A DNA stretch of 64,000 nucleotides from Rebecca billardiae RCC1528 (lineage: Eukaryota > Protista > Haptophyta), in NCBI GenBank assembly GCA_965240325.2, contig OZ251228.1:2108001-2172000 (forward strand). The letters run 5' to 3'. The position numbers and the translations under genes were made by a program. Shown here one piece after another: positions 1 to 64,000 of this stretch; position 1 is the first letter of the stretch; the number at the start of each line of letters is the position of its first letter. Below the pieces are notes generated by a model that was given only the letters and a program-made list of their open reading frames with translations, did not search any database and was not told the origin of the DNA.

Positions 1-2541
1 CGCACGGAGAACGCGGAGAAGGCCCGGTGGCACATCACCGCGCACCTCGAGGCGTGGGACCGGCTGAACGCGAAGGTGAAGGAGAAGATCGACGAGCTGA
101 CCGAGGAGGCGCGCACGCGCGAGGCGTCGCTGGCCGAGGCCAAGCGCGAGCTCGCCGCGGCGACGGCCGACGCGAGCGCGCGCGCGGATGCGCTCGAGAA
201 GCACAAGGCGGACGCGGACGCGGAGCGGCTCGCGCGCGACGAGCAGCTGCGCGACCGCGCGGCTGAGATCGAGAAGCTCGACGAGAAGGTGGCGGCGCAG
301 GCGTGCGATCTCGACTCCGCGCGCGCCGAGGCACGCGACGCGCACGCCAAGTGCGCCGAGCAGGCCAAGCGGATCGAGGAGGCCGAGGCGGCGATGAAGA
401 CGGTTGCGGACGAGCTCGCAGCCGCGCGCGCGACGGCCGAGCGGCTCGACGTCGAGCTCAAGGCGTCGGTCGCGCAGCTGCAGCAGCGGAAGGACGAGAT
501 CGACGCGCTGCGCGCATCCGCCGACGACGCGAGCGCCGCGCACGCCACGCAGTGCGCCCAGGCCGACGCGCGGCTGCAGGACGCCAAGGCGCATGCGCAG
601 CAGCTGCTCGACGCGCATGCGCGCGAGCGCGCGCTGCTCACTGAGAAGCTCGATGACGCGGCCTCGAAGGGCGACGAGGCGCGCTCGAAGCTCGAGCAGC
701 TGACGACGCAGTTCGAGAGCGAGCAGGCCAAGCACCGCGAGCTGCGCGCCGCGTTTGACCGCCTCGCCGGCGCGGACAAGGAGCGCGCCGAGCTCGCAGA
801 GCGGCTGCGCGCGGCGCAGGAGGCGGGGCAGCAGGCCGTCATCAGCGCCAAGGCGGAGGCCGCGGCCGCGCAGCACGAGCTCGGGTCGAGCCGGGCGTAC
901 GGGAAGGAGCGCGATACGGAGCTGCGCAAGGCGGAGGGCGCGCGCAGCGGGCTCGAGACCCAGCTCGACCGCGCGCGGCAGGACCTCGAGAGCGCCCATG
1001 CCGAGCTCAAGACTGCGAAAGCCGAGGCGGCAGATGCGCGCGAGCAGCTGGCGGCCATGCGCGCCAAGCTCGATGCGGCGGAGCGCGCGCGCAAGGAGCA
1101 GCTCGAGGAGATCCAGGCGCACAAGCGCAAGCTGGACGAGCGCGCTGACGAGCTCACGGGCGCGCAGGGCGAGATCAAGCGCCTCAAGACCGACCTCGAG
1201 CACACCGCCAAGGCCAAGCTCGAGGCCGCGCAGCGCGCGTCAGACTCGGAGCGCGCAGGCGCGGAGACGGCCAAGAAGCTGACGGCGATGCAGAAGAAGC
1301 GCGATGACGTGCAGTCCAAGCTGGAGAAGGCGAAGGAGGACGGGAAGGCGAGCCTGGCCAAGCTGAAGGAGAAGGACGAGCTCGCCAAGGAGGCCGAGCG
1401 ACGGCGCGAAGCCGCCGAGGACGGGCAGCGCAAGGCGAGCACGGCGGCGAGCGAGGCGCGCGAGCAGCTGCAGGGCGCGCACGAGAAGGCGGTGCGCGCG
1501 CTCGAGGCCAAGCTGAGCGCCGCCGAGGCGACGAAGAAGGAGCTCGAGCAGAAGTACGCGGCGGAGTGCGAGCAGAGCCAGAAGCACCGCTCCGACAGCA
1601 CTTCGCTCGAGCTGCGCGCGAAGGAGTCCGAGGAGAAGCTCGCCGCCGCATGCGGCGATCTCGCCAAGCTCCAGGCGGAGCACGAGAAGCTTCAGTCGCT
1701 CGTCGAGGAGAACAATGGCAAGCTCGTCGCGGCCGGCGAGAGAATCATGCAGCTCAACAGGCAGGAGACCAAGAAGGACGAGGAGGTCGGCACGCTCATG
1801 CGCAAGCTCGAGCAGGCGGAGCTGCGCGGGCAGACGCCGGACTCGCGCGCGGCCTCCGACCCCGGCGGCGGCACCACGCCGTCCGCGTCCACGCCGGCGT
1901 GGGCTGGGGCCGCGCAGCCGCCGGGCGCGCCGATCGACACCCTGGCCGGCGGCGGCGAGCAGCTCAGCTCGCCGGCAGCGAACGTCGACGACATCGACGC
2001 GGTTCCCGAGGCGACGCCGCGCGCGGCGCCTCGCGCGGCCGCCGACGCCCACCCCGAGCCCTCGCCGTGGACGCAGGCCGCGCTGACGCGCGTGCCCACA
2101 CCGCCGAGCAGGGCGGCTGGCCATCCGCCGGGAGCGGCCGATGCGCCCACGGCCGCGGCCGTCCCTCCGCCTGTGCCGTCCTCGCAGCCAGCTGCGCGCC
2201 GCGGGCAGCAGCCGCGCGGCACGAAGCCGACGGGCCTCGCCCTTGGCGGGGCGCGCGGCAGCAGGTCGCGCGCAGCTGCGCCTGACCACGCGGGCAGCGG
2301 CGTCGCCAAGCCGCCCATCGCGAAGGGTGCTCGTCGGGCGGCCGCGCGCGGCTCGCACGCGACGCCCTCGTCTGGCGCACGCCGCCATCTCTGCGCAGAC
2401 GACGCTGCGCGGGCAGCGGCGCACAAGGAGAAGGTCGAGCAGAACACGGACGGCCTGGTCCTCGACATCTTCATGCGCGGCGCGGTGGTGGGGAACGAGC
2501 CGCTGGTCGAGGATGAGTTTGCCTTCGCGCAGAGCTCGTAA
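1..2541 (+). CDS. Long coiled-coil protein with low-complexity Pro/Ala-rich C-terminus (5' partial)
   Basis: Frame is open from base 1 (RTENAEKARWHITAHLEAWDRLNAKVKEK...) to TAA at 2539-2541. About 580 aa of E/K/A/L/R heptad-like sequence with strong GC3 bias. Confidence 0.8.
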   Translation, partial: RTENAEKARWHITAHLEAWDRLNAKVKEKIDELTEEARTREASLAEAKRELAAATADASARADALEKHKADADAERLARDEQLRDRAAEIEKLDEKVAAQACDLDSARAEARDAHAKCAEQAKRIEEAEAAMKTVADELAAARATAERLDVELKASVAQLQQRKDEIDALRASADDASAAHATQCAQADARLQDAKAHAQQLLDAHARERALLTEKLDDAASKGDEARSKLEQLTTQFESEQAKHRELRAAFDRLAGADKERAELAERLRAAQEAGQQAVISAKAEAAAAQHELGSSRAYGKERDTELRKAEGARSGLETQLDRARQDLESAHAELKTAKAEAADAREQLAAMRAKLDAAERARKEQLEEIQAHKRKLDERADELTGAQGEIKRLKTDLEHTAKAKLEAAQRASDSERAGAETAKKLTAMQKKRDDVQSKLEKAKEDGKASLAKLKEKDELAKEAERRREAAEDGQRKASTAASEAREQLQGAHEKAVRALEAKLSAAEATKKELEQKYAAECEQSQKHRSDSTSLELRAKESEEKLAAACGDLAKLQAEHEKLQSLVEENNGKLVAAGERIMQLNRQETKKDEEVGTLMRKLEQAELRGQTPDSRAASDPGGGTTPSASTPAWAGAAQPPGAPIDTLAGGGEQLSSPAANVDDIDAVPEATPRAAPRAAADAHPEPSPWTQAALTRVPTPPSRAAGHPPGAADAPTAAAVPPPVPSSQPAARRGQQPRGTKPTGLALGGARGSRSRAAAPDHAGSGVAKPPIAKGARRAAARGSHATPSSGARRHLCADDAARAAAHKEKVEQNTDGLVLDIFMRGAVVGNEPLVEDEFAFAQSS

Positions 2542-2705
2542 CGAGTCGGCCTGGCAGGGGCACCGCCAGTCTAGCGAGTATAGTCCCGCCGCGTCCACTG
2601 CCACGCCGCACGCGGGCACGCGGGCTCGGGCTGTCGCGGCGGGCATACTGTGACAGTTGGCGGGCGTCAATCTCGCCTGCCTGAGCTGTGTGCGTCTCTT
2701 ACAGT

Positions 2706-4678
2706 ATAACTCACTCGGTAGACCCACATGAGAGTAGATTGAGGTGGGGGCCGCGTTGATAAACGCGTGAGGTGACTAGGTCACACCCCCGAAGCCGTCC
2801 AGGATGCGACGCCGACCAGAAAGGACTCGCCGATGCATTCGAGCAACTACGCCGACAGAAGCCGACCGCCTAGACGCCGAAGAGGAAGTACTCGATGGAG
2901 CACGTAGATAGACCGCAGGCGCTGGCAGCCGACGCCCTCCCCCAACGCAAGTTTGGGCCGAGCGCGGCGCCGCAGGGGGCAGAGGCCTCGAGGGCCTCCA
3001 CCCTCGAGGGCCTCCACCCCCCCCCGACACCGCGCGCACCCAGGCCATGCCCACCCAGCAACCAGCCGGGTGGGAGGGCAGGGAGAAACAACTCCCAGAG
3101 GAGGGGCAGCCACCAGCGCCGCGGTGACCCAGCAGCCACGCCGGCCGCCGAGCCGCGGATGCAGCCAGCGAGCGCGCGCAGAGAGGCGCATCGCTTGCCA
3201 AGCTACTGCGCGGATCCGCGCCCACCCCCTGTCCGGGCCTGGCTCGGCTTGACGACCGGAAAACCTTCGGGCAGCCGGACCCGGGCTGCCAGCCCGCCCT
3301 CATGAGGGCTACCGGTGAGTTATACCCGCATAACCGAGCGGTTATACAACCATAACTCACTCGGTAGACCCACATGAGAGTAGATTGAGGTGGGGGCCGC
3401 GTTGATAAACGCGTGAGGTGACTAGGTCACACCCCCGAAGCCGTCCAGGATGCGACGCCGACCAGAAAGGACTCGCCGATGCATTCGAGCAACTACGCCG
3501 ACAGAAGCCGACCGCCTAGACGCCGAAGAGGAAGTACTCGATGGAGCACGTAGATAGACCGCAGGCGCTGGCAGCCGACGCCCTCCCCCAACGCAAGTTT
3601 GGGCCGAGCGCGGCGCCGCAGGGGGCAGAGGCCTCGAGGGCCTCCACCCAGAAGGAGGTGTGGAATGCCACACCCCGTAGGGGTGGTGGCCGGGGGCCCG
3701 AAGAGGCCGAGGCCGCCGAAGGGGTAGCGCGAGGACCGAAGGCGGCCGAGGCCCAGAGGGGCTCCCCGCAGGATTGTGTGAGGACGAACCCGACGGTAAG
3801 TGCGACGAGTAGGCACAAAGACATGCGCGGCGGCGGCGGCGCAGGCGGGAAGCAGGCGCGAGACACGCACGCGCACGCGTAGCGTCAGATAAGGTAGCAG
3901 GTCGCATCCCCACACACAGCAGTGCACTGCAGACTGCAGAGGAGGCGGCAGAGAAGGAGAGAGCAGCACCCACCCGCCAGGCGATGAAGGCAAGCGAGAC
4001 TGCGAAGCGTGAGAAGATTGCAGACGGGGACGCCTGGGAGCGGTTCCGAGGCGCCCCCATCGAAAGCAGAGCATGCGGAGATTGCAGACGGGGACGCCTC
4101 GAAGCGGTTCCGAGGCGCCCCCATCGAAAGCAGAGCATGAGAAGATTGCAGACGGGGACGCCCCGAAGCGGTTCCGAGGCGCCCCCATCGAAAGCAGAGC
4201 ATGGGACGATTGCAGACGGGGACGCCTCGAAGCGGTTCCGAGGCGCCCCCATCGAAAGCAGAGAGCACCCGGAGGGGTCCGAGGTGCCCTCGCAGCGAGC
4301 AGAAGCGACAGACAGCCCGATCGCGCGTTGGCAGCAAGCAGGGCAGGTGCACGAGTGGAGAGAGCGAGGGCTGAGGGCGGCCTACCGCCGACGCACACGC
4401 ACCTGGAAGAAACAACTCCCAGAGGAGGGGCAGCCACCAGCGCCGCGGTGACCCAGCAGCCACGCCGGCCGCCGAGCCGCGGATGCAGCCAGCGAGCGCG
4501 CGCAGAGAGGCGCATCGCTTGCCAAGCTACTGCGCGGATCCGCGCCCACCCCCTGTCCGGGCCTGGCTCGGCTTGACGACCGGAAAACCTTCGGGCAGCC
4601 GGACCCGGGCTGCCAGCCCGCCCTCATGAGGGCTACCGGTGAGTTATACCCGCATAACCGAGCGGTTATACAACCATA
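2706..4678 (+). mobile_element. Head-to-tail pair of non-autonomous elements with asymmetric terminal inverted repeats and 3' hairpin (Helitron2/Helentron/Replitron-like)
   Basis: Block A 2706-3003 = 3352-3649; block B 3084-3354 = 4408-4678. The 5' end ATAACTCACTCGGTAGACCCACATGAG is an imperfect inverted repeat of the subterminal CTCATGAGGGCTACCGGTGAGTTAT, which is followed by hairpin ATAACCG-AG-CGGTTAT. ATA is shared at both outer ends and at the junction. Confidence 0.65.
4012..4263. repeat. Four-copy ~64-bp tandem repeat inside the second element copy
   Basis: GATTGCAGACGGGGACGCCTCGAAGCGGTTCCGAGGCGCCCCCATCGAAAGCAGAGCAT repeated 4x with few substitutions. Confidence 0.9.
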
Positions 4679-4687
4679 TTCTTAGTA

Positions 4688-5320
4688 CAGGGGGGTCCAG
4701 ATGGTGGGCCCCACTTTGGCGGTGGCTGGCCAGGTAGTGCGGCACGTCCGTGCCTCTGGACGGGCATTGAGCGGTGGCGAGGTCGCCAAATGGCGTGGCG
4801 TGGTCCCAGACAAGGTTGTTACTAGTCCTGATCAGCTTGCTAGCCATGCCGGTCGTTGATCACCCTGCCGTTGACAGGCGCGCACACGCTAAACGTATTC
4901 GCACGGCAGCCGTGTCGGACGGCGGTCGCACGACTACCGGGCAGCCAACCTTGCTCGTCCGATCCACGGCTTGTAGGGTCAGATGGACCATTGCCAGGCA
5001 TGCACCGTCGCAATGCATGCTCCAGAGGGCAGTATGACCGTCAGAACGGTGATCCTGGCCGCTACCTGCCCATCCTTCTCATGCGCAACCTCACCGGCGC
5101 GCCGGTCGTACGGGGTCGTGGACGTGGACGTGAGAGTGGTCGAAAAGTCGGAAGGGAAGCTGTCACTCACGCACACGCGCTCGTACGGCGACGCCGACCT
5201 GCCTACGCCACGCCCCAGTGACCGGGCCGTGGCGCTGGGGCCTTAGATCGCGTTGGGACGGGCATTCACGCCCGCCATGGCTTCCCTTCCGAAGTGGGAA
5301 ACTTCATCTGGCCCCCCCTG
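4688..5320. mobile_element. Tc1/mariner-type MITE with TA target-site duplication
   Basis: TA|CAGGGGGGTCCAGATG...CCACTTTGG at left and CCGAAGTGGG...CATCTGGCCCCCCCTG|TA at right give an imperfect ~32-bp TIR. No transposase ORF. Confidence 0.8.
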
Positions 5321-5567
5321 TAAACTGTAGTGATTAGTGTATTACTATTAGCGATCACTCACTCGGCTACTATTCGTCAGCAAGCACTGTCGTCATTGAC
5401 ATTATTCAAATCACAGACGATCATCGTCGGACGCACGGCGGTCGGAACTCGGTCTGTCTCGGATCGACATCAGCCACTTGTTAGTCGGTAGTGACATACG
5501 ATCGATTACGACGGACGACCTACTATATAGTACTGAGTAACTACTGTTATATATATCTTGCTGACTC

Positions 5568-5595
5568 TGACGCCTGCCCGTTGCATACCACGTCG

Positions 5596-5635
<40 letters not shown>

Positions 5636-5922
5636 AATATACCATGAAAAGTCGACGGGGTAGCCGTTACCGAATCGGAGGCGCTCCAATAGGAGGCGTA
5701 GGGTGTTCACCCGCCGTGAGCGCACTAATAAGCGTGGAATGGTTAGGGTGTGGACATAGAGAATTCGCCGCTCGCAAGTTACCGAATCGGAGGCGCTCCA
5801 ATAGGAGGCGTAGGGTGTTCACCCGCCGTGAGCGCACTAATAAGCGTGGAATGGTTAGGGTGTGGACATAGAGAATTCGCCGCTCGCAAGCGGCACCCTA
5901 TCTATATCTATATCTATATCTA

Positions 5923-5977
<55 letters not shown>

Positions 5978-6002
5978 CGCCTGCCCGTTGCATACCACGT
6001 CG

Positions 6003-6042
<40 letters not shown>

Positions 6043-6044
6043 TA

Positions 6045-6084
<40 letters not shown>
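5568..6084. repeat. (TA)n-embedded composite repeat, left copy
   Basis: TGACGCCTGCCCGTTGCATACCACGTCGTTAA at ~5568 and ~5974, each followed by (TA)n. The unit TATACCATGAAAAGTCGACG...GCCGCTCGCAAGCGGCACCCTA spans ~5638-5900 and has an internal 111-bp tandem duplication. Confidence 0.85.
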
Positions 6085-6087
<3 letters not shown>

Positions 6088-8048
6088 TAAACTTTTCTGA
6101 GGATAGCGCACCAGCAATTTCCCTTGACCGCCATCCGGGCCGAAGTGGCGCAAAATGGCGGTTGCCCCGTTTGGGCGCCCTTCCGCGCCTTCGAGCGGCT
6201 CGTGCGCGTCGGGAAGTGCGCCGAAGCGTATCCGGAGCATGCTCCATCGACGCGTCGCACTGCCGGGCCCTCGCATGCGAGCCCATGCCGACGTCTGAGT
6301 GCGCCTCGCTGCGCACGGTACAGCTTGACGGTACACGGCACGATTCGGCCGCGAGCAGCCTCGTGCGCGCGACCGAGCCAGAGGTGGTCGTCGAGAGTAG
6401 CACGAGCGGCGGCACACAAGCGGGCCTGGTCGTTGCCGAATATCTGACGCACCAATCGACCTCGCCCAGCGCCATCTGCTCGTTTGCGCACGTGTCGGAA
6501 AGAATGCGCAGCTGCCTGCAAACGCCGAGCGCGCAGATGAGGCGTGGGCGAGCGAAGGGGCGGCGAGGGCCGGCGCGTGCGCGCGCGTAAATTCGAGCCT
6601 CCCCATACGCATCGAAACACACCGCGCTCGCTCGTCGAGCTGCGCACGGGTATCGGTGCGCGCGCGCCAACGCGGCGCGCCGTGAACGCGCCCGGCGAAT
6701 GCACACCTGCTCGCGCGCGCACGCGCACGTGATGGACCGAGGAGGCCGCGCGAGCATGCGCGATGTGTCTGGATGGAGCGTGTAGGAGGTGTAGGCTGCG
6801 CTCCGCACGCGCTCCGCCACCGTGCACCGCGCTGCCCCTCGTCCACGCGATCGCCGCCGAGCCCAGATTCAAACGCGCGCGAGCGCTCGAGCGCACCTCC
6901 GGGCAGCAGTCGCAGCTATCGTGACGAAGGCGTGGCGAGAGGCAGATGTGCATGGCAAGTATCGTCATGGTGGTGCCCATCACGCGCACACTCTCGCGCA
7001 TGCTCGCTGCACCACCTCGTCGCGCCCACGTGCAGCGCGCGGGGCGCGCTTCGTGCCCGGAGCAGCGGCGGAGCGGCTGCCGCGCGCAGTGCGCGCGGCG
7101 AGTAGGGCTCAGCCAATGGTCCGAGGGCGAGCCGGCCGAGCGTCGTGCGTGACGCACACGGACCTGGTGCAACGCCGCGTACCACTCGCAGCCACCATCG
7201 CGCCCGTACCAGCGAGCTGTGGCCGCCGCCGACACCCCAAAGCAGCCCAGCCGTCAGCGCGCGACAGCCGACGAGCGCGCGACGCGCGCGTGCACCACCG
7301 TGATGAGCACGGATGAGCGCGCGCGCCCGTGTCGTAGCTCAGGTGGGGTCCCCCGATCGCACGCACCACCGCGCTGCCACGCCTTCGACCATCTTGTGTC
7401 ACCACGCGGGCACACGCCGGGCAGGCGGCGGGGCAGCCCGCTCGGCAAACGGTCAGCGCGCAGCGAGGATGGAGTCCGGCGAGGGGCGACCGGAGTGTCC
7501 GGCGCGACGGAGGTGGTCCACGCCGTGGTCGCCGACGCGTTCCTCACCACCTCCGAGGCCGTGGTGGCCGCCCGGGAGAAGGAATGCTCCCAGTCGCACC
7601 CTTTGCAGTGCTCCTTTGCGCGTGCACGCAACGGCGAGGAGCGGAAGCGTTAGAGGGCACTTTTTGTGCAGTTCAGGCGTTCTTTCCCCAAAATGTAGAA
7701 TGCGCGGAGAAGTGCCCTCTAACGATTTTCGTGTGCAGCCGTGCCGCGCGCGCGAGGAAGGCCACATGCGGCTCCTTGCACATCTGCTGCAGATCGGCTC
7801 GTGCTCGGCGAGCGCGGCGAGGAGGAAGGTGCGCGCTCGCGAGCTGGCGCACCTGGGAGTCCTCGCGGCCTCCGAGCAGAAAGAGCGCGTCGAGCGCAAC
7901 GCCGCAGGTCGCACGGTCGCGATCTCGCGAGAGCGGTGGTGCGAGGGCGGGCCTCGCCATCGCGCGTTTCTGCGTCCAAACGCGGCCTCCGTAAAATCCG
8001 GATGGCGGTCAAGGGATTTTGCTGGTGCGCTATCCTCAGAAAAGTTTA
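6088..8048. mobile_element. Non-autonomous TIR element (~1.96 kb, 51-bp TIRs)
   Basis: TAAACTTTTCTGAGGATAGCGCACCAGCAATTTCCCTTGACCGCCATCCGG (6088-6138) matches the reverse complement of 7998-8048 with 2 mismatches. No recognisable transposase. Confidence 0.8.
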
Positions 8049-8057
8049 CACATATAA

Positions 8058-8449
<392 letters not shown>

Positions 8450-8751
8450 TGTGAGTCTGACTGGCCCGACCGTCCGCACGTCGATCGGCCTCAGCACGTG
8501 CCGCACGTCATCATCATCGTCGGAGTGATGACACTCCCAGTCTTAGGAGTCACGGACCCGACGGCGACAGCGAGCGCGAAGGCGGGCAGTCTGATGGTGA
8601 ATGGCGGCGGAGCATACGTGTGCACGCGCAGGCGGCAGGGGCGGTGCCCGGCAGGGCGCCTCTGCGGCGCGGATGCGGACGGCCATGCACTGGCAGGCGG
8701 CAGCGCGGCGAATCATGCGGTGCGGCGCGCATGTACAGGACGCGGCATCGC

Positions 8752-9408
8752 TCAGTCGTCTCCCTGCACCACGCTGGAGCCCGCGTGGGCCAGGCTGACG
8801 GCCGCGTCACGTAGGAAGCGCTGCCTCAGCGGGGCAATGAGGGGCATGGCGAGGGCCCCGAGCAATCCGCTTGGCTGTGCAACTGAGGCGACGCGGACGG
8901 TCACGCGGCCGGCGCGGTCGATGGACACGTCGAACGCCTCCTGCCCGCGTAGCAAGTGGCCGCGAAGGGTGCCGTAGGCGAGCGTCGTGCGCATCGGGGC
9001 GCGCTCGAGCGCAATCACCCGGCACGGGTTGAGGCTCCAGGCACAGCCGTAGCAGTTCACGACGGTCGCGAGCGTGCCATTGAGCTGCGGTCTGCCGCCT
9101 CGGAAGGCGATCGACGCCCATGCGATGCCCGTGAGCAGTGACCCAGACTCGAGCAGCTCACACGTGCGCGCATACACGCTCCGCCCGCCGCGCGGAGCTG
9201 TGACGACGTGCGCGCGACCGACGTATCGCCGAGGCGTGCGGCCCTGCTGGATGTACTGCTCGACCAGCTTGGGCGACCGCTCCCCGTTGAGGCCGACGTC
9301 GAGCTGCGCATCCAGGTAGTGACGCACGCCATCGGAGGTCGGCCGTCGCGCACGCAGCGCAGGGAAGGCGGCGAGGCAGATGGCCGCCACCACCACGATC
9401 GCCGGCAT
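8752..9408 (-). CDS. DUF1990/UPF0548-like protein with N-terminal signal or anchor
   Basis: WSLNPCRVI...[35 protein letters not shown] resembles the DUF1990 GTLxGHxxxGEExF signature. First ATG is at 9408 ([15 protein letters not shown]). Confidence 0.75.
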
Positions 9409-9789
9409 TGTGCCGAGAGCACCAACCGATAGCAGCAAATCCAGCAATAATAATGACTAGAGAGTGAGTTGCAGCCGCCGCTGCACGCCGGCGGGGCGGC
9501 AGCTTCACGAATCACGACCACCTTCAGACGTTGATAGCCGGGTGCAGACAGCGCGCTGCAGACTCGGCACTCGCTGATGCAGACGACGCCGCCGTGCGCA
9601 CGTGCCAGCCCTGAGGACTTCGTCTTAAATGAACTGCTCAGATTGATGGTTAGCTGGCAGCCGCAGCGTCATACTTGAGACAGCTGACGGTCGTCATATC
9701 ATCGTCAAGGTGCCGAGCTGCTGCCGCCACGGTCCCGAGTGCTGCGGACGCTGGGGCGGGTGGCGGGTGCAGCCTGCGTTGACAACTGC

Positions 9790-10330
9790 GCAGGGCACGC
9801 ATCAAGCGCGCGCCCCTACTGTCTACTGAGCCTGACACCGTGTATGTAGGGCTGGTGGACGGCCGTACTGAACACTTGCAGGCGACGCCCGGTGCGCAGT
9901 AATCCAGTCGAGCAACACTGATTCGGCGCACCGCCGTCGAGAGTTCGGCAGCAGCAGGGGCAGGCAGCCAGGTGCCAACCGCGCAGGGCACGGCACGCAT
10001 CAAGCGCGCGCGCCGACTGAGCCTCGGACCGTAGGGCTGGTGGACGGCCGTAAACACTTGCAGGCGAGGCCCGGTGCGCACATCCAGTCGAGCAACACTG
10101 ATCGGCGCGCCGCCGTCGAGAGTTGCAGCAGCAGGGGCAGGCAGCCAGGTGCCAACCGCGCAGGGCACGGCACGCATCAAAACAGTTGCAGGCGAGGCCC
10201 GGTGCGCAGATCCAGTCGAGCAACGCGGACGGCGGCGCGCCACTCCGTCGAGAGATGTAGAGAGTTGCAACCGCCGGGGCAGGTCGTTAGGTGACAACCG
10301 CGCAGGACACGCATCAAGCGTGCGCCTCCT
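9790..10330. repeat. Degenerate ~180-bp tandem repeat (possible decayed LRR-coding fragment)
   Basis: GCACGCATCAAGCGCG, CACTTGCAGGCGAGGCCCGGTGCGCA and TCCAGTCGAGCAAC each recur about three times at roughly 130-190-bp spacing. Confidence 0.65.
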
Positions 10331-10898
10331 GAGCGCCGGGCAGGAGAGCGGCCGTGATCAGTTGCAAGCGACGCCCGTCGTGAGGATCACTCGATCACTC
10401 GTCGAGCCGTCGGGATCACTCGTCGAGTGTTACAGATCGGTCATCCGGGAACCCGGTCGTGAGGTGCAGGCGAGGTGCAGGTGGAGGACGGCCGTCGACA
10501 GTTGCAGGTGACAGGGCGTGAACATCTTGCTCACACATCACCCCGACGGTCCACACCCTCGGTCGCAGCCCCGCGGCGCCCGCGGTGGCATCTCGACCTC
10601 CCGTCACGGCGGTCAGCATGGCCCGAGCGGGCCCCTCTTGACGAGCGAGTATCATCGTCGCGGTGCTGTTCAAATGATGAGCCGCCTATATTAACTTGAG
10701 TCGCGTCGGCTGTAATCGATCGACGGACCCTGATTGGCTTTCCATGTTTCGTCGAGAAGATTTTTCCCTCGAACGATCAACTACTCGAGTGAAAAACATG
10801 TTACAATCATCGCGAAGCCATCACTCGAAACGCGTACTCCGATTCTTGTTTGTCGAGACCAATACGTGCGAGGACTGTCCCAACCGCAAGCACCTTGG

Positions 10899-11035
10899 GT
10901 AAAAATTGCCGAAACGATGGTTTGACGAGTAAAACCCGCCGAACCGATGATTTTTCGGAGTAAACACCGTCGAACCGTTGGTTTGACGAGTAAAAACAGC
11001 CGAACCGATGGTTTTTCATAGAGAAAACTCCGAAT
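10899..11035. repeat. ~30-bp tandem repeat (4+ copies, alternating A/B variants)
   Basis: CCGAAMCGATGGTTT...GAGTAAA units start at 10909, 10939, 10970, 11000 and (partial) 11030. Confidence 0.8.
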
Positions 11036-11509
11036 TGTGGGCATTTTCTTATGCTCACGCAACCTGCCGCGCAGATTCACTTTACACGATTAAGTAGAGT
11101 AGATTCGTCGTGGCCGGACCGGACTCACGGTATTTTTAGACAATCGGCCCGGGTGAGGGCTGTCCATATACCGTTGCAACTTCTAATATTCATCACTTGC
11201 CGCGCGACTTGAACAACGCTAACCCACGCAGGTATACCGTTAGCTTTCAGAAAACGTCAATGAAGGAGCTGCCGTGCCTCTGATACCCAACTGGCCAACT
11301 GTGACCCAACCTCGTCAAATTATTTCAAACACTTTTGCATACGCGGCTCTCATTTCGGCAACCCGGTTACCCCGTATACTGAGATTGTGTTTGAAGCACA
11401 AGGGAGATAGCGTATCTCACCAAGTAATATTGCAGATTCCACCACCCCAGCACAATAACTATAATGCGATCTCCCACCTGAGCAACCTGCCGCGGCCGCC
11501 CGCCCACCC

Positions 11510-13073
11510 CTGATCTCATGCTCGGAAGTCCCACAGCGGGACTTCTCCGGGCCTGCGGTACTCGCCAGTGAAAACCTCCCGCGCCCCTCGAGATCATACG
11601 GAGTTGGCGGCGAGATCGCGCTCTTGCGCGGGCGGTGGGCGGGAGCGCGCGCCGGCGCTCGCTCGCGCGCTCGCTGCCCGCAGCGCGCGCGTCAGGTCGT
11701 CGCGAGCGCTTGCGCACCGGCGCTAGGGCGCGTGCCACCTGCGCACGCCGCTGGTTCGCGCCTGCGCGCTCTGCTCCGCCGCTGCGGCGCTTGCGAGCGC
11801 TCGCCGTGTCCTGCGCTGGTTCCGGGCCGCGTCGAAAGCCTGGTTGTGCGGCCAGCCAAGTGTGGCTTTTGCGGCTTGGCGCGCGAGCGCGCGACGCAGC
11901 GGATGGCGCGTGTGAGCCGTCCAGCCAGCGTCACTCGCCTCGTGCGCCGCGTGCCGACCGCGAGACCCAGATTCGACGCCGAGCGCTGCTCGGTCCGACG
12001 GTGAGACGCCAGACGGGTCGGCGCTCTGCATCGCAGAGCCGCGCGTGGTCGCGCAGAAGAGGCCGCGCGTGGCCGGCGCGGCCGCTGTGTGCCGTGGTCT
12101 AGACGTCAATTGCGTCCGCAGTAGGTGAGAACGCTTGCCTCGCCCAAGCGGTCACTCATCTTCTGCCCGTACACAGCGCGTGACACGTGAGGTGGATTCC
12201 GGAAGGTGTCTCGAGGTCACGCCGTCACCGATCGTAGCCACATAAGCCCTTGCGTGGAAGAGCTGCGCTCACGGAGATCGTGTACGTGTCATCAGCGCGC
12301 GACCAGACCATAACCATCGAGTTCTTGAAGCCGTCTACCAATGGAGTAGGATGGATTTGTTCGAGCCCGCTTCTGGCGGCACGAGATACGGCCCGGCACG
12401 CAGAGTCAGGTCAAGTCGCCCACTCGTGAGTGCGGCGTGACCGCTTGGGCAAGGCAAGCAACTGAGGACGCGATTGACGTCTAGACCACGGCACACAGCG
12501 GCCGCGCCGGCCACGCGCGGCCTCTTCTGCGCGACCACGCGCGGCTCTGCGATGCAGAGCGCCGACCCGTCTGGCGTCTCACCGTCGGACCGAGCAGCGC
12601 TCGGCGTCGAATCTGGGTCTCGCGGTCGGCACGCGGCGCACGAGGCGAGTGACGCTGGCTGGACGGCTCACACGCGCCATCCGCTGCGTCGCGCGCTCGC
12701 GCGCCAAGCCGCAAAAGCCACACTTGGCTGGCCGCACAACCAGGCTTTCGACGCGGCCCGGAACCAGCGCAGGACACGGCGAGCGCTCGCAAGCGCCGCA
12801 GCGGCGGAGCAGAGCGCGCAGGCGCGAACCAGCGGCGTGCGCAGGTGGCACGCGCCCTAGCGCCGGTGCGCAAGCGCTCGCGACGACCTGACGCGCGCGC
12901 TGCGGGCAGCGAGCGCGCGAGCGAGCGCCGGCGCGCGCTCCCGCCCACCGCCCGCGCAAGAGCGCGATCTCGCCGCCAACTCCGTATGATCTCGAGGGGC
13001 GCGGGAGGTTTTCACTGGCGAGTACCGCAGGCCCGGAGAAGTCCCGCTGTGGGACTTCCGAGCATGAGATCAG
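11510..13073. repeat. Long inverted repeat / foldback element: 601-bp arms, ~360-bp spacer
   Basis: 11510-12110 is the reverse complement of 12473-13073, and mirror ORFs in the ORF track are identical. Imperfect pairing extends to ~12155/12437. No TSD seen. Confidence 0.9.
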
Positions 13074-16000
13074 ATGACCTCCCCACCAAACCCTCCGAAG
13101 AAGGGCCAACACCGCCCGCATTCTCGCACGCTTGCGGACCGACCTCGCCCTCACGCCCTGCACGAGATTCGCGATCGAGCTTCCGTCCACCTGACGATGG
13201 GCATGAACCGCATGATGGGCGACGCGCACGCGCTGCCGGGGCTCTTCCCGCCGGCGACTGGTGGGGCGGGCGTCTTCGAGACGCACAAGTACGGGCTCAA
13301 GATCATCGGCGGCGCGGTCGCGTTCTACGTCAGCGCTGTCATCCTGAGCTTTGTCGCGCTCACTGAGTCGAACGAGCAGCTTCTGCCCCTCGAGCGCACC
13401 TTCGCGCAGGGTGCAGGGACGATTCTGCTCGGCAGCGTGATCATGCGCCTCATGCAGCTCTTCTTCTCGCCGCACGCCTCACCCACCAAGATGGCGGACG
13501 CCGCGATGCTCGCCACCAACATGATTGCCGCGAGCGCCAACCTGATGATGGGCACGATGGCCACGCCGATACTCGTCGACCCGCTCACCGGCACGACGGA
13601 GTACATGATTCGCTGGTGCGAGTGGACGACGCTCGCGTTCCTCATGACGTGCGTCGTCGAGGCGGTCGCGGCGAAGCACTCGTGGGAGTCGCTCTCGCTC
13701 GGCCTGCTGATGGGCCTGAGCGCGGGCTGCGGCCTCGTCCTCCCGTTCTGCACGAGCCCGTGGACGTGGGGCCTGTGGATGTTCTTTTCGTTCATCACCT
13801 ACTTCGCCCTCTTCCCGCGCTACTTCCGCCGGAAGCGCCTCTACGAGGAGGCCGTGCGCACGTGTGCGTGCCCGAGCGACGTGATGAACGTGGTCGAGAA
13901 CAAGGTGAGCCACAACCTCATGACCTGCTGCACCATCATGTGGACGCTGATCACGCTCGACTACTGCGTGACGTGGTTCGCGGCGCTGTGGCTCGGGGAC
14001 GACTACAAGAGCGGCCCGGAGCGGCCCCAGTGGCCCTTCATCCTCGACTGCGTGCTCGACGTCACCGCCAAGCTCCTGTGCGCGCTCGCCCACGCTGCTC
14101 GCGCCGCCGCGCGCCTCTCGCGCGCGAGCGCGCGCGCGCGCGCTCCCTCGGCAGCACGAGCTGATCCTCGCCGCAACCCGCCCGCCGCGCCTGCGCCTGC
14201 CGTGCGCGCTCGCAGGTACGCGCACATCATCTCGTGCTCGCACGCGCACGTCCCGCTCGAGGCGGAGCGCCAGCAGGCGCGCTGGATCCGCGAGGCGATG
14301 GACACGGTCTGGGCGGGCTCGCAGGACACGATCGTGCTCTCCGAGCGCCGGAACGACTCGACGGTGCGCACGATCGCGTCGAACGGCCTCGGCGCGGTCC
14401 TCGGCAAGGAGAATACGAGCGCGTGGGCCGCGTGGCGCACGCTCCCCATCAGGCAGGCCGCGCCCACCTCCGACCTCCGCTCGAAGCCGCTCAGCGCGCA
14501 CGAGGCGGACAGCTCGATGGACGAGGACACCTCTTCCTCGGACAGCAGGAGGAGCAGCGGCTCCGACGGGGCCGACGCGGTGGCGGAGCCGGCGCTGCAG
14601 CCGGACCGCAGCGCCAGCGTGGCGTTCCAGCAGCTCATCGAGGACGCGTGGCACTGGTCGGAGCGGAGCCTGCAGAAGACATTCACCACGACCTGGGTCG
14701 TCGACGCGGCCCGGCCGCCTGCCGCGGACGGCGCCGACGAGATCGCCGCCTCCGATGTGAGCACCATGCTCGCGGGCGCGGGCGCGGGCGCTGAGCCATC
14801 TGCGTCCGCCAGCCCAAAGGCCGAGGTGCGCCGCTTCGAGGTGCAGGTCACGAAAGCGCGGCGCTCACTCCACGGCGCGCCTTCGCACGTCGGCACGACC
14901 TTCCTCATCCTCGTGCTGCGCGACGTGACCGAGCGCGAGCGCATGCAGGAGCTCGAGCGGCAGCTCGTCGCCGAGATCGCCGACAAGTCGGTGCTCGCCG
15001 AGCGCATCGGCCGGAAGAAGGACGAGGAGGCCAACCGCTTCACGCGGCACGAGGTGAAGAACTGCGTGCTTGCCGCGATCGCGCAGTGCGAGGCGCTCGT
15101 CGACTGGCACGCCAAGACGACCGAGGGCTTCGCCCAGGCGGTCGACACGCAGCCGTTGCGCGAGGGGCTGACCGACCTGAGCTCCAAGCTGCAGCGCACG
15201 CTCAACACCGTGCTCGCCGCGGCGATGGCCAAGGACCTCGCCAACGGCGACTACGTCGCGAAGCCCGAGTTCACCACGGTCGAGACGCTGCTCCGCGACA
15301 ACCTCGCCTCGAACCAGCGCTTCGAGATGCGCTCCAAGCCCTCGCCGCTCCCGCCGATCTGGCTGGACCCGCAGCTGCTCTTCTGCGTGCACCGCAACGC
15401 CATCTCGAACGCGGTCAAGTACGGCTGCCAGACGAGCAAGATCGAGACGCAGCTCACGGTCGAAGGCGCCAAGCTCACGCTGCGCGTGACGAACGCGCCC
15501 GGCGACAGCCACGCCGAGCTGCTCAAGCTGCAGAACGCGGAGTGCGTCTTCGAGCGCGGGCTGCGCCTGCACAACGACGAGGACGAGCCGCGCGACGCGC
15601 AGCTGCGCCGCGTCTCGGCGGGCGACGGCGGCTGGATCATGCGGCAGTGCGCGCGCGCGCTCGGCGGCGACTGCTCCATCCGCTTCGAGGAGTCGAGGAC
15701 GGTGTTCGAGCTGCACTGCCCCGCGACGACGCGGCAGGAGACCTCGCAGCACGAGGTCGAGCTCTTCCAGCTCCCGCCCAGCACCGTCTGCGTCGGCATC
15801 GACGACTCGAAGGTGCAGCGCAAGATCCTCGGCATGATCTTCAGCGCGGTCGGCGGCCAGCCTGAGCGCACCGTCATCCTCGGCGACGAGGACAAGCACA
15901 TCCTCCACCTCGCGCCCAAGCTCGCCGCGATCGTGCGCGAGAGCCCTAACGAGCGCGTCTTCGTGATCGGCGACGAGAACCTCGACCTGACCGAGGGGTG

Positions 16001-16583
16001 CGCGTCCACCACCGTCTCGTGCACGCAGGCGTTCGGCGCGCTGCACTCGCTGCTGAGCGAGGACGAGATGGAGCGCGTGCTGCTCGTGATCCGCTCGGCG
16101 AACGACTCGCGCACCGACATTGGGCGATACCTCGAGCACGCGCACGCGGTGCTGCCGAAGCGCGGCTTCGCGAAGCAGGCGACCATCGACACGGTCGCGC
16201 CGATGTGGCGCACGCGCTTCCCGCGCATCTCGCCCGCGCTGAGACACCGCCTGAGCGCGGGGATGGCGCGCCAGACCAACATGGGCAGCCAGAGCAAAAT
16301 GCTCGACGAGATCCGGTGCGAGGTGAGCCGCGTCGTGTGCAAGCTGTGCCAGGAGATCAGCGCGCGCTCGACGCCGTGGGAGAACGTGAAGCGCGCGCTC
16401 GTCACGATCAAGGGCGAGCTCGCCTCCCTGAACGCGGTCTGCGGCGGCGGCGAGGAGCAGATCGTCGAGGTCGTGAGGCGCGTCGAGGCGCTGCTCGCGC
16501 ACGAGGACCTGCCGCACGTCTTCCAGACGTCGTGGCCCAACCTGCTGATGGCGATCAACCGCACCCTCGCCTCGGCGTGCTAG
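13074..16583 (+). CDS. Rhodopsin-histidine kinase-receiver fusion (histidine kinase rhodopsin-like); intron 14078-14215; start may be ATG 13197
   Basis: Eight hydrophobic helices; helix C YMIRWCEW; spliced helix G LDVTAKLLYAHII; PAS-end LVLRDVTERE; H-box FTRHEVKN; N-box NAISNAVKY; F-box VFERG; G2-like GDGGW; receiver IDDS...IGDENL...IRSAN...LPK; HPt-like tail. Confidence 0.85.
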   Translation: MTSPPNPPKKGQHRPHSRTLADRPRPHALHEIRDRASVHLTMGMNRMMGDAHALPGLFPPATGGAGVFETHKYGLKIIGGAVAFYVSAVILSFVALTESNEQLLPLERTFAQGAGTILLGSVIMRLMQLFFSPHASPTKMADAAMLATNMIAASANLMMGTMATPILVDPLTGTTEYMIRWCEWTTLAFLMTCVVEAVAAKHSWESLSLGLLMGLSAGCGLVLPFCTSPWTWGLWMFFSFITYFALFPRYFRRKRLYEEAVRTCACPSDVMNVVENKVSHNLMTCCTIMWTLITLDYCVTWFAALWLGDDYKSGPERPQWPFILDCVLDVTAKLLCALAHAARAAARLSRASARARAPSAARADPRRNPPAAPAPAVRARRYAHIISCSHAHVPLEAERQQARWIREAMDTVWAGSQDTIVLSERRNDSTVRTIASNGLGAVLGKENTSAWAAWRTLPIRQAAPTSDLRSKPLSAHEADSSMDEDTSSSDSRRSSGSDGADAVAEPALQPDRSASVAFQQLIEDAWHWSERSLQKTFTTTWVVDAARPPAADGADEIAASDVSTMLAGAGAGAEPSASASPKAEVRRFEVQVTKARRSLHGAPSHVGTTFLILVLRDVTERERMQELERQLVAEIADKSVLAERIGRKKDEEANRFTRHEVKNCVLAAIAQCEALVDWHAKTTEGFAQAVDTQPLREGLTDLSSKLQRTLNTVLAAAMAKDLANGDYVAKPEFTTVETLLRDNLASNQRFEMRSKPSPLPPIWLDPQLLFCVHRNAISNAVKYGCQTSKIETQLTVEGAKLTLRVTNAPGDSHAELLKLQNAECVFERGLRLHNDEDEPRDAQLRRVSAGDGGWIMRQCARALGGDCSIRFEESRTVFELHCPATTRQETSQHEVELFQLPPSTVCVGIDDSKVQRKILGMIFSAVGGQPERTVILGDEDKHILHLAPKLAAIVRESPNERVFVIGDENLDLTEGCASTTVSCTQAFGALHSLLSEDEMERVLLVIRSANDSRTDIGRYLEHAHAVLPKRGFAKQATIDTVAPMWRTRFPRISPALRHRLSAGMARQTNMGSQSKMLDEIRCEVSRVVCKLCQEISARSTPWENVKRALVTIKGELASLNAVCGGGEEQIVEVVRRVEALLAHEDLPHVFQTSWPNLLMAINRTLASAC

Positions 16584-16831
16584 CGAGCGAGCGGCGGCGC
16601 GCGCGCTCCGCAGCTCAGCTCGATCTGTCGAGCCCTTGCATCTGTCAGTCAGCTCTGTCACTCTGTAATTCTCGCAACAGCACACTCTGCCCCGCGCTGC
16701 TGTCCTGCGCTGTCCGCGCGGCCGCCTGAGGCGCGGCCTGCCGCCGGCCCGCCGACGGTGCGCGACTGTCAGTGTAGCTAGTTGAGCCTCGGCTCTGCAG
16801 GCCGCTGTCTGCATGTGAATGTGATGAACTA

Positions 16832-18214
16832 TATATATGACCGCGTTCCGCGGTCCTTCCGTAGAACCAACGTAGTTAGGGGCCCGCGGTGCACCCTCCG
16901 TCGGCTGCTGTCTCAGTCTGGTCAACATGGCGGGCCGATGAGGACTGTCGCCGCGGGCCCGCGCGAAGAAGTACGGACGGCGGCCGGGGCAGCGGCGCGC
17001 GCGCGCAGGGCGAGCCTGCCTTGAGGTGCTCGCGCTGCGCCACGCGCTCGACGACGGGCCGCTGGTCGCTCAGCCGGCGCGCCTCGTGCCGGCAGAGCGA
17101 GAGCGCGCACCACTCTGCTGGCCCCACCCCCAGCGGCCCCAGCCTGCGCTCACGGCGCTGCGCAGCCGCGCACCGAGAGGCGAGACCGAGCGGAGCTCGG
17201 GGTGGAACGAGGCGAGCGGCGGGTCGCGCCTGCCGCCGCGCGTGCGCGCCTGCTCCACCGCGCCACCGTGCTCGCCCGCCGCCTCCTCCGCCGCGTCGGC
17301 CTCGAAGCCACGGCGGCGGCCAGCCAGCCTCCGACCGAGGCGGAGCCCGTGCGTGCTCACTCACCCGGCGCGGTGGCGCCCTCGAGTCGACGGCCGTCTA
17401 CTCCACAGCTGGCTGCTCGAGCTGCTGCACGGGGCGTCGCGACGAGGGCGCCGGGCGCGCCCAGCGCGTCCGTCGCCGCGTCGCGCAGCGCGTCGAGCTC
17501 GGCGCCGCGCTTCGCCAGCTCGGCGCCCAGCGCCTCCGTGCGCACTCGTGCTCATTCGATTGTCGTCATCGCGCTCGTCGGCTCCGTGGCGAGCCCGCGG
17601 GGCGGACGAGCGGACTACTGCGCGCCGCAGCAGGAGCAGCGCGCGGCGCGCAGCGCTCCGCGCGCAGCAGGGCCGTCTCCTCATCCACCGAGTGCACGGC
17701 CTGCGCGGCGGCGACGGCGGCGCGCGCCGCCGCGGGGGGACGCAAGCGCTGCGGGCCGAGATGAGTCCGGCCGCCGAGCCGCGGTGGCGGCGTCGGCGCG
17801 CGCGCCGGGAAAATAACGCAAACCGGCAAACAGCGCGCTCGGTACGCCGACATGCAGTTTGAAACAGTCGTAGTATATGACCCATGCACATGCACTTTGT
17901 CAAAACAATACGGCCCTTGGACCGGCGACCAAGTTTTCAATAGCGTCGATGACACGATGACTAAACTTTACTGACAAAGTGACGGCCAGCGGCCTTCGAT
18001 CTTTCTTATTACTCACGTCCGGGCGCGCCTATTTCGTCAACCGCATCTTGCGATAGAGAGCTATCTACCCCTCGAAAAAGCGAAAACTCACCCTCCAACA
18101 ACCGTAAAAATCGTCCCCCGTCCCCTTTTCTTTGATCAAAAGATCTTTTTGACAACGTAGTGAGGGCCCCCGGCGGGGCTCCACGCTACGCGCTCCGCCC
18201 TGCACCGCGGGCCA
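16832..18214 (-). mobile_element. Non-autonomous asymmetric-TIR/hairpin (rolling-circle-like) element, no TSD
   Basis: Boundaries are defined by the paralogous empty site GAACTA|TTATTAGC at 19620. Terminal TGCACCGCGGGCC (18201-18213) pairs with subterminal GGCCCGCGGTGCA (16881-16893). Hairpin GACCGCG-TTC-CGCGGTC at 16839-16855. Confidence 0.75.
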
Positions 18215-19066
18215 TTATTAGCTCGAGTAGTATAGCATAGTATCTTCTGAAGTCTATTGCATGAGGCGGCGCGACCATCATCGGCTCTTTGACAGTTGTA
18301 GCAGTCGTGCGCTGACTCGTCTATTAACGTGACAGTGCTTCGTCATTCGGTGACGGCCGACGACGACAGGGCACGGGCGCCGCGCCAATGCAGCGCAACC
18401 GGGACTAATCAATTGCCAATATGTGGGGTTATTGGCACAATAACTGATTGTCTAAGAGGACGGTGGGAGCGCAATGCGCCGTATGGTATCAACACCTGCC
18501 TGCCAATCGGCCCGAGGCAGGCGGCCGAGCGCAAGTCCGGCTGCCATCTTGGCCACCCTCTTCTCGTGCCACGAGGGTCTTTCGAGCCTGCTCTGTGCTC
18601 GCGCACAACGGCCCAGAACTAGCTAACTCGTTGTGCTGCTCCTGAGCTTTGAGCGGGTTGGCATGGTGGCTCTGGACAGCCAATTGGTGGCCTGGATTCT
18701 TTCATCTGGCGCCGAGCCGACCGACGCGGCCCTGTGTCTCTCTCGCTCACGCAGCGGACGACGCCCTTCGTTTCGGAAGCGCCCACTGTCCTGATGGCTG
18801 CAGCTGTTCTGGGCCTGCATCTTTCAGGGCGCCCGCCTCTGCACGATGGTGCCTCGTGCCTCGCTCTCGTGCGGCTTGGCGGCTCTCGAGCTGCATCTGC
18901 CAAGCTGCCCGCCTGCCCGCCCATGCTGTTGCCAGCTGCTTGTTGCCTGGCACTTCTGCTGCTGAGTCGGCGCTGTGCGCCCTCCGTCCTCATGCTGTTC
19001 CTCGGTTCGGCTTGCTGCTCGCTCTCTCAGTCTGCGTGCCGGCGCGCGGGGATCCATCTCACACCG

Positions 19067-19248
19067 CGCGTCTGTCGGCGTCGAGCGGCCAGTCCTGCCG
19101 CGCGCTCGGCCTGAGCGGCTGCCGCTCGCACTTTGTTTCCGAGGAACAAAAATCCCAGCGCGTCTGTCGGCGTCGAGCGGCCAGTCCTGCCGCGCGCTCG
19201 GCCTGAGCGGCTGCCGCTCGCACTTTGTTTCCGAGGAACAAAAATCCC
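19067..19248. repeat. Tandem duplication of ~91 bp
   Basis: GCGTCTGTCGGCGTCGAGCGGCC...GAGGAACAAAAATCCC occurs twice in tandem. Confidence 0.9.
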
Positions 19249-19356
19249 TTATTCAATGTATAGAGTCTGGTATCTCGCAGCGTGGCTCCGCCCTGCCCGG
19301 CGTGTGCCTCGCCTCCTCGCTGCATCTGGATGGCGCAGGCGCTTCGAGGACGGCTA

Positions 19357-19500
<144 letters not shown>

Positions 19501-19855
19501 GTCCTGCGCTGTCCGCGCGGCCGCCTGAGGCGCGGCCTGCCGCCGGCCCGCCGACGGTCCGCGACTGTCAGTGTAGTTGAGCCTGCTCTGCAGGCCGCTG
19601 TCTAGGCATGTGATGAACTATTATTAGCTCTAGTAGTATAGCTATAGTATCTTCTGAAGTCTATTGCATGAGGCGGCGCGACCATCATCGGCTCTTTGAC
19701 GTTGTAGCAGTGCGCTGACTCGTCTATTATTAACGTGACAGTGCTTCGTCATTCGGTGACGGCCGAAGACGACAGGGCACGGGCGCTGTGGCAATGCAGC
19801 GCAAGAAATCAATTGCCATCAATGAAATCCATCAGGCCGTGAGGCCGACCGAACG

Positions 19856-20941
19856 ATGGCGACCGGGACCAGGCGCGCGTCCATCGTGTTCTTGATTCTG
19901 CTGCTCCGACTCGCGCTTCGCGTGCGGGCCGCGGTGAAGGCCTCTGTCGCTGTCGCATGCGCCCATGCGTGGAACGCCACGGCTCTCAGCCCGCAGCAGC
20001 CAGTCGCCGAGCCATGGCCGAAGCCGTGCGTGCATGCACTCATCGACGAGCTGCAGCGCACGTGCTCCCGAGGGAACGGCACCATCCAGCCGCGCGAGTG
20101 CATGAACGTGGCGCCGTCGGGGACGGGTACGACCACCATGCTCGCATCTCTCTCCAAAGCTGGCGTGCACTCGTGCAACCTCCTCTTCCCCGCCAAGGTG
20201 GCAAAGCGACCTGCAGCGAGAGGCGTGCCCGCGTGGGCGATCCGCCCGCCCACGAAGGCCTGCGTGCACCACAACCACGCGTACGTGCTTGGGACCACGC
20301 CGCTCGACGCGAAGTGCGTGCTGGTCACCCTGCGCGAGCCGGCATCCCGCCTCGAGTCGGCGTTCCGCTTCCTGTACAGAGCGGACGAGAGCGGCCGGTT
20401 CGTGCACGGCCGCACGAAGAATGCCACCTCCGGCCTCAACGCGGTCGTGCGCAGCTGGCATGACGCCGCGCTCGAGGAGGAGCGCGTCCGCGGCGCGGCG
20501 GGCAAAGCGCCTCAATCCGCGCGTGCGGGCTCCCCCGCGCTCATGGCCCGCATCGCGCGTGAGATGAGCAACTTCGCCTGGCCACAGGTCGCGTACGTGC
20601 TGCCGGTTCTCACGCGGGCCTTCTGCGCCAACCACACGGCACGCGTGCTGTGCACCGAGCGGCTGAGCGCGGACATGCGCGCCCTCGGCTTCAGCGAGCG
20701 CCAGGTTGTGACCAAGTTCGACCGCCGGACGGGCGCGAGTGCGGCCATGCGCCATGCCTCCCTGCTCAGCGACACTGACCTCCGGCGGTGGGTGAACACG
20801 GCGCTGTTTGCAGAGGACGGCGCGCTGCATGCCGCCTTCTGTTCAACGCCAACGCCAACGCCAACGGGCAGCGCCAACCGCACCGCCGGCCGTCCACGCA
20901 GACTCGTGCGCAAAGCCATGATGAGGCATGCGCCGTCATGA
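19856..20941 (+). CDS. Sulfotransferase-like protein (Sulfotransfer_2 type) with N-terminal anchor
   Basis: 5'-PSB-like VAPSGTGTTTM, 3'-PB-like VTLREPASRLESAF, PQVAY, ERLSADM, FAED, plus hydrophobic N-terminus. Confidence 0.65.
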   Translation: MATGTRRASIVFLILLLRLALRVRAAVKASVAVACAHAWNATALSPQQPVAEPWPKPCVHALIDELQRTCSRGNGTIQPRECMNVAPSGTGTTTMLASLSKAGVHSCNLLFPAKVAKRPAARGVPAWAIRPPTKACVHHNHAYVLGTTPLDAKCVLVTLREPASRLESAFRFLYRADESGRFVHGRTKNATSGLNAVVRSWHDAALEEERVRGAAGKAPQSARAGSPALMARIAREMSNFAWPQVAYVLPVLTRAFCANHTARVLCTERLSADMRALGFSERQVVTKFDRRTGASAAMRHASLLSDTDLRRWVNTALFAEDGALHAAFCSTPTPTPTGSANRTAGRPRRLVRKAMMRHAPS

Positions 20942-21055
20942 CTACGCGCACGCGTACATGCAGAGTCGTCACGTAGCGCCGGAGGCCCCGCGCGACCGTC
21001 AGCACGGGCAGCTGTGAGCTGAGGGGCGGAGCCGCCTGAATTCCGGGACTCGCGA

Positions 21056-21090
<35 letters not shown>

Positions 21091-21369
21091 ATACTAGCAG
21101 ACTAGACCAACCAGTCATCAGGCACGACCCCCGTCCCATATGCGCGCGTCGATTGTACTCTACTAGCATGACTGAGTTATCTTATAGTACATAGCAGCAC
21201 GCTGTGAGCAGGCTTGGCACGCCGCTGCCGCATAGCAGTGGCCAGTGTGATGATCGGATGATATCGATAAGTATTAAGTCGTCGTCGTTGATTGATGATG
21301 GCTCGTCAGGACGAGTCTGCTGCTAAGTGCTGTCCGCAGTCAAGCTATAAGCTACGCTACGATTAATAA

Positions 21370-23229
21370 TGGCGCACGCCCCCCCCGAAAGGTCTGAGCG
21401 TGAGCGAAAGCCAGGGGGGGCGGCGCACGTGCTCCGCAAAATCAAAAAAGAGGATGCGCGCAGGATTTGGGGGATTTTTGTAGGTGGATTTAGGTGTGAA
21501 ACCGCAGCATTTGAGTCCATTTCGCTGCTCATGATTGCGTTTGTACTGCTCCTTAATCCTTGGATAGTAAGTAATAGAAGAATTCGGAATCAAATAGGAC
21601 GAAGTCATCTAGCTACCATTCTGATAGTCAAGATTCGTGTGTTGAACGGACCATAAAAAAGGTGAGATATCGAACGAATTCTCTGGATAGCTGCTCACTC
21701 CTCAGATTCATCAAAGCGACGCGATATGGTATTGCGCGGGTAGCTTGAATCGACGTTCCCGCGCGCCCTGGTATCATACGGTTAGCAAGCTACTGTTGTT
21801 GATATGCTTTTGGTCATCTGTTGATACGACGTCAATGCGGGTGGCAATCCATTCTTGAGCCTGAAATCTCATGAGCATAAGAATTTCTACCGCTTCACGC
21901 ACGACCCTTGATTCTCTCCCTTTTAATACCGGCGCGTCCAGGAGAGCTTGACGAATATGAACGATGAACTGTTTCCCGCGCGCGATTCATAACCGTATCC
22001 TTTCTGATGATGATAGTTATCTCCCGTTGATTAATACTGCTCGTCATCACACGGCTTCGCGCGATGATACAAAAGCTGGCCACCCGCGGAGCCTCTGATC
22101 AAGAGGCGGGCAATGCGTACTCTGGGTGCGAAGCGCGTGGCGCGTGGGGGCGAGGCGCGTTTCTCGCTGTATTTCCAGCTGACCATGCGCGCGCCCGCGC
22201 GCGCCACGCCGCACGCCCGCGCAGCTGAACTCTCGGCATGTTCGCGGGAAGTCGCTCGCCCAAGCCCTCACGCTCGCGCCGTCCATGACCATGGCCGCGC
22301 TGTGATGGCTCCGCGTGCGGAGTGCTGACCGTGAGCCTCTCTCTCTCTGGCTGCGCATGACGGCGCGGCAAGCAGCGCGCGCAGATCTGCGGGCGACGAG
22401 GCTGGGCGCCAGTCCTCGCAGCACGAGGCCGAGCGCGGACATCTGTTTTGCTCGCGACGAGGCTGGGCTTACTTAGATCTGCGAGCGGCGAGTCCGCGAC
22501 GATGGCGAGGTGGCATATGCTACGGGCGACGCCGTGCTCCTCTCTCGCCCGTGCTCGCAGGAGCTCTTCGCCCTCGCGCTCCAGGCCGTCGGCCGACAGC
22601 ACCCGCGGCGGCGCCGACGCGCACAGCGGCCCTCGCACTGCATCGATCGACGCGGCGGCGAGGCTGACAGACAAAGGTCGCAATCCAGGGTGTCACGTGC
22701 CGTGGGGAGCTCATTGTGCCCGCATTCGAGGGGAAGACGCCGAGGGCGTGCAAGGAGCGGCTGCTGCGGCTGCGGGAGGTCGGAGACAGGCTCGAGCCGC
22801 GGCTGCTCGCGACGCTTTTTCCCGCCGCCGACCGGCCGACGAGCTGCGAGCTCAGAGCTGCGAGCTCATTCATCCGACGCTGCGCCGATCCCGCCGAGCG
22901 CGCAAGGCTGTGCGAGGCTGAGCCTGAGACGGGCGAGCTGCCGAGCGCGATCTCTGCGCTGCGCGCGGCCCCAGCAGGGCTGCCCGAAGCGCACCGGGCG
23001 GAGGCGCTGCGGCTGCTGCGCCGTTGAGTTCGACACGGCGCAGCCCCCCGACGGGCCGTCGATCGCGTCGATTACTCGCGCCCGCGCCGGCCGCGCCTCC
23101 TGAGGTCAGCCTCCTGCACGGCGACGTGCCGGGCGCGCGCATCGTGATTCGGTGAAGAACGCGACAATTACCAGGGCCGTGCGCCCTCAACGTCGTTGTT
23201 TACTACCCGAAGATCGGCGTAGCCGATCA
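21370..23229 (+). mobile_element. Non-autonomous asymmetric-TIR/hairpin element related to the 16832-18214 element
   Basis: Starts TAATAAT|GGCGCACGCCCC with a 5' C7/G7 stem. Subterminal GGGCCGTGCGCC (23174-23185, 11/12 match), then a 26-nt spacer similar to that of the other element, then hairpin GATCGGC-GTA-GCCGATC (23212-23228) and ATAATAAT. Confidence 0.65.
22448..23027 (+). pseudogene. Frameshifted Myb/SANT-like gene fragment inside the element
   Basis: Removing one G from the run at 22704-22707 joins ...AARLTDKGRNPGCHVPW to ELIVPAFEGKTPRACKERLLRL, matching the Myb W..I...F.G(R/K)T...CKER pattern. Confidence 0.4.
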
Positions 23230-23680
23230 TAATAATCGAATGTCGATTCACATCAGTGCTAGCTGGCCGAATAACGAGAGTAGTGGCATACGTCGACGCG
23301 TCACGCCGTCACGTACGGTACGGTCGTCGCTTATTAATATTTATTAATTCTGCTGACGCGCGGTTAATAATAATAAGCACTACTACCTCCAGGTTTAATA
23401 GCTAGACGCAGCAGACTGTTAGACCGTGCTGTCTGCTTAGGAAGCCTGAAGTTCCAAGCGGCTTCGTTCCGCCGCGTTCGTCGACGTCGTCACCCGCCGA
23501 AGTGAGTCCACCGCGCGTCCGTCTGGCTGCAGATGCGCAGGACGAGCAGTGCTCATGCTGGCGAGCGCCGGCCGCGCTGTCCGCGCGTCCGCGCGTGGGC
23601 GAGGAATCCGCGAGGATGATCCGTCGAGGGCTGCCTCCGTCGGATTGCGGCATAGAAGGACTGATGGAGACTGCACGCGC

Positions 23681-26116
23681 TCACTTGACCATGCACGTCT
23701 TGCGCATCAGCGCCTGAATCGGGCTCGGCATGAAGTCGTACACCAGACAGAAGTTGAGCGGGATCGTCGTGTTGAGCGTGGTCGGGAAGACGATGTACTC
23801 GCTCACCAGCAGCTGGGGCGGCGCAGGACGCGCGCGCACCACGCGGGGCACACACAACAGCCGTCGTGTGGGCAAGGGCGCAGCGGCGCAGCGGGGTTAG
23901 GACAGCTGCGACCGCGACCACTGGCGGGGTGGCGCGGCGTGCGGGGCGATGCTCGCGGCGGCGGTGGCGATGCTTCGCGGCGGCGCAGCCGCACCTTGGC
24001 CAGCTTGTCCCGCGGCACATTCGCGTTGCTGATTCGACCGCGCTTGATCAAATCATCCGTCAGCGTTTTCACGACCTGCTCGACCGTCAGGTCATCTGCG
24101 AGCGCAGCGCGCGGCGAGGGGAAGGCCGACGGTGAGAGGCGTGCAGCGCGCTGGAGCGGCGCGGTCCGCGCGGGCCCGCGAGCAGCGCGGGTGGAGCCGG
24201 CTAGTGTCGCCCGAGTGCCGGCGGCCACGGCACCGCCCGCACTCGGCCTGCCACTCGCTGGGGTCGCGCAGCTACTCGGTCGACCGCTGTGGGCCGACGC
24301 CGCCCGCACGGCCGCGCGCGCACCTGTGTGTGATCTGTACAGCTCCCGCTCCTCCTCGCTGCTGAACACGCGATAGCGCAGCTGCGCCGCCGCGCGCATC
24401 TCCTCCCAGCGGTAGGACTTGAGCAAGCGGTCCTCTGCGGGCCGACGCCAAAGCGGAGGGCCGGGAGCGCCGCGTCGCCATGCGGGCCGACGCCAAAGCG
24501 GAGGGCCGGGAGCGCCGCGTCGCCACGCCGCACACGGGCGCAAGCGGCGGCACGGCGTGCGCAGAGGGGTGGGCGGCGCGCGGGGGTCGCAGGGGCGCGG
24601 TGAGCTCGGCTTGGCTCACAGGTGCGAGCTGCGCACGGGTGCCGCGAGCGGGCTCGGTGCACGGCGAGCAGGCACAGCCCACACGCATCACGCAGCGCGG
24701 CCACATCGCCGCCCACGGAGCCCGGCCTCGCCCCGCGCGCCGTGCGCGCGTGCCGGCCGCGCGCGTTCCGCGCAGCGCGCCGCGCGCACCGTCGTACACG
24801 CCCCAGACGCGCTCGGCGTTCGGGTTGTCCGGCGTGGGCTTGGAGATGACGCGCATCGACCACGGGTTGGAGGTCATGTTGGACAGCATCGCGATCGTCT
24901 TGCCGCTCATGTCGTACGGGTTCCTCTCCCAGTCGTCCACCTGCCATCGAGCGGCACGCAGGCAGCACAGCGCGCGCACAGCGCGCCAGCCAGCCTGTCA
25001 GCCCGGCGTGCCGCGGTCGCGAGGCGCGCGCGGCGCGCGCGGCCGCGCGCGCCGCCGGGCGCGCACCATGCGGATGCCGTGCCAGAAGTCGCCCGTGTTG
25101 CCCAGGAACACGTCGTTCGCCTGCGACTCGAAGAGCACCGGCTGCGCGCTCGGGCCCTCGGCGAACGTGAAGAACTCGCCGCCCTTCTGCTTTGTCAGGT
25201 ACAGCAGGAAGGTGCAGTCGCGCACGCGCCAGTGCTCGAAGAGCCCCGAGTAGCCCATCACCTTGATCAGCCAGCGCGGCACGCGCGGGTCGTCCATCCC
25301 GCGGAAGTTGGGCTGGTCCAGGTGGTCGTGCAGCAGCGTGCCCGGCGGCAGGATCGAGACGTGCGCCGGGAAGGGCGGCTCGATCACCGGCATCCCGGTG
25401 AAGGAGCGCACGAGCTCGTGGATGCGCTCGTCCTCCATCAGCGGGCGGAACCTGCGGGGGTCGGCGGGCGGAGCGGGCGGCGCGCAGCTGATGCGGGCGC
25501 ACGGCCGCGGTGCACGCCGTGCGCGCTCGGCACGGGCAATCCCGCCGGCCGGTGGCCGCGCGCACGCGGCCGCGCGCGCGCGGCGCGCGCACATCTCGAT
25601 GGCTGTGTCGTTGTAGCGCTTCGCCTCCTGCATCGGCGTGCGCAGCTTCACCATGTACTGCGTGATCATGGCCATGAGCGCCTTGACCGAGAACTTCAGC
25701 CCCAGGTGGCCGCCGATGAAGATCTGGTACGTGATCAGGTCGATGTGGTTGAAGAGCGAGCAGAGCGTGCCCGACTCATCGACCTCGTAGAGGAACGGGC
25801 AGCGGCCGTCGTCCGTGTGGAAGGCCTCGCCGAAGGAGGAGGGGTGCGGGCGGCGCGGGTAGCCGCCCGACAGCGTCCCCTGCTCGTGAATCGTGTCGAT
25901 CCACTTCTGAAAGTCCGCCTCCGGCAGGAAGCCGCGCTTGCGCATGTACGCCGTCTTGCCGCCCTTAGCGCTGATGTGCGCAGGCTCAGAGCCCGTGGGG
26001 AAGGCCTCCGTGAGGATGAGGCGCGCAAAGTCGAGGATGCCTGACGATTGCAGCTTGAAGTACCCATAGCCCGAGCCCGCCGCGAGCACGGCGAACACCA
26101 CGGAGCCGACCTTCAT
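23681..26116 (-). CDS. Putative 2OG-Fe(II) oxygenase-like membrane-anchored protein; 6 exons (26116-25593, 25451-25067, 24940-24790, 24434-24324, 24095-23995, 23812-23681)
   Basis: All five introns have GTGCG donors and CAG acceptors with consistent phases. HLD in LHDHLDQPNFRG, GGEF and distal FWHG suggest an HxD...H triad. N-terminal TM segment. Confidence 0.7.
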
Positions 26117-26274
26117 CGTCACGCGGAAAGGAGGAGGACAGCCACGCCGAATCTGCCGCTTGACGGGATGCGCGCACGGGTCGTCCGCCAATGGGAGCCG
26201 CCGGCTCGCAGTCCGGCAGTTGGCAGGGCCGCAGCTGGCGACGCGGCTTGCAGCCACGTTGGCTTCATCGCACG

Positions 26275-27431
26275 ATGAAGACGAGTGCCCTTCGGCCTCG
26301 CGACCGGCGGCGGCTGGCGACCGCTCTGGCGGTGCTCACGGCGGTGTCGTGCATCCGACCATCAGCGTGTAGCTCGTACGATGCCTTCCACGGCAAGCGG
26401 CCAACCCCTGGCGGCGCCGCTGCCGCCAGCAGCAGCGGCGGCAGCGGCTTTGGCGCATTTGACGACGGCGAATCGCTCCGCGCAGTGTCTTCGGGCAGCG
26501 GCACCGGTGCGGGGTCGACGGACCCGCTCCGGCGCGCGTCGGACGAGGTGCAGAAGACCATCGCGAACACCAAGGCGATGGTCCACGGCGCCGCGCGCCA
26601 CGCGCGCTGGTTCAACATTGCAAACGGGCTGCTGCTGATGGTGACAGGCCCGTTCAATATCATCCTCTCGGCGATCACGCTGAACGCCAAGGACCTGATG
26701 ACCTCGGTGTACCTCTCACTCTTCGGCGTGCTGCTCGTGGCGATGGAGGTGCCGCTCGGCTCGCTGCAGCGCCCGATGCGCGCGTACTTCCTCTTCCTGT
26801 ACACGCGGTTTGGGCGCGCGACCTTCCTGATGCTCGTGAGTAACCTCGCGATGGTGTGCGGCAAGGTGGGCTTCTTGACGGCGACGCTGACGATCTGCAA
26901 CGCGGTGCTGAACATGTACCTCCTGGGGCAGAACCGCGACGCGGCGAGCAAGGAGGCCGACCTCGTGAGCACCGCCATGGCCGAGGTCAAGTCGGAGATG
27001 AGCGGCCAATTTGGCGGCATCCTCGGCCTCGTCTCACCCATGCGGCTCATGGGCGGGCTCGGCTCGGTGCTGCCCTTCGGCAGGCGGCGGAGGAAGCGGG
27101 GCGGGGCGGACGACGACGATGGCGACGACGCCTTCGAGAACCCCTTCGCCTCGGACGAGCAGGCGAGCTTTGGCTCGGGCGGTGGCGGCTCCTCCTCTGG
27201 AGGGTCGTCGTCGCAGCCGTCGCAGCAGCAGCAGCCCGGGCAGCAGCAGCAGCAGTACTCTCGCCGAGACCCGTCGGAGGGCCCAGGCGGCCGCAGCCCA
27301 TTCTCCTCGGCGCCTTCGGACGACGCCTTGAGCCCCTTCAGCCCGCGCTCCGCAGGCGGCAACCCGACGCAGCAAGGCGGGAGCGGCGGCTGGCAGCAGC
27401 AGCCGCAGCAGCAGCCGCCGCCCGGCTTCTC

Positions 27432-27464
<33 letters not shown>

Positions 27465-27724
27465 GTACCAACCTGGGTACGGCCAGCAAGTGCCACCTCA
27501 ATACCAGCAGCATGGTGGCATGGCACAGGTACATCGCCACGCTCACGCGCGCCACGGCACCCCCGCGGCGCCCGCCCCGTGCACGTCTGCGCGTGTTCGC
27601 GCTCTCGGCATTGACGCACTCGCCACCCCCGCCACGACCCGCGACCCGACCACAGCAGTACCCGCAGGGGCAGTGGCCGCCGCAAGGGGGCAGAGGCGAT
27701 CCTGGGCAGGGTGGGAGGCGATGA
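26275..27724 (+). CDS. COPI-associated (TVP15-like) membrane protein with Q/G/P-rich tail; intron 27529-~27655
   Basis: VYLSLFGVLLVAME...YFLFLYTRFGRATFLMLV matches the COPI_assoc pattern. Splicing continues the poly-Q tail (QYPQGQWPPQ) to TGA at 27724. Confidence 0.7.
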
Positions 27725-28209
27725 GGAGCCAGGTGGCGTCGCGCTGGTGTAGATGGGCTGATCCCATCACTCACGCCATACTGACGCTACTTACGAACAG
27801 CTCCCGCCGCCTGAGCCTCGCACAGTGCACTCTGCAGCGGAGTCTACTCTCCGCCTGCCGCGCCGGCGCCTGAGTCCTGACTGCCTGAGCTTGGACCGAG
27901 CTGCCCGCAGCCGGCCGGCGGCTCGGCGGTGGCTGACCCATCCGACAACCGTCCTGGTTGGGCTCGAGGATGCCGAGAGTGACGTTTCAAGACGAATCAC
28001 ATGTCGCTCGCGAAACTTCTCCGCGGACTCTACCGTACTGGTAGCCGAGTACGTATTGGTCATCACGAATAGACGCGCAACGAACACACCGTTCCTTCAT
28101 GGACGTTGGTCAAAAAACCGGCCGACTCCAGATTTCTGCCTGCGTCCAAGTTCCCGATCGGCACGGCAGGGGCGCCGAGGGCTGGCTCCCCGAATTGGCT
28201 GTTTTCGCA

Positions 28210-29394
28210 ATGCTCGGCGGTGTGGCGCGGTGCGCGGGTGTTGCCGGGCTGGCGGCATTCGTCGCCACCGTCCTAACGCTGTGTGCGCTACTGGCGATCA
28301 TCGTGACAACACCGGCCTTGCCGTCCGAGGCGCCTGAAAGTCTCACGGCATCGACTGTGGCGACCGGCCTACCGTCCACGCGCGTCCATTTGGAGAAGCA
28401 TATGCCCGAGGCGAGCCACGCGCTCTCCATCGCCGACTTCGGCAATGCCCAATACTACGGCACGGTCTCGATCGGCACGCCTCCGCAAAACTTCAGCCTG
28501 CTGTTCGACACGGGCTCGGCCGACTTGTGGGTGCTGGAGGGCGGGTGCGGCTTCGTATGCATCTTCCACCAGACCTACTCCCCCTTCAAATCGTCGACGT
28601 TCCGGCCGACGACCAAGTCTGTGGAGATCGCGTACGGGACTGGGAATGCCAATGGCTCCGTTGCGACAGAGACGGTCAGCATCGCGGGCTGCGAGGCGAA
28701 GCAGCAGGGCTTCTCCATGATGTTCAGCGTGTCCACTTCGTTTGCCTTCTCCAAGTACGACGGCGTCATCGGGATGGGCTTCCGGGCCAGCGCGAAAGAC
28801 GGCGCGGTGCCCGTCTTCCAGAATCTTATCGAGCAGGGCGCCGTCAAGGACGCGGTGTTCGCTTTCTACTTGGGCGACAACGCGCCGGGTGAGCTCACGC
28901 TCGGTGGGGTCGACCCCGCGCACTACGTTCCGCCGCTTGTGTACGTGCCCGTCACCAAGGAGAAGGATTGGGGGACACCACTCGACTCGGTGAAGATCGG
29001 CGGGGAGGAGACCATCACGTTTGGAGCTGCAGTTGCCGTGCTCGACACTGGCACGTCCATGCTCGCTGCCCCGCAGGCCGCCATCGACACAATCGCGCGC
29101 GCGACGGGCGCGACGGCAAAGCTCCCGGGGGAGCCACTCACTGTGAACTGCACCTCGATGGAGGCACTGCCCGACGCGCAGATAACCCTCTCGGGACACA
29201 CCTTCACCCTCAAACCGGAAGCATACATCACCAAGATCACGCAAAAGGGCCAGAGCGTGTGCCTCCTGGGCTTCCAGGCTATGCCACAGGGTTTTGCTGA
29301 CAACCTCTGGCTACTCGGCGACATGTTCATTCGCCAGTACTACACCGTCTTCGACGTGGGCAACTCCCGGATCGGCTTGGCTCGAGCTGCGTAG
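28210..29394 (+). CDS. Pepsin-family (A1) aspartic protease, cathepsin D/E-like
   Basis: QYYGTVSIGTPPQ, FDTGSADLW, YGTG flap, LDTGTS, WLLGDMFIRQYYTVFD; N-terminal TM or signal. Confidence 0.95.
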   Translation: MLGGVARCAGVAGLAAFVATVLTLCALLAIIVTTPALPSEAPESLTASTVATGLPSTRVHLEKHMPEASHALSIADFGNAQYYGTVSIGTPPQNFSLLFDTGSADLWVLEGGCGFVCIFHQTYSPFKSSTFRPTTKSVEIAYGTGNANGSVATETVSIAGCEAKQQGFSMMFSVSTSFAFSKYDGVIGMGFRASAKDGAVPVFQNLIEQGAVKDAVFAFYLGDNAPGELTLGGVDPAHYVPPLVYVPVTKEKDWGTPLDSVKIGGEETITFGAAVAVLDTGTSMLAAPQAAIDTIARATGATAKLPGEPLTVNCTSMEALPDAQITLSGHTFTLKPEAYITKITQKGQSVCLLGFQAMPQGFADNLWLLGDMFIRQYYTVFDVGNSRIGLARAA

Positions 29395-29812
29395 CAGCAG
29401 AGCTCGTCGATCTAAAAGCCAATAACTGAGCGCGTGTTGATGACGGGCCGTCGCAGGCGAACAACGCAGCCTGACTACTGACCGATGACGACTCCGTCTC
29501 CGGAGACCGGACGGATCGCGGCGGCGACTCTCACTCTGACTCTGAGCGTCGCTACGCGCTCGGATATTAAGAATTCATCAGCAGCATCAGGGCGCGCGGT
29601 CATATCCGGTCGCCGGCGGTCTTATTCTATGATGATGATGAGCAGGGTCATCCAAGGCAGGGTCACCGCCGGCGACCGCGTGACGCCGTGACGACGCAAA
29701 GCACAGTATAGCAGTGCTCTGCGTGCGATCGGTCACGCGTGATTTTCCTCGTCGTCAGAATCGAGATCGCTCTCATTATTAGGAGCGAGAGCGGCTTTTG
29801 GCGCGCTGGCAT

Positions 29813-30688
29813 TCACCTGGCAGGAGGGACGGCGTCCCCTACGCCCGCCGCGTCCCCCACAACGCCCGCGCGGCTGCGCTTGAGCTGGTCCGCCACGAGC
29901 TCGAGCGCAGAGTCGCGCGCGTTGAAGAACCAGGTGGTGACCGCGAGCCGCTCGGCATGCGCTGGCTGCACCTCGTGCTCCTGCCACGAGCAGAAGACGA
30001 CGAGCCGGTCGAGGATCGGCGCGAGCTGCACGGGCTCGGCGGCGGGCGCGTCTGCCGCTGCCGCCTCCGGCGGCTCCGGCCACAGCCGGAGCTGGCCACC
30101 GTCCGCTGGCTTCCACCCGCTGTTCAGGTAGTAGATGAGCGTGAGCTTCCGCCCGGGCGTGGGCGGCCATGCGTCGCGATGGCGTACGTATCGCGCGCCG
30201 TCACCCGGGTAGCAGGCGCACATGAACTTGCTGCGCTCCATGCGCCCGCGCACAGCCGTGCCGAGCTCGGCGTCGGCGGCCAGCGCCGCTCGGATCTCGT
30301 CCATCAGCTCGAAGAAGCCCGCGAGCGCTGGGTAGGCTGCCGGGTCGATCTCGATCGGCTCGCCGTCGCCCGCCTCGAACATGCGGATAAGGTCACCGCG
30401 CGTAGCCGCGTCTAGATTGGCCACGAGCCCGTGCTGCAGCTTCCCCGGCCGCAGCTCGTCGCGCGCGCGCATGCGCCGGATCTCTGCGCAGATCTTGGCC
30501 GCGTGGCTCGGCCCCAGGAAGCCGTCGTGGACGAAGTAGCCACGCTGGCGCACCGCGCGGGCCAGCCCGTCCAGGTCAAGCGCGCGCGAGCGCGCGCGCT
30601 CGAGCAGCCAGGACACGAGCGCGCGCCCGGCCCACAGCGCTAGGCCCCCCGCGGCGAGCGCGACGCCGTGCTGGCGCAGCGACGCCAT
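29813..30688 (-). CDS. EGLN/PHD-like prolyl 4-hydroxylase (2OG-Fe(II) oxygenase)
   Basis: ACYPGDGARYVRHRD, LTLIYYLN..W, GGQLRL, DRLVVF.S, HEVQPA..RLAVTTWF. Confidence 0.9.
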   Translation of the reverse strand: MASLRQHGVALAAGGLALWAGRALVSWLLERARSRALDLDGLARAVRQRGYFVHDGFLGPSHAAKICAEIRRMRARDELRPGKLQHGLVANLDAATRGDLIRMFEAGDGEPIEIDPAAYPALAGFFELMDEIRAALAADAELGTAVRGRMERSKFMCACYPGDGARYVRHRDAWPPTPGRKLTLIYYLNSGWKPADGGQLRLWPEPPEAAAADAPAAEPVQLAPILDRLVVFCSWQEHEVQPAHAERLAVTTWFFNARDSALELVADQLKRSRAGVVGDAAGVGDAVPPAR

Positions 30689-30977
30689 ACGGATAAGGAC
30701 CCCAGTTCTGATGAGCCCGGACCAGCCGGAGTGATGATGAGAATCTCGAATGTTGAGCGAGCCACGTGCTCGATTAAGTGATCATCATGACTCCAGCCTG
30801 ATAGATACACCCGCCAACTGGGACGGCGAACCGGCGGATTCTTCTAGTATTTAGAAGGATGCAGAAGCTCGAGTACGTGCTCGTAGCTGTGTGCCCTGGA
30901 TCAGAAAACCCGCTGGAGATGCCAGTTTCGGCAAATATTTTGGGTTTAGGCTAATTTGCGGGGATAAGGATGGCGTC

Positions 30978-31350
30978 AGAGGGGGAGAAGGGGGAGAGAA
31001 GGGGGAGAGAGGGGGGAGAAGGAGGAGGAGGAGGGGAGAAGGAGGAGAGAGGAGGGGAGAGGGAGGGAGAGGGAGGGGAGAGGAGGGGAGAGGGGAGAGG
31101 AGGGGAGAGGGAGGGGAGAGGGAGGGGAGAGGAGGGGAGAGGGAGGGGAGAGGGAGGGGAGAGGGAGAGGGAGGGGAGAGGGAGGGGAGAGGGAGAGGGA
31201 GGGGAGAGGGAGGGGAGAGGAGGGGAGAGGGAGGGGAGAGGGAGGGGAGAGGAGGGGAGAGGGAGGGGAGAGGGAGGGGAGAGGGAGGGGAGAGGGAGGG
31301 AAGGGAGGGAAGGGAGAGGGAGGGGAGAGGGAGAGGAGAGGGAAGGAGGG
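30978..31350. repeat. ~370-bp polypurine (GGGAGAGGGAG-type) low-complexity tract
   Basis: Only G and A on the + strand over the interval. Confidence 0.95.
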
Positions 31351-31714
31351 CACATGTCAGAGAGAAGACAGTGCGCATGCTGCCGCGCAAACGCGGCGGA
31401 TGGTTGGTGCGCTGCGCTGCGCGAGCGTGCTCGCACCATGCTCAAGTCTGGAGTACGTATGGGCAGGATCGTCGTTGCGCGCCGAGTAGGTTGCAGCGTC
31501 TGCAGGTAGAGAGGGCGTGCTGCACGACTGCCACTTGCGCCCCTGCGCCATGTAGATGGAGAGCACCTGCCTGCGCCCACCTGCACGGCAGCACAGGACA
31601 CAAACACGCGGTGCACACGGCGCGCACACACGGCACGGCAGGGTGGTGCTCTCGCGCGCACCTGCGTTCGGGAAGCGTGGTGGCACGGGGAGAGCGGATC
31701 GATGCACCTCAGTT

Positions 31715-32140
31715 CACGCGCGCCGAGCTCTGCCCACGCCGCCGCAGCCCGCTCTCCGCCGAGCCCGTCGTCACCGTAGCCGTGCGGCGCGCGCGCTCGG
31801 CTGCACAGCACGGCGCGCCGCGCGGCGCTGAGGCGCGCGGCGCGCCGCCGGCCGCGCGCGCCGCGCCGAGTCCGAGGACGGTGCCGAGCGCGGCGTCACG
31901 CAGCGCGACGTGGTCGATGCGCCTCCGTTCGTGCGCACCGAGCTCCGCCAACGCCGCCGCCGCCCGCTCTCCGCCGAGCCCGTCGTCACCGTAGCCGTGC
32001 GGCGCGCGCGCTCCGCCGCACAGCACGGCGCGGCGCGCGGCGCTGAGGCGCGCGGCGCGCCGCCGGCCGCGCGCGCCGCGCCGAGTCCGGTGCCGGTGCC
32101 GAGCACGGCGCCACGCAGCGCGACGTGGTCGGGAGGCTCA
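31715..32140. repeat. ~215-bp imperfect tandem duplication, with further partial copies near 32387 and 32770
   Basis: GCCCGCTCTCCGCCGAGCCCGTCGTCACCGTAGCCGTGCGGCGCG at 31747 and 31962. Confidence 0.8.
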
Positions 32141-33726
32141 GCTCGTGCGCACCGAGCTCCGCCCACGCGGTCGACGCCCGCTCTCGAACGAGGCCGTCAC
32201 GGCCGCCGTGCGGCGTGCGACCTCGGCCGCGCGGCCGCGCACGTCGAGGCGCGCTGCACGGCCGCGGCCGCGCGCCGCGCCGAGTCGGAGGTCGGCGCCG
32301 AGCACTGCGCCGCGCCGGCCGCGCCGAGAGAGGCGGACGACATCCGGCTAGCCAGGCACGCCGATCGTCGCCACCGCCGTAGAAGCCCGCTCGCCGCTGA
32401 GTCCGTCACCGTAGCCATGCGGCGCGCAAGCTTGGCCGCGCGGCACGGCGCGCCGCGGTGCGGCGCCGGCCGTGCGCGCGGCGTGCTGGGCCGAGTCGGC
32501 AGCCGGGGGCGAGTACTGCGCCGCGCCGAGAGGAGCGGGGCGCCGAAAGATGCGGGCGATGCACCGCCGGCGGAGCACGCCGATCGATCGCCTCCGACGC
32601 CGCCGAGTCTGCCACAGCGGTAGTGCTGCGCGTGCGATCACAGACGCAAAGCCGCTTGCGCGCGCGCGGCGCGCTTGACCAAGTCGAGTCCGATGACGGT
32701 AGTGGCTGCGCGGCCGCGCAGAAAGAACGAGCCGATGCACTTCAGGTCGTGCACACCGATCTCCGCCGACGCCCGCTCTCCGCCGAGCCCGGCACCGCCG
32801 CCCGGCGGCAAGCCGAGCTGCTCGGCGCGGCGCGGCGCGGCGCGGCGCGGCGCGGCGCGGCGCGCCGAGCCACGGCGCCGCCCGTCGGCGGGGCGCGCTC
32901 AGCCGAGGCGAGGATGATGCAGATGGCAAGTAGACTGCCATGCAGAAAGAAGCGGTCGACGCGCCTTGGGATGTGCGCGCCGAGCACTGCCGCGTGCGGT
33001 TGTGCTGGACACGCGTCGCCGTCGGAACCGTCGGCGTGCCAGCAGGAAGAGCAGGAGAAGGGCAGGAAGAAGGGCAGGCCCGCATGACGTGTATCGGAGG
33101 GCGCGGCGTGCTCAGCTTGGCGGCGTGCCGCACCGACGGGCGGAGGCAGGCGAGGGCGAGCGCCGGCGGCGGTTGGGGGCGCCGCGCGCGCGTGCGGAGG
33201 TCGCCGACCGAGGGGTGGGGCCGTCGCGGGCGCTCTGTTCTCGGCTGAATTCAAACTCCAAACCGCAGTCGTCGATTCAAAATCACTACGCCACCTGGTT
33301 ATTCGGACTCTTCCGGACTTTGAACCCCTCGAACCCCGACCGGGTTGAACCCCCTCGTCGAGATCGAACCCCCAGTCTGAGATTGTCCCCGACAATAGGA
33401 ACGCTGCCCCCTCCGCCGAACCCCTTCTTGTCCCCGGTACCGGCAAAAGTTTCGGCCATTTATCAAGCTGCAGAAGACATGCGGCCAACATCACGGCTCG
33501 CTCGCGTGTCCTCAAAGCCGCGTGATCGCTGAGAGATCGCACGGGTGGGAGCCAACTTTCGTCCGCACCCTCCGCCAAATTAGCGTCCTCCAATTGCCAA
33601 TAGGAAGAGACCGCGGGCTCCGGGCGGCCGACAACAGGTACGCAGCCAATCTAGACGCGCATGATGTGTTCTTCGAGACGAGTCGTGGCGCTTGCGAGCG
33701 TGACGCCTCGGCGCGCGCCGCGCTTC

Positions 33727-35434
33727 ATGTACGGCGCGTTGTTACTAGTGCTCACGGCGACAGTGGCGGGCATCGACGCCAGCCGAACGTTCGCCCCTCG
33801 CACCGCGCTGAGGTTGCCGAGCTCTGCTCGCGCGCAGTGCGAGATGCGCGGCCGCGGGGCCTCAACAGCCACGCGCACCGCGACCGCGACGCGCCGGCCA
33901 GGCCGGCCGTCGTCGGCCACGGTCGTGGGCGGCACACAGACGGGCTGGACATCCTTCTACGGCGTGAACCGGTATTCGGCGTCCACAAAGGACATCACCC
34001 CTGGCTCCGAGGCCATGCAGTGGTACCTGCGCGCGATCGGGCGCGACAAGCTGCTCGACCGCGAGAAGGAGATCATCTTGGCGAGCAGGATTCGGCGGCT
34101 CCTCGACTGGGAGAACCGCAAGGCGCAGGAGGAGGAGATGCTCAACCGCAAGATCACCATGCAGGAGTGGGCGGATGTCGTAGGTGCGTGGCCTCCGCTC
34201 GCACGCACGCATCGCGCGCGCGCCATCTACAGCGACGGCACGATGCAGGCGGCCCTGCGCAGCGCGGGTGCTCCGGCGCGCGCGGCCTTCAACATGCGCG
34301 TGCCTGTGGACTGGGCCAGCCCGCCCGCCGGGCATTCGCGCGCCTCGTCTCGCGCCTCGAGCCACGCCCCGTCCGCCGCCCATCGCTGTGCTCACGAGAG
34401 CCGCTCTTCCGCCCCTCACGCGTGCGCGTGCGCGTGCGCGCGTGTGCGTGTGTGTGTGTGTGCAGGCATGGAGCTTGCAGACTTCGACGCCAAGGTGCGC
34501 CTCTACCGGCAGGCGAAGAACACCATGGTGACGGCGAACCTCCGCCTGGTCGTCTCGATCGCCAAGAAGTACGCGAACCAGGGGCTCAACATCCAGGACC
34601 TCATCCAGGAGGGCTCGCTCGGCCTGATCAACGCCGTCAAGAAGTTCGACCCGGAAAAGGGCTGCAAATTCTCGACGTATGCGACGTACTGGATCAAGCA
34701 GGCCGTCACGCGCGCGCTGGCCGATCAGTCGCGCACCATCCGCCTGCCGGTGCGCGCGCCGCGCAGCACGCCGCGGCCTCCGCCCTCCATCCCGCGAAGC
34801 CGCCTCTTGCGCACGCGCGCACGCGCGCGCCGGTGTGCGATCCCCCGTGGAGCGAGCGTGCGGCTGACCCGGTGACGCGCCGCGCGGCCCGCGACACGGC
34901 TCGCCGCAGGTGCACATCAACGACTTCCTGAAAAACCTGCGCAAGGCGCACCGCCAATTCTTCGTCGAGCACGGCCGCTTCCCCACGGAGGACGAGCTCG
35001 CCGAGATCCTCGGCTCGGGGAAGGCGAAGATCTCGCTCGTGCGCCGCTCTGCGCAGGAGCTGATCTCGCTCGAGGCGCCGCGCCACTCGGCGCACGTGCG
35101 CTCGCAGAACGAGGAGGCGCGCATGCTGGACATGATCCCGTCGCAGTTCATGCACCCCGAGGAGGGCCTGCGCCTGTCCTTCCTGCAGGACGACCTGCGC
35201 TCCTCGCTCGACGAGGCGCTCGACTACGAGGAGCGCATCGTGCTCGCGCAGAGGTATGGCCTCGACGGCCTGCGGCGCAAGACGCTCGCCGAGATTGGCG
35301 AGGAGCTCGAGTACTCGACGACGCAGGTGCGGCAGATCGAGGCGAAGGCGATGCGCAAGCTGCGCAAGCCGACGATCAAAAAGGCGCTCAACGAGTACAT
35401 GTCGCCCGTCATGGAGTCGGCAGACTCGTGGTAA
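33727..35434 (+). CDS. Nuclear-encoded plastid RNA polymerase sigma-70 factor; introns 34184-34465 and 34750-34909
   Basis: Signal peptide [15 protein letters not shown] plus S/T/R-rich transit peptide; region 1.2 YLRAIG..LL..E; region 2 [42 protein letters not shown]; spliced RTIRLPVH; region 4 TLAEIG...[13 protein letters not shown]. Confidence 0.93.
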
Positions 35435-37258
35435 GCTCGAGTGCACTGGCGACGTCGGCGCGGCAGACGGGGTCGGCGGCGAATGGACGCGGGGCCACCG
35501 CGGCAGCCTGTGGCAACGCGTCACGGGCCGACGGCCGTGGCTCCCGCCGCGCGGTGCATGTGGCGGCTACCTCCGCGCACTGCCGTGCGCCCTGGTTTTC
35601 GCGCCCGTCCCGGTCTTCGTCAACAGCATGTTCGGCACTCACATTGTCAAGTCGTGCTTGTCACGGACGCATGGACGCATGGACGCATGGACGCATGGGC
35701 ATGGCATGAACTTAACTACGCGTGGCTCACTACTCGGAGTACTCCGACGTCATCGAGCAATGTCGCTTCGACGTCGTCGGTCTGAGCTATTGGCAACCCT
35801 CCGGGCCTCACACGGTCCAACGGTCTATGTGGATCCGCGCATCTACCGTTAGTCCGCAGTGCGGCTCAGTGCACTGAAGGCTACACAGCATGAAGGTTCA
35901 CGCGTCGACCGAACTGTACTCATTCTGTATCTGACGCATCGTGTACAGTTCACTATATGTGGCGTTATAACGGAGTTATAACCGAGTGTGTCGGGAGGCT
36001 GGAAAGGCAACGCGCAGCTGGTGGACAAGGGCCGCCATCGTCTTCTAGGTCCTGCAGGTAGTTGCAGTCGATTTCCGGAGCTCATCGGCCACGGAGCTAT
36101 CCTTTATCATCATCATGGCGGGCGCTGGTCCTTTCATATCGGCCAACCACACTGGCTCCTCTGTAAGTACCCGCTCCTCTCCACTATCCGGCGCTCGAGA
36201 TCATATACAAGGTCATCTTAAGTCGGCGTGGCAACTTACCAAAGTTCATATCAAGCAGCCCACCTAGCAGAGCTCGCTCGATCATCGGTTACACGACCTT
36301 TCGGGCCGAGCTGCTCATCTCTCGGCAGCCCCTGCTTCGGCCTGCGCATCTGCAAAGCCCGAGGTCCCGCCATCTCCTCTGCGTTCTTTGCTTGTGCTCG
36401 TTGGCTGCATGCTCGCATATATATGCTGCAATGCCTGCCCTCGCATGCACATCACGCAGACTGTGGGTGATGTTCGTCCATACTCAATGGCGTCGCGTCG
36501 CTCTTCATGCAGGAGGACACGATTTAATATATATAACGTGCGCACACTTGGTTGAGGCGTGATTGACGCCATCCGTCGATCCGACTGAACAATTATTAAT
36601 ATTATATATTCTGCACAAAGACACCGCCACCGAAAACAGACGGGCGCAGGCAGGTGAGGGGCGCGTTGCCGCACCGTACCCATCATATATATATATACTA
36701 CGACTATGATGTTTTAAGTTTTAACGTGCCACTCGATATCTTGGTTCAGGCCAGGTCACAGGTGCCCGAGTTCGTCGCGGGACTCAGACCGCGCCATCTG
36801 AGAATCGCACTTCGCAGGCGCATCTTAACAATAACCGACGACATTGCACTTAGTTAGATGCAGCAGTCGTGCACAATAAATAAGATTCACCGGCCGCCAT
36901 CACTAATCAAGCTGTTAAACTTGTATATTATTATAAAACTCATCAGACCGGCGCGGCAGGCAGGTGTCGCGCAGGTGTCGAGTCGGTGACGAGTGAGGGG
37001 CGCGTTGCGCACTGCATACACTACTGATACAGCAACGGCTATGCGCGACACTGATACTTGATAGCTAAGCGAAACGCCTAAAGAGTCTACGACTACTCTA
37101 CGACGTAGTCGTATAGTGACTCGATCACTAAGCTAACTTTAAAAAATATATAATATAATTTTATTTAAATAATAACCACAATAATAATACAATGATATAT
37201 AATGAAAATACTATAGCCAGCATAGCCAGGCGGAATGTCACGGATGCCATCAGCACCT

Positions 37259-40200
37259 TTATTGGTTGGCATTGCCCTCAAAGAAGCGCAGTCGAGCCTC
37301 GCGCAGCTCGTGTGCTGTGAGGTTGCCCTGATCCAGCCCCGACGCCTCTGTCGGCGCCGTCGCGGCCGGCGCAGCCGCGCGTTGCGTGCCATCGCAGCCC
37401 GTGCCCATGGGGCGCGCGCCGCTCTGCTGCTCGGGTGGGTCAGCGCGACGATTGCCCGAGGTGACCGCGCTCTGAGCAATCATGGCTTCGTCGCCGTCAT
37501 CGGACGAGTCGTCCAGCACGATGACCTCCTCCTGCTTCTCCAAGGCCTTCCGCGCACGCGCACGCGCGCCGGCCGGCTCATCGTCGTCGAGCGAGATCAC
37601 CTCGGGCGCGCGCGCGCTGCGGCCGGCGCGCGTGGCGCGCGCAGCCTCGTGCAGGCTCGCCGCGAGCGCGCGCTCGAGCTCGGCATCGGCGGTAGCGCGC
37701 TCGTGCTCGCGCAGGCTTGCGGCGAGCGCGGCCTTGAGCTCGGCATCGGGCTCATGGGCGGCGCCGCCTGGCCCGCTCAAGTCCATCGGCGCGTGCGCGT
37801 CGGCGACGAGCGCCTCCGGCAGCAAGGGCACCGGGTCGAAGAAGCTGCCTGTGCCGTGCGCCACGGCCGCGGACGACGACCCGGCCGCGCTCGCGCCGCC
37901 TCGCCCGCCGGCCCCAGCTCCGCTTGCCCCGCCGGCGGGTCTGGCGCTCGGTCGAGCCGGCTCGTCAGGCGACGCGGCGGGCGGGCGCGGCGCGCCGAGC
38001 CACGCGTCGAGCGGGGTGGGCTTCGCCGCGCGCACGCCGGCCCCGCCGCCCGCCGCGGCCGCCGTCGCCTCGGCGCCCTGCAGCAGCCGCACCTCGACCT
38101 CCCCAAAGCGCGCCTGCACGCCCGACTGCGCGAGGGCGATGAGCGCGCGCTGCGAGCGCGGCGGCACGTGGGCGACCGTGCGGTACGCGGCCCACTTGGC
38201 CGGCCACTTGAAGCCGCCGCCGCCGCCGCCCCCGCCGCTCCCGCCGCCGCCGCCCTTCGCCGCCGCCGCCGCCGCCAGCTTGGCCTCGTACGCCTGCGCG
38301 AGCGGCTTGTCGCTGCTGAGCAGGCCGTCCGCGCCGCGCGCGGCGTGCGACTTGGCGTACACGGTTACCTCCACGAGCGCGGGCTCGGCGGCGCGCGCGT
38401 TGAGCGCGGTGATGAGCGCGGCGCCGTCGCCGTCGGCCGTGGCGATCGACACGCCGCGCGCGAGCGCGCGCGAGCGCGGGCGCAGCTCGCGCTGGTTGGC
38501 CTCCACGAGCGTCTCCAGCGCGCACGTGCTCGAGCGCGCGCCGCCGCGAGCGCCGCCGCCGAAGCCGGCCGCGCCGGTCGCAGCGAGGTGCAGCGCGTGC
38601 GCGGCGATGCGCTCGATGGCCTCGCGCTCGCGCGCGCGCGCGGGCGCGGCGGGCTCGGTGGCCCCGACGGGCGTCACGCGCAGCGGCTCCGAGGCGAAGA
38701 AGCGCACGCGGAACGGCGCGCGCTGCTTCGACTCGGCCGCGGTCGGCGAGTTGGCCAGGCAGATGGGCAGCACGACGTAGGTGGCAGTCGGGTCGTCCAG
38801 CGCGCACGAGAACGCGCGCTGGCCGCGCTCGGCGCCGCGCAGCGAGCCGCCGACGAGTGTCTCGACGCGCCGGCCCTCGCGGTCGAGCCGGCCGATCAGC
38901 ACGGAGAGGTCGCCCAGCCGGTACGATCTGCGCCGGTCCTTACGGCACCAGTGGCCGCGGCGCGTCGGCTGGAGCGCGAGCACGTGCAGCGTGGCCGGCC
39001 GCTGCGCGCGCACGAGGTACGCGCATGCGCACAGCCGGCACGCCGACTTGCGCTCGGGGAAGGCGTTGGCGAAGGAGCGCGCGTGCCAGCCGCGGTGCGC
39101 GAGGCACACGTCCACGATGGAGAAGCCCATCATGAAGTGCGTCACGTCCATCCAGAAGGTGCCGTCGTCCACGCCCGTGCGCTCGAGACCGGCCGCGGCG
39201 ACCACGTCCGCCCACGCGCGCGACGAGTCCGACCACTCGCCGGTCCACTCTCCGACGCCGTGCGGGTTGCGCACGCGGACGAGCCGCACGTCGCGGCCGT
39301 CAGCCGTGCGCACCTCGCGCACGTCCAGGATCGAGTACGCGTGGCAGCCCACCAGCCCCACCTCGCGCAGGTTGGGCTCGGGCGCGGTCGCGCACCCCAT
39401 CGGCAGGCCGAGCGCGCGGCACGCGACCAGCGTCGGCCAGAGCTGCTCGAAGCGGAAGTGGTGCGCGTCGAGGTCGAGGGTGAGCGTCGGGCAGCCGGTG
39501 AGGTCGAGCAGCGCCTCGGCGATCTCGCCGCCGCTGATCGCGCGGTACGAGCCGTGCGCCTTGGCGTACCCCTTCTCCACGAGCGACGCCCACAGCTGCT
39601 GCGCGCCCGTGTGCGACGTGCAGCGGCAGAACGCGAGCTTTGCGCCAAACGCGAGCTCGGGGCGGCGCGGCTGCTCGGTGACGGGCAGCTGGTCGTCGAG
39701 GACGACCGTCGTCCACGCGCCGTCGAGGAAGAAGCGCAGCGCGTAGCACCCCGCCGCCGAGCGCGCCGTGTCGACGAAGAGCCGCGCGATCAGGTCGTGC
39801 CGCTCGGCGACGACCGAGAGCGCCGACATGAACCAGCAGTCGCCCACGCCGCCCTGCCGCAGGTCCTGCGCGCGGAAGCCGAAGTCCGAGACGACGTCCA
39901 GCGCGGGCAGCCGCGTCCAGCCGATCTTGGACCACGATGCCGCCTGGCGCTCGCCGCCGTCGACCCACGCGAAGTGGCCGCACTTGCGCTGCGCGCACCG
40001 CCAGTACTCGCGGCCCTTGTTGGGCGTGTCGAGCTTGACGGTGGACTTGGCCGCGTCCGTGCCGCAGCGGCAGCGCGGGGTCACGTCGATTGCGATCACG
40101 CGCTCCTCCTTGTCCGCCTGGCTCGGCTCCTCGCCGCGGACGGACGCATGTGTCGCCGGGAAGTCCTCGTCCACAAAGGCCGCGCCCGACGACGCATGCC

Positions 40201-40336
40201 GCCGAAGCGCGGCCTGGTACAGCGCGAGCTCGGGATCGTCGGGCTCCGTGTTGGCGTCGGAATCGGCGACCTGCTTGCTTGGCAGCAGCGCGAACGCGTC
40301 GGGCACCCCGTCTTCCCGCCACTTTGCGCTCTTCAT
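37259..40336 (-). CDS. Calpain-family cysteine protease with GRF-type zinc finger and C-terminal UIM/SIM-like motifs
   Basis: QGGVGDCWFMS (Cys), GCHAYSIL (His), RNPHG (Asn), LVEKGYAKAHGSY, DDGTFWM; CRCG...NKGREYWRC...CGHFAWVD; two (D)AEL..ALAASL motifs. Confidence 0.9.
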   Translation of the reverse strand: MKSAKWREDGVPDAFALLPSKQVADSDANTEPDDPELALYQAALRRHASSGAAFVDEDFPATHASVRGEEPSQADKEERVIAIDVTPRCRCGTDAAKSTVKLDTPNKGREYWRCAQRKCGHFAWVDGGERQAASWSKIGWTRLPALDVVSDFGFRAQDLRQGGVGDCWFMSALSVVAERHDLIARLFVDTARSAAGCYALRFFLDGAWTTVVLDDQLPVTEQPRRPELAFGAKLAFCRCTSHTGAQQLWASLVEKGYAKAHGSYRAISGGEIAEALLDLTGCPTLTLDLDAHHFRFEQLWPTLVACRALGLPMGCATAPEPNLREVGLVGCHAYSILDVREVRTADGRDVRLVRVRNPHGVGEWTGEWSDSSRAWADVVAAAGLERTGVDDGTFWMDVTHFMMGFSIVDVCLAHRGWHARSFANAFPERKSACRLCACAYLVRAQRPATLHVLALQPTRRGHWCRKDRRRSYRLGDLSVLIGRLDREGRRVETLVGGSLRGAERGQRAFSCALDDPTATYVVLPICLANSPTAAESKQRAPFRVRFFASEPLRVTPVGATEPAAPARAREREAIERIAAHALHLAATGAAGFGGGARGGARSSTCALETLVEANQRELRPRSRALARGVSIATADGDGAALITALNARAAEPALVEVTVYAKSHAARGADGLLSSDKPLAQAYEAKLAAAAAAKGGGGGSGGGGGGGGFKWPAKWAAYRTVAHVPPRSQRALIALAQSGVQARFGEVEVRLLQGAEATAAAAGGGAGVRAAKPTPLDAWLGAPRPPAASPDEPARPSARPAGGASGAGAGGRGGASAAGSSSAAVAHGTGSFFDPVPLLPEALVADAHAPMDLSGPGGAAHEPDAELKAALAASLREHERATADAELERALAASLHEAARATRAGRSARAPEVISLDDDEPAGARARARKALEKQEEVIVLDDSSDDGDEAMIAQSAVTSGNRRADPPEQQSGARPMGTGCDGTQRAAAPAATAPTEASGLDQGNLTAHELREARLRFFEGNANQ

Positions 40337-40525
40337 GCCAAGGCGACGCTCGCGGCCGAGAGGACGCGCGGGCGCGCTGGGCGCGCACGCCGTGTGCCGT
40401 TGCTGTGCCGCTGCCACTGTCGTCGTCTTACTGTATTTCTTTGTCTTCTCAGCCGAGTCCGGCCCGAGCGACCGGGTTCACTGCGGGCCGACGACGGCAG
40501 GCAAACTGCGGAGATCGTCATCAGC

Positions 40526-41206
40526 ATGCACCGCGCGGCGCTCTTCTTGTCCGTGCTCGGCACGGTCCACAGCGCCCAGGGGCTTGCGCGCGCGTCACGC
40601 GTCGCATCGCTCAGCCGGCGCGATGCCTCGCGCGCACTTGCGCTTGGCGGCGGCCTGCTCGTATGCCCGCCGGCGGTGTGGGCGGGCGCGTCGACAGACC
40701 TGCGCACCGACCGCGTGGTCGCCATGAACAAGTACCGCGGGCGAGTCGAGGCGGGCCGCGACTACTGGAAGTCCGAGCTGCCCAAATTCATCTCCTCTGG
40801 CGACTGGGCCGCGATCCGCGAAACTCTGAGCGTCAAGCCGGATCCGAAGGACAAGCGCGGCAAGCGGAAGCTCGAGGGCGCCCTGCTCGCGATGCAGCGC
40901 CCAATGGACCTTTGGGCCTCGAGCTTCTCGCGCGGCGCGCAGCGCTCGGAGGAGACGATCGCCCTGCTCGAGGCGAGTGACGCGTTCAAGGCGGCCGCAG
41001 CGCAGCTCGACGAGGCGACGGCCGCGACGGTCAAGTCCGGGGGCCTCTTTGGCATCCTGGGTGGCACCAAGGAGCTCAGCCAGGGCGAGCGCGAGAAGAA
41101 GGCCAAGGACGCGTACAGCAAGGGCTCCAAGGCGCTCAGCGCGTACATCAAGGAGATGAACGAGGAGCTCAAGACGATGGGTGTCGACCCGATGTCAAAT
41201 ATCTGA
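40526..41206 (+). CDS. Putative plastid thylakoid-lumen protein (signal peptide + Tat RR motif), PsbQ-like helical bundle
   Basis: MHRAALFLSVLGTVHSA, then LSRRDASRALALGGGLLVCPPAVWA (twin-Arg, h-region, AxA-like site). Mature part is helical and K/E/A-rich. Only the 3' part of ORF 37235-41206 is considered real. Confidence 0.65.
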   Translation: MHRAALFLSVLGTVHSAQGLARASRVASLSRRDASRALALGGGLLVCPPAVWAGASTDLRTDRVVAMNKYRGRVEAGRDYWKSELPKFISSGDWAAIRETLSVKPDPKDKRGKRKLEGALLAMQRPMDLWASSFSRGAQRSEETIALLEASDAFKAAAAQLDEATAATVKSGGLFGILGGTKELSQGEREKKAKDAYSKGSKALSAYIKEMNEELKTMGVDPMSNI

Positions 41207-41699
41207 GCAGAAGCCAGGCGGCAAACCTTGGCTCGCAGTATTGGACTTCACCGTCGGTCGACGGCCACTCCGGCACCGGAGTACGGTCTGCGGCCTGCCG
41301 TGGCTGCCGAGGCCCGAGGCGGCGAGCGACGACGCATCATGGATTGCTGCTTGGAAGCTCGAGTCTAGATGGCACGCGGGCGCACCGAGAGGCGCACAGG
41401 CCGCGTGTTCGGAGTCAGAGCGTCCTTGTCGCCACCGGCCTGTACGGCCGTACGCCGTGACCCGTGTCACACTCACGGCGCGTTTCTGCCCCGTCACGGC
41501 GTCGTCGGCGTAGTACCGCGTCCGCGTACCGCGTCGGATCAGCCATCAGGCGTCGAACGTACAGCATCATTGAGAGGTACTTTACAATCCCATGAGCGCT
41601 TTGTCACAGTACGAAGCCGCCGACTCAGCTTTCTCACTGTACTTCCACCTGTCACAGCAGATGATGTGAGACGAGTGACCGTGTCGATCTGCCATCTCT

Positions 41700-44017
41700 C
41701 CCCTTACGTATTCAGAGAACATCTCTGTGAGAGAACATCTCTGGGCAAGCCCCGCCAGAGATGTTCTCTGGCCGGCAGCCGCCAGAGATGTTCTTTCACA
41801 GAGAACGTTTTCGGAGCGCGCCACTGACCGTCTCGGCGGGCTGCCCTGCTGGGCTCCGACGACGGCTCCGCTACTCGCGTGCGACGCTCTCCGCCAAGCG
41901 CGATACCGGCCCGCCCACCGCGCGTTGAAGCGCGCTGGTGCACGAGCTCGCATGTTGAGCGCCATGGACGCTCTACGTAGGGCAGCGGCTCGCTCGCTCG
42001 CGCCTGTGGTGCCGCGCGTGCACGCGCGCGCGCATGCTCAAGAGCCGCCGCCCGACAGGGCACATGCACGCACGCGAGAGCACTGCCTTGATGCTGACGA
42101 GCGTGGTGGCTCGCATCTCGCAAGACGAGACGATTCCGATGCTTGCTTTCACCGCCTTGCAGCCCTCTCGCGCGTGGCCGCCACAAGCACCCGCGTGCGC
42201 AGCACTGAGCAGCGCGGCGCAACACGTCGCGTGTGCTCTTCGCGCGCTGCCGTCCATCTCCCGACGCAGAGGGCTCGAGCCTGTGTGCGCGCCTTGCCCT
42301 GCAGATGTGCGCATGCTCGCTGAACAGATCATTGGGGGCGCCGAGCAGTCTGCGCCCACGCCGCCGACTGATGAGGGCGGTGCAGGTTGGGGGATCAGCT
42401 TGAGAGTTGGCCTCGCGCCGCTGCTGCAGAGCCCAAGTCTCCTGAGACGCAGCCCTGGCGGCGCTGGCCAGGGGCGCGCACAGCGCGCGCTCGTGCGGCT
42501 GTGGATGCGGCCGTGGAGGTCGAAGCCGCATATGCGTAGCCGCGAGAGAGCGCGCGGCGCCCTCTCACGCGGCGCGCCTCGCTCGCGCCACATTCGCCTC
42601 GTCTCAGGCTAGCGCGTACGCGCACGCGTGCGCGAGCGCCAGCCGTGGGCACTGCCAACTGTCATCAGCTCGCGCGGGCGCGGGCCGCTGTGCGGTCGGC
42701 GTGAGCCAGGCGAGCCGCCGGGCAAGGTTGAGAGCTCATCGGTGCTAAGCAAGTGACCTCGCCTAGCACGAGCTTGCTCAGGGTCCCGTGCGCAAGCTTC
42801 GCGCCGCGCTCCTTTCGTATCAGGTGTTCCAAGACTTGTGTGCGCTGGGCCGCCACATTGTAAGTACTGTAGCACAAGCTGCGTACGCATCGTCACATGA
42901 CAGCACGGGCGCGGGGGCGCGGGGGTGGGGCGAGCGCGACGATGCGAGAAGCAGTATACACGTCAAGGGCATCTCAAACTCATCCGATGGCTTGCCCGGC
43001 GGCTCGCCTGGCTCACGCCGACCGCACAGCGGCCCGCGCCCGCGCGAGCTGATGACAGTTGGCTGCGCGCACGGCTGGCGCTCGCGCACGCGTGCGCGTA
43101 CGCGCTAGCCTGAGACGAGGCGAACGTGGCGCGAGCGAGGCGCGCCGCGTGAGAGGGCGCCGCGCGCTCTCTCGCGGCTACGCATATGCGGCTTCGACCT
43201 CCACGGCCGCATCCACAGCCGCACGAGCGCGCGCTGTGCGCGCCCCTGGCCAGCGCCGCCAGGGCTGCGTCTCAGGAGACTTGGGCTCTGCAGCAGCGGC
43301 GCGAGGCCAACTCTCAAGCTGATCCCCCAACCTGCACCGCCCTCATCAGTCGGCGGCGTGGGCGCAGACTGCTCGGCGCCCCCAAGGATCTGTTCAGCGA
43401 GCATGCGCACATCTGCAGGGCAAGGCGCGCACACAGGCTCGAGCCCTCTGCGTCGGGAGATGGACGGCAGCGCGCGAAGAGCACACGCGACGTGTTGCGC
43501 CGCGCTGCTCAGTGCTGCGCACGCGGGTGCTTGTGGCGGCCACGCGCGAGAGGGCTGCAAGGCGGTGAAAGCAAGCATCGGAATCGTCTCGTCTTGCGAG
43601 ATGCGAGCCACCACGCTCGTCAGCATCAAGGCAGTGCTCTCGCGTGCGTGCATGTGCCCTGTCGGGCGGCGGCTCTTGAGCATGCGCGCGCGCGTGCACG
43701 CGCGGCACCACAGGCGCGAGCGAGCGAGCCGCTGCCCTACGTAGAGCGTCCATGGCGCTCAACATGCGAGCTCGTGCACCAGCGCGCTTCAACGCGCGGT
43801 GGGCGGGCCGGTATCGCGCTTGGCGGAGAGCGTCGCACGCGAGTAGCGGAGCCGTCGTCGGAGCCCAGCAGGGCAGCCCGCCGAGACGGTCAGTGGCGCG
43901 CTCCGAAAACGTTCTCTGTGAAAGAACATCTCTGGCGGCTGCCGGCCAGAGAACATCTCTGGCGGGGCTTGCCCAGAGATGTTCTCTCACAGAGATGTTC
44001 TCTGAATACGTAAGGGG
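41700..44017. mobile_element. Foldback / Mutator-like non-autonomous element with 1027-bp TIRs and 9-bp TSD
   Basis: 41700-42726 is the near-perfect reverse complement of 42991-44017, with a 264-bp spacer. GCCATCTCT is duplicated at 41691-41699 and 44018-44026. Subterminal AGAGAACATCTCTG motifs occur in both orientations. Confidence 0.88.
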
Positions 44018-44049
44018 GCCATCTCTCGCTGTCGTCGCGCCGCCAAAAA

Positions 44050-45888
44050 ATGCTGCTGCAAAAAAGGCCAAGGAATGAAAAAGCGAGCAGCGGATCCAGC
44101 ATGCACGACGTGCCGCGCGAGCAGTTGGCCGTCGCCGGCGAGTTCCTCCGTGTCGCTCCGATCGCGACCGTTGTGGTGTGGGCGGTGAATGCTGGCGCGG
44201 CACTGCAGAAAGTCGTCGTGCCCTTCTTCCTGCTCGGGCTCGGCTTGAACCCGGTGCAGCTCGGGACGATCGCGCTGGTGAAGGACGTGGGCTCTCTCGC
44301 GCTCTCGCCGCTCTACGGCTGGCTGCTCGACGTGCGCGGCCCGTGGCCCGCGCTCACGCTCTCGCTCTCGCTCTGTGGCCTCGGATGTGGCATCCGTGCT
44401 CTCGCCACGGGGTACCACTCGGCGATGTTCGCGGCGGCCATCCTTGCGTTCGGTGGCGCGTTCGAGACCGTCACGCTCGCGCACCTCTCGGCGTGCTTCC
44501 CGCCGTCGCGCCGCACGCACGTGGTGAGCGGCTATCTGGCGCAGCTGCGCGCCATCGTGCTGGCTGGGCAGCTCCTGTACGCCCCGTGGAGCGCGGCGCT
44601 CCGCCTCGCGGACGCGGGCGGCACCGTCTTCCGCCACCGCCTCACGATGGGCGGCTGCGTGCTGCCGTGCCTCGTCGGCTTCTGCGCGTTTGTCCTCGGC
44701 GCACGCCGGCCCGAGTGGTCGGCGCACCGCGTCATCGCGCACGTGACGCCGTCCACCGCGCCTGCGGCGACGTCGAGTGCCGGCGCGGAGGCCGGCAGAC
44801 CCTCGCGCCGCGCACGAGGCGGCCCACAGCGGTGCGCGGCAGCAGCGGGTCCCTTTGCCGTGGCCCTCCTCGCCCTCGCCGCGACGGCCGCCGCGTCGGC
44901 TGGGCTCAACACGCTGTGGCCTGTGATCGTGCGCGAGTGCTACGGGTGGGACGCGGACGAGTTCGCCCCTGCCCTCTTCGGCGCGTCGGTCGTCGCGCTG
45001 TGCGCGATCAGCGCCGCGCCGCGCATCGCCGCGCGCGCCCTCGGCCTCGGCGGCACTGCGGTCTGCGCTCTGCTCGTCGCCGCGGCCGCGGCGCTGCTCG
45101 GCTTCGTCGGCGTGGGCGCGGCGCGCGCGTCCGCGCACCCAACCGAGCGTTCATGTGCCGAGGTGGGCGTCGGGCTCAACGTCGCCGCGGGCCTCGCGCT
45201 CTCGGCGGCCACAGCGCTCGCCGAGCCCAGCCTGAAGGCGCTCGTCTCGCTTCTCGCTCCGCGCGCGCTCGGCGGCCGCGTGTTTGGGCTGATGACGTCT
45301 GCGGGCGGGGTGGGCGCGATGGCGGCGAACGCGCTGCTGCCACGCATGTACACGCACTACGGCTCCTCCCGCGCGCCGTTCGGCGCGCTCGCGATCGTCT
45401 CGCTCGGCGCCGCCCTCACCGTCGCCGCCTTTGGCCTGGACGGGGCTGACGGCTGGCACAGCGCGGAAGGCGGCGCGTGGCGCCTCGAGGCGGTGCCCCC
45501 GGGGGAGTACGCGCTGCAGGGCGGCGGCGCGGGCGAGAGCGACGAGGATGGCTCGTCTCGGGGCTCCACCGCCGACGGTGGAGGTCGGGCTCAGCGTGCG
45601 GATCGCGAGGACGCCGAGGACGCGGCACTGCTCTCGTCCGCTGCTGACCAGGAGGCGCGCGAGGCGGAGTCTGACATCGAGCGTGTCGGCCTCCTCGCTA
45701 CGCTCGACGCGGCCGGGAGCGCCGCCGCCGTCGGCCGGCAGGACGAGGAGCGCGAGCTGGCTCGCATCCGCGCGCACCATCACCAGCACCAGCTCCACCA
45801 ACACCATCACCACCAGCGCCACTCAGACACCGTGGCGCACCCCGTGCCGCAACCGCCCGCTGCAACCGCCCGCCGGCAGTGGCGCTGA
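44050..45888 (+). CDS. Major facilitator superfamily transporter with His-rich C-terminal tail (start 44050 or 44101)
   Basis: About 12 hydrophobic segments, motif-A-like GWLLDVRG, GRVFGLM in the second half, tail HHHQHQLHQHHHHQRH. Confidence 0.8.
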   Translation: MLLQKRPRNEKASSGSSMHDVPREQLAVAGEFLRVAPIATVVVWAVNAGAALQKVVVPFFLLGLGLNPVQLGTIALVKDVGSLALSPLYGWLLDVRGPWPALTLSLSLCGLGCGIRALATGYHSAMFAAAILAFGGAFETVTLAHLSACFPPSRRTHVVSGYLAQLRAIVLAGQLLYAPWSAALRLADAGGTVFRHRLTMGGCVLPCLVGFCAFVLGARRPEWSAHRVIAHVTPSTAPAATSSAGAEAGRPSRRARGGPQRCAAAAGPFAVALLALAATAAASAGLNTLWPVIVRECYGWDADEFAPALFGASVVALCAISAAPRIAARALGLGGTAVCALLVAAAAALLGFVGVGAARASAHPTERSCAEVGVGLNVAAGLALSAATALAEPSLKALVSLLAPRALGGRVFGLMTSAGGVGAMAANALLPRMYTHYGSSRAPFGALAIVSLGAALTVAAFGLDGADGWHSAEGGAWRLEAVPPGEYALQGGGAGESDEDGSSRGSTADGGGRAQRADREDAEDAALLSSAADQEAREAESDIERVGLLATLDAAGSAAAVGRQDEERELARIRAHHHQHQLHQHHHHQRHSDTVAHPVPQPPAATARRQWR

Positions 45889-46084
45889 CTACTACGACCG
45901 GACGACACGTGCCACGTGGCGCATCACTGCATCAGCTAATCATCCGTCCTCAGTGTCATGACGATGATTCATCATCATCGCGGCAGCATATATATCAGCA
46001 CTGACGACTATCAGCACTTATATGATGTCGTCATATCCGACAGCAAAAGAATATATCATCAGCGGCGCAACTCGTCCGAGACTG

Positions 46085-48100
46085 TCAGTAGGGGTCAACC
46101 GGAGGCTGTGCGGCGCGCACCAGGTGCTCAGCGACTGCTGTGGACGCTGAGTAGCCGCAGTCGCCAACTCGCTCCCGGCAGCGATGGCCGCATGTGCGCT
46201 CGGGCCCTTCCCACAGCTCGGCGACGAGCACACGCCGCACCCCGTCAGTGACCGGCCGCACGCAGTGCCGCTTGTGGCTGACGAAGCACAGCGCATCGCC
46301 CCGGCGGAACTCGGCATGCTCGTGCACGGAGCCGTCGGCCTCGAGCGTGCCAAAGGCGCCGCCGTTGAAGTCGACGCCGGGGCTGCTCAGCATGATGTCG
46401 ATCGTCACGAGCGAGCCGCCGTCAAAGTGCTCGGGGTCGTCGAGCGCGCCGTCGCGCCGGACCTCGTGCAGCTCGACGGTGCGCAGCCGGACGACGGCGT
46501 CGGCTGGCGTCTGCCCGTCAGGCTCTGCCGAGCCCGCAGCCACGAGCGCGACCTCGGCGCCCGCCTCGGCGCGCGCGGCGCGCAGCAGGCCCCAGCCGCC
46601 CGCCTCGTCCGCCCGGAGTGCCAGCTCGCACAGCCGCGCGCGCAGCTCGGGCATCTCCCGCGCAAACCGCCCGTCCGAGTGCAGGTAGGTCGTCTCCCAC
46701 GGCGCATCGCCCAGCAGCGGCACGCCGTGAGCGTCGCGCGCGAACCGCCCGGCGCCCGCGCGCCGGATGGCGTGGGCGCGCTCGAGGAGGCTGTCCACCT
46801 CCGCATCGCTCAGCGCGCGCGGGATGTGCACGACGCGCGAGCCCTGCGCGCTCGCCAGGTCTGGCAGCCGCTCGATCGCCGCGCGCTCGTCCCCCTCCGG
46901 CTGCTCGCCTGGCACCTCGATGCTGAGGGCGCACGCGCCCAGCGCGGCGGCTGCGCAGCCCGCGATCGGGAGCAGCGTGCGCGCCGAGCGGCCCGACGCC
47001 TGCCCGTCGTCGCGGGCGAGAGCGCCGGGGCGCCCCTGAGCGGCTCGCCCCGCGCCGCGGCCGCCGCGCCCCCCGAGGCCGCCGCCTTGGCCTTGGCCGC
47101 TCGCGCTTCCCGCCTCCACGGCTGCGAGGCTGCCACCGCCACCGCTCCGCTCCGCCGCGGCAACACTCGGCGCGGTCGCGTCGGCTCGGCGGCACGCGCG
47201 ATCGCCCGCGACCCCGCCAGCGCCGTCATTGAACCAGACCGCCAGGGCGAACCGATGCCCACCGAGCACCGGCAGGACCGCATGCAAATTCCTCTCGCCC
47301 GAGTCGAACGCGAGCAGCCGGCCTGCGCGCGGCAGCACCAGGCGGTCGGCGTCGGCGTCGTGGAAGGCGAACTCGCCGCCGGAGAAGGAGGCCAGCGGCG
47401 GCGGCTCGGCGCGTGCATCGCCGCCCCCGCCGCCCGCGCTCCCCACCCCCGCCGCCGCCGCCCCCTCCGCGGGGCCTGCGCCGGGCCGCCCGTGCGTCGC
47501 CATCGAGCTGAGGTAGAGGATGGATGACACATGGTACTCGGCCACGTTGGCCCTGTCCACGTGTGGCACGGCGTACGAGAGCGCGCTCGCTGCGCCCGCG
47601 TGCGTCGGCGAGCCCTCAATCCACGAGAGCAGCGAGCCCGCCAGGCTGAGCGGCCGCTCCCACTCCGCCTCAAGGCGGTCCTGGATGCGCGCCGTGAGCG
47701 CGTGCGCGAGCGCCTGGGCGCCCGCACCAATGAGCGGCTCGGCGGCGTCGATGAGGGGCGGGATCTGCCGCTCTGGGCCGCTCTCGTCCTCAAGCGCACT
47801 TCGGAGCGCCCTGATGAGCGTGCTGCACTCGTCCACAGAGGCGACATCCTCCATCACGACGCGGCGTGACGCGCTTGGCAGCAAGTCCCACCTGCGCGGC
47901 TGCTCAAATCGCTGGGTGGGCGCAATCACGTGGGGCGGCAAGGCCGGCCGCTGCCTGAGCTCGGCGATGAGCTCGGCCTGCCGCTTCTGGGCGTACTGGG
48001 CGTGCTGCGCGACGTGGCACATCGACGTGACGCCGGGGGCGCCAGCCCGAGGCCAGAGGCGAAGCAGCACCTGGTGGCGTTCGAGATGCGCAGTCGACAT
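46085..48100 (-). CDS. Tandem two-domain 2OG-Fe(II) oxygenase (prolyl-hydroxylase-like)
   Basis: Domain 1: PHVD...SSILYL...GGEF...P.AGRLLAF...NLHAV..V..G.RFALAVWF. Domain 2: EHFD...TIDIML...FNGG...GDALCF...HCVRPVTDGVRRVLV. Confidence 0.85.
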   Translation of the reverse strand: MSTAHLERHQVLLRLWPRAGAPGVTSMCHVAQHAQYAQKRQAELIAELRQRPALPPHVIAPTQRFEQPRRWDLLPSASRRVVMEDVASVDECSTLIRALRSALEDESGPERQIPPLIDAAEPLIGAGAQALAHALTARIQDRLEAEWERPLSLAGSLLSWIEGSPTHAGAASALSYAVPHVDRANVAEYHVSSILYLSSMATHGRPGAGPAEGAAAAGVGSAGGGGGDARAEPPPLASFSGGEFAFHDADADRLVLPRAGRLLAFDSGERNLHAVLPVLGGHRFALAVWFNDGAGGVAGDRACRRADATAPSVAAAERSGGGGSLAAVEAGSASGQGQGGGLGGRGGRGAGRAAQGRPGALARDDGQASGRSARTLLPIAGCAAAALGACALSIEVPGEQPEGDERAAIERLPDLASAQGSRVVHIPRALSDAEVDSLLERAHAIRRAGAGRFARDAHGVPLLGDAPWETTYLHSDGRFAREMPELRARLCELALRADEAGGWGLLRAARAEAGAEVALVAAGSAEPDGQTPADAVVRLRTVELHEVRRDGALDDPEHFDGGSLVTIDIMLSSPGVDFNGGAFGTLEADGSVHEHAEFRRGDALCFVSHKRHCVRPVTDGVRRVLVAELWEGPERTCGHRCRERVGDCGYSASTAVAEHLVRAAQPPVDPY

Positions 48101-48264
48101 CGCGTATCGGAAACTGCATGCGAATTCAGATTTTCATCACATTTTCAGTTTTGTTTCAAAAAGAATTGGGTGGTTCCGTCAGTCGTCATCCGGACCACCA
48201 CGCCCGCAGGAGTGCAGGACTGGTCGCGCCCCGCCCGGCTTGGGAGCCTGGGACCCTGGGACCG

Positions 48265-49457
48265 ATGGCATCGCCGGCCGCACGCACGGGCGCGGAGGAG
48301 GAGGAGCAAGTGCCCACCCCGCACTACTACGCGACGTACTACGGCCATGCTGCCAAGCACCTGAGCATCGTTCATGCCACTCTCCGTCGCGCCCAGCCTG
48401 GTTCCGGCATCAGCCGGCGCACCGCCATTTTTCTCGCGGGAGACTCGAGCCTCGACAACAAGTACTGGTGCGTTCCGTTCTGGGCCGCGCGCGGAGCCGT
48501 ACGCGCCCGCCACGCGCGGCCACCCCATTCGCTGACGGCCTGACGCCGCGCGCACGGGCCCTCGGCTCGCCGCTTGGCAGGTTCAACCGGCGCGAGGACG
48601 CCGTGAACGGCTACGAGCGCGTCCTCCAGCCGCCGGTGCAGAAGGCGGACGTGTGCTACTGGCTGAACGTGGAGGCTGTGCGCCGTCAGCGGCGCGACCT
48701 GTTCGCTCTGAACACGGCGGTGGAGGCGACCACGCTGAGCAGCCGCGCGCTGGGGCGGCTGCTCCCGCAGGACCGCTTCATCCGCGAGCACATCACAGAG
48801 GACGACTACCTCGTCGTCTCGGTCGGCGGCAACGACATTGCGCTCGCGCCGCTGCTGCTCACGGCCGTCAATATGGTGCTGCTCATGTGCTGCACGCCCG
48901 AGGCGGCGATCGAGAAAGCGGCGTGCGCGTGCCCGCCGGACACGTACGCGACGGACTGCGGCTGCCTCTGCTGCGGCGCGCAGGGCTGCGCCGCCGGCGT
49001 GTGCGGCTGCCCCCCCGGGCTCGGGTACATGGTCGACCTGTTCGGCAACCGTGTCAAGCAGTACGTGCAGAGGCTGATCGGCCGGCGGAAGCCCAAGGCG
49101 GTGGTGGTGTGCATGATCTACTACCCGGACATGCTCCGGACGGGCGGCTGGGCCGACGGCACGCTCAAGTTCCTGGGATACGACAGGCGCCCGCAGAAGC
49201 TCCAGCTGGCCATCCGCACCGTGTTCGAGCTCGCCACGCGCCGCATCAAGCTGCGAGGCACGCGCGTGATCCCGTTCCCGCTCTTTGCGGTGCTGGACGG
49301 CATGGACTCGCACGACTATGTGCAGCGCGTCGAGCCCTCGCCGCAGGGCGGGGAGAAGATGGCTCGCGCGCTGATGGACGCCATCGTCGACGGCACGCCG
49401 CCTTCGCAGTCAGCGTCGATTCGTCGGCCCGAAGCCGGGACGCTCCGCCGCGACTAG
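48265..49457 (+). CDS. SGNH/GDSL-like hydrolase; intron 48468-48580
   Basis: FLAGDSSLDNKYW|F across the intron, VSVGGND, DYVQRVEPSPQGG, and a Cys-rich insert. Confidence 0.75.
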
Positions 49458-49763
49458 CCAACTCTGAGGCACTAGCTCTGAGCTGCTCGTCCTATTCATT
49501 GTATCATCATGTAGTCGTATGATGCGATGACGACGATATATGCCGCTTATTCACGCTGGACTGATGAGTCGCCTCCACCCACGTACATATATATATATAC
49601 TTTTATTTATTATTCAGTTTTACTGGAATCAAGTCGGCCGCGGTTTCAAATTTAATAACAACGCCGCGGTCCTCGGGATCATTATATATATCTGCTGTCG
49701 TCGTCACAGATGATGAGTCGTCTCTCACGCTGCTGATGAGTGGCGGCAGATGGTGCCGGGTGA

Positions 49764-50923
49764 TCAGGCGAAGAGCACCGTCTCCGCCGCGGCCTCGCTG
49801 CTCTGCTGCTCGCCCTCGGCAAATATCCCGCCGAATCCCGAGAACGCGTCATTCAGCATCTGCGCGATGCACATGTCGCCGCCTGAATCCTGAGCAAACA
49901 AGTTCGCCAGCTCGTCGACGCTGATCAGGCTGTTCATGTCGCAGTCGACCGAGAGAGCAACGAACGCGGCCGTGAAGCCCGCGAACATGTCGATCATCGC
50001 CTCCGTCAAGTTGGCCACCATCTTGTCTGCAAAGGCTTCGTCCGGGTCGGTCGCATTCAGCGCAGCGTTCTGCTCCTGGTTCGCGTGCTTCATCACCGAA
50101 GCCAAGAAGTTGGCGCTGCAGGGTATGCAGACGGGCGCGGGGCACAGGGGCGTGCGCGTGAGTGCGTATGCGTCGAGCCAGGGCGCACGCACGCGCGGAC
50201 ACGAGCCAAGCATCACAAGTGAGGAGGGCGCAGCGCTCATCACGCACAGCTCCTGTTGGGCGCGGATGGTGCATTCACAGGGCGGGAGGGTGGGGGGCAT
50301 GCGCGCATGGACTCGGTCAGAGCGCCCGCTGTCCATGCGCACGCGCGCTCGACGGCGCCCGGCCGGGCTGGTGCGCGCACATCGTAGCTGAGGCTGCCAT
50401 CGCCATCCTGGTCGTGCCTCGCGACGATGCCAGCGGCCACCGCTCGTTGGAATGCAGTGCTGCCGAGCGCGTGCTTGTACTCGTCGAGGGTCAGGCTGCC
50501 GTTTGAGTCAGTATCAGCCACGTCGAAGATGGCGTGCAGGTCATCGACGCTGATGAACTCCTCGGTGCCCTGCGCAAACTCGTCGAACGAGACGAGGCCG
50601 TCGCCGTCCACGTCGGTCTCCGCAAAGTCCGCCTGGAGCTGGTCATCCACACTCGGCGAGCTGGGGTCGGCACTCGGCGCGGTGCCGTTGGAGAGGCTCG
50701 ACTTCTCGACGGGGCGCACGGCGAACGAGCGCGTGCGCGCCCTGGCGGCGGACTCCACAACGGCACGCTGCACAAAGTGGAAGCTTGGTGGCACCGCAGT
50801 CGGCGCGCGCGCGTCGAGGCGCGGAGCCGAGGCGATGGAGGCAATGCTGCCGCCGAAGCACACGAATAGCACAATGCCCACCACCATCGCTACGCAGCCC
50901 AGCAGATGCTGCTTCTTCATCAT
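49764..50923 (-). CDS. Membrane-anchored or secretory multi-EF-hand Ca2+-binding protein; exons 50923-50381, 50252-50248 (microexon), 50115-49764
   Basis: Loops DVDGDGLVSFDE, DTDSNGSLTLDE, DQDGDGSLSYD|E, DCDMNSLISVDE; N-terminal hydrophobic segment. Confidence 0.85.
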
Positions 50924-51233
50924 GGCTCTCGTTTAGGTGGTGTGGAGCTGATCGGGTGGTGCTCGTGCGGGAGGACTTGGCCGGGAACTCAAGCCGCCGC
51001 GGCGCCGCCGCCGCCCGCCGCGAAAAACTGTCTGGAGCGACACGGGATCTGGCTGCTCGTCGCTGTACATAAGACAGTAAGAAGCAGCGACCATAACGCT
51101 TCACTCGCAGTCCCGAACCCTCTGACGGCGTTCATGGCGGCGTACGCATGTCGCTTGCGGTGGGTGATCCTCCTTGCGTCCTTCATACACGTGCTCCCTG
51201 CTCCAAGCGCCGCACCGCTCGACGCGCTGCTGG

Positions 51234-52391
51234 ATGACAACATTATTTTCTTCACCACGCATGCCGCTGATTTGCTCTGCCGTGGCACGAGACGCTGCCA
51301 GCGCCTCACCCGGCCACGACGGCCGTATGTGCACCTTTGAGCACGACAACATGCTCACTGCAGGTGAGTGGACCTGGGCCACCCGGGCAGAAGCGAGCGC
51401 GCTTCGCTGGCCTTGCTGCGGCATGACTGATCCTCGCAATCAGTGGGATCCGGGCTGTCCCGCAGGGAGAGTGGTGGCGAACCCCACGAGGACGGGCACA
51501 CTGGCCGGAGTTGGCGCCCGCGGATGCCAGTGCCCTCGACCACCACTCGACAGGACCCTCGTGTGGCGCCCAAAGCGCTGCGCCGTGCACGAGTGGGACG
51601 CGCGTGTGTTTTGCGAGCGGGCGATGCCGGCGGATGGCAGCGGCATGCTGCTCATTGGTGACTCCCTCATGCAGCAGGCTGCTGCAGCACTCATGAACGT
51701 GCTCGCGATCGCACGAGCAAACTGCTCCGCGCGTGTCCGCTACGCCTCGTCGGATACGCTCGTCAAGCGCAATTTTGGGCGCAACAATCGTGGTGCACAT
51801 TGGCTCGATCACGTTCGGCGCGAGCTGCCCGGAATCGCCGTGCTGAGCGCTGGCGCGCACTTGCGCGCGCACCCCGGGGCGAGCATGCTGGAGGTGCTCC
51901 AGGACGTGCAGCGCGCGGCGGGATCGGCCGGCCTTCCGCCCGATCTAGCTGCGCGCTACCGGGAGCATAACCGCTCGCTTAGGGTCCTATGGAAGACCCA
52001 GCAGTACGGTGGCTGCGCTGGACGCGCGCTCGCGCCTGCGCTCCGCCGCGGTGGGCGCAGTGGTAAGGAGCTGTGCGTCAACATCACTCGGAACATGAGT
52101 AGCGTCCACTATCTCGCCGGTGGCTACAACTGGGATTGGTTCGAGCGCTTCGACGATGCAGCCCTGCGGCTGCTGCCCCCCGCAGGCGTCGTTCCAATCG
52201 ACTTGCGCATGAACCGGCTGCGACCCGACGCCCACGTGTCGACCACCAACGACTGCTTGCACTCGTGCCTCAAGTCAGGCGTGCTCAGCTCGACGTTTCC
52301 ACGCATGCTGCAGCACGTGCTGCTGATGCAGGCTGCGCACACTGACACACCGACGATGATTGAGGCTACGACGACTGATAGCACTGAGTGA
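51234..52391 (+). CDS. TBL/PC-esterase-like polysaccharide O-acetyltransferase (start uncertain)
   Basis: LVWRPKRC, LIGDSLMQQ (GDS), RPDAH...DCLHSC (DxxH). Confidence 0.8.
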   Translation: MTTLFSSPRMPLICSAVARDAASASPGHDGRMCTFEHDNMLTAGEWTWATRAEASALRWPCCGMTDPRNQWDPGCPAGRVVANPTRTGTLAGVGARGCQCPRPPLDRTLVWRPKRCAVHEWDARVFCERAMPADGSGMLLIGDSLMQQAAAALMNVLAIARANCSARVRYASSDTLVKRNFGRNNRGAHWLDHVRRELPGIAVLSAGAHLRAHPGASMLEVLQDVQRAAGSAGLPPDLAARYREHNRSLRVLWKTQQYGGCAGRALAPALRRGGRSGKELCVNITRNMSSVHYLAGGYNWDWFERFDDAALRLLPPAGVVPIDLRMNRLRPDAHVSTTNDCLHSCLKSGVLSSTFPRMLQHVLLMQAAHTDTPTMIEATTTDSTE

Positions 52392-52874
52392 CGACGCAGC
52401 AGCATCGTCAGTGCTGAATCATCGTCATAGTCAGTCTGACGCGGCGGTACCTGCTACTACGCTAGTGCTTCCGGTTCGTCTAACTCACTTACTAACTGTC
52501 ACCGCGTGAGAATCACTGCTGTACGTAGTCGTATAGTAATTAACCGCGCGACTACGATTATTATTCGCGCGTCGTCCGGCACTCGGCAGCGCGCAGATCG
52601 TACGATACTCGATAGGTAGCGCGCGCTGCCGGCGGCATGATATATGAACCCCGCCGCCAGATATTATTTATTGGCAGTCATCTCTGAGACCCTACCTCAG
52701 TCATCTCTGAGACTCCTACCTAATCCCCCGTCATTCGTCAAGCCTCGACACTTCTGAGTGACTTCACTTGACGGTGCCTGCTGTGTCGATGGCTGAGCCT
52801 GATGCGCCCGACGACGTCGACCACGACGTCGGGCCACGCGCGGCCAGGGGTGGTGGCAGCGCGAGCCGCGAGGC

Positions 52875-54287
52875 TCAGGCTGATGGCAACAGCCACTCGC
52901 GCATGAGTGCAAGCTCCTGCTGGCGAGCGGCGCGCATCGACTCGCTGTCCCCCGCCTCCGGCCACGGGTTGGGCGTCGAGCCCAGGTCTGAGTGGTGCGA
53001 GCCGTCGGGGATGTTGATGGCCACGATCGTCTCCGACACGTTGCGCGTGACGGACTGCGCCGACCACGGGTCGAGGAGGCCGTTCGAGAAGACGACGCGC
53101 GAGGTGAGCCGGCCGAGCGCGCCCACGCCGTCCGCCATCCCCATCGACTCTGGCAGCCAGCGGAAGCGCGCCGTCGCGTTGTACTGCTTGAGGCAGAAGC
53201 GCGAGACGTCGTCCGCGCGCCACTCGCGCGGCGGGAACATGTCCGTCACGTTGTTCGCCGAGATCGGGTGCAGCACCTCTGAGCACGCGAGGTACCCCCA
53301 GCCGTCAGCGGCAGGGCGGCGCACGCCCGCGCGCTGTGGCCGCGGCGCCGCCAGGGTGGGCGGCGCGCGCGGCTCCGAGTATCTGAGGGGCAGGCAGCTG
53401 CCATCGGGGGGCAGGACGAGGGGCGCGAGCGCACCCACGCCCTCGCCGATCCTGCGGCACGCCTCCACCACCGGCGAGCGCCTCAGCGGGTACGCTGCCT
53501 CCGCCATCGTCGCCAGCTTGGCGCTGAGCACGTCTGCAAGGTGAGGCGCTGCGCCCGCGCCCGCGGGCGCGCACAGCCGGAACGCGCTGGTGAGCTCGGC
53601 GAGGGGCGCGCCGAGCATCGCGCCGAAGCCTCGGCGCACGCGCGCCGAGCAGCCCGGCGCCTGCTTGTCAAACGTCGCCGTCGCCACGCGGTACCAGCCG
53701 TACGGGTCGCACAGCCCCACGTAGCCGAGGACGGGCGCGGACGCGGCGAGCGCTGCGTCGACGGCGCTCGGGTACTTGAGGCGGAGGAAGAAGGCGAGCG
53801 TGCCGGCGAGGGAGCCGCCGACGGCGAGCACGCGCGAGCTCTCGGCGTGGTACGCGCGCTTCACCCCGCGCACGAGCGCCGCGTAGTCCGCGAGCGTCTG
53901 CTCGATCGAGAGGAGACCCAGCCGGTCCGCGCGCGGCTCGAACGACTCCGTGTCGCCAAACGGCGCGCTGCGGCCAAAGTAGCGCATCTCGGCGAAGACC
54001 ATGAGCGCACCGAGCTCGCGGGCCATCTCGATCACCCAGCCCGAGTGCGAGAACACCGAGTCGATGCCGTTGCCCTCCGCGCCGCAGTAGAAGACGATCG
54101 GCCACGGTGGCCCGCGCCACCACGTCGCGTTCACCAGGTAGCGCTCGGCGTACGTCGCGTGGCTCTCGGCGTTGAAGTGATCCACTTGCTGCGTGAAGGT
54201 CTCCGCGATGTAGTACGGCGGGATGGGCTTGGGCCACGGCTCGACACCGAGGAGCGCCGAGGTGAGCGCGAGGAGCACGGGCGCCAT
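52875..54287 (-). CDS. Serine peptidase S28 (prolylcarboxypeptidase/DPP7-like), secreted or lysosomal
   Basis: Signal MAPVLLALTSALLG, QQVDHF, EMRYFG, GGSLAG nucleophile elbow, ASAP, NGLLDPWS, HHSDL. Confidence 0.92.
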   Translation of the reverse strand: MAPVLLALTSALLGVEPWPKPIPPYYIAETFTQQVDHFNAESHATYAERYLVNATWWRGPPWPIVFYCGAEGNGIDSVFSHSGWVIEMARELGALMVFAEMRYFGRSAPFGDTESFEPRADRLGLLSIEQTLADYAALVRGVKRAYHAESSRVLAVGGSLAGTLAFFLRLKYPSAVDAALAASAPVLGYVGLCDPYGWYRVATATFDKQAPGCSARVRRGFGAMLGAPLAELTSAFRLCAPAGAGAAPHLADVLSAKLATMAEAAYPLRRSPVVEACRRIGEGVGALAPLVLPPDGSCLPLRYSEPRAPPTLAAPRPQRAGVRRPAADGWGYLACSEVLHPISANNVTDMFPPREWRADDVSRFCLKQYNATARFRWLPESMGMADGVGALGRLTSRVVFSNGLLDPWSAQSVTRNVSETIVAINIPDGSHHSDLGSTPNPWPEAGDSESMRAARQQELALMREWLLPSA

Positions 54288-54932
54288 CGCAAACGCCGGT
54301 CGTGACTGGCAGCACGGTTTCGGCCGGACGGGCCCGGGCCCGGGCGGAGTGCCGGAGTGTTTCCGAGCGAGATCCGAGATGCAAGGATTACGATGGCGGC
54401 CGGCGGCCGGCACGATGACGATGACGATGGTGCCCGGCTGATCGAACTTGGTCGACGATGCCCAAGGCTTCGACGTCGATCCAAGGTCGTGATGTGATGG
54501 CGTGGCGCATCATTAGCTCACTCTCCGGTCTGGTGAGGCCAGCCGCGATTACTGTCGCGCCGCGGCTCACGCGACGCAGTGTATCACGGTATGGCCGTAC
54601 TGCCGGCCGCCGCCGCGGCCGCCGGCACGAGACACGAGTCACCGTCGGTGAGTGGCCTCATTGCCTGGTCCGCGTGGCCACCTCACACCTGGTGAGTGGC
54701 GTGACATTGACGCGCGCCGTATCCCCCCCCGCGATATGAGAAAAAACCCGATTCCAGCCTGTCTCGAGAGTCGAGCTGCAGCGTCCGCCTCCGGTCCGCG
54801 CGCCTTCAGGCTTCACACCGGCAGGCGTGTCGCAGAAGACTCAGGCAGGACCTGAAAGTGGAGAGGCGCAGTGCCGTCCCACACGCGCTGCTACACCCCG
54901 GCGGCAGCGCTCACGGCTCTGGGTGAGCGCGT

Positions 54933-55076
54933 CCGGCGTGAGCGCGTCGGCGCCCCAGACGGGCGCGCGGACGACAGGGCGCCCGACGCCGCACAGAGCC
55001 TCACTCGGTGTGCTCTGCGGCGCCGGGCGCCCCATCGTCCGCGTACTCGTCTGGGGCGCCGACGCGCTCACGCCGG
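54933..55076. repeat. ~66-bp imperfect inverted repeat with the channel gene's stop codon in its 12-nt loop
   Basis: 54933-54999 pairs with 55012-55076. The TCA (minus-strand TGA) is at 55001-55003. Confidence 0.85.
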
Positions 55077-58000
55077 CCCGACACATCGGGCTCATCCGCG
55101 CCATCCGCGGCAGCATGGCTGCCGTCCTCGCCCTCGCCCTCGGTGGCGGGCGCCGCAGAGCTGGGCTCGGGGGCTGCAGCCCAGTCGTGGGGCTCGAGTG
55201 CCGCCGAGCGCGCCTGCTGCGCGCGCGCGCCGCCCGTCAGCAGCAGCATCTCAAGGGACGGCCCGGGCACCGGGACAGAGCCGCGCCGCGCCTCTGCGCC
55301 TCGCTCGGCCTCGAGCTCCGGCTCCGCGCCGCCCTGCTGCTCTGGCAGCGCGATCGTGCGGTTCTGCTGCGCGTTCGCCTGCTGCAGCTCGGAGGCGAAG
55401 GTCGTGTCGAGCACCCACTCGAACGTGGAGCGCACGCCCTCCTGTAGCTGCACCAGCAGCGGCACCTGCGCCGCGGGGCGGGCGGGGCGGGGGCGGAGGC
55501 GAGGGCGGGGGCGGCGGCTCAGCGGCGGGTGTCGCGCGGCGCGCGAGAGAGGGGCGAGGCTGGGGTCTGCCCGGCACGCCTTGCGCCGCCGCTCGCTCGG
55601 GCCGCCGCGCGGCAGGCAGGGTGCGAGCAGCCGAGCTGCCCCCCCCGGCGGCGCCTGCGCGCGCGCACCTGCAGCCGCTTGAAGCTCTGCTCCATGTCGT
55701 ACACCGACGTGTATGCGTATGTCTCGAGGTCGGCCTCCCACTGCACGAGCGTGAGCTGGATCTCGGTCTTGCACTTGAGGTACCGCCCCTGGTGCGCGCG
55801 CGCGTAGTCCTTGAGCTCCGCCCAGAAGCGCGGCTGCACGTCCGAGATCACCTCCCCCTGGCGGCACGCGCGTGCGCACCGCGGCGGCGGGGGCGGCGGC
55901 GAGTAAGGGCGGAGGTGCGCGGGCGGATCGCGCGCGCGCGGTGCGCGCGTGAGCCTCGCGCGCCGCACACCTGCTCGGCCTCCAGCTTGAGCATCTGGTC
56001 GAGCCGCTTGCGCATGCGCCGCGCGCTGTGCGCCTCTGCGCGTATCCACTCACGCATTGACTCGATGGCGGCGAGCATGCGCTGCGCACGCGGTCGGCGC
56101 GGCGCGGGTGGCGGCGCGGGTCGGGTCGGGGCTGCGGTCAGGCGGCGGCGCGCGCGGCGCGCGGCGCTTGAGCCCGCGGCGGGAGCCAGCTGCGCGCCGC
56201 GCGCGCGCGCGCACCGCCTGGTCGGCCACCTTGCCCGCCTGCGCCGCCTGCCGCTCGTCCTCGTCATCTCGTACAATCTCGTGCACGAACGAGCTGCCGT
56301 CGTCCACGTGGTCTCCGCGCACGCCGCCCGCCGTCTCGATCAGCATGCGCACGACCGCGTGGCCGTGCCGCGTCGCGTCGTCGAGCGGCGTGTACCTGTA
56401 CCGGTCCTGCGCGTTCACCTCGATGTCCGGGAGGTGGAGCAGGTAGTCGGTGGCGGCGAGCCGGCCGTTGGACGCGGCGAGGTGCAGCGCGGTGCGCGCG
56501 TCATAGTCGGCCGAGTTGACCGCCAGCTGGTGTCGCACCAGCTTCTGCAGCGCGACGACGTCGTTGGCGGCGGCGGCGGCGCAGAAGGCGCCCGCCACGT
56601 CGAAGCGGCCCATCTCGCCGCCCGCGCCGAGCAGCAGCTCGGAGCACTCGTCGCGCTCGTGCGTGAAGGACTCCTGCAGCGGCGTGTGCCCCCAGCGGTC
56701 CTGCGCGTTCACGTCCGCCTTCGCCTCGAGCAGCAGCCGCACGTTGTCCGCGTGCCCCTCGGCCGCGGCGAGGTGGAGCGCGGTGCGCGAGTCGTAGTCG
56801 GCGGCGCTCGGCTCGCACTGAAACTCGAGCAGGTGGCGGATCTGCTCCGCGCCCTCCGCCGAGGCGGCGGCGGAGCACAGCCGCTCGGCGACGTCGGCGA
56901 TGCCGAGCTCGGCGCCGCGCGCGTACAGCAGCCGCGCGGCGTCGAGCCGCTTGTGCCGCAGCGCGTCCGCCAGCGGCGTGCCGTCGTACCGGTCGCGCAC
57001 GTTCACGTCCGCGTTGAGCGCGATCAGCAGCTCGATGGCGGGCACGTGGCCCTCGCTCGCCGCGAGGTGGATCGGGCGGCGCTTGTCGTAGTCGCCGTTG
57101 TTCAGGTCGAGCTTGGCGGAGGCGGCGATGCGCTGGATGGCGCTCACGTCGCCCTTGTGCGCCGCGTCGCACAGCTTGACCACGTGCGAGTTGCGCCGCT
57201 GCTCCTTGGCGTCGGCGATGGTGGAGGTGATGCGCGACATCGCGTCCTGCTGCTCGTGCGACTTGCGCGACACCGCCTCGGACGCGACGTCGCCCGAGGA
57301 GAGCCCAGTGGACGACTGGCCGCGCGAGACGCCGGAGACGCCCGAGCGCGCGGAGAAGGCGCCGCTCGTGTCGTACAGATCGACGCAGTTGGTCATCACC
57401 GCGTCCTCCTGCTCGGGGAAGAGCTTGAGCAGCAGCCGGTAGTCCTCCTGCGAGAGGGCGTACACCTTGGCCTCGCCGTCCGCCGACACCTTGGCCGAGT
57501 TGTGGTGCCGCAGCTTGAAGACGAACGAGAGCTCGCCCGCGGTGTTGCCCGCGGTGCACCACTTCACCACCTCGGTGCCGCCCTCCTCCAGCGTGTCGAA
57601 CACCTCGACCGCGCCCGCCGCCACGACAAAGAGCTGCTTGGACACGTCGTTGGTGCGGAACAGGAGCGTCTCCGGCTCGAGCGCCTGCTCGCGCAGCATC
57701 GACGAGCAGCGGTCGAGGAACGCCTCGGCGCAGCCCGCGACGAGCGGCACCTCCTCGAGCAGCGCGCGGTTGGTGTACCGGCAGATCTCGATCTGGAGCG
57801 AAAGCGGCAGCGCGTTGTAGATCTCCTCGTCCGACACGTGCGACAGCGACGACTTGTCCTCGAGCCGCGCGGCGAAGAAGGCGTCGATCTCGGCGCGCAG
57901 CTCGAGCGGCACGCGCGAGTGCGCGAGGTACGCCTGCACCTGCGTGCGCTGCCCGCGCTTCGAGACGATCTCGTCGTCCTGCTTCATCACGAGGTTGGAG

Positions 58001-61000
58001 ATCTCGCCGACGGCCCACGCGTACACCGTCAGGTTGGCGAGCAGGAACACGATGATCGTCACCACCTCCGCGTGGTTGGAGGGCGGCTGCACCAGCCCGA
58101 GCGTCGTGATCACGCTCTGCTCAAAGTAGAGCGAGGTCAGGTACTGCTCGAGCAGCGCGGACGCGCCCGACGAGGCGGAGTCCGGGAGCGGCACGCCGCC
58201 CACCGCCTCGACGTGCGCGTAGTACGCCGCGGGCCAGCGGTGCGCCGGGTCGTCCAGCCGCGCGGGCACCGACCGCCCCTCGAGCGCGATCGGGTGGCCG
58301 AGCAGGTTCCACACGCACGTGCCGACGTGCGCGCACGCGACGTACACGACCATCTTGGTCGCGAGGCCGAGGAGCAGGCTGTCGCTCGTGATCGAGCGGC
58401 ACCAGCGCGCGTACGCGTGCAGCAGGTCGCGCGCGGCGACGAGCCGGAGCAGCCGCGTGCACGCGACCGCGTACGGCTGCGCGCCTAGCGCGGCCAGGAA
58501 GTGATCCTGCGGCATCGCCGCGATCAGGTCGACCAAAAAGTCGGTCGCGAGGTAGTGCTTGCGCACCTTGCGCGCGCTGTACACGGTGACGGACTTGGCG
58601 TTCACGTACGAAGTGTTGAAGCCGACGGCCATCTTGAGCAGGTACAGCAGGTCGCACGCAATCTCGACAGCCGGCCACCACGCCAGCCTCGACACCTCGG
58701 CAAAGAAGCACAGCTTGACGGGCACCATCAGCGCGTTCCACAGCGTCGCGCACAGCACCGCGGCGCGCAGCCGGCGGTACGTGGCGGAGGTGTGCGGCAG
58801 CACGTGCCACGGCCGCTCCGAGGCGCCGCCGCGCCGCGCCGCGCCGCGCGCGCCGCCCGGCGCGCCGCCCAGCACCGACGCGGCGTGTGCAAGCAGGCCG
58901 CGCGCGCCGCCCGCGCGCGCGGCTGCGCGCGCGCCGCTCAGCGCGCGCCGCGCGCGCCACTGCACCCGCCCCAGCCCGGAGCGCGCGCTCGCGTCCGCGC
59001 TCGCGGCCAGCTCGTCCGCGTGCGCGCGCACCGCGCGCTCCAGCCGGCCCCACGAGACGGCGGTGGCGTCGGCGCCGCCGCTGCCCGCGTCGCGCAGCTC
59101 GAGGCCGAGCGCCGCGCTCGCCCACTGCGCCGCGTCGGCCGCGCTCAGCCGCGCGCCTGAGCCCCTGCGCTGCTCTGCGCCAAAGCTGCGCCGCTCCTGC
59201 GTGCCCGAGTGCTGCTGCAGGTTGGAGAGCGTGGCGGCGAGCGCGGCGGCGTCCGCCCGCTCGGACTTGGCGCTCGGGTCGCGCGCCCACCGCGCCGCGA
59301 TGGCGTCTGCGAGCTGCACGCACAACGTCGCGCTCATCGCCGCCGCCGCGGCTCCGTTGTCCGAGCCGCCGCCTCGGCCGCCGCCGAGCGAGAGCGCGTG
59401 GAAGATGAAGCCGTGAGGGGCGCCGGCGCTGCCGCTGCCGACGCTGCCGCGGCCGTCGGCGGCCGCGTCCGCGTTGGCCAGGTCGCCCGCGCGCAGGCTG
59501 CCCCTCCGCGGCGGCAGGTGCAGCGCGAGCATCGAGCCGGAGCCGCGCCGCGCGCCGCCGCCGCCGGGCGCGCCGCCGCCCGCCGTCGCCTCCGCCTCCC
59601 GCTCCGCAATGATCCACGAGGCCGTGCCGACGTAGAACTGCGTGCGCGTGATGATGAGCGGCTGGCCCGAGCGCGAGCCGGCGCGTCGGGCGCGGCGCGG
59701 CCGGGCGGCGTACCCCATCCCCGTGCTGGAGCCGCCCTCCCCCTCCTCGGCGTCCTCGTCCTCGTCTTCGCTGCTGCCGTCCTCGTCCGCGCCGCCGAGC
59801 GTGATCGACGCCTCGGTCAGGTAGCCGAGCAGCGCGCGGATCTCCTTGGCGCCCAGCTCGCCCGCGACGCCGTGCAGGTCGCGCATGTCCGCCGCGGCGA
59901 TCGCGCCGCGCTGCCGCACGTCGAGCACGCCGAACAGCTCGCGGATCAGCCCGACCGCCGAGCAGATCAGGTCGCGCCGCCGCTCGGCGGCCGTGAGCGG
60001 CGGCGGCTGCTCGGGCATCGACGCCGGCGCGGCGGCGCGCGAGGCGCGCGGCGCCGCCGCGGCGCTGAGCCTGTTGACGAAGCGGGCCGCGACCGGGCTG
60101 CCCGTGCGCGCGGAGGCGACGGGGCTGGGCACGCCCAGCAGCGCGCCGCGCCCGGACGCGTCCTCCTTGCTTCCCCCCTCGCTCGACTCCTTTGAGCGCG
60201 ACGTCTCCGTGCCGTTGCACAGCCGACGCCACCGCTCCGGCGGCATGTGCGACGGGCCCCAGTCCGGGGTGGAGTCCTTGGAGGAGTACGCGCTGTACCG
60301 GCCGGAGCTGTCCCGCCCCGGGGCCCTGGAGCTCAGCCGCTGCACCGACGCGGGCGTGAGCGCGCCCATCAGTCGGTTGAGCGCGCGCTCGCCGCCGCCG
60401 CTGTTGCGATGCCCAGGGTGCGGCGGCGGCTGCTCATCGAACGAGGTCTGCTTCGACGGCTCGAGGGGCGTGGAGGCGAGCGAGGCCGAGGCGGAGGCGC
60501 TGCCCTCGCCGTCCGCCGGCGGGCCGCCGGGCGCGAGTGCGCGCGCCCGGCCGTGCGCCGCACCCGCCGGCGCCGCGGGCTCGGCCGCCGCCGCGCGCCT
60601 CGCGCCCTCGCGCTCCGCCTTGGCCGCGGCCGAGCCGAGCGCGGCCAGGTGCTCGACAAAGGTGGGCGAGGTGAGGAGCACCTGCCAGCCCACGTCGGCG
60701 AGCGTGGTGTGGTGCGCCGCGTCGTACTCCGCGTCGTCGTCCGACTCGTCCGCGCGCCGCGCCTCGGAGGCGGCAGTGCTCGGGCTGCCGCTGCGGCCGG
60801 GCGCGCCCACGCCGGGCACGCTGCCGCGCCGCCGGCCGTCGGCGCCGGCCTCGACCGAGCCGCGGTGCGGGCGCTCGACGGAGGATCTGCGCGTCGCCTC
60901 GCGCCGCGCGCAGATGGCGAGGAGGGACGCCTCCATGCCCGCGCCCGCGCCCGCGGGCTCGTCGCCGCTGTACTGCGCGCTCGCGAAGCGCTGCGAGCTG

Positions 61001-64000
61001 AGGCGCGCTCTGCGCGAGGGTGATGGCTGCAGCTCAGACCCGCCGCGAGCGCCCGCCGCCGCCGTCGTCTCCTCCAGGGCGGCCGCGCTCAGGCCGCGCG
61101 GGCGCATGGGCGCGCCGAGCACCAGCGCGCCATCGGCCGCGGCAGCGCCGCCGCTCCCACCGCCATCGCCGCCGGGCACCCGCCCGCGCCGCGGCGCGTC
61201 CCGCCCGAGCAGCTGCTCCAGCTCGTCGTGCACCTCGGCGCACACGCGCGCGGCCGTGTGCACGTCTGCACCAAACGCCTCCCGGACGAGGGAGACGAGC
61301 GCGGCGTCCTGCGCGCTGGGCGAGCCGGGGACGTCGTCGAGCGCGTCGCTGAACATGGCGCGCAGCGCCTCGAGCCCGTCCGCCGCCTTCGGCAGCCGCA
61401 GGATCAGCGAGATGAACGACTTCTGCCCGGACTCGCGCCGCTTGGCCGCCGCGAGCGCCGTCGCCTGGCGGCGCCGGACGCCGGGCGACGCGTGCGCGGC
61501 CGCGCCGGCCGCGCCGCCGCGCCGCCTGCCCTGCAGCGAGGAGACGCTGCCGCGCCGCCGCGCGGGCACGCGCGCGTCGAGCGGCGCGCCCGCCGCCACT
61601 TCCTGCCGCTCCGGCTGCTGCGCGCCCGCCGAGAGCGTGGACGGCGCGGCTGAGAGCGAGCCATGCACCGGAGCTGCACCTGGAAGCTGAAGCAGCATGG
61701 CCGCCGCCGGAGCGCCGCCGCTGCCGTCGAGCGGCGGGCGCGCGAGCGCGGCCCCGCCCGCGCCCGGCGTGGCGAGCGGGTGCACGCGCCCGCCCGTCGC
61801 GCGCTCGGCCGCCGCCTCGACCGCACCCGCGCCCGCCGCCCGTCCGAGCCCGTCGGCGTGCGCCCTGCCGCCCTCCGCGGGCGCCGCGCCGTCGGCCGGG
61901 CTATCCGTGCTGTCCGCTGAGCGCCGGCTGCGGCGCGAGCCCCGCGAGGGGCGGTCGGAGCGCGCCGAGCGGCGCTGCGTGCGCTGCTCCCCGTGGCGCA
62001 GCTCCTCCTCGAACCCGCTCAGGTCGCGCTCGTCGTCGTCCGAGTCCTCCGCGCCGAGCACGGCCCGGTCGTCCTCGGCCGCGTACACCTGCACCCAGCG
62101 CGGCACGGCCTCGCCCAGCTTGCGGCACAACGGCTCAAACGAGCCGACCAGCTTGGCGACGTCGGAGATGAGCGACTCGAAGGCGACGCCGATCGCGCGC
62201 TTCGCCTGCTGCGACTCGCGCGCGAGCGCCTTCCGCCGCACCGAGCGCACCTGCAGCTGCCGCTCGAGCTCGTACACCGACAGCGCGCGCGCCTTGGCCA
62301 GGTCCGCGTCGAGCGCGCCCGACGCGGCGACCGCCGCGGGCAGCGTGCCGCCGTGCGCGAGCAGCAGCGCGGCGACCTCGTACGAGTGCTGCAGCGCGTC
62401 GACGAGCGGCGTGTTGCCCCACCGGTCCTTCGCGTTCACGTCCGCGCGCGCCGAGATCAGGTAGTCCACGGCGGACACCGAGCCGGCGCACGCCGCGAGG
62501 TGGAGCGCGGTGCGCGCGTCGTAGTCGCCCGCGTCCACGTCCAGCCCGCAGTGCACGAGCAGCCGCAGCCGGCCGATGTCGCCCGAGCCCGCGGACTCGC
62601 ACAGCCGCTCGGCGGAGGCCTCCTCGCTCGGCCGGCTGCCCGCGTCGTACAGCAGGTCGGTCACCAGCGCGCGCGAGTTCGTCATCGCGTCGTCCACCGG
62701 CGTGCGCCCCCAGCGGTCCTTGACGTTCACGTCGGCCAGCCGGCTGACGAGAAACTCGACCACGCGCACGTTGCCCTCGGCCGCGGCGAGGTGGAGCGCG
62801 GTGCGCCGGTCGTAGTCGCCCGCGTTGATCTCGAGGCCGTGCGAGAGGAGCGTCGCGATGTAGGTCACGTCGCCCGCCGACGCGGCGTTGCACAGCGCCG
62901 CCGCGGGCTGCTCGAGCTCGAGCTGCGCGCCGCGCTCGCGCAGCGCGGCCGCGACCGCCTCGTGCCTGCCCGACACGGCGTCCTTGATCGGCGCGCCGCC
63001 CCACCGGTCGGTGACGGTGGGGTTGGCGCCGAGGTCGCACAGCAGCTCGACGACCTTGACGTTGCCCTCGGCCGCCGCGAGGTGCAGCGTCGTCCGCCCG
63101 TCGTAGTCCGCCGCGTCGAGGTCGAGCCCCGACTGCGCGAGCGTGCGCACCGTCTCGACGTCGCCCTCGGACGCCGCGTACGTCATCTGCGACAGCGAGT
63201 CCTCGTTGCGCCGCAGGATGGCGTCGCGCACCGTCTGCCGCAGCCGCTCGAAGTCGTCCGCCTCGGACGAGTCGGCGCCGGCGGCGGGCGAGCTGCCGCC
63301 GGCCGCGCCGCCGGCGCCGCCGCCGCCGCCGCCGCGCGGCTGCTGCTGCGCGCTCAGGTCGTTGCCCGCCTTGTCGAGCGCCACGTGCCTTAGCATGTTG
63401 GAGAGCACCACCTCCGCCTGCTCGGGGAAGGCGTCGAGGATCTCGTCGTACGCGCCGCGCGTGAGGAGGAGGAGCGTGACGTCGCCCACGCCGGTGGCGG
63501 AGACGGTGTGCGGCTGGACGATGCCGAGGAAGAAGGAGAACTCGCCCACGACCGCGCTCTCGCCCACGTCCGAGCGGATCGTCGCGATGTGCACGTCCGC
63601 GGCGCGCACGTGCAGCGAGCCGGAGCGGCAGAAGAGCAGCTCGCGCGTGCCGTCGCCCTGCTTCCACAGCACCTCGTTGGGCATGACGTGGCGCTCCTTG
63701 AGCGCGATCACGACCTCGTTGAGGAACTGCGGCGCGGCGCCCTTGAACACCCACGCCGCCTCGATGTGCCGGCGGTACTGCGCCGACGCGACGCGCACCT
63801 TGAGCGAGTGCGGCAGCTGGCCAAACACGTGCGCGTGCGCCGACGACGCCTTTGAGTTTTGAAACTCAAAGTACGCGTGCAGCGCGCGCGCGAGCCGGGC
63901 GGGCAGCTTGCGCGCGCGCGCGTACTCGTCCACCGCGCGGAGCAGGTCCTTGTACCGCGCCGTCCCCTCGTCCGTGCGGAAGAGGTAGTGGAAGAGCGTG
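55001..64000 (-). CDS. Giant tandem cyclic-nucleotide-binding/ankyrin cation channel (Shaker/SKOR-like modules x2), 5' partial; 3' introns 56082-56214, 55858-55970, 55466-55668
   Basis: Frame is open to the window end (end of first S6: TLFHYLFRTDEG). Order: C-linker, CNBD (GEFSF), ankyrins (DYDGRTTLHLAAAEG), long linker, 6-TM unit (YLATDFLVDLIAAMP; YLTSLYF...ITTLG), CNBD (GELSF), ankyrins. Spliced tail ends at TGA 55001. Confidence 0.85.

What the first reader, a model, noticed from the sequence alone, without database searches (positions are those of the whole stretch)
13074..16583. Candidate light-sensing two-component system in one protein: divergent 8-TM rhodopsin-PAS-HK-REC-pseudo-HPt
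Seen: eight hydrophobic helices. Helix C RWCEW (13611-13625) aligns to bacteriorhodopsin R82-Y-A-D85-W86 with Glu as counterion. After splicing, helix G LDVTAKLLYAHII gives the DxxxK retinal-Lys motif (K codon 14070-14072). A PAS-like end motif, H-box His (15048-15050), N/F/G boxes and a receiver with the acceptor Asp (15972-15974) follow. Established: histidine kinase rhodopsins are characterised mainly in green algae (Chlamydomonas COP5-12, Ostreococcus Rhod-HK), and enzyme-rhodopsins carry an extra N-terminal helix. Inference: this is a divergent HKR from a secondary-plastid alga. It has an E-L-V triad at BR positions 85/89/96, lacks the TP of helix C and YP of helix F, and has no cyclase output, so its photochemistry may be unusual.
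Basis: partly seen in the sequence, partly recalled or inferred. Interest (0 to 1): 0.92.

Follow-up and report, generated by a model that had tools for sequence, protein, structure and literature searches.

The report
Haptophyte rhodopsin–histidine kinase phosphorelay gene
This gene of a GC-rich haptophyte-type alga most likely encodes a light sensor: an eight-helix retinal-type rhodopsin fused to a histidine kinase, a receiver and a histidine-less phosphotransfer-like tail, from a large family in haptophytes and diatoms that the checked database names never call a rhodopsin.

Summary
Window 13074-16583 (+) is one 1169-codon ORF with an in-frame GT-AG intron (14078-14215). A transcript-derived Pavlova gyrans ortholog lacks exactly these 46 residues.

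Pfam does not see a rhodopsin. However, 269 cluster representatives match the TM domain. They share invariant Arg and Lys, R-W-x-E-W in TM3 and D-V-x-A-K in TM7.

The family profile matches only microbial rhodopsins in the PDB, best the 8-TM rhodopsin phosphodiesterase (E 7e-7). An AlphaFold model of the ortholog's TM domain (pLDDT 94) has eight helices and again matches rhodopsins.

Downstream:
- The kinase ATP-binding domain is supported by profile (E 4e-6).
- The receiver is supported by fold, with all five active-site residues in place.
- A four-helix tail carries Val where relatives have the HPt His.
- The PAS domain is only weakly supported.
- No cyclase is present.

Named relatives are haptophytes and diatoms, labelled "hypothetical", "histidine kinase" or "HPt domain-containing". 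No paper I could search describes the family.

Retinal binding and light control are inferred, not shown. First-stage notes of this scan report further such genes elsewhere in this genome.

The parts
13074..16583 (+). Whole ORF (1169 codons including the in-frame intron). The likely true start is Met42 (13197) or a nearby Met.
   Evidence: ORF. (40% identity to P0001 over aa 74-1164, E=0). (an inverted repeat ends at 13073).
13290..13358 (+). TM0, the extra N-terminal helix typical of 8-TM enzyme rhodopsins
   Evidence: Helix 10-32 of the AF2 model of the ortholog, mapped to the window through alignment A1.
13386..14075 (+). TM1 to the first half of TM7 of the rhodopsin core, with a beta-hairpin between TM2 and TM3 at 13563-13604
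   Evidence: Foldseek PDB hits are all microbial rhodopsins.
13611..13625 (+). TM3 motif R180-W-C-E183-W184, equivalent to BR R82, D85 and W86
   Evidence: Family counts: R 44/44, E 41/44, W 42/44. The profile aligns it to RYAEW of Rh-PDE.
14058..14072 (+). TM7 motif D329-V-T-A-K333, equivalent to BR D212 and K216. K333 is the putative Schiff-base lysine.
   Evidence: Family counts: K 44/44, D 41/44. The profile aligns it to D-I-V-A-K of ChRmine.
14078..14215 (+). In-frame GT-AG intron (138 nt) that splits TM7
   Evidence: splice dinucleotides. (exact 46-aa gap in the transcript-derived ortholog).
14216..14945 (+). Cytoplasmic extension of TM7 plus a PAS-like linker with a low-complexity insert. 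It ends in LRDVTERE (14916-14939).
   Evidence: The family conserves S-S-D-V-I-x-I-S ... C-E-x-K ... R-D-V-T-E-R. Only sub-threshold PAS/LOV matches, E 0.17-0.9. hhalign to a true PAS was negative.
15039..15062 (+). DHp H-box FTRHEVKN with phospho-acceptor His659 (15048-15050)
   Evidence: His is conserved in 40/42 relatives. The profile matches DHp+CA of a solved histidine kinase, 8u4x.
15390..15641 (+). Kinase catalytic (CA) domain boxes: N box (15390-15425), atypical G1 T-N-A-P-G (15486-15512), G2 S-A-G-D-G-G-W (15615-15641)
   Evidence: Pfam HATPase_c E 4.4e-4, covering profile positions 2-109 of 111, below the curated cutoff. Family profile against YycG CA, E 4.3e-6. Box conservation.
15786..16220 (+). 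Receiver domain with D910, D911, acceptor D967 (15972-15974), S1008 and K1029
   Evidence: AF2 pLDDT 86.8 with a (beta/alpha)5 pattern. Listed Foldseek hits are almost all response-regulator receiver structures, TM 0.65-0.78 normalised to the target for the single-domain receivers. Residue positions.
16290..16580 (+). HPt-like four-helix tail with Val1110 (16401-16403) in place of the phospho-His
   Evidence: Four helices in the model. Family consensus L-H-x-L-K-G-D, with His in 26 of 31 members that have this segment. 2 of 12 members weakly match Pfam Hpt. No further HPt exon downstream.

Best explanation
The gene encodes a single-chain photoreceptor of the enzyme-rhodopsin kind.

An 8-TM microbial-type rhodopsin (TM0 plus seven core helices) is expected to bind retinal at Lys333 in TM7. 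Asp329 would be the main counterion, with Glu183 and Arg180 of TM3 beside it, as in rhodopsin phosphodiesterase.

Light-driven movement of TM7 would pass along its long cytoplasmic helical extension, through a PAS-like linker, to the dimerisation helices of a histidine kinase. This would change autophosphorylation of His659. The phosphoryl group would then move to Asp967 of the fused receiver.

Most relatives end in an HPt domain with the canonical His, so they carry a complete HK-REC-HPt relay in one chain. This copy has Val at that place. Its relay must therefore end at the receiver, use a separate HPt protein, or work with a paralog.

Shown here: the homology, the fold, the conserved catalytic residues, the intron, and the family's named members in haptophytes and diatoms. 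Inferred: retinal binding, light control and its sign, ATP use, and the downstream target.
For: Gene and family:
- The ORF is conserved end to end with a transcript-derived ortholog, and the intron gap is exact.
- The family has 269 representatives and invariant R and K.

Rhodopsin domain:
- The family profile hits only microbial rhodopsins in the PDB: Rh-PDE 6.9e-7, ChRmine 2.3e-3, then a bacteriorhodopsin-like protein, cruxrhodopsin and sensory rhodopsin II. The residue-level alignment pairs RWcEW with RYAEW and DviaK with DIVAK.
- The AF2 model of the ortholog's TM domain has pLDDT 94.4 and pTM 0.91, with 8 helices and a B-C hairpin.
- Foldseek against the PDB: the 50 listed hits are all microbial rhodopsins, led by 8-TM Rh-PDE.
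- The language-model atlas gives 98 of 100 nearest clusters with Bac_rhodopsin.
- Retinal-pocket aromatics are kept: W184 corresponds to BR W86, and W226 and Y/W233 (ortholog numbering) to BR W182 and W189.

Kinase, receiver, tail:
- Kinase.
- Receiver fold, with all five active-site residues at the canonical structural positions.
- HPt-like tail.

Modular use elsewhere:
- The same TM module is fused to other signalling enzymes (guanylate cyclase plus phosphodiesterase) in diatoms, as expected of a modular sensor.
Against: - No experiment exists. No pigment, spectrum or kinase assay is available for any member.
- Pfam Bac_rhodopsin fails on this protein and on 42 of 44 relatives.
- The TM model is of the ortholog, and its coordinates could not be inspected, so 'Lys faces the pocket' rests on alignment to solved rhodopsins.
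- The kinase G1 box has N-x-P-G instead of D-x-G-x-G throughout the family. In other GHKL ATPases, loss of this Asp usually abolishes ATP binding (my own knowledge). One solved kinase, 9m08, also shows Asn at the aligned place.
- The HPt-like tail lacks the His.
- No RNA run could be listed, so transcription of this copy is unverified.
Confidence: 0.75

Rival explanations
1. The protein has a rhodopsin fold but is not a light sensor. The TM domain is an opsin-related module that binds no retinal, like fungal opsin-related and HSP30-type proteins, and senses something else such as a lipid, an ion or membrane state.
For: Pfam does not recognise it. It lacks the Thr-Pro of helix C and the Tyr-Pro of helix F. 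AFDB hits beyond the family include an HSP30 protein at TM 0.62.
Against: Lys is invariant in 44/44 members, with near-invariant Asp four residues before it, Arg/Glu/Trp in TM3 and Trp in TM6. Conservation of exactly the retinal-site residues is hard to explain without a chromophore. Opsin-related proteins that do not bind retinal typically lack the Lys (my own knowledge).
Confidence: 0.1
2. It is a real photoreceptor family, but this copy is a catalytically silent or regulatory paralog. With an atypical ATP site and a His-less HPt tail, it modulates sister kinases, for example as a heterodimer partner or phosphate sink, and does not run a relay of its own.
For: Val1110 replaces the HPt His, whereas 26 of 31 relatives keep His. 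A Rebecca sp. relative shares the His-less tail with a very similar sequence, so the variant appears to be maintained. First-stage notes list at least eight further rhodopsin-kinase genes in this genome (unchecked). Heterodimeric enzyme rhodopsins are known (NeoR/RGC, PMC8815786).
Against: His659, the N and G2 boxes, and all receiver residues are intact in this copy. The unusual G1 box is family-wide and not a defect of this copy. A relay ending at a receiver is normal for hybrid kinases.
Confidence: 0.12
3. It is simply a member of the already characterised green-algal HKR / 2c-Cyclop clade, so nothing is new.
For: The general architecture is the same: 8-TM rhodopsin, kinase, receiver. A 2026 survey lists a large 'canonical HKR' cluster whose composition I could not inspect (PMC13739731).
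Against: - No cyclase in this protein or in 43 long relatives, and no Pfam HisKA, Response_reg or Bac_rhodopsin at the level seen in ordinary members.
- About 280 residues, including a PAS-like domain, separate Lys from the phospho-His. In Cr2c-Cyclop1 the gap is 54 residues, K298 to H352 (PMC6284317).
- All named relatives among those looked up are haptophytes or diatoms.
- In AFDB the family forms its own unnamed clusters (TM 0.87-0.88). The next protein named 'histidine kinase' has TM 0.69 and 11% identity.
Confidence: 0.05
4. The locus is a pseudogene or an artefact of long chance ORFs in GC-rich DNA.
For: The window is about 70% GC, and long spurious ORFs occur on other frames, for example a 687-aa ORF on the opposite strand. 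A perfect inverted repeat abuts the 5' end. No RNA run could be listed.
Against: There is 40% identity over about 1100 residues to an expressed ortholog, with every functional motif intact and no frame breaks. The only insertion relative to the ortholog is bounded by GT..AG.
Confidence: 0.03

Closest known systems
Rhodopsin phosphodiesterase (Rh-PDE) of Salpingoeca rosetta (PDB 7cj3, 7d7q)
   Same: It is the best sequence-profile match (E 6.9e-7) and the best fold match. Both have 8 TM helices with an N-terminal TM0. Both have Glu in the R-[YW]-x-E-W motif of TM3 and D-x-x-x-K in TM7. In both, TM7 continues into a cytoplasmic linker that leads to an enzyme.
   Different: The output is a histidine kinase relay, not a PDE. 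TM3 has L-A-F where Rh-PDE has T-C-P. Identity is only about 14%. The lineage is haptophyte, not choanoflagellate.
Green-algal histidine kinase rhodopsins / two-component cyclase opsins (Chlamydomonas COP5-12, Cr2c-Cyclop1, Vc2c-Cyclop1)
   Same: One chain carries an 8-TM rhodopsin, a histidine kinase and a receiver. The logic is presumably the same: light modulates autophosphorylation and His-to-Asp transfer (PMC6284317).
   Different: There is no cyclase, and an HPt-like tail takes its place. A PAS-like domain of about 280 residues lies between the retinal Lys and the phospho-His, against 54 residues in Cr2c-Cyclop1. Acidic residues are kept at both counterion positions, whereas Cop6 lacks D85 and D212 (PMC7693036). 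The kinase and receiver are too divergent for the Pfam cutoffs. Named relatives are haptophytes and diatoms.
Ot-HKR (Rhod-HK) of Ostreococcus tauri, the 'noncanonical HKR'
   Same: It is a rhodopsin plus kinase plus receiver without a cyclase (my own knowledge of the architecture; cited as a separate cluster in PMC13739731).
   Different: I had no sequence to compare. No chlorophyte was found among the named relatives looked up. The relationship is untested.
Bacterial 'unorthodox' hybrid kinases with HK-REC-HPt in one chain (ArcB, BarA/GacS type)
   Same: The order of phosphorelay modules is the same. The GacS D1 receiver is among the fold hits.
   Different: The sensor here is a rhodopsin. 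This copy's HPt lacks the His. The protein is eukaryotic.

Membership tests
Microbial (type-1) rhodopsin | Seven-helix core with the microbial-rhodopsin fold | tested here: met
   AF2 model of the 58%-identical ortholog: pLDDT 94.4. Foldseek PDB: the listed hits are all microbial rhodopsins, TM up to 0.81 normalised to the target. Atlas: bacteriorhodopsin cluster at TM 0.81.
Microbial (type-1) rhodopsin | Lys in TM7 for the retinal Schiff base, with the D-x-x-x-K context | tested here: met
   K333, invariant in 44/44 members. D329, conserved in 41/44. Aligned to the D-I-V-A-K motif of ChRmine TM7.
Microbial (type-1) rhodopsin | Sequence membership by the curated model (Pfam PF01036) | tested here: not met
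   No hit at E<=1 for the window protein. Only 2 of 44 relatives match. Homology appears only with a family profile.
Microbial (type-1) rhodopsin | Covalent retinal and a light-driven photocycle | not testable with these tools
   Needs expression and spectroscopy.
8-TM enzyme rhodopsins ('type Ib') | Extra N-terminal helix TM0 and an enzyme domain fused to the C-terminus | tested here: met
   Helix 10-32 precedes the seven-helix core in the model. The best structural match is 8-TM Rh-PDE. A kinase follows.
Histidine kinase rhodopsin (canonical, COP5-12 / 2c-Cyclop) | Nucleotide cyclase output after the receiver | tested here: not met
   No Guanylate_cyc in the window protein or in 43 long relatives.
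Histidine kinase rhodopsin (canonical, COP5-12 / 2c-Cyclop) | The rhodopsin domain falls in the green-algal HKR clade | not tested
Indirect evidence is against it.
Sensor histidine kinase | DHp helix with a phospho-accepting His in an H-box | tested here: met
   F-T-R-H-E-V-K-N with His659. His is conserved in 40/42 relatives. The profile matches DHp+CA of 8u4x.
Sensor histidine kinase | GHKL ATP-binding domain with N, G1, F and G2 boxes | tested here: inconclusive
   The domain is detected (Pfam E 4.4e-4, below the cutoff; family profile E 4.3e-6 against YycG). The N and G2 boxes are present. The G1 Asp is replaced by Asn throughout the family.
Response-regulator receiver | CheY-like (beta/alpha)5 fold with the acidic pair, acceptor Asp, Ser/Thr and Lys | tested here: met
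   AF2 pLDDT 86.8. Fold hits are almost all receiver structures. D910/D911 follow beta-1, D967 ends beta-3, S1008 ends beta-4, K1029 follows beta-5. Pfam Response_reg itself does not match.
HPt domain | Four-helix bundle with a phospho-accepting His in H-x-x-K-G | tested here: not met
   Four helices are predicted and the K-G is kept, but Val1110 replaces the His. Relatives mostly have the His. It is a pseudo-HPt.
PAS domain | PAS fold between the sensor and the DHp helices | tested here: inconclusive
   Only four PDB matches at E 0.17-0.93, all PAS/LOV proteins. hhalign to a true PAS of a relative was negative. No structure model was made for this part.

The most novel reading that the evidence does not exclude
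The R-W-x-E-W / D-V-x-A-K rhodopsins would be a separate, so far unrecognised superfamily of enzyme rhodopsins found in haptophytes and diatoms. On this reading:
- They arose independently of the green-algal HKRs and are closer to the Rh-PDE type.
- They couple light to a complete one-chain HK-REC-HPt phosphorelay.
- In diatoms the same module couples to a guanylate cyclase/phosphodiesterase.

They would then be a major unexplored light-signalling route in ocean phytoplankton and a new source of optogenetic kinases.
Probability: 0.45. Interest if true: 0.9.

Novelty: new variant of a known kind. Interest (0 to 1): 0.78.

Why it matters
Haptophytes and diatoms carry out a large share of ocean photosynthesis. 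Their known sensory photoreceptors are mainly flavin- and bilin-based. Histidine kinase rhodopsins are described in the literature I could search as a green-algal group.

A large, conserved rhodopsin-kinase family in these lineages, missed by the standard rhodopsin model, would add a retinal-based signalling route to their photobiology. It offers testable candidates for green or blue light control of the cell cycle, motility or life-cycle transitions. It also provides new light-controlled kinase and phosphorelay modules for optogenetics.

The His-less HPt copy, and the same module inside diatom cyclase/phosphodiesterase proteins, give natural variants for working out how the signal leaves the membrane domain.

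Tried and rejected
- Single-sequence searches of the TM domain against the PDB and Pfam found no rhodopsin. Only the family profile did.
- A word-based homolog search of the TM region found a single protein. The exhaustive search was needed.
- I looked for a further HPt exon downstream, as in the P. gyrans ortholog, which has a second true Hpt at 1101-1175. tblastn found none in the window.
- RNA or DNA sequencing runs: none was listed in two requests, and a further attempt failed with a busy-server error.
- PAS: the profile against the PDB gave only sub-threshold hits, and hhalign against a genuine PAS of relative P0117 was negative.
- Pfam on the receiver/HPt part of 12 members gave no Response_reg and only 2 weak Hpt matches.
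- Ten literature searches found no paper on rhodopsin-kinase fusions in haptophytes or diatoms. Subscription reviews, such as Mukherjee et al. 2019, could not be read. The supplements of PMC13739731 are not held.
- A tree with canonical HKRs, Ot-HKR, RhoGC and bestrhodopsins could not be built, because no tool gave me those sequences.
- The model coordinates cannot be read, so pocket geometry was not measured.


Full report
**1. The observation**

Window 13074-16583 (+) is one uninterrupted reading frame of 1169 codons. The DNA is about 67-71% GC. In such DNA long ORFs arise by chance; a 687-aa ORF lies on the opposite strand. ORF length alone therefore proves nothing.

Homology does. A transcript-derived protein of Pavlova gyrans (P0001, MMETSP1466, 1216 aa) aligns from ORF residue 74 to 1164 at 40% identity, E = 0. 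The TM part is 58% identical.

- RWCEW at 13611-13625.
- The Lys codon at 14070-14072, inside LDVTAK.
- His659 at 15048-15050.
- Asp967 at 15972-15974.

**2. The intron**

The stretch 14078-14215 begins with GT, ends with AG, and is 138 nt long, so it is in frame. Its translation is low-complexity Ala/Arg/Pro sequence. The P. gyrans protein has a gap of exactly these 46 residues.

After splicing, TM7 reads K-L-L-Y-A-H-I-I. This restores the family pattern, in which Tyr stands at Lys+3 in 36 of 44 members. No sequencing run could be listed for this locus, so the splice is supported by comparison and not by reads.

**3. The membrane domain is a rhodopsin**

Single-sequence searches fail. Pfam reports no Bac_rhodopsin, and phmmer against the PDB finds nothing relevant. 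A language-model search pointed to rhodopsins, with 98 of the 100 nearest clusters carrying Bac_rhodopsin.

An exhaustive phmmer search of 1.84 billion cluster representatives found 269 proteins at E<=1e-3 and 161 at E<=1e-10. Nearly all carry R-W-[CAV]-E-W and, about 150 residues later, D-V-x-A-K.

In an alignment of 44 TM domains (ortholog numbering):
- Arg116 and Lys268 are invariant.
- Glu119, Trp120, Asp264 and Trp226 are conserved in 90% or more of the members.

These correspond to bacteriorhodopsin R82, K216, D85, W86, D212 and W182. A further Tyr/Trp stands at the place of BR W189.

A profile of this alignment matches only microbial rhodopsins in the PDB:
- S. rosetta rhodopsin phosphodiesterase, E 6.9e-7. 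RWcEW aligns to its RYAEW.
- ChRmine, E 2.3e-3. DviaK aligns to its DIVAK.
- Then a bacteriorhodopsin-like protein, cruxrhodopsin and sensory rhodopsin II.

AlphaFold2 on the ortholog's residues 1-300, with this alignment, gave pLDDT 94.4 and pTM 0.91. The model has eight long helices and a beta-hairpin between the third and fourth.

Fold searches agree:
- Foldseek against the PDB listed only microbial rhodopsins, led by the 8-TM Rh-PDE.
- The ESM Atlas search gave a bacteriorhodopsin cluster at TM 0.81.
- In AlphaFold DB the best two matches (TM 0.87-0.88) are unnamed proteins of 964 and 855 aa. Everything else is below 0.7.

- BR positions 85/89/96 are E/L/V.
- The T-P of helix C is A-F.
- The Y-P of helix F is absent.

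One correction is needed. In Rh-PDE the homologous Glu164 is permanently protonated and Asp292 is the counterion (PMC7644710). Calling Glu183 'the counterion' is therefore premature.

**4. The cytoplasmic part**

Nineteen full-length relatives align along the whole chain.

*PAS-like region.* After TM7 comes a region with conserved S-S-D-V-I-x-I-S, C-E-x-K and R-D-V-T-E-R blocks, interrupted by a variable acidic or Ser-rich insert. Its profile finds only four PDB proteins, all PAS/LOV, but at E 0.17-0.93. hhalign to a true PAS was negative. 'PAS-like' remains an inference.

*Kinase.*
- The H-box F-T-R-H-E-V-K-N is conserved, with His in 40 of 42 members.
- The family profile matches the ATP-binding domain of YycG (E 4.3e-6) and other histidine kinases, including DHp+CA of 8u4x.
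- Pfam HATPase_c covers positions 2-109 of 111 at E 4.4e-4, below the curated cutoff. It matches 25 of 43 long relatives.
- The N and G2 boxes are canonical.
- The G1 box is N-x-P-G in every member instead of D-x-G-x-G. The Asn aligns to the Asp of YycG and to an Asn of another solved kinase, 9m08.

*Receiver.* Pfam does not see it. AlphaFold2 on window 15750-16580 (pLDDT 86.8) gives a (beta/alpha)5 unit followed by four helices. Foldseek returns almost only receiver structures, such as CheY, PhoB, Sln1, ETR1 and GacS D1, at TM 0.65-0.78 for the single-domain receivers. D910/D911, D967, S1008 and K1029 sit at the ends of strands 1, 3, 4 and 5, as in CheY.

*HPt-like tail.* The four-helix tail carries the family motif L-H-x-L-K-G-D on its second helix. 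26 of 31 members that have this segment have the His. This protein has L-V-T-I-K-G. A Rebecca sp. protein has a very similar His-less tail. The P. gyrans ortholog keeps the His and adds a second, Pfam-positive Hpt (E 3.3e-9). The window has no such exon downstream.

No cyclase is present here or in 43 long relatives.

**5. Who has it, and what is it called**

Named relatives are:
- Haptophytes: Pavlova gyrans, Rebecca sp., Diacronema lutheri, Prymnesium sp., Chrysotila/Pleurochrysis.
- Diatoms: Rhizosolenia, Cylindrotheca, Skeletonema, Cyclotella.

Their public names are 'hypothetical protein', 'signal transduction histidine kinase' or 'HPt domain-containing protein'. None is named a rhodopsin. 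No chlorophyte appeared among the proteins I looked up.

The window's closest relatives are Pavlovophyceae, so the genome is most likely from that class. First-stage notes of this scan list at least eight more rhodopsin-kinase-receiver(-HPt) genes on other pieces of the same genome. I did not check them. They suggest a multigene family.

**6. Mechanism**

By analogy with Rh-PDE and the two-component cyclase opsins (PMC7644710; PMC6284317), the proposed chain of events is:
- Retinal at Lys333 isomerises.
- TM7 moves. In the model it runs on as one helix for about 25 residues beyond the membrane.
- The signal passes through the PAS-like module to the DHp helices of a dimer.
- This changes autophosphorylation at His659 and transfer to Asp967.

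The sign of the light effect cannot be predicted. It is inhibition in 2c-Cyclops and activation in Rh-PDE.

Because the HPt His is missing, the phosphorylated receiver must do one of three things:
- Act directly, perhaps by changing its contact with the pseudo-HPt bundle.
- Pass the phosphate to a separate HPt protein.
- Work with a His-bearing paralog.

**7. Comparison with known systems, and novelty**

The protein works like a histidine kinase rhodopsin, which is a known kind. It differs from the characterised green-algal HKRs in five ways:
- Its rhodopsin domain is closest to Rh-PDE in the PDB comparison.
- Both counterion positions keep carboxylates.
- About 280 residues with a PAS-like module separate Lys from the phospho-His, against 54 in Cr2c-Cyclop1.
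- The chain ends in HPt and not in a cyclase.
- Named relatives are haptophytes and diatoms.

Specialists describe HKRs as green-algal (bioRxiv 10.1101/2020.04.15.042127; reviews). None of ten full-text searches found this family.

A 2026 survey of about 40,000 rhodopsin-like sequences lists canonical and noncanonical HKR clusters and 17 uncharacterised clusters (PMC13739731). This family may be among them. I could not check that, nor read the subscription reviews.

I therefore rate it a new variant of a known kind. It is real and well supported in silico, but without experimental data.

**8. Limits**

- Retinal binding, light regulation and nucleotide use are inferred.
- The 5' end is uncertain: a perfect inverted repeat ends at 13073, and conservation starts at aa 74.
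- No tree against other enzyme rhodopsins could be made.

Noticed in passing
window 11510-12122 and 12461-13073: A perfect (100%) 613-nt inverted repeat with a 338-nt spacer. Its right arm ends one base before the ORF's first ATG. It could be a foldback-type element or an assembly artefact. It casts doubt on the first 41 codons of the ORF.
   Followed up: partly
P0208 (Seminavis robusta, 1468 aa) residues ~975-1260; P0209 residues ~380-666: The same RWCEW / D-x-x-x-K eight-helix module occurs in diatom guanylate cyclase/phosphodiesterase proteins. In P0208 the Pfam PDEase_I match comes as two stretches. The best one (799-941, profile positions 1-117 of 238) lies before the TM module, and PDE-like sequence follows it. 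The rhodopsin-like domain therefore seems to be inserted inside the PDE catalytic domain. I found no paper linking diatom cyclase/phosphodiesterase proteins to rhodopsin.
   Followed up: partly
window 15486-15512: The kinase G1 box is N-x-P-G (here T-N-A-P-G) in all relatives that have this segment, instead of D-x-G-x-G. The Asn aligns to the adenine-binding Asp of YycG and to an Asn in the solved kinase 9m08. Nucleotide preference is worth testing.
   Followed up: partly
window 14757-14819: A possible second in-frame intron of 63 nt (GTGAGC...AG) inside the poorly conserved insert of the PAS-like region. The ortholog has a gap of similar size there. Untested.
   Followed up: no
P0002 (Rebecca sp. 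RCC1486, 856 aa): A shorter relative keeps the rhodopsin, the PAS-like part and a His-less HPt-like tail very similar to the window's. It lacks the kinase ATP-binding domain and the receiver, and its H-box is degenerate. It could be a natural truncated paralog or a transcript-assembly artefact.
   Followed up: no
other pieces of the same genome (first-stage notes): At least eight further first-stage notes describe rhodopsin-PAS-kinase-receiver(-HPt) genes elsewhere in this genome, one of them with two HPt domains. This suggests a multigene family. I did not verify them.
   Followed up: no
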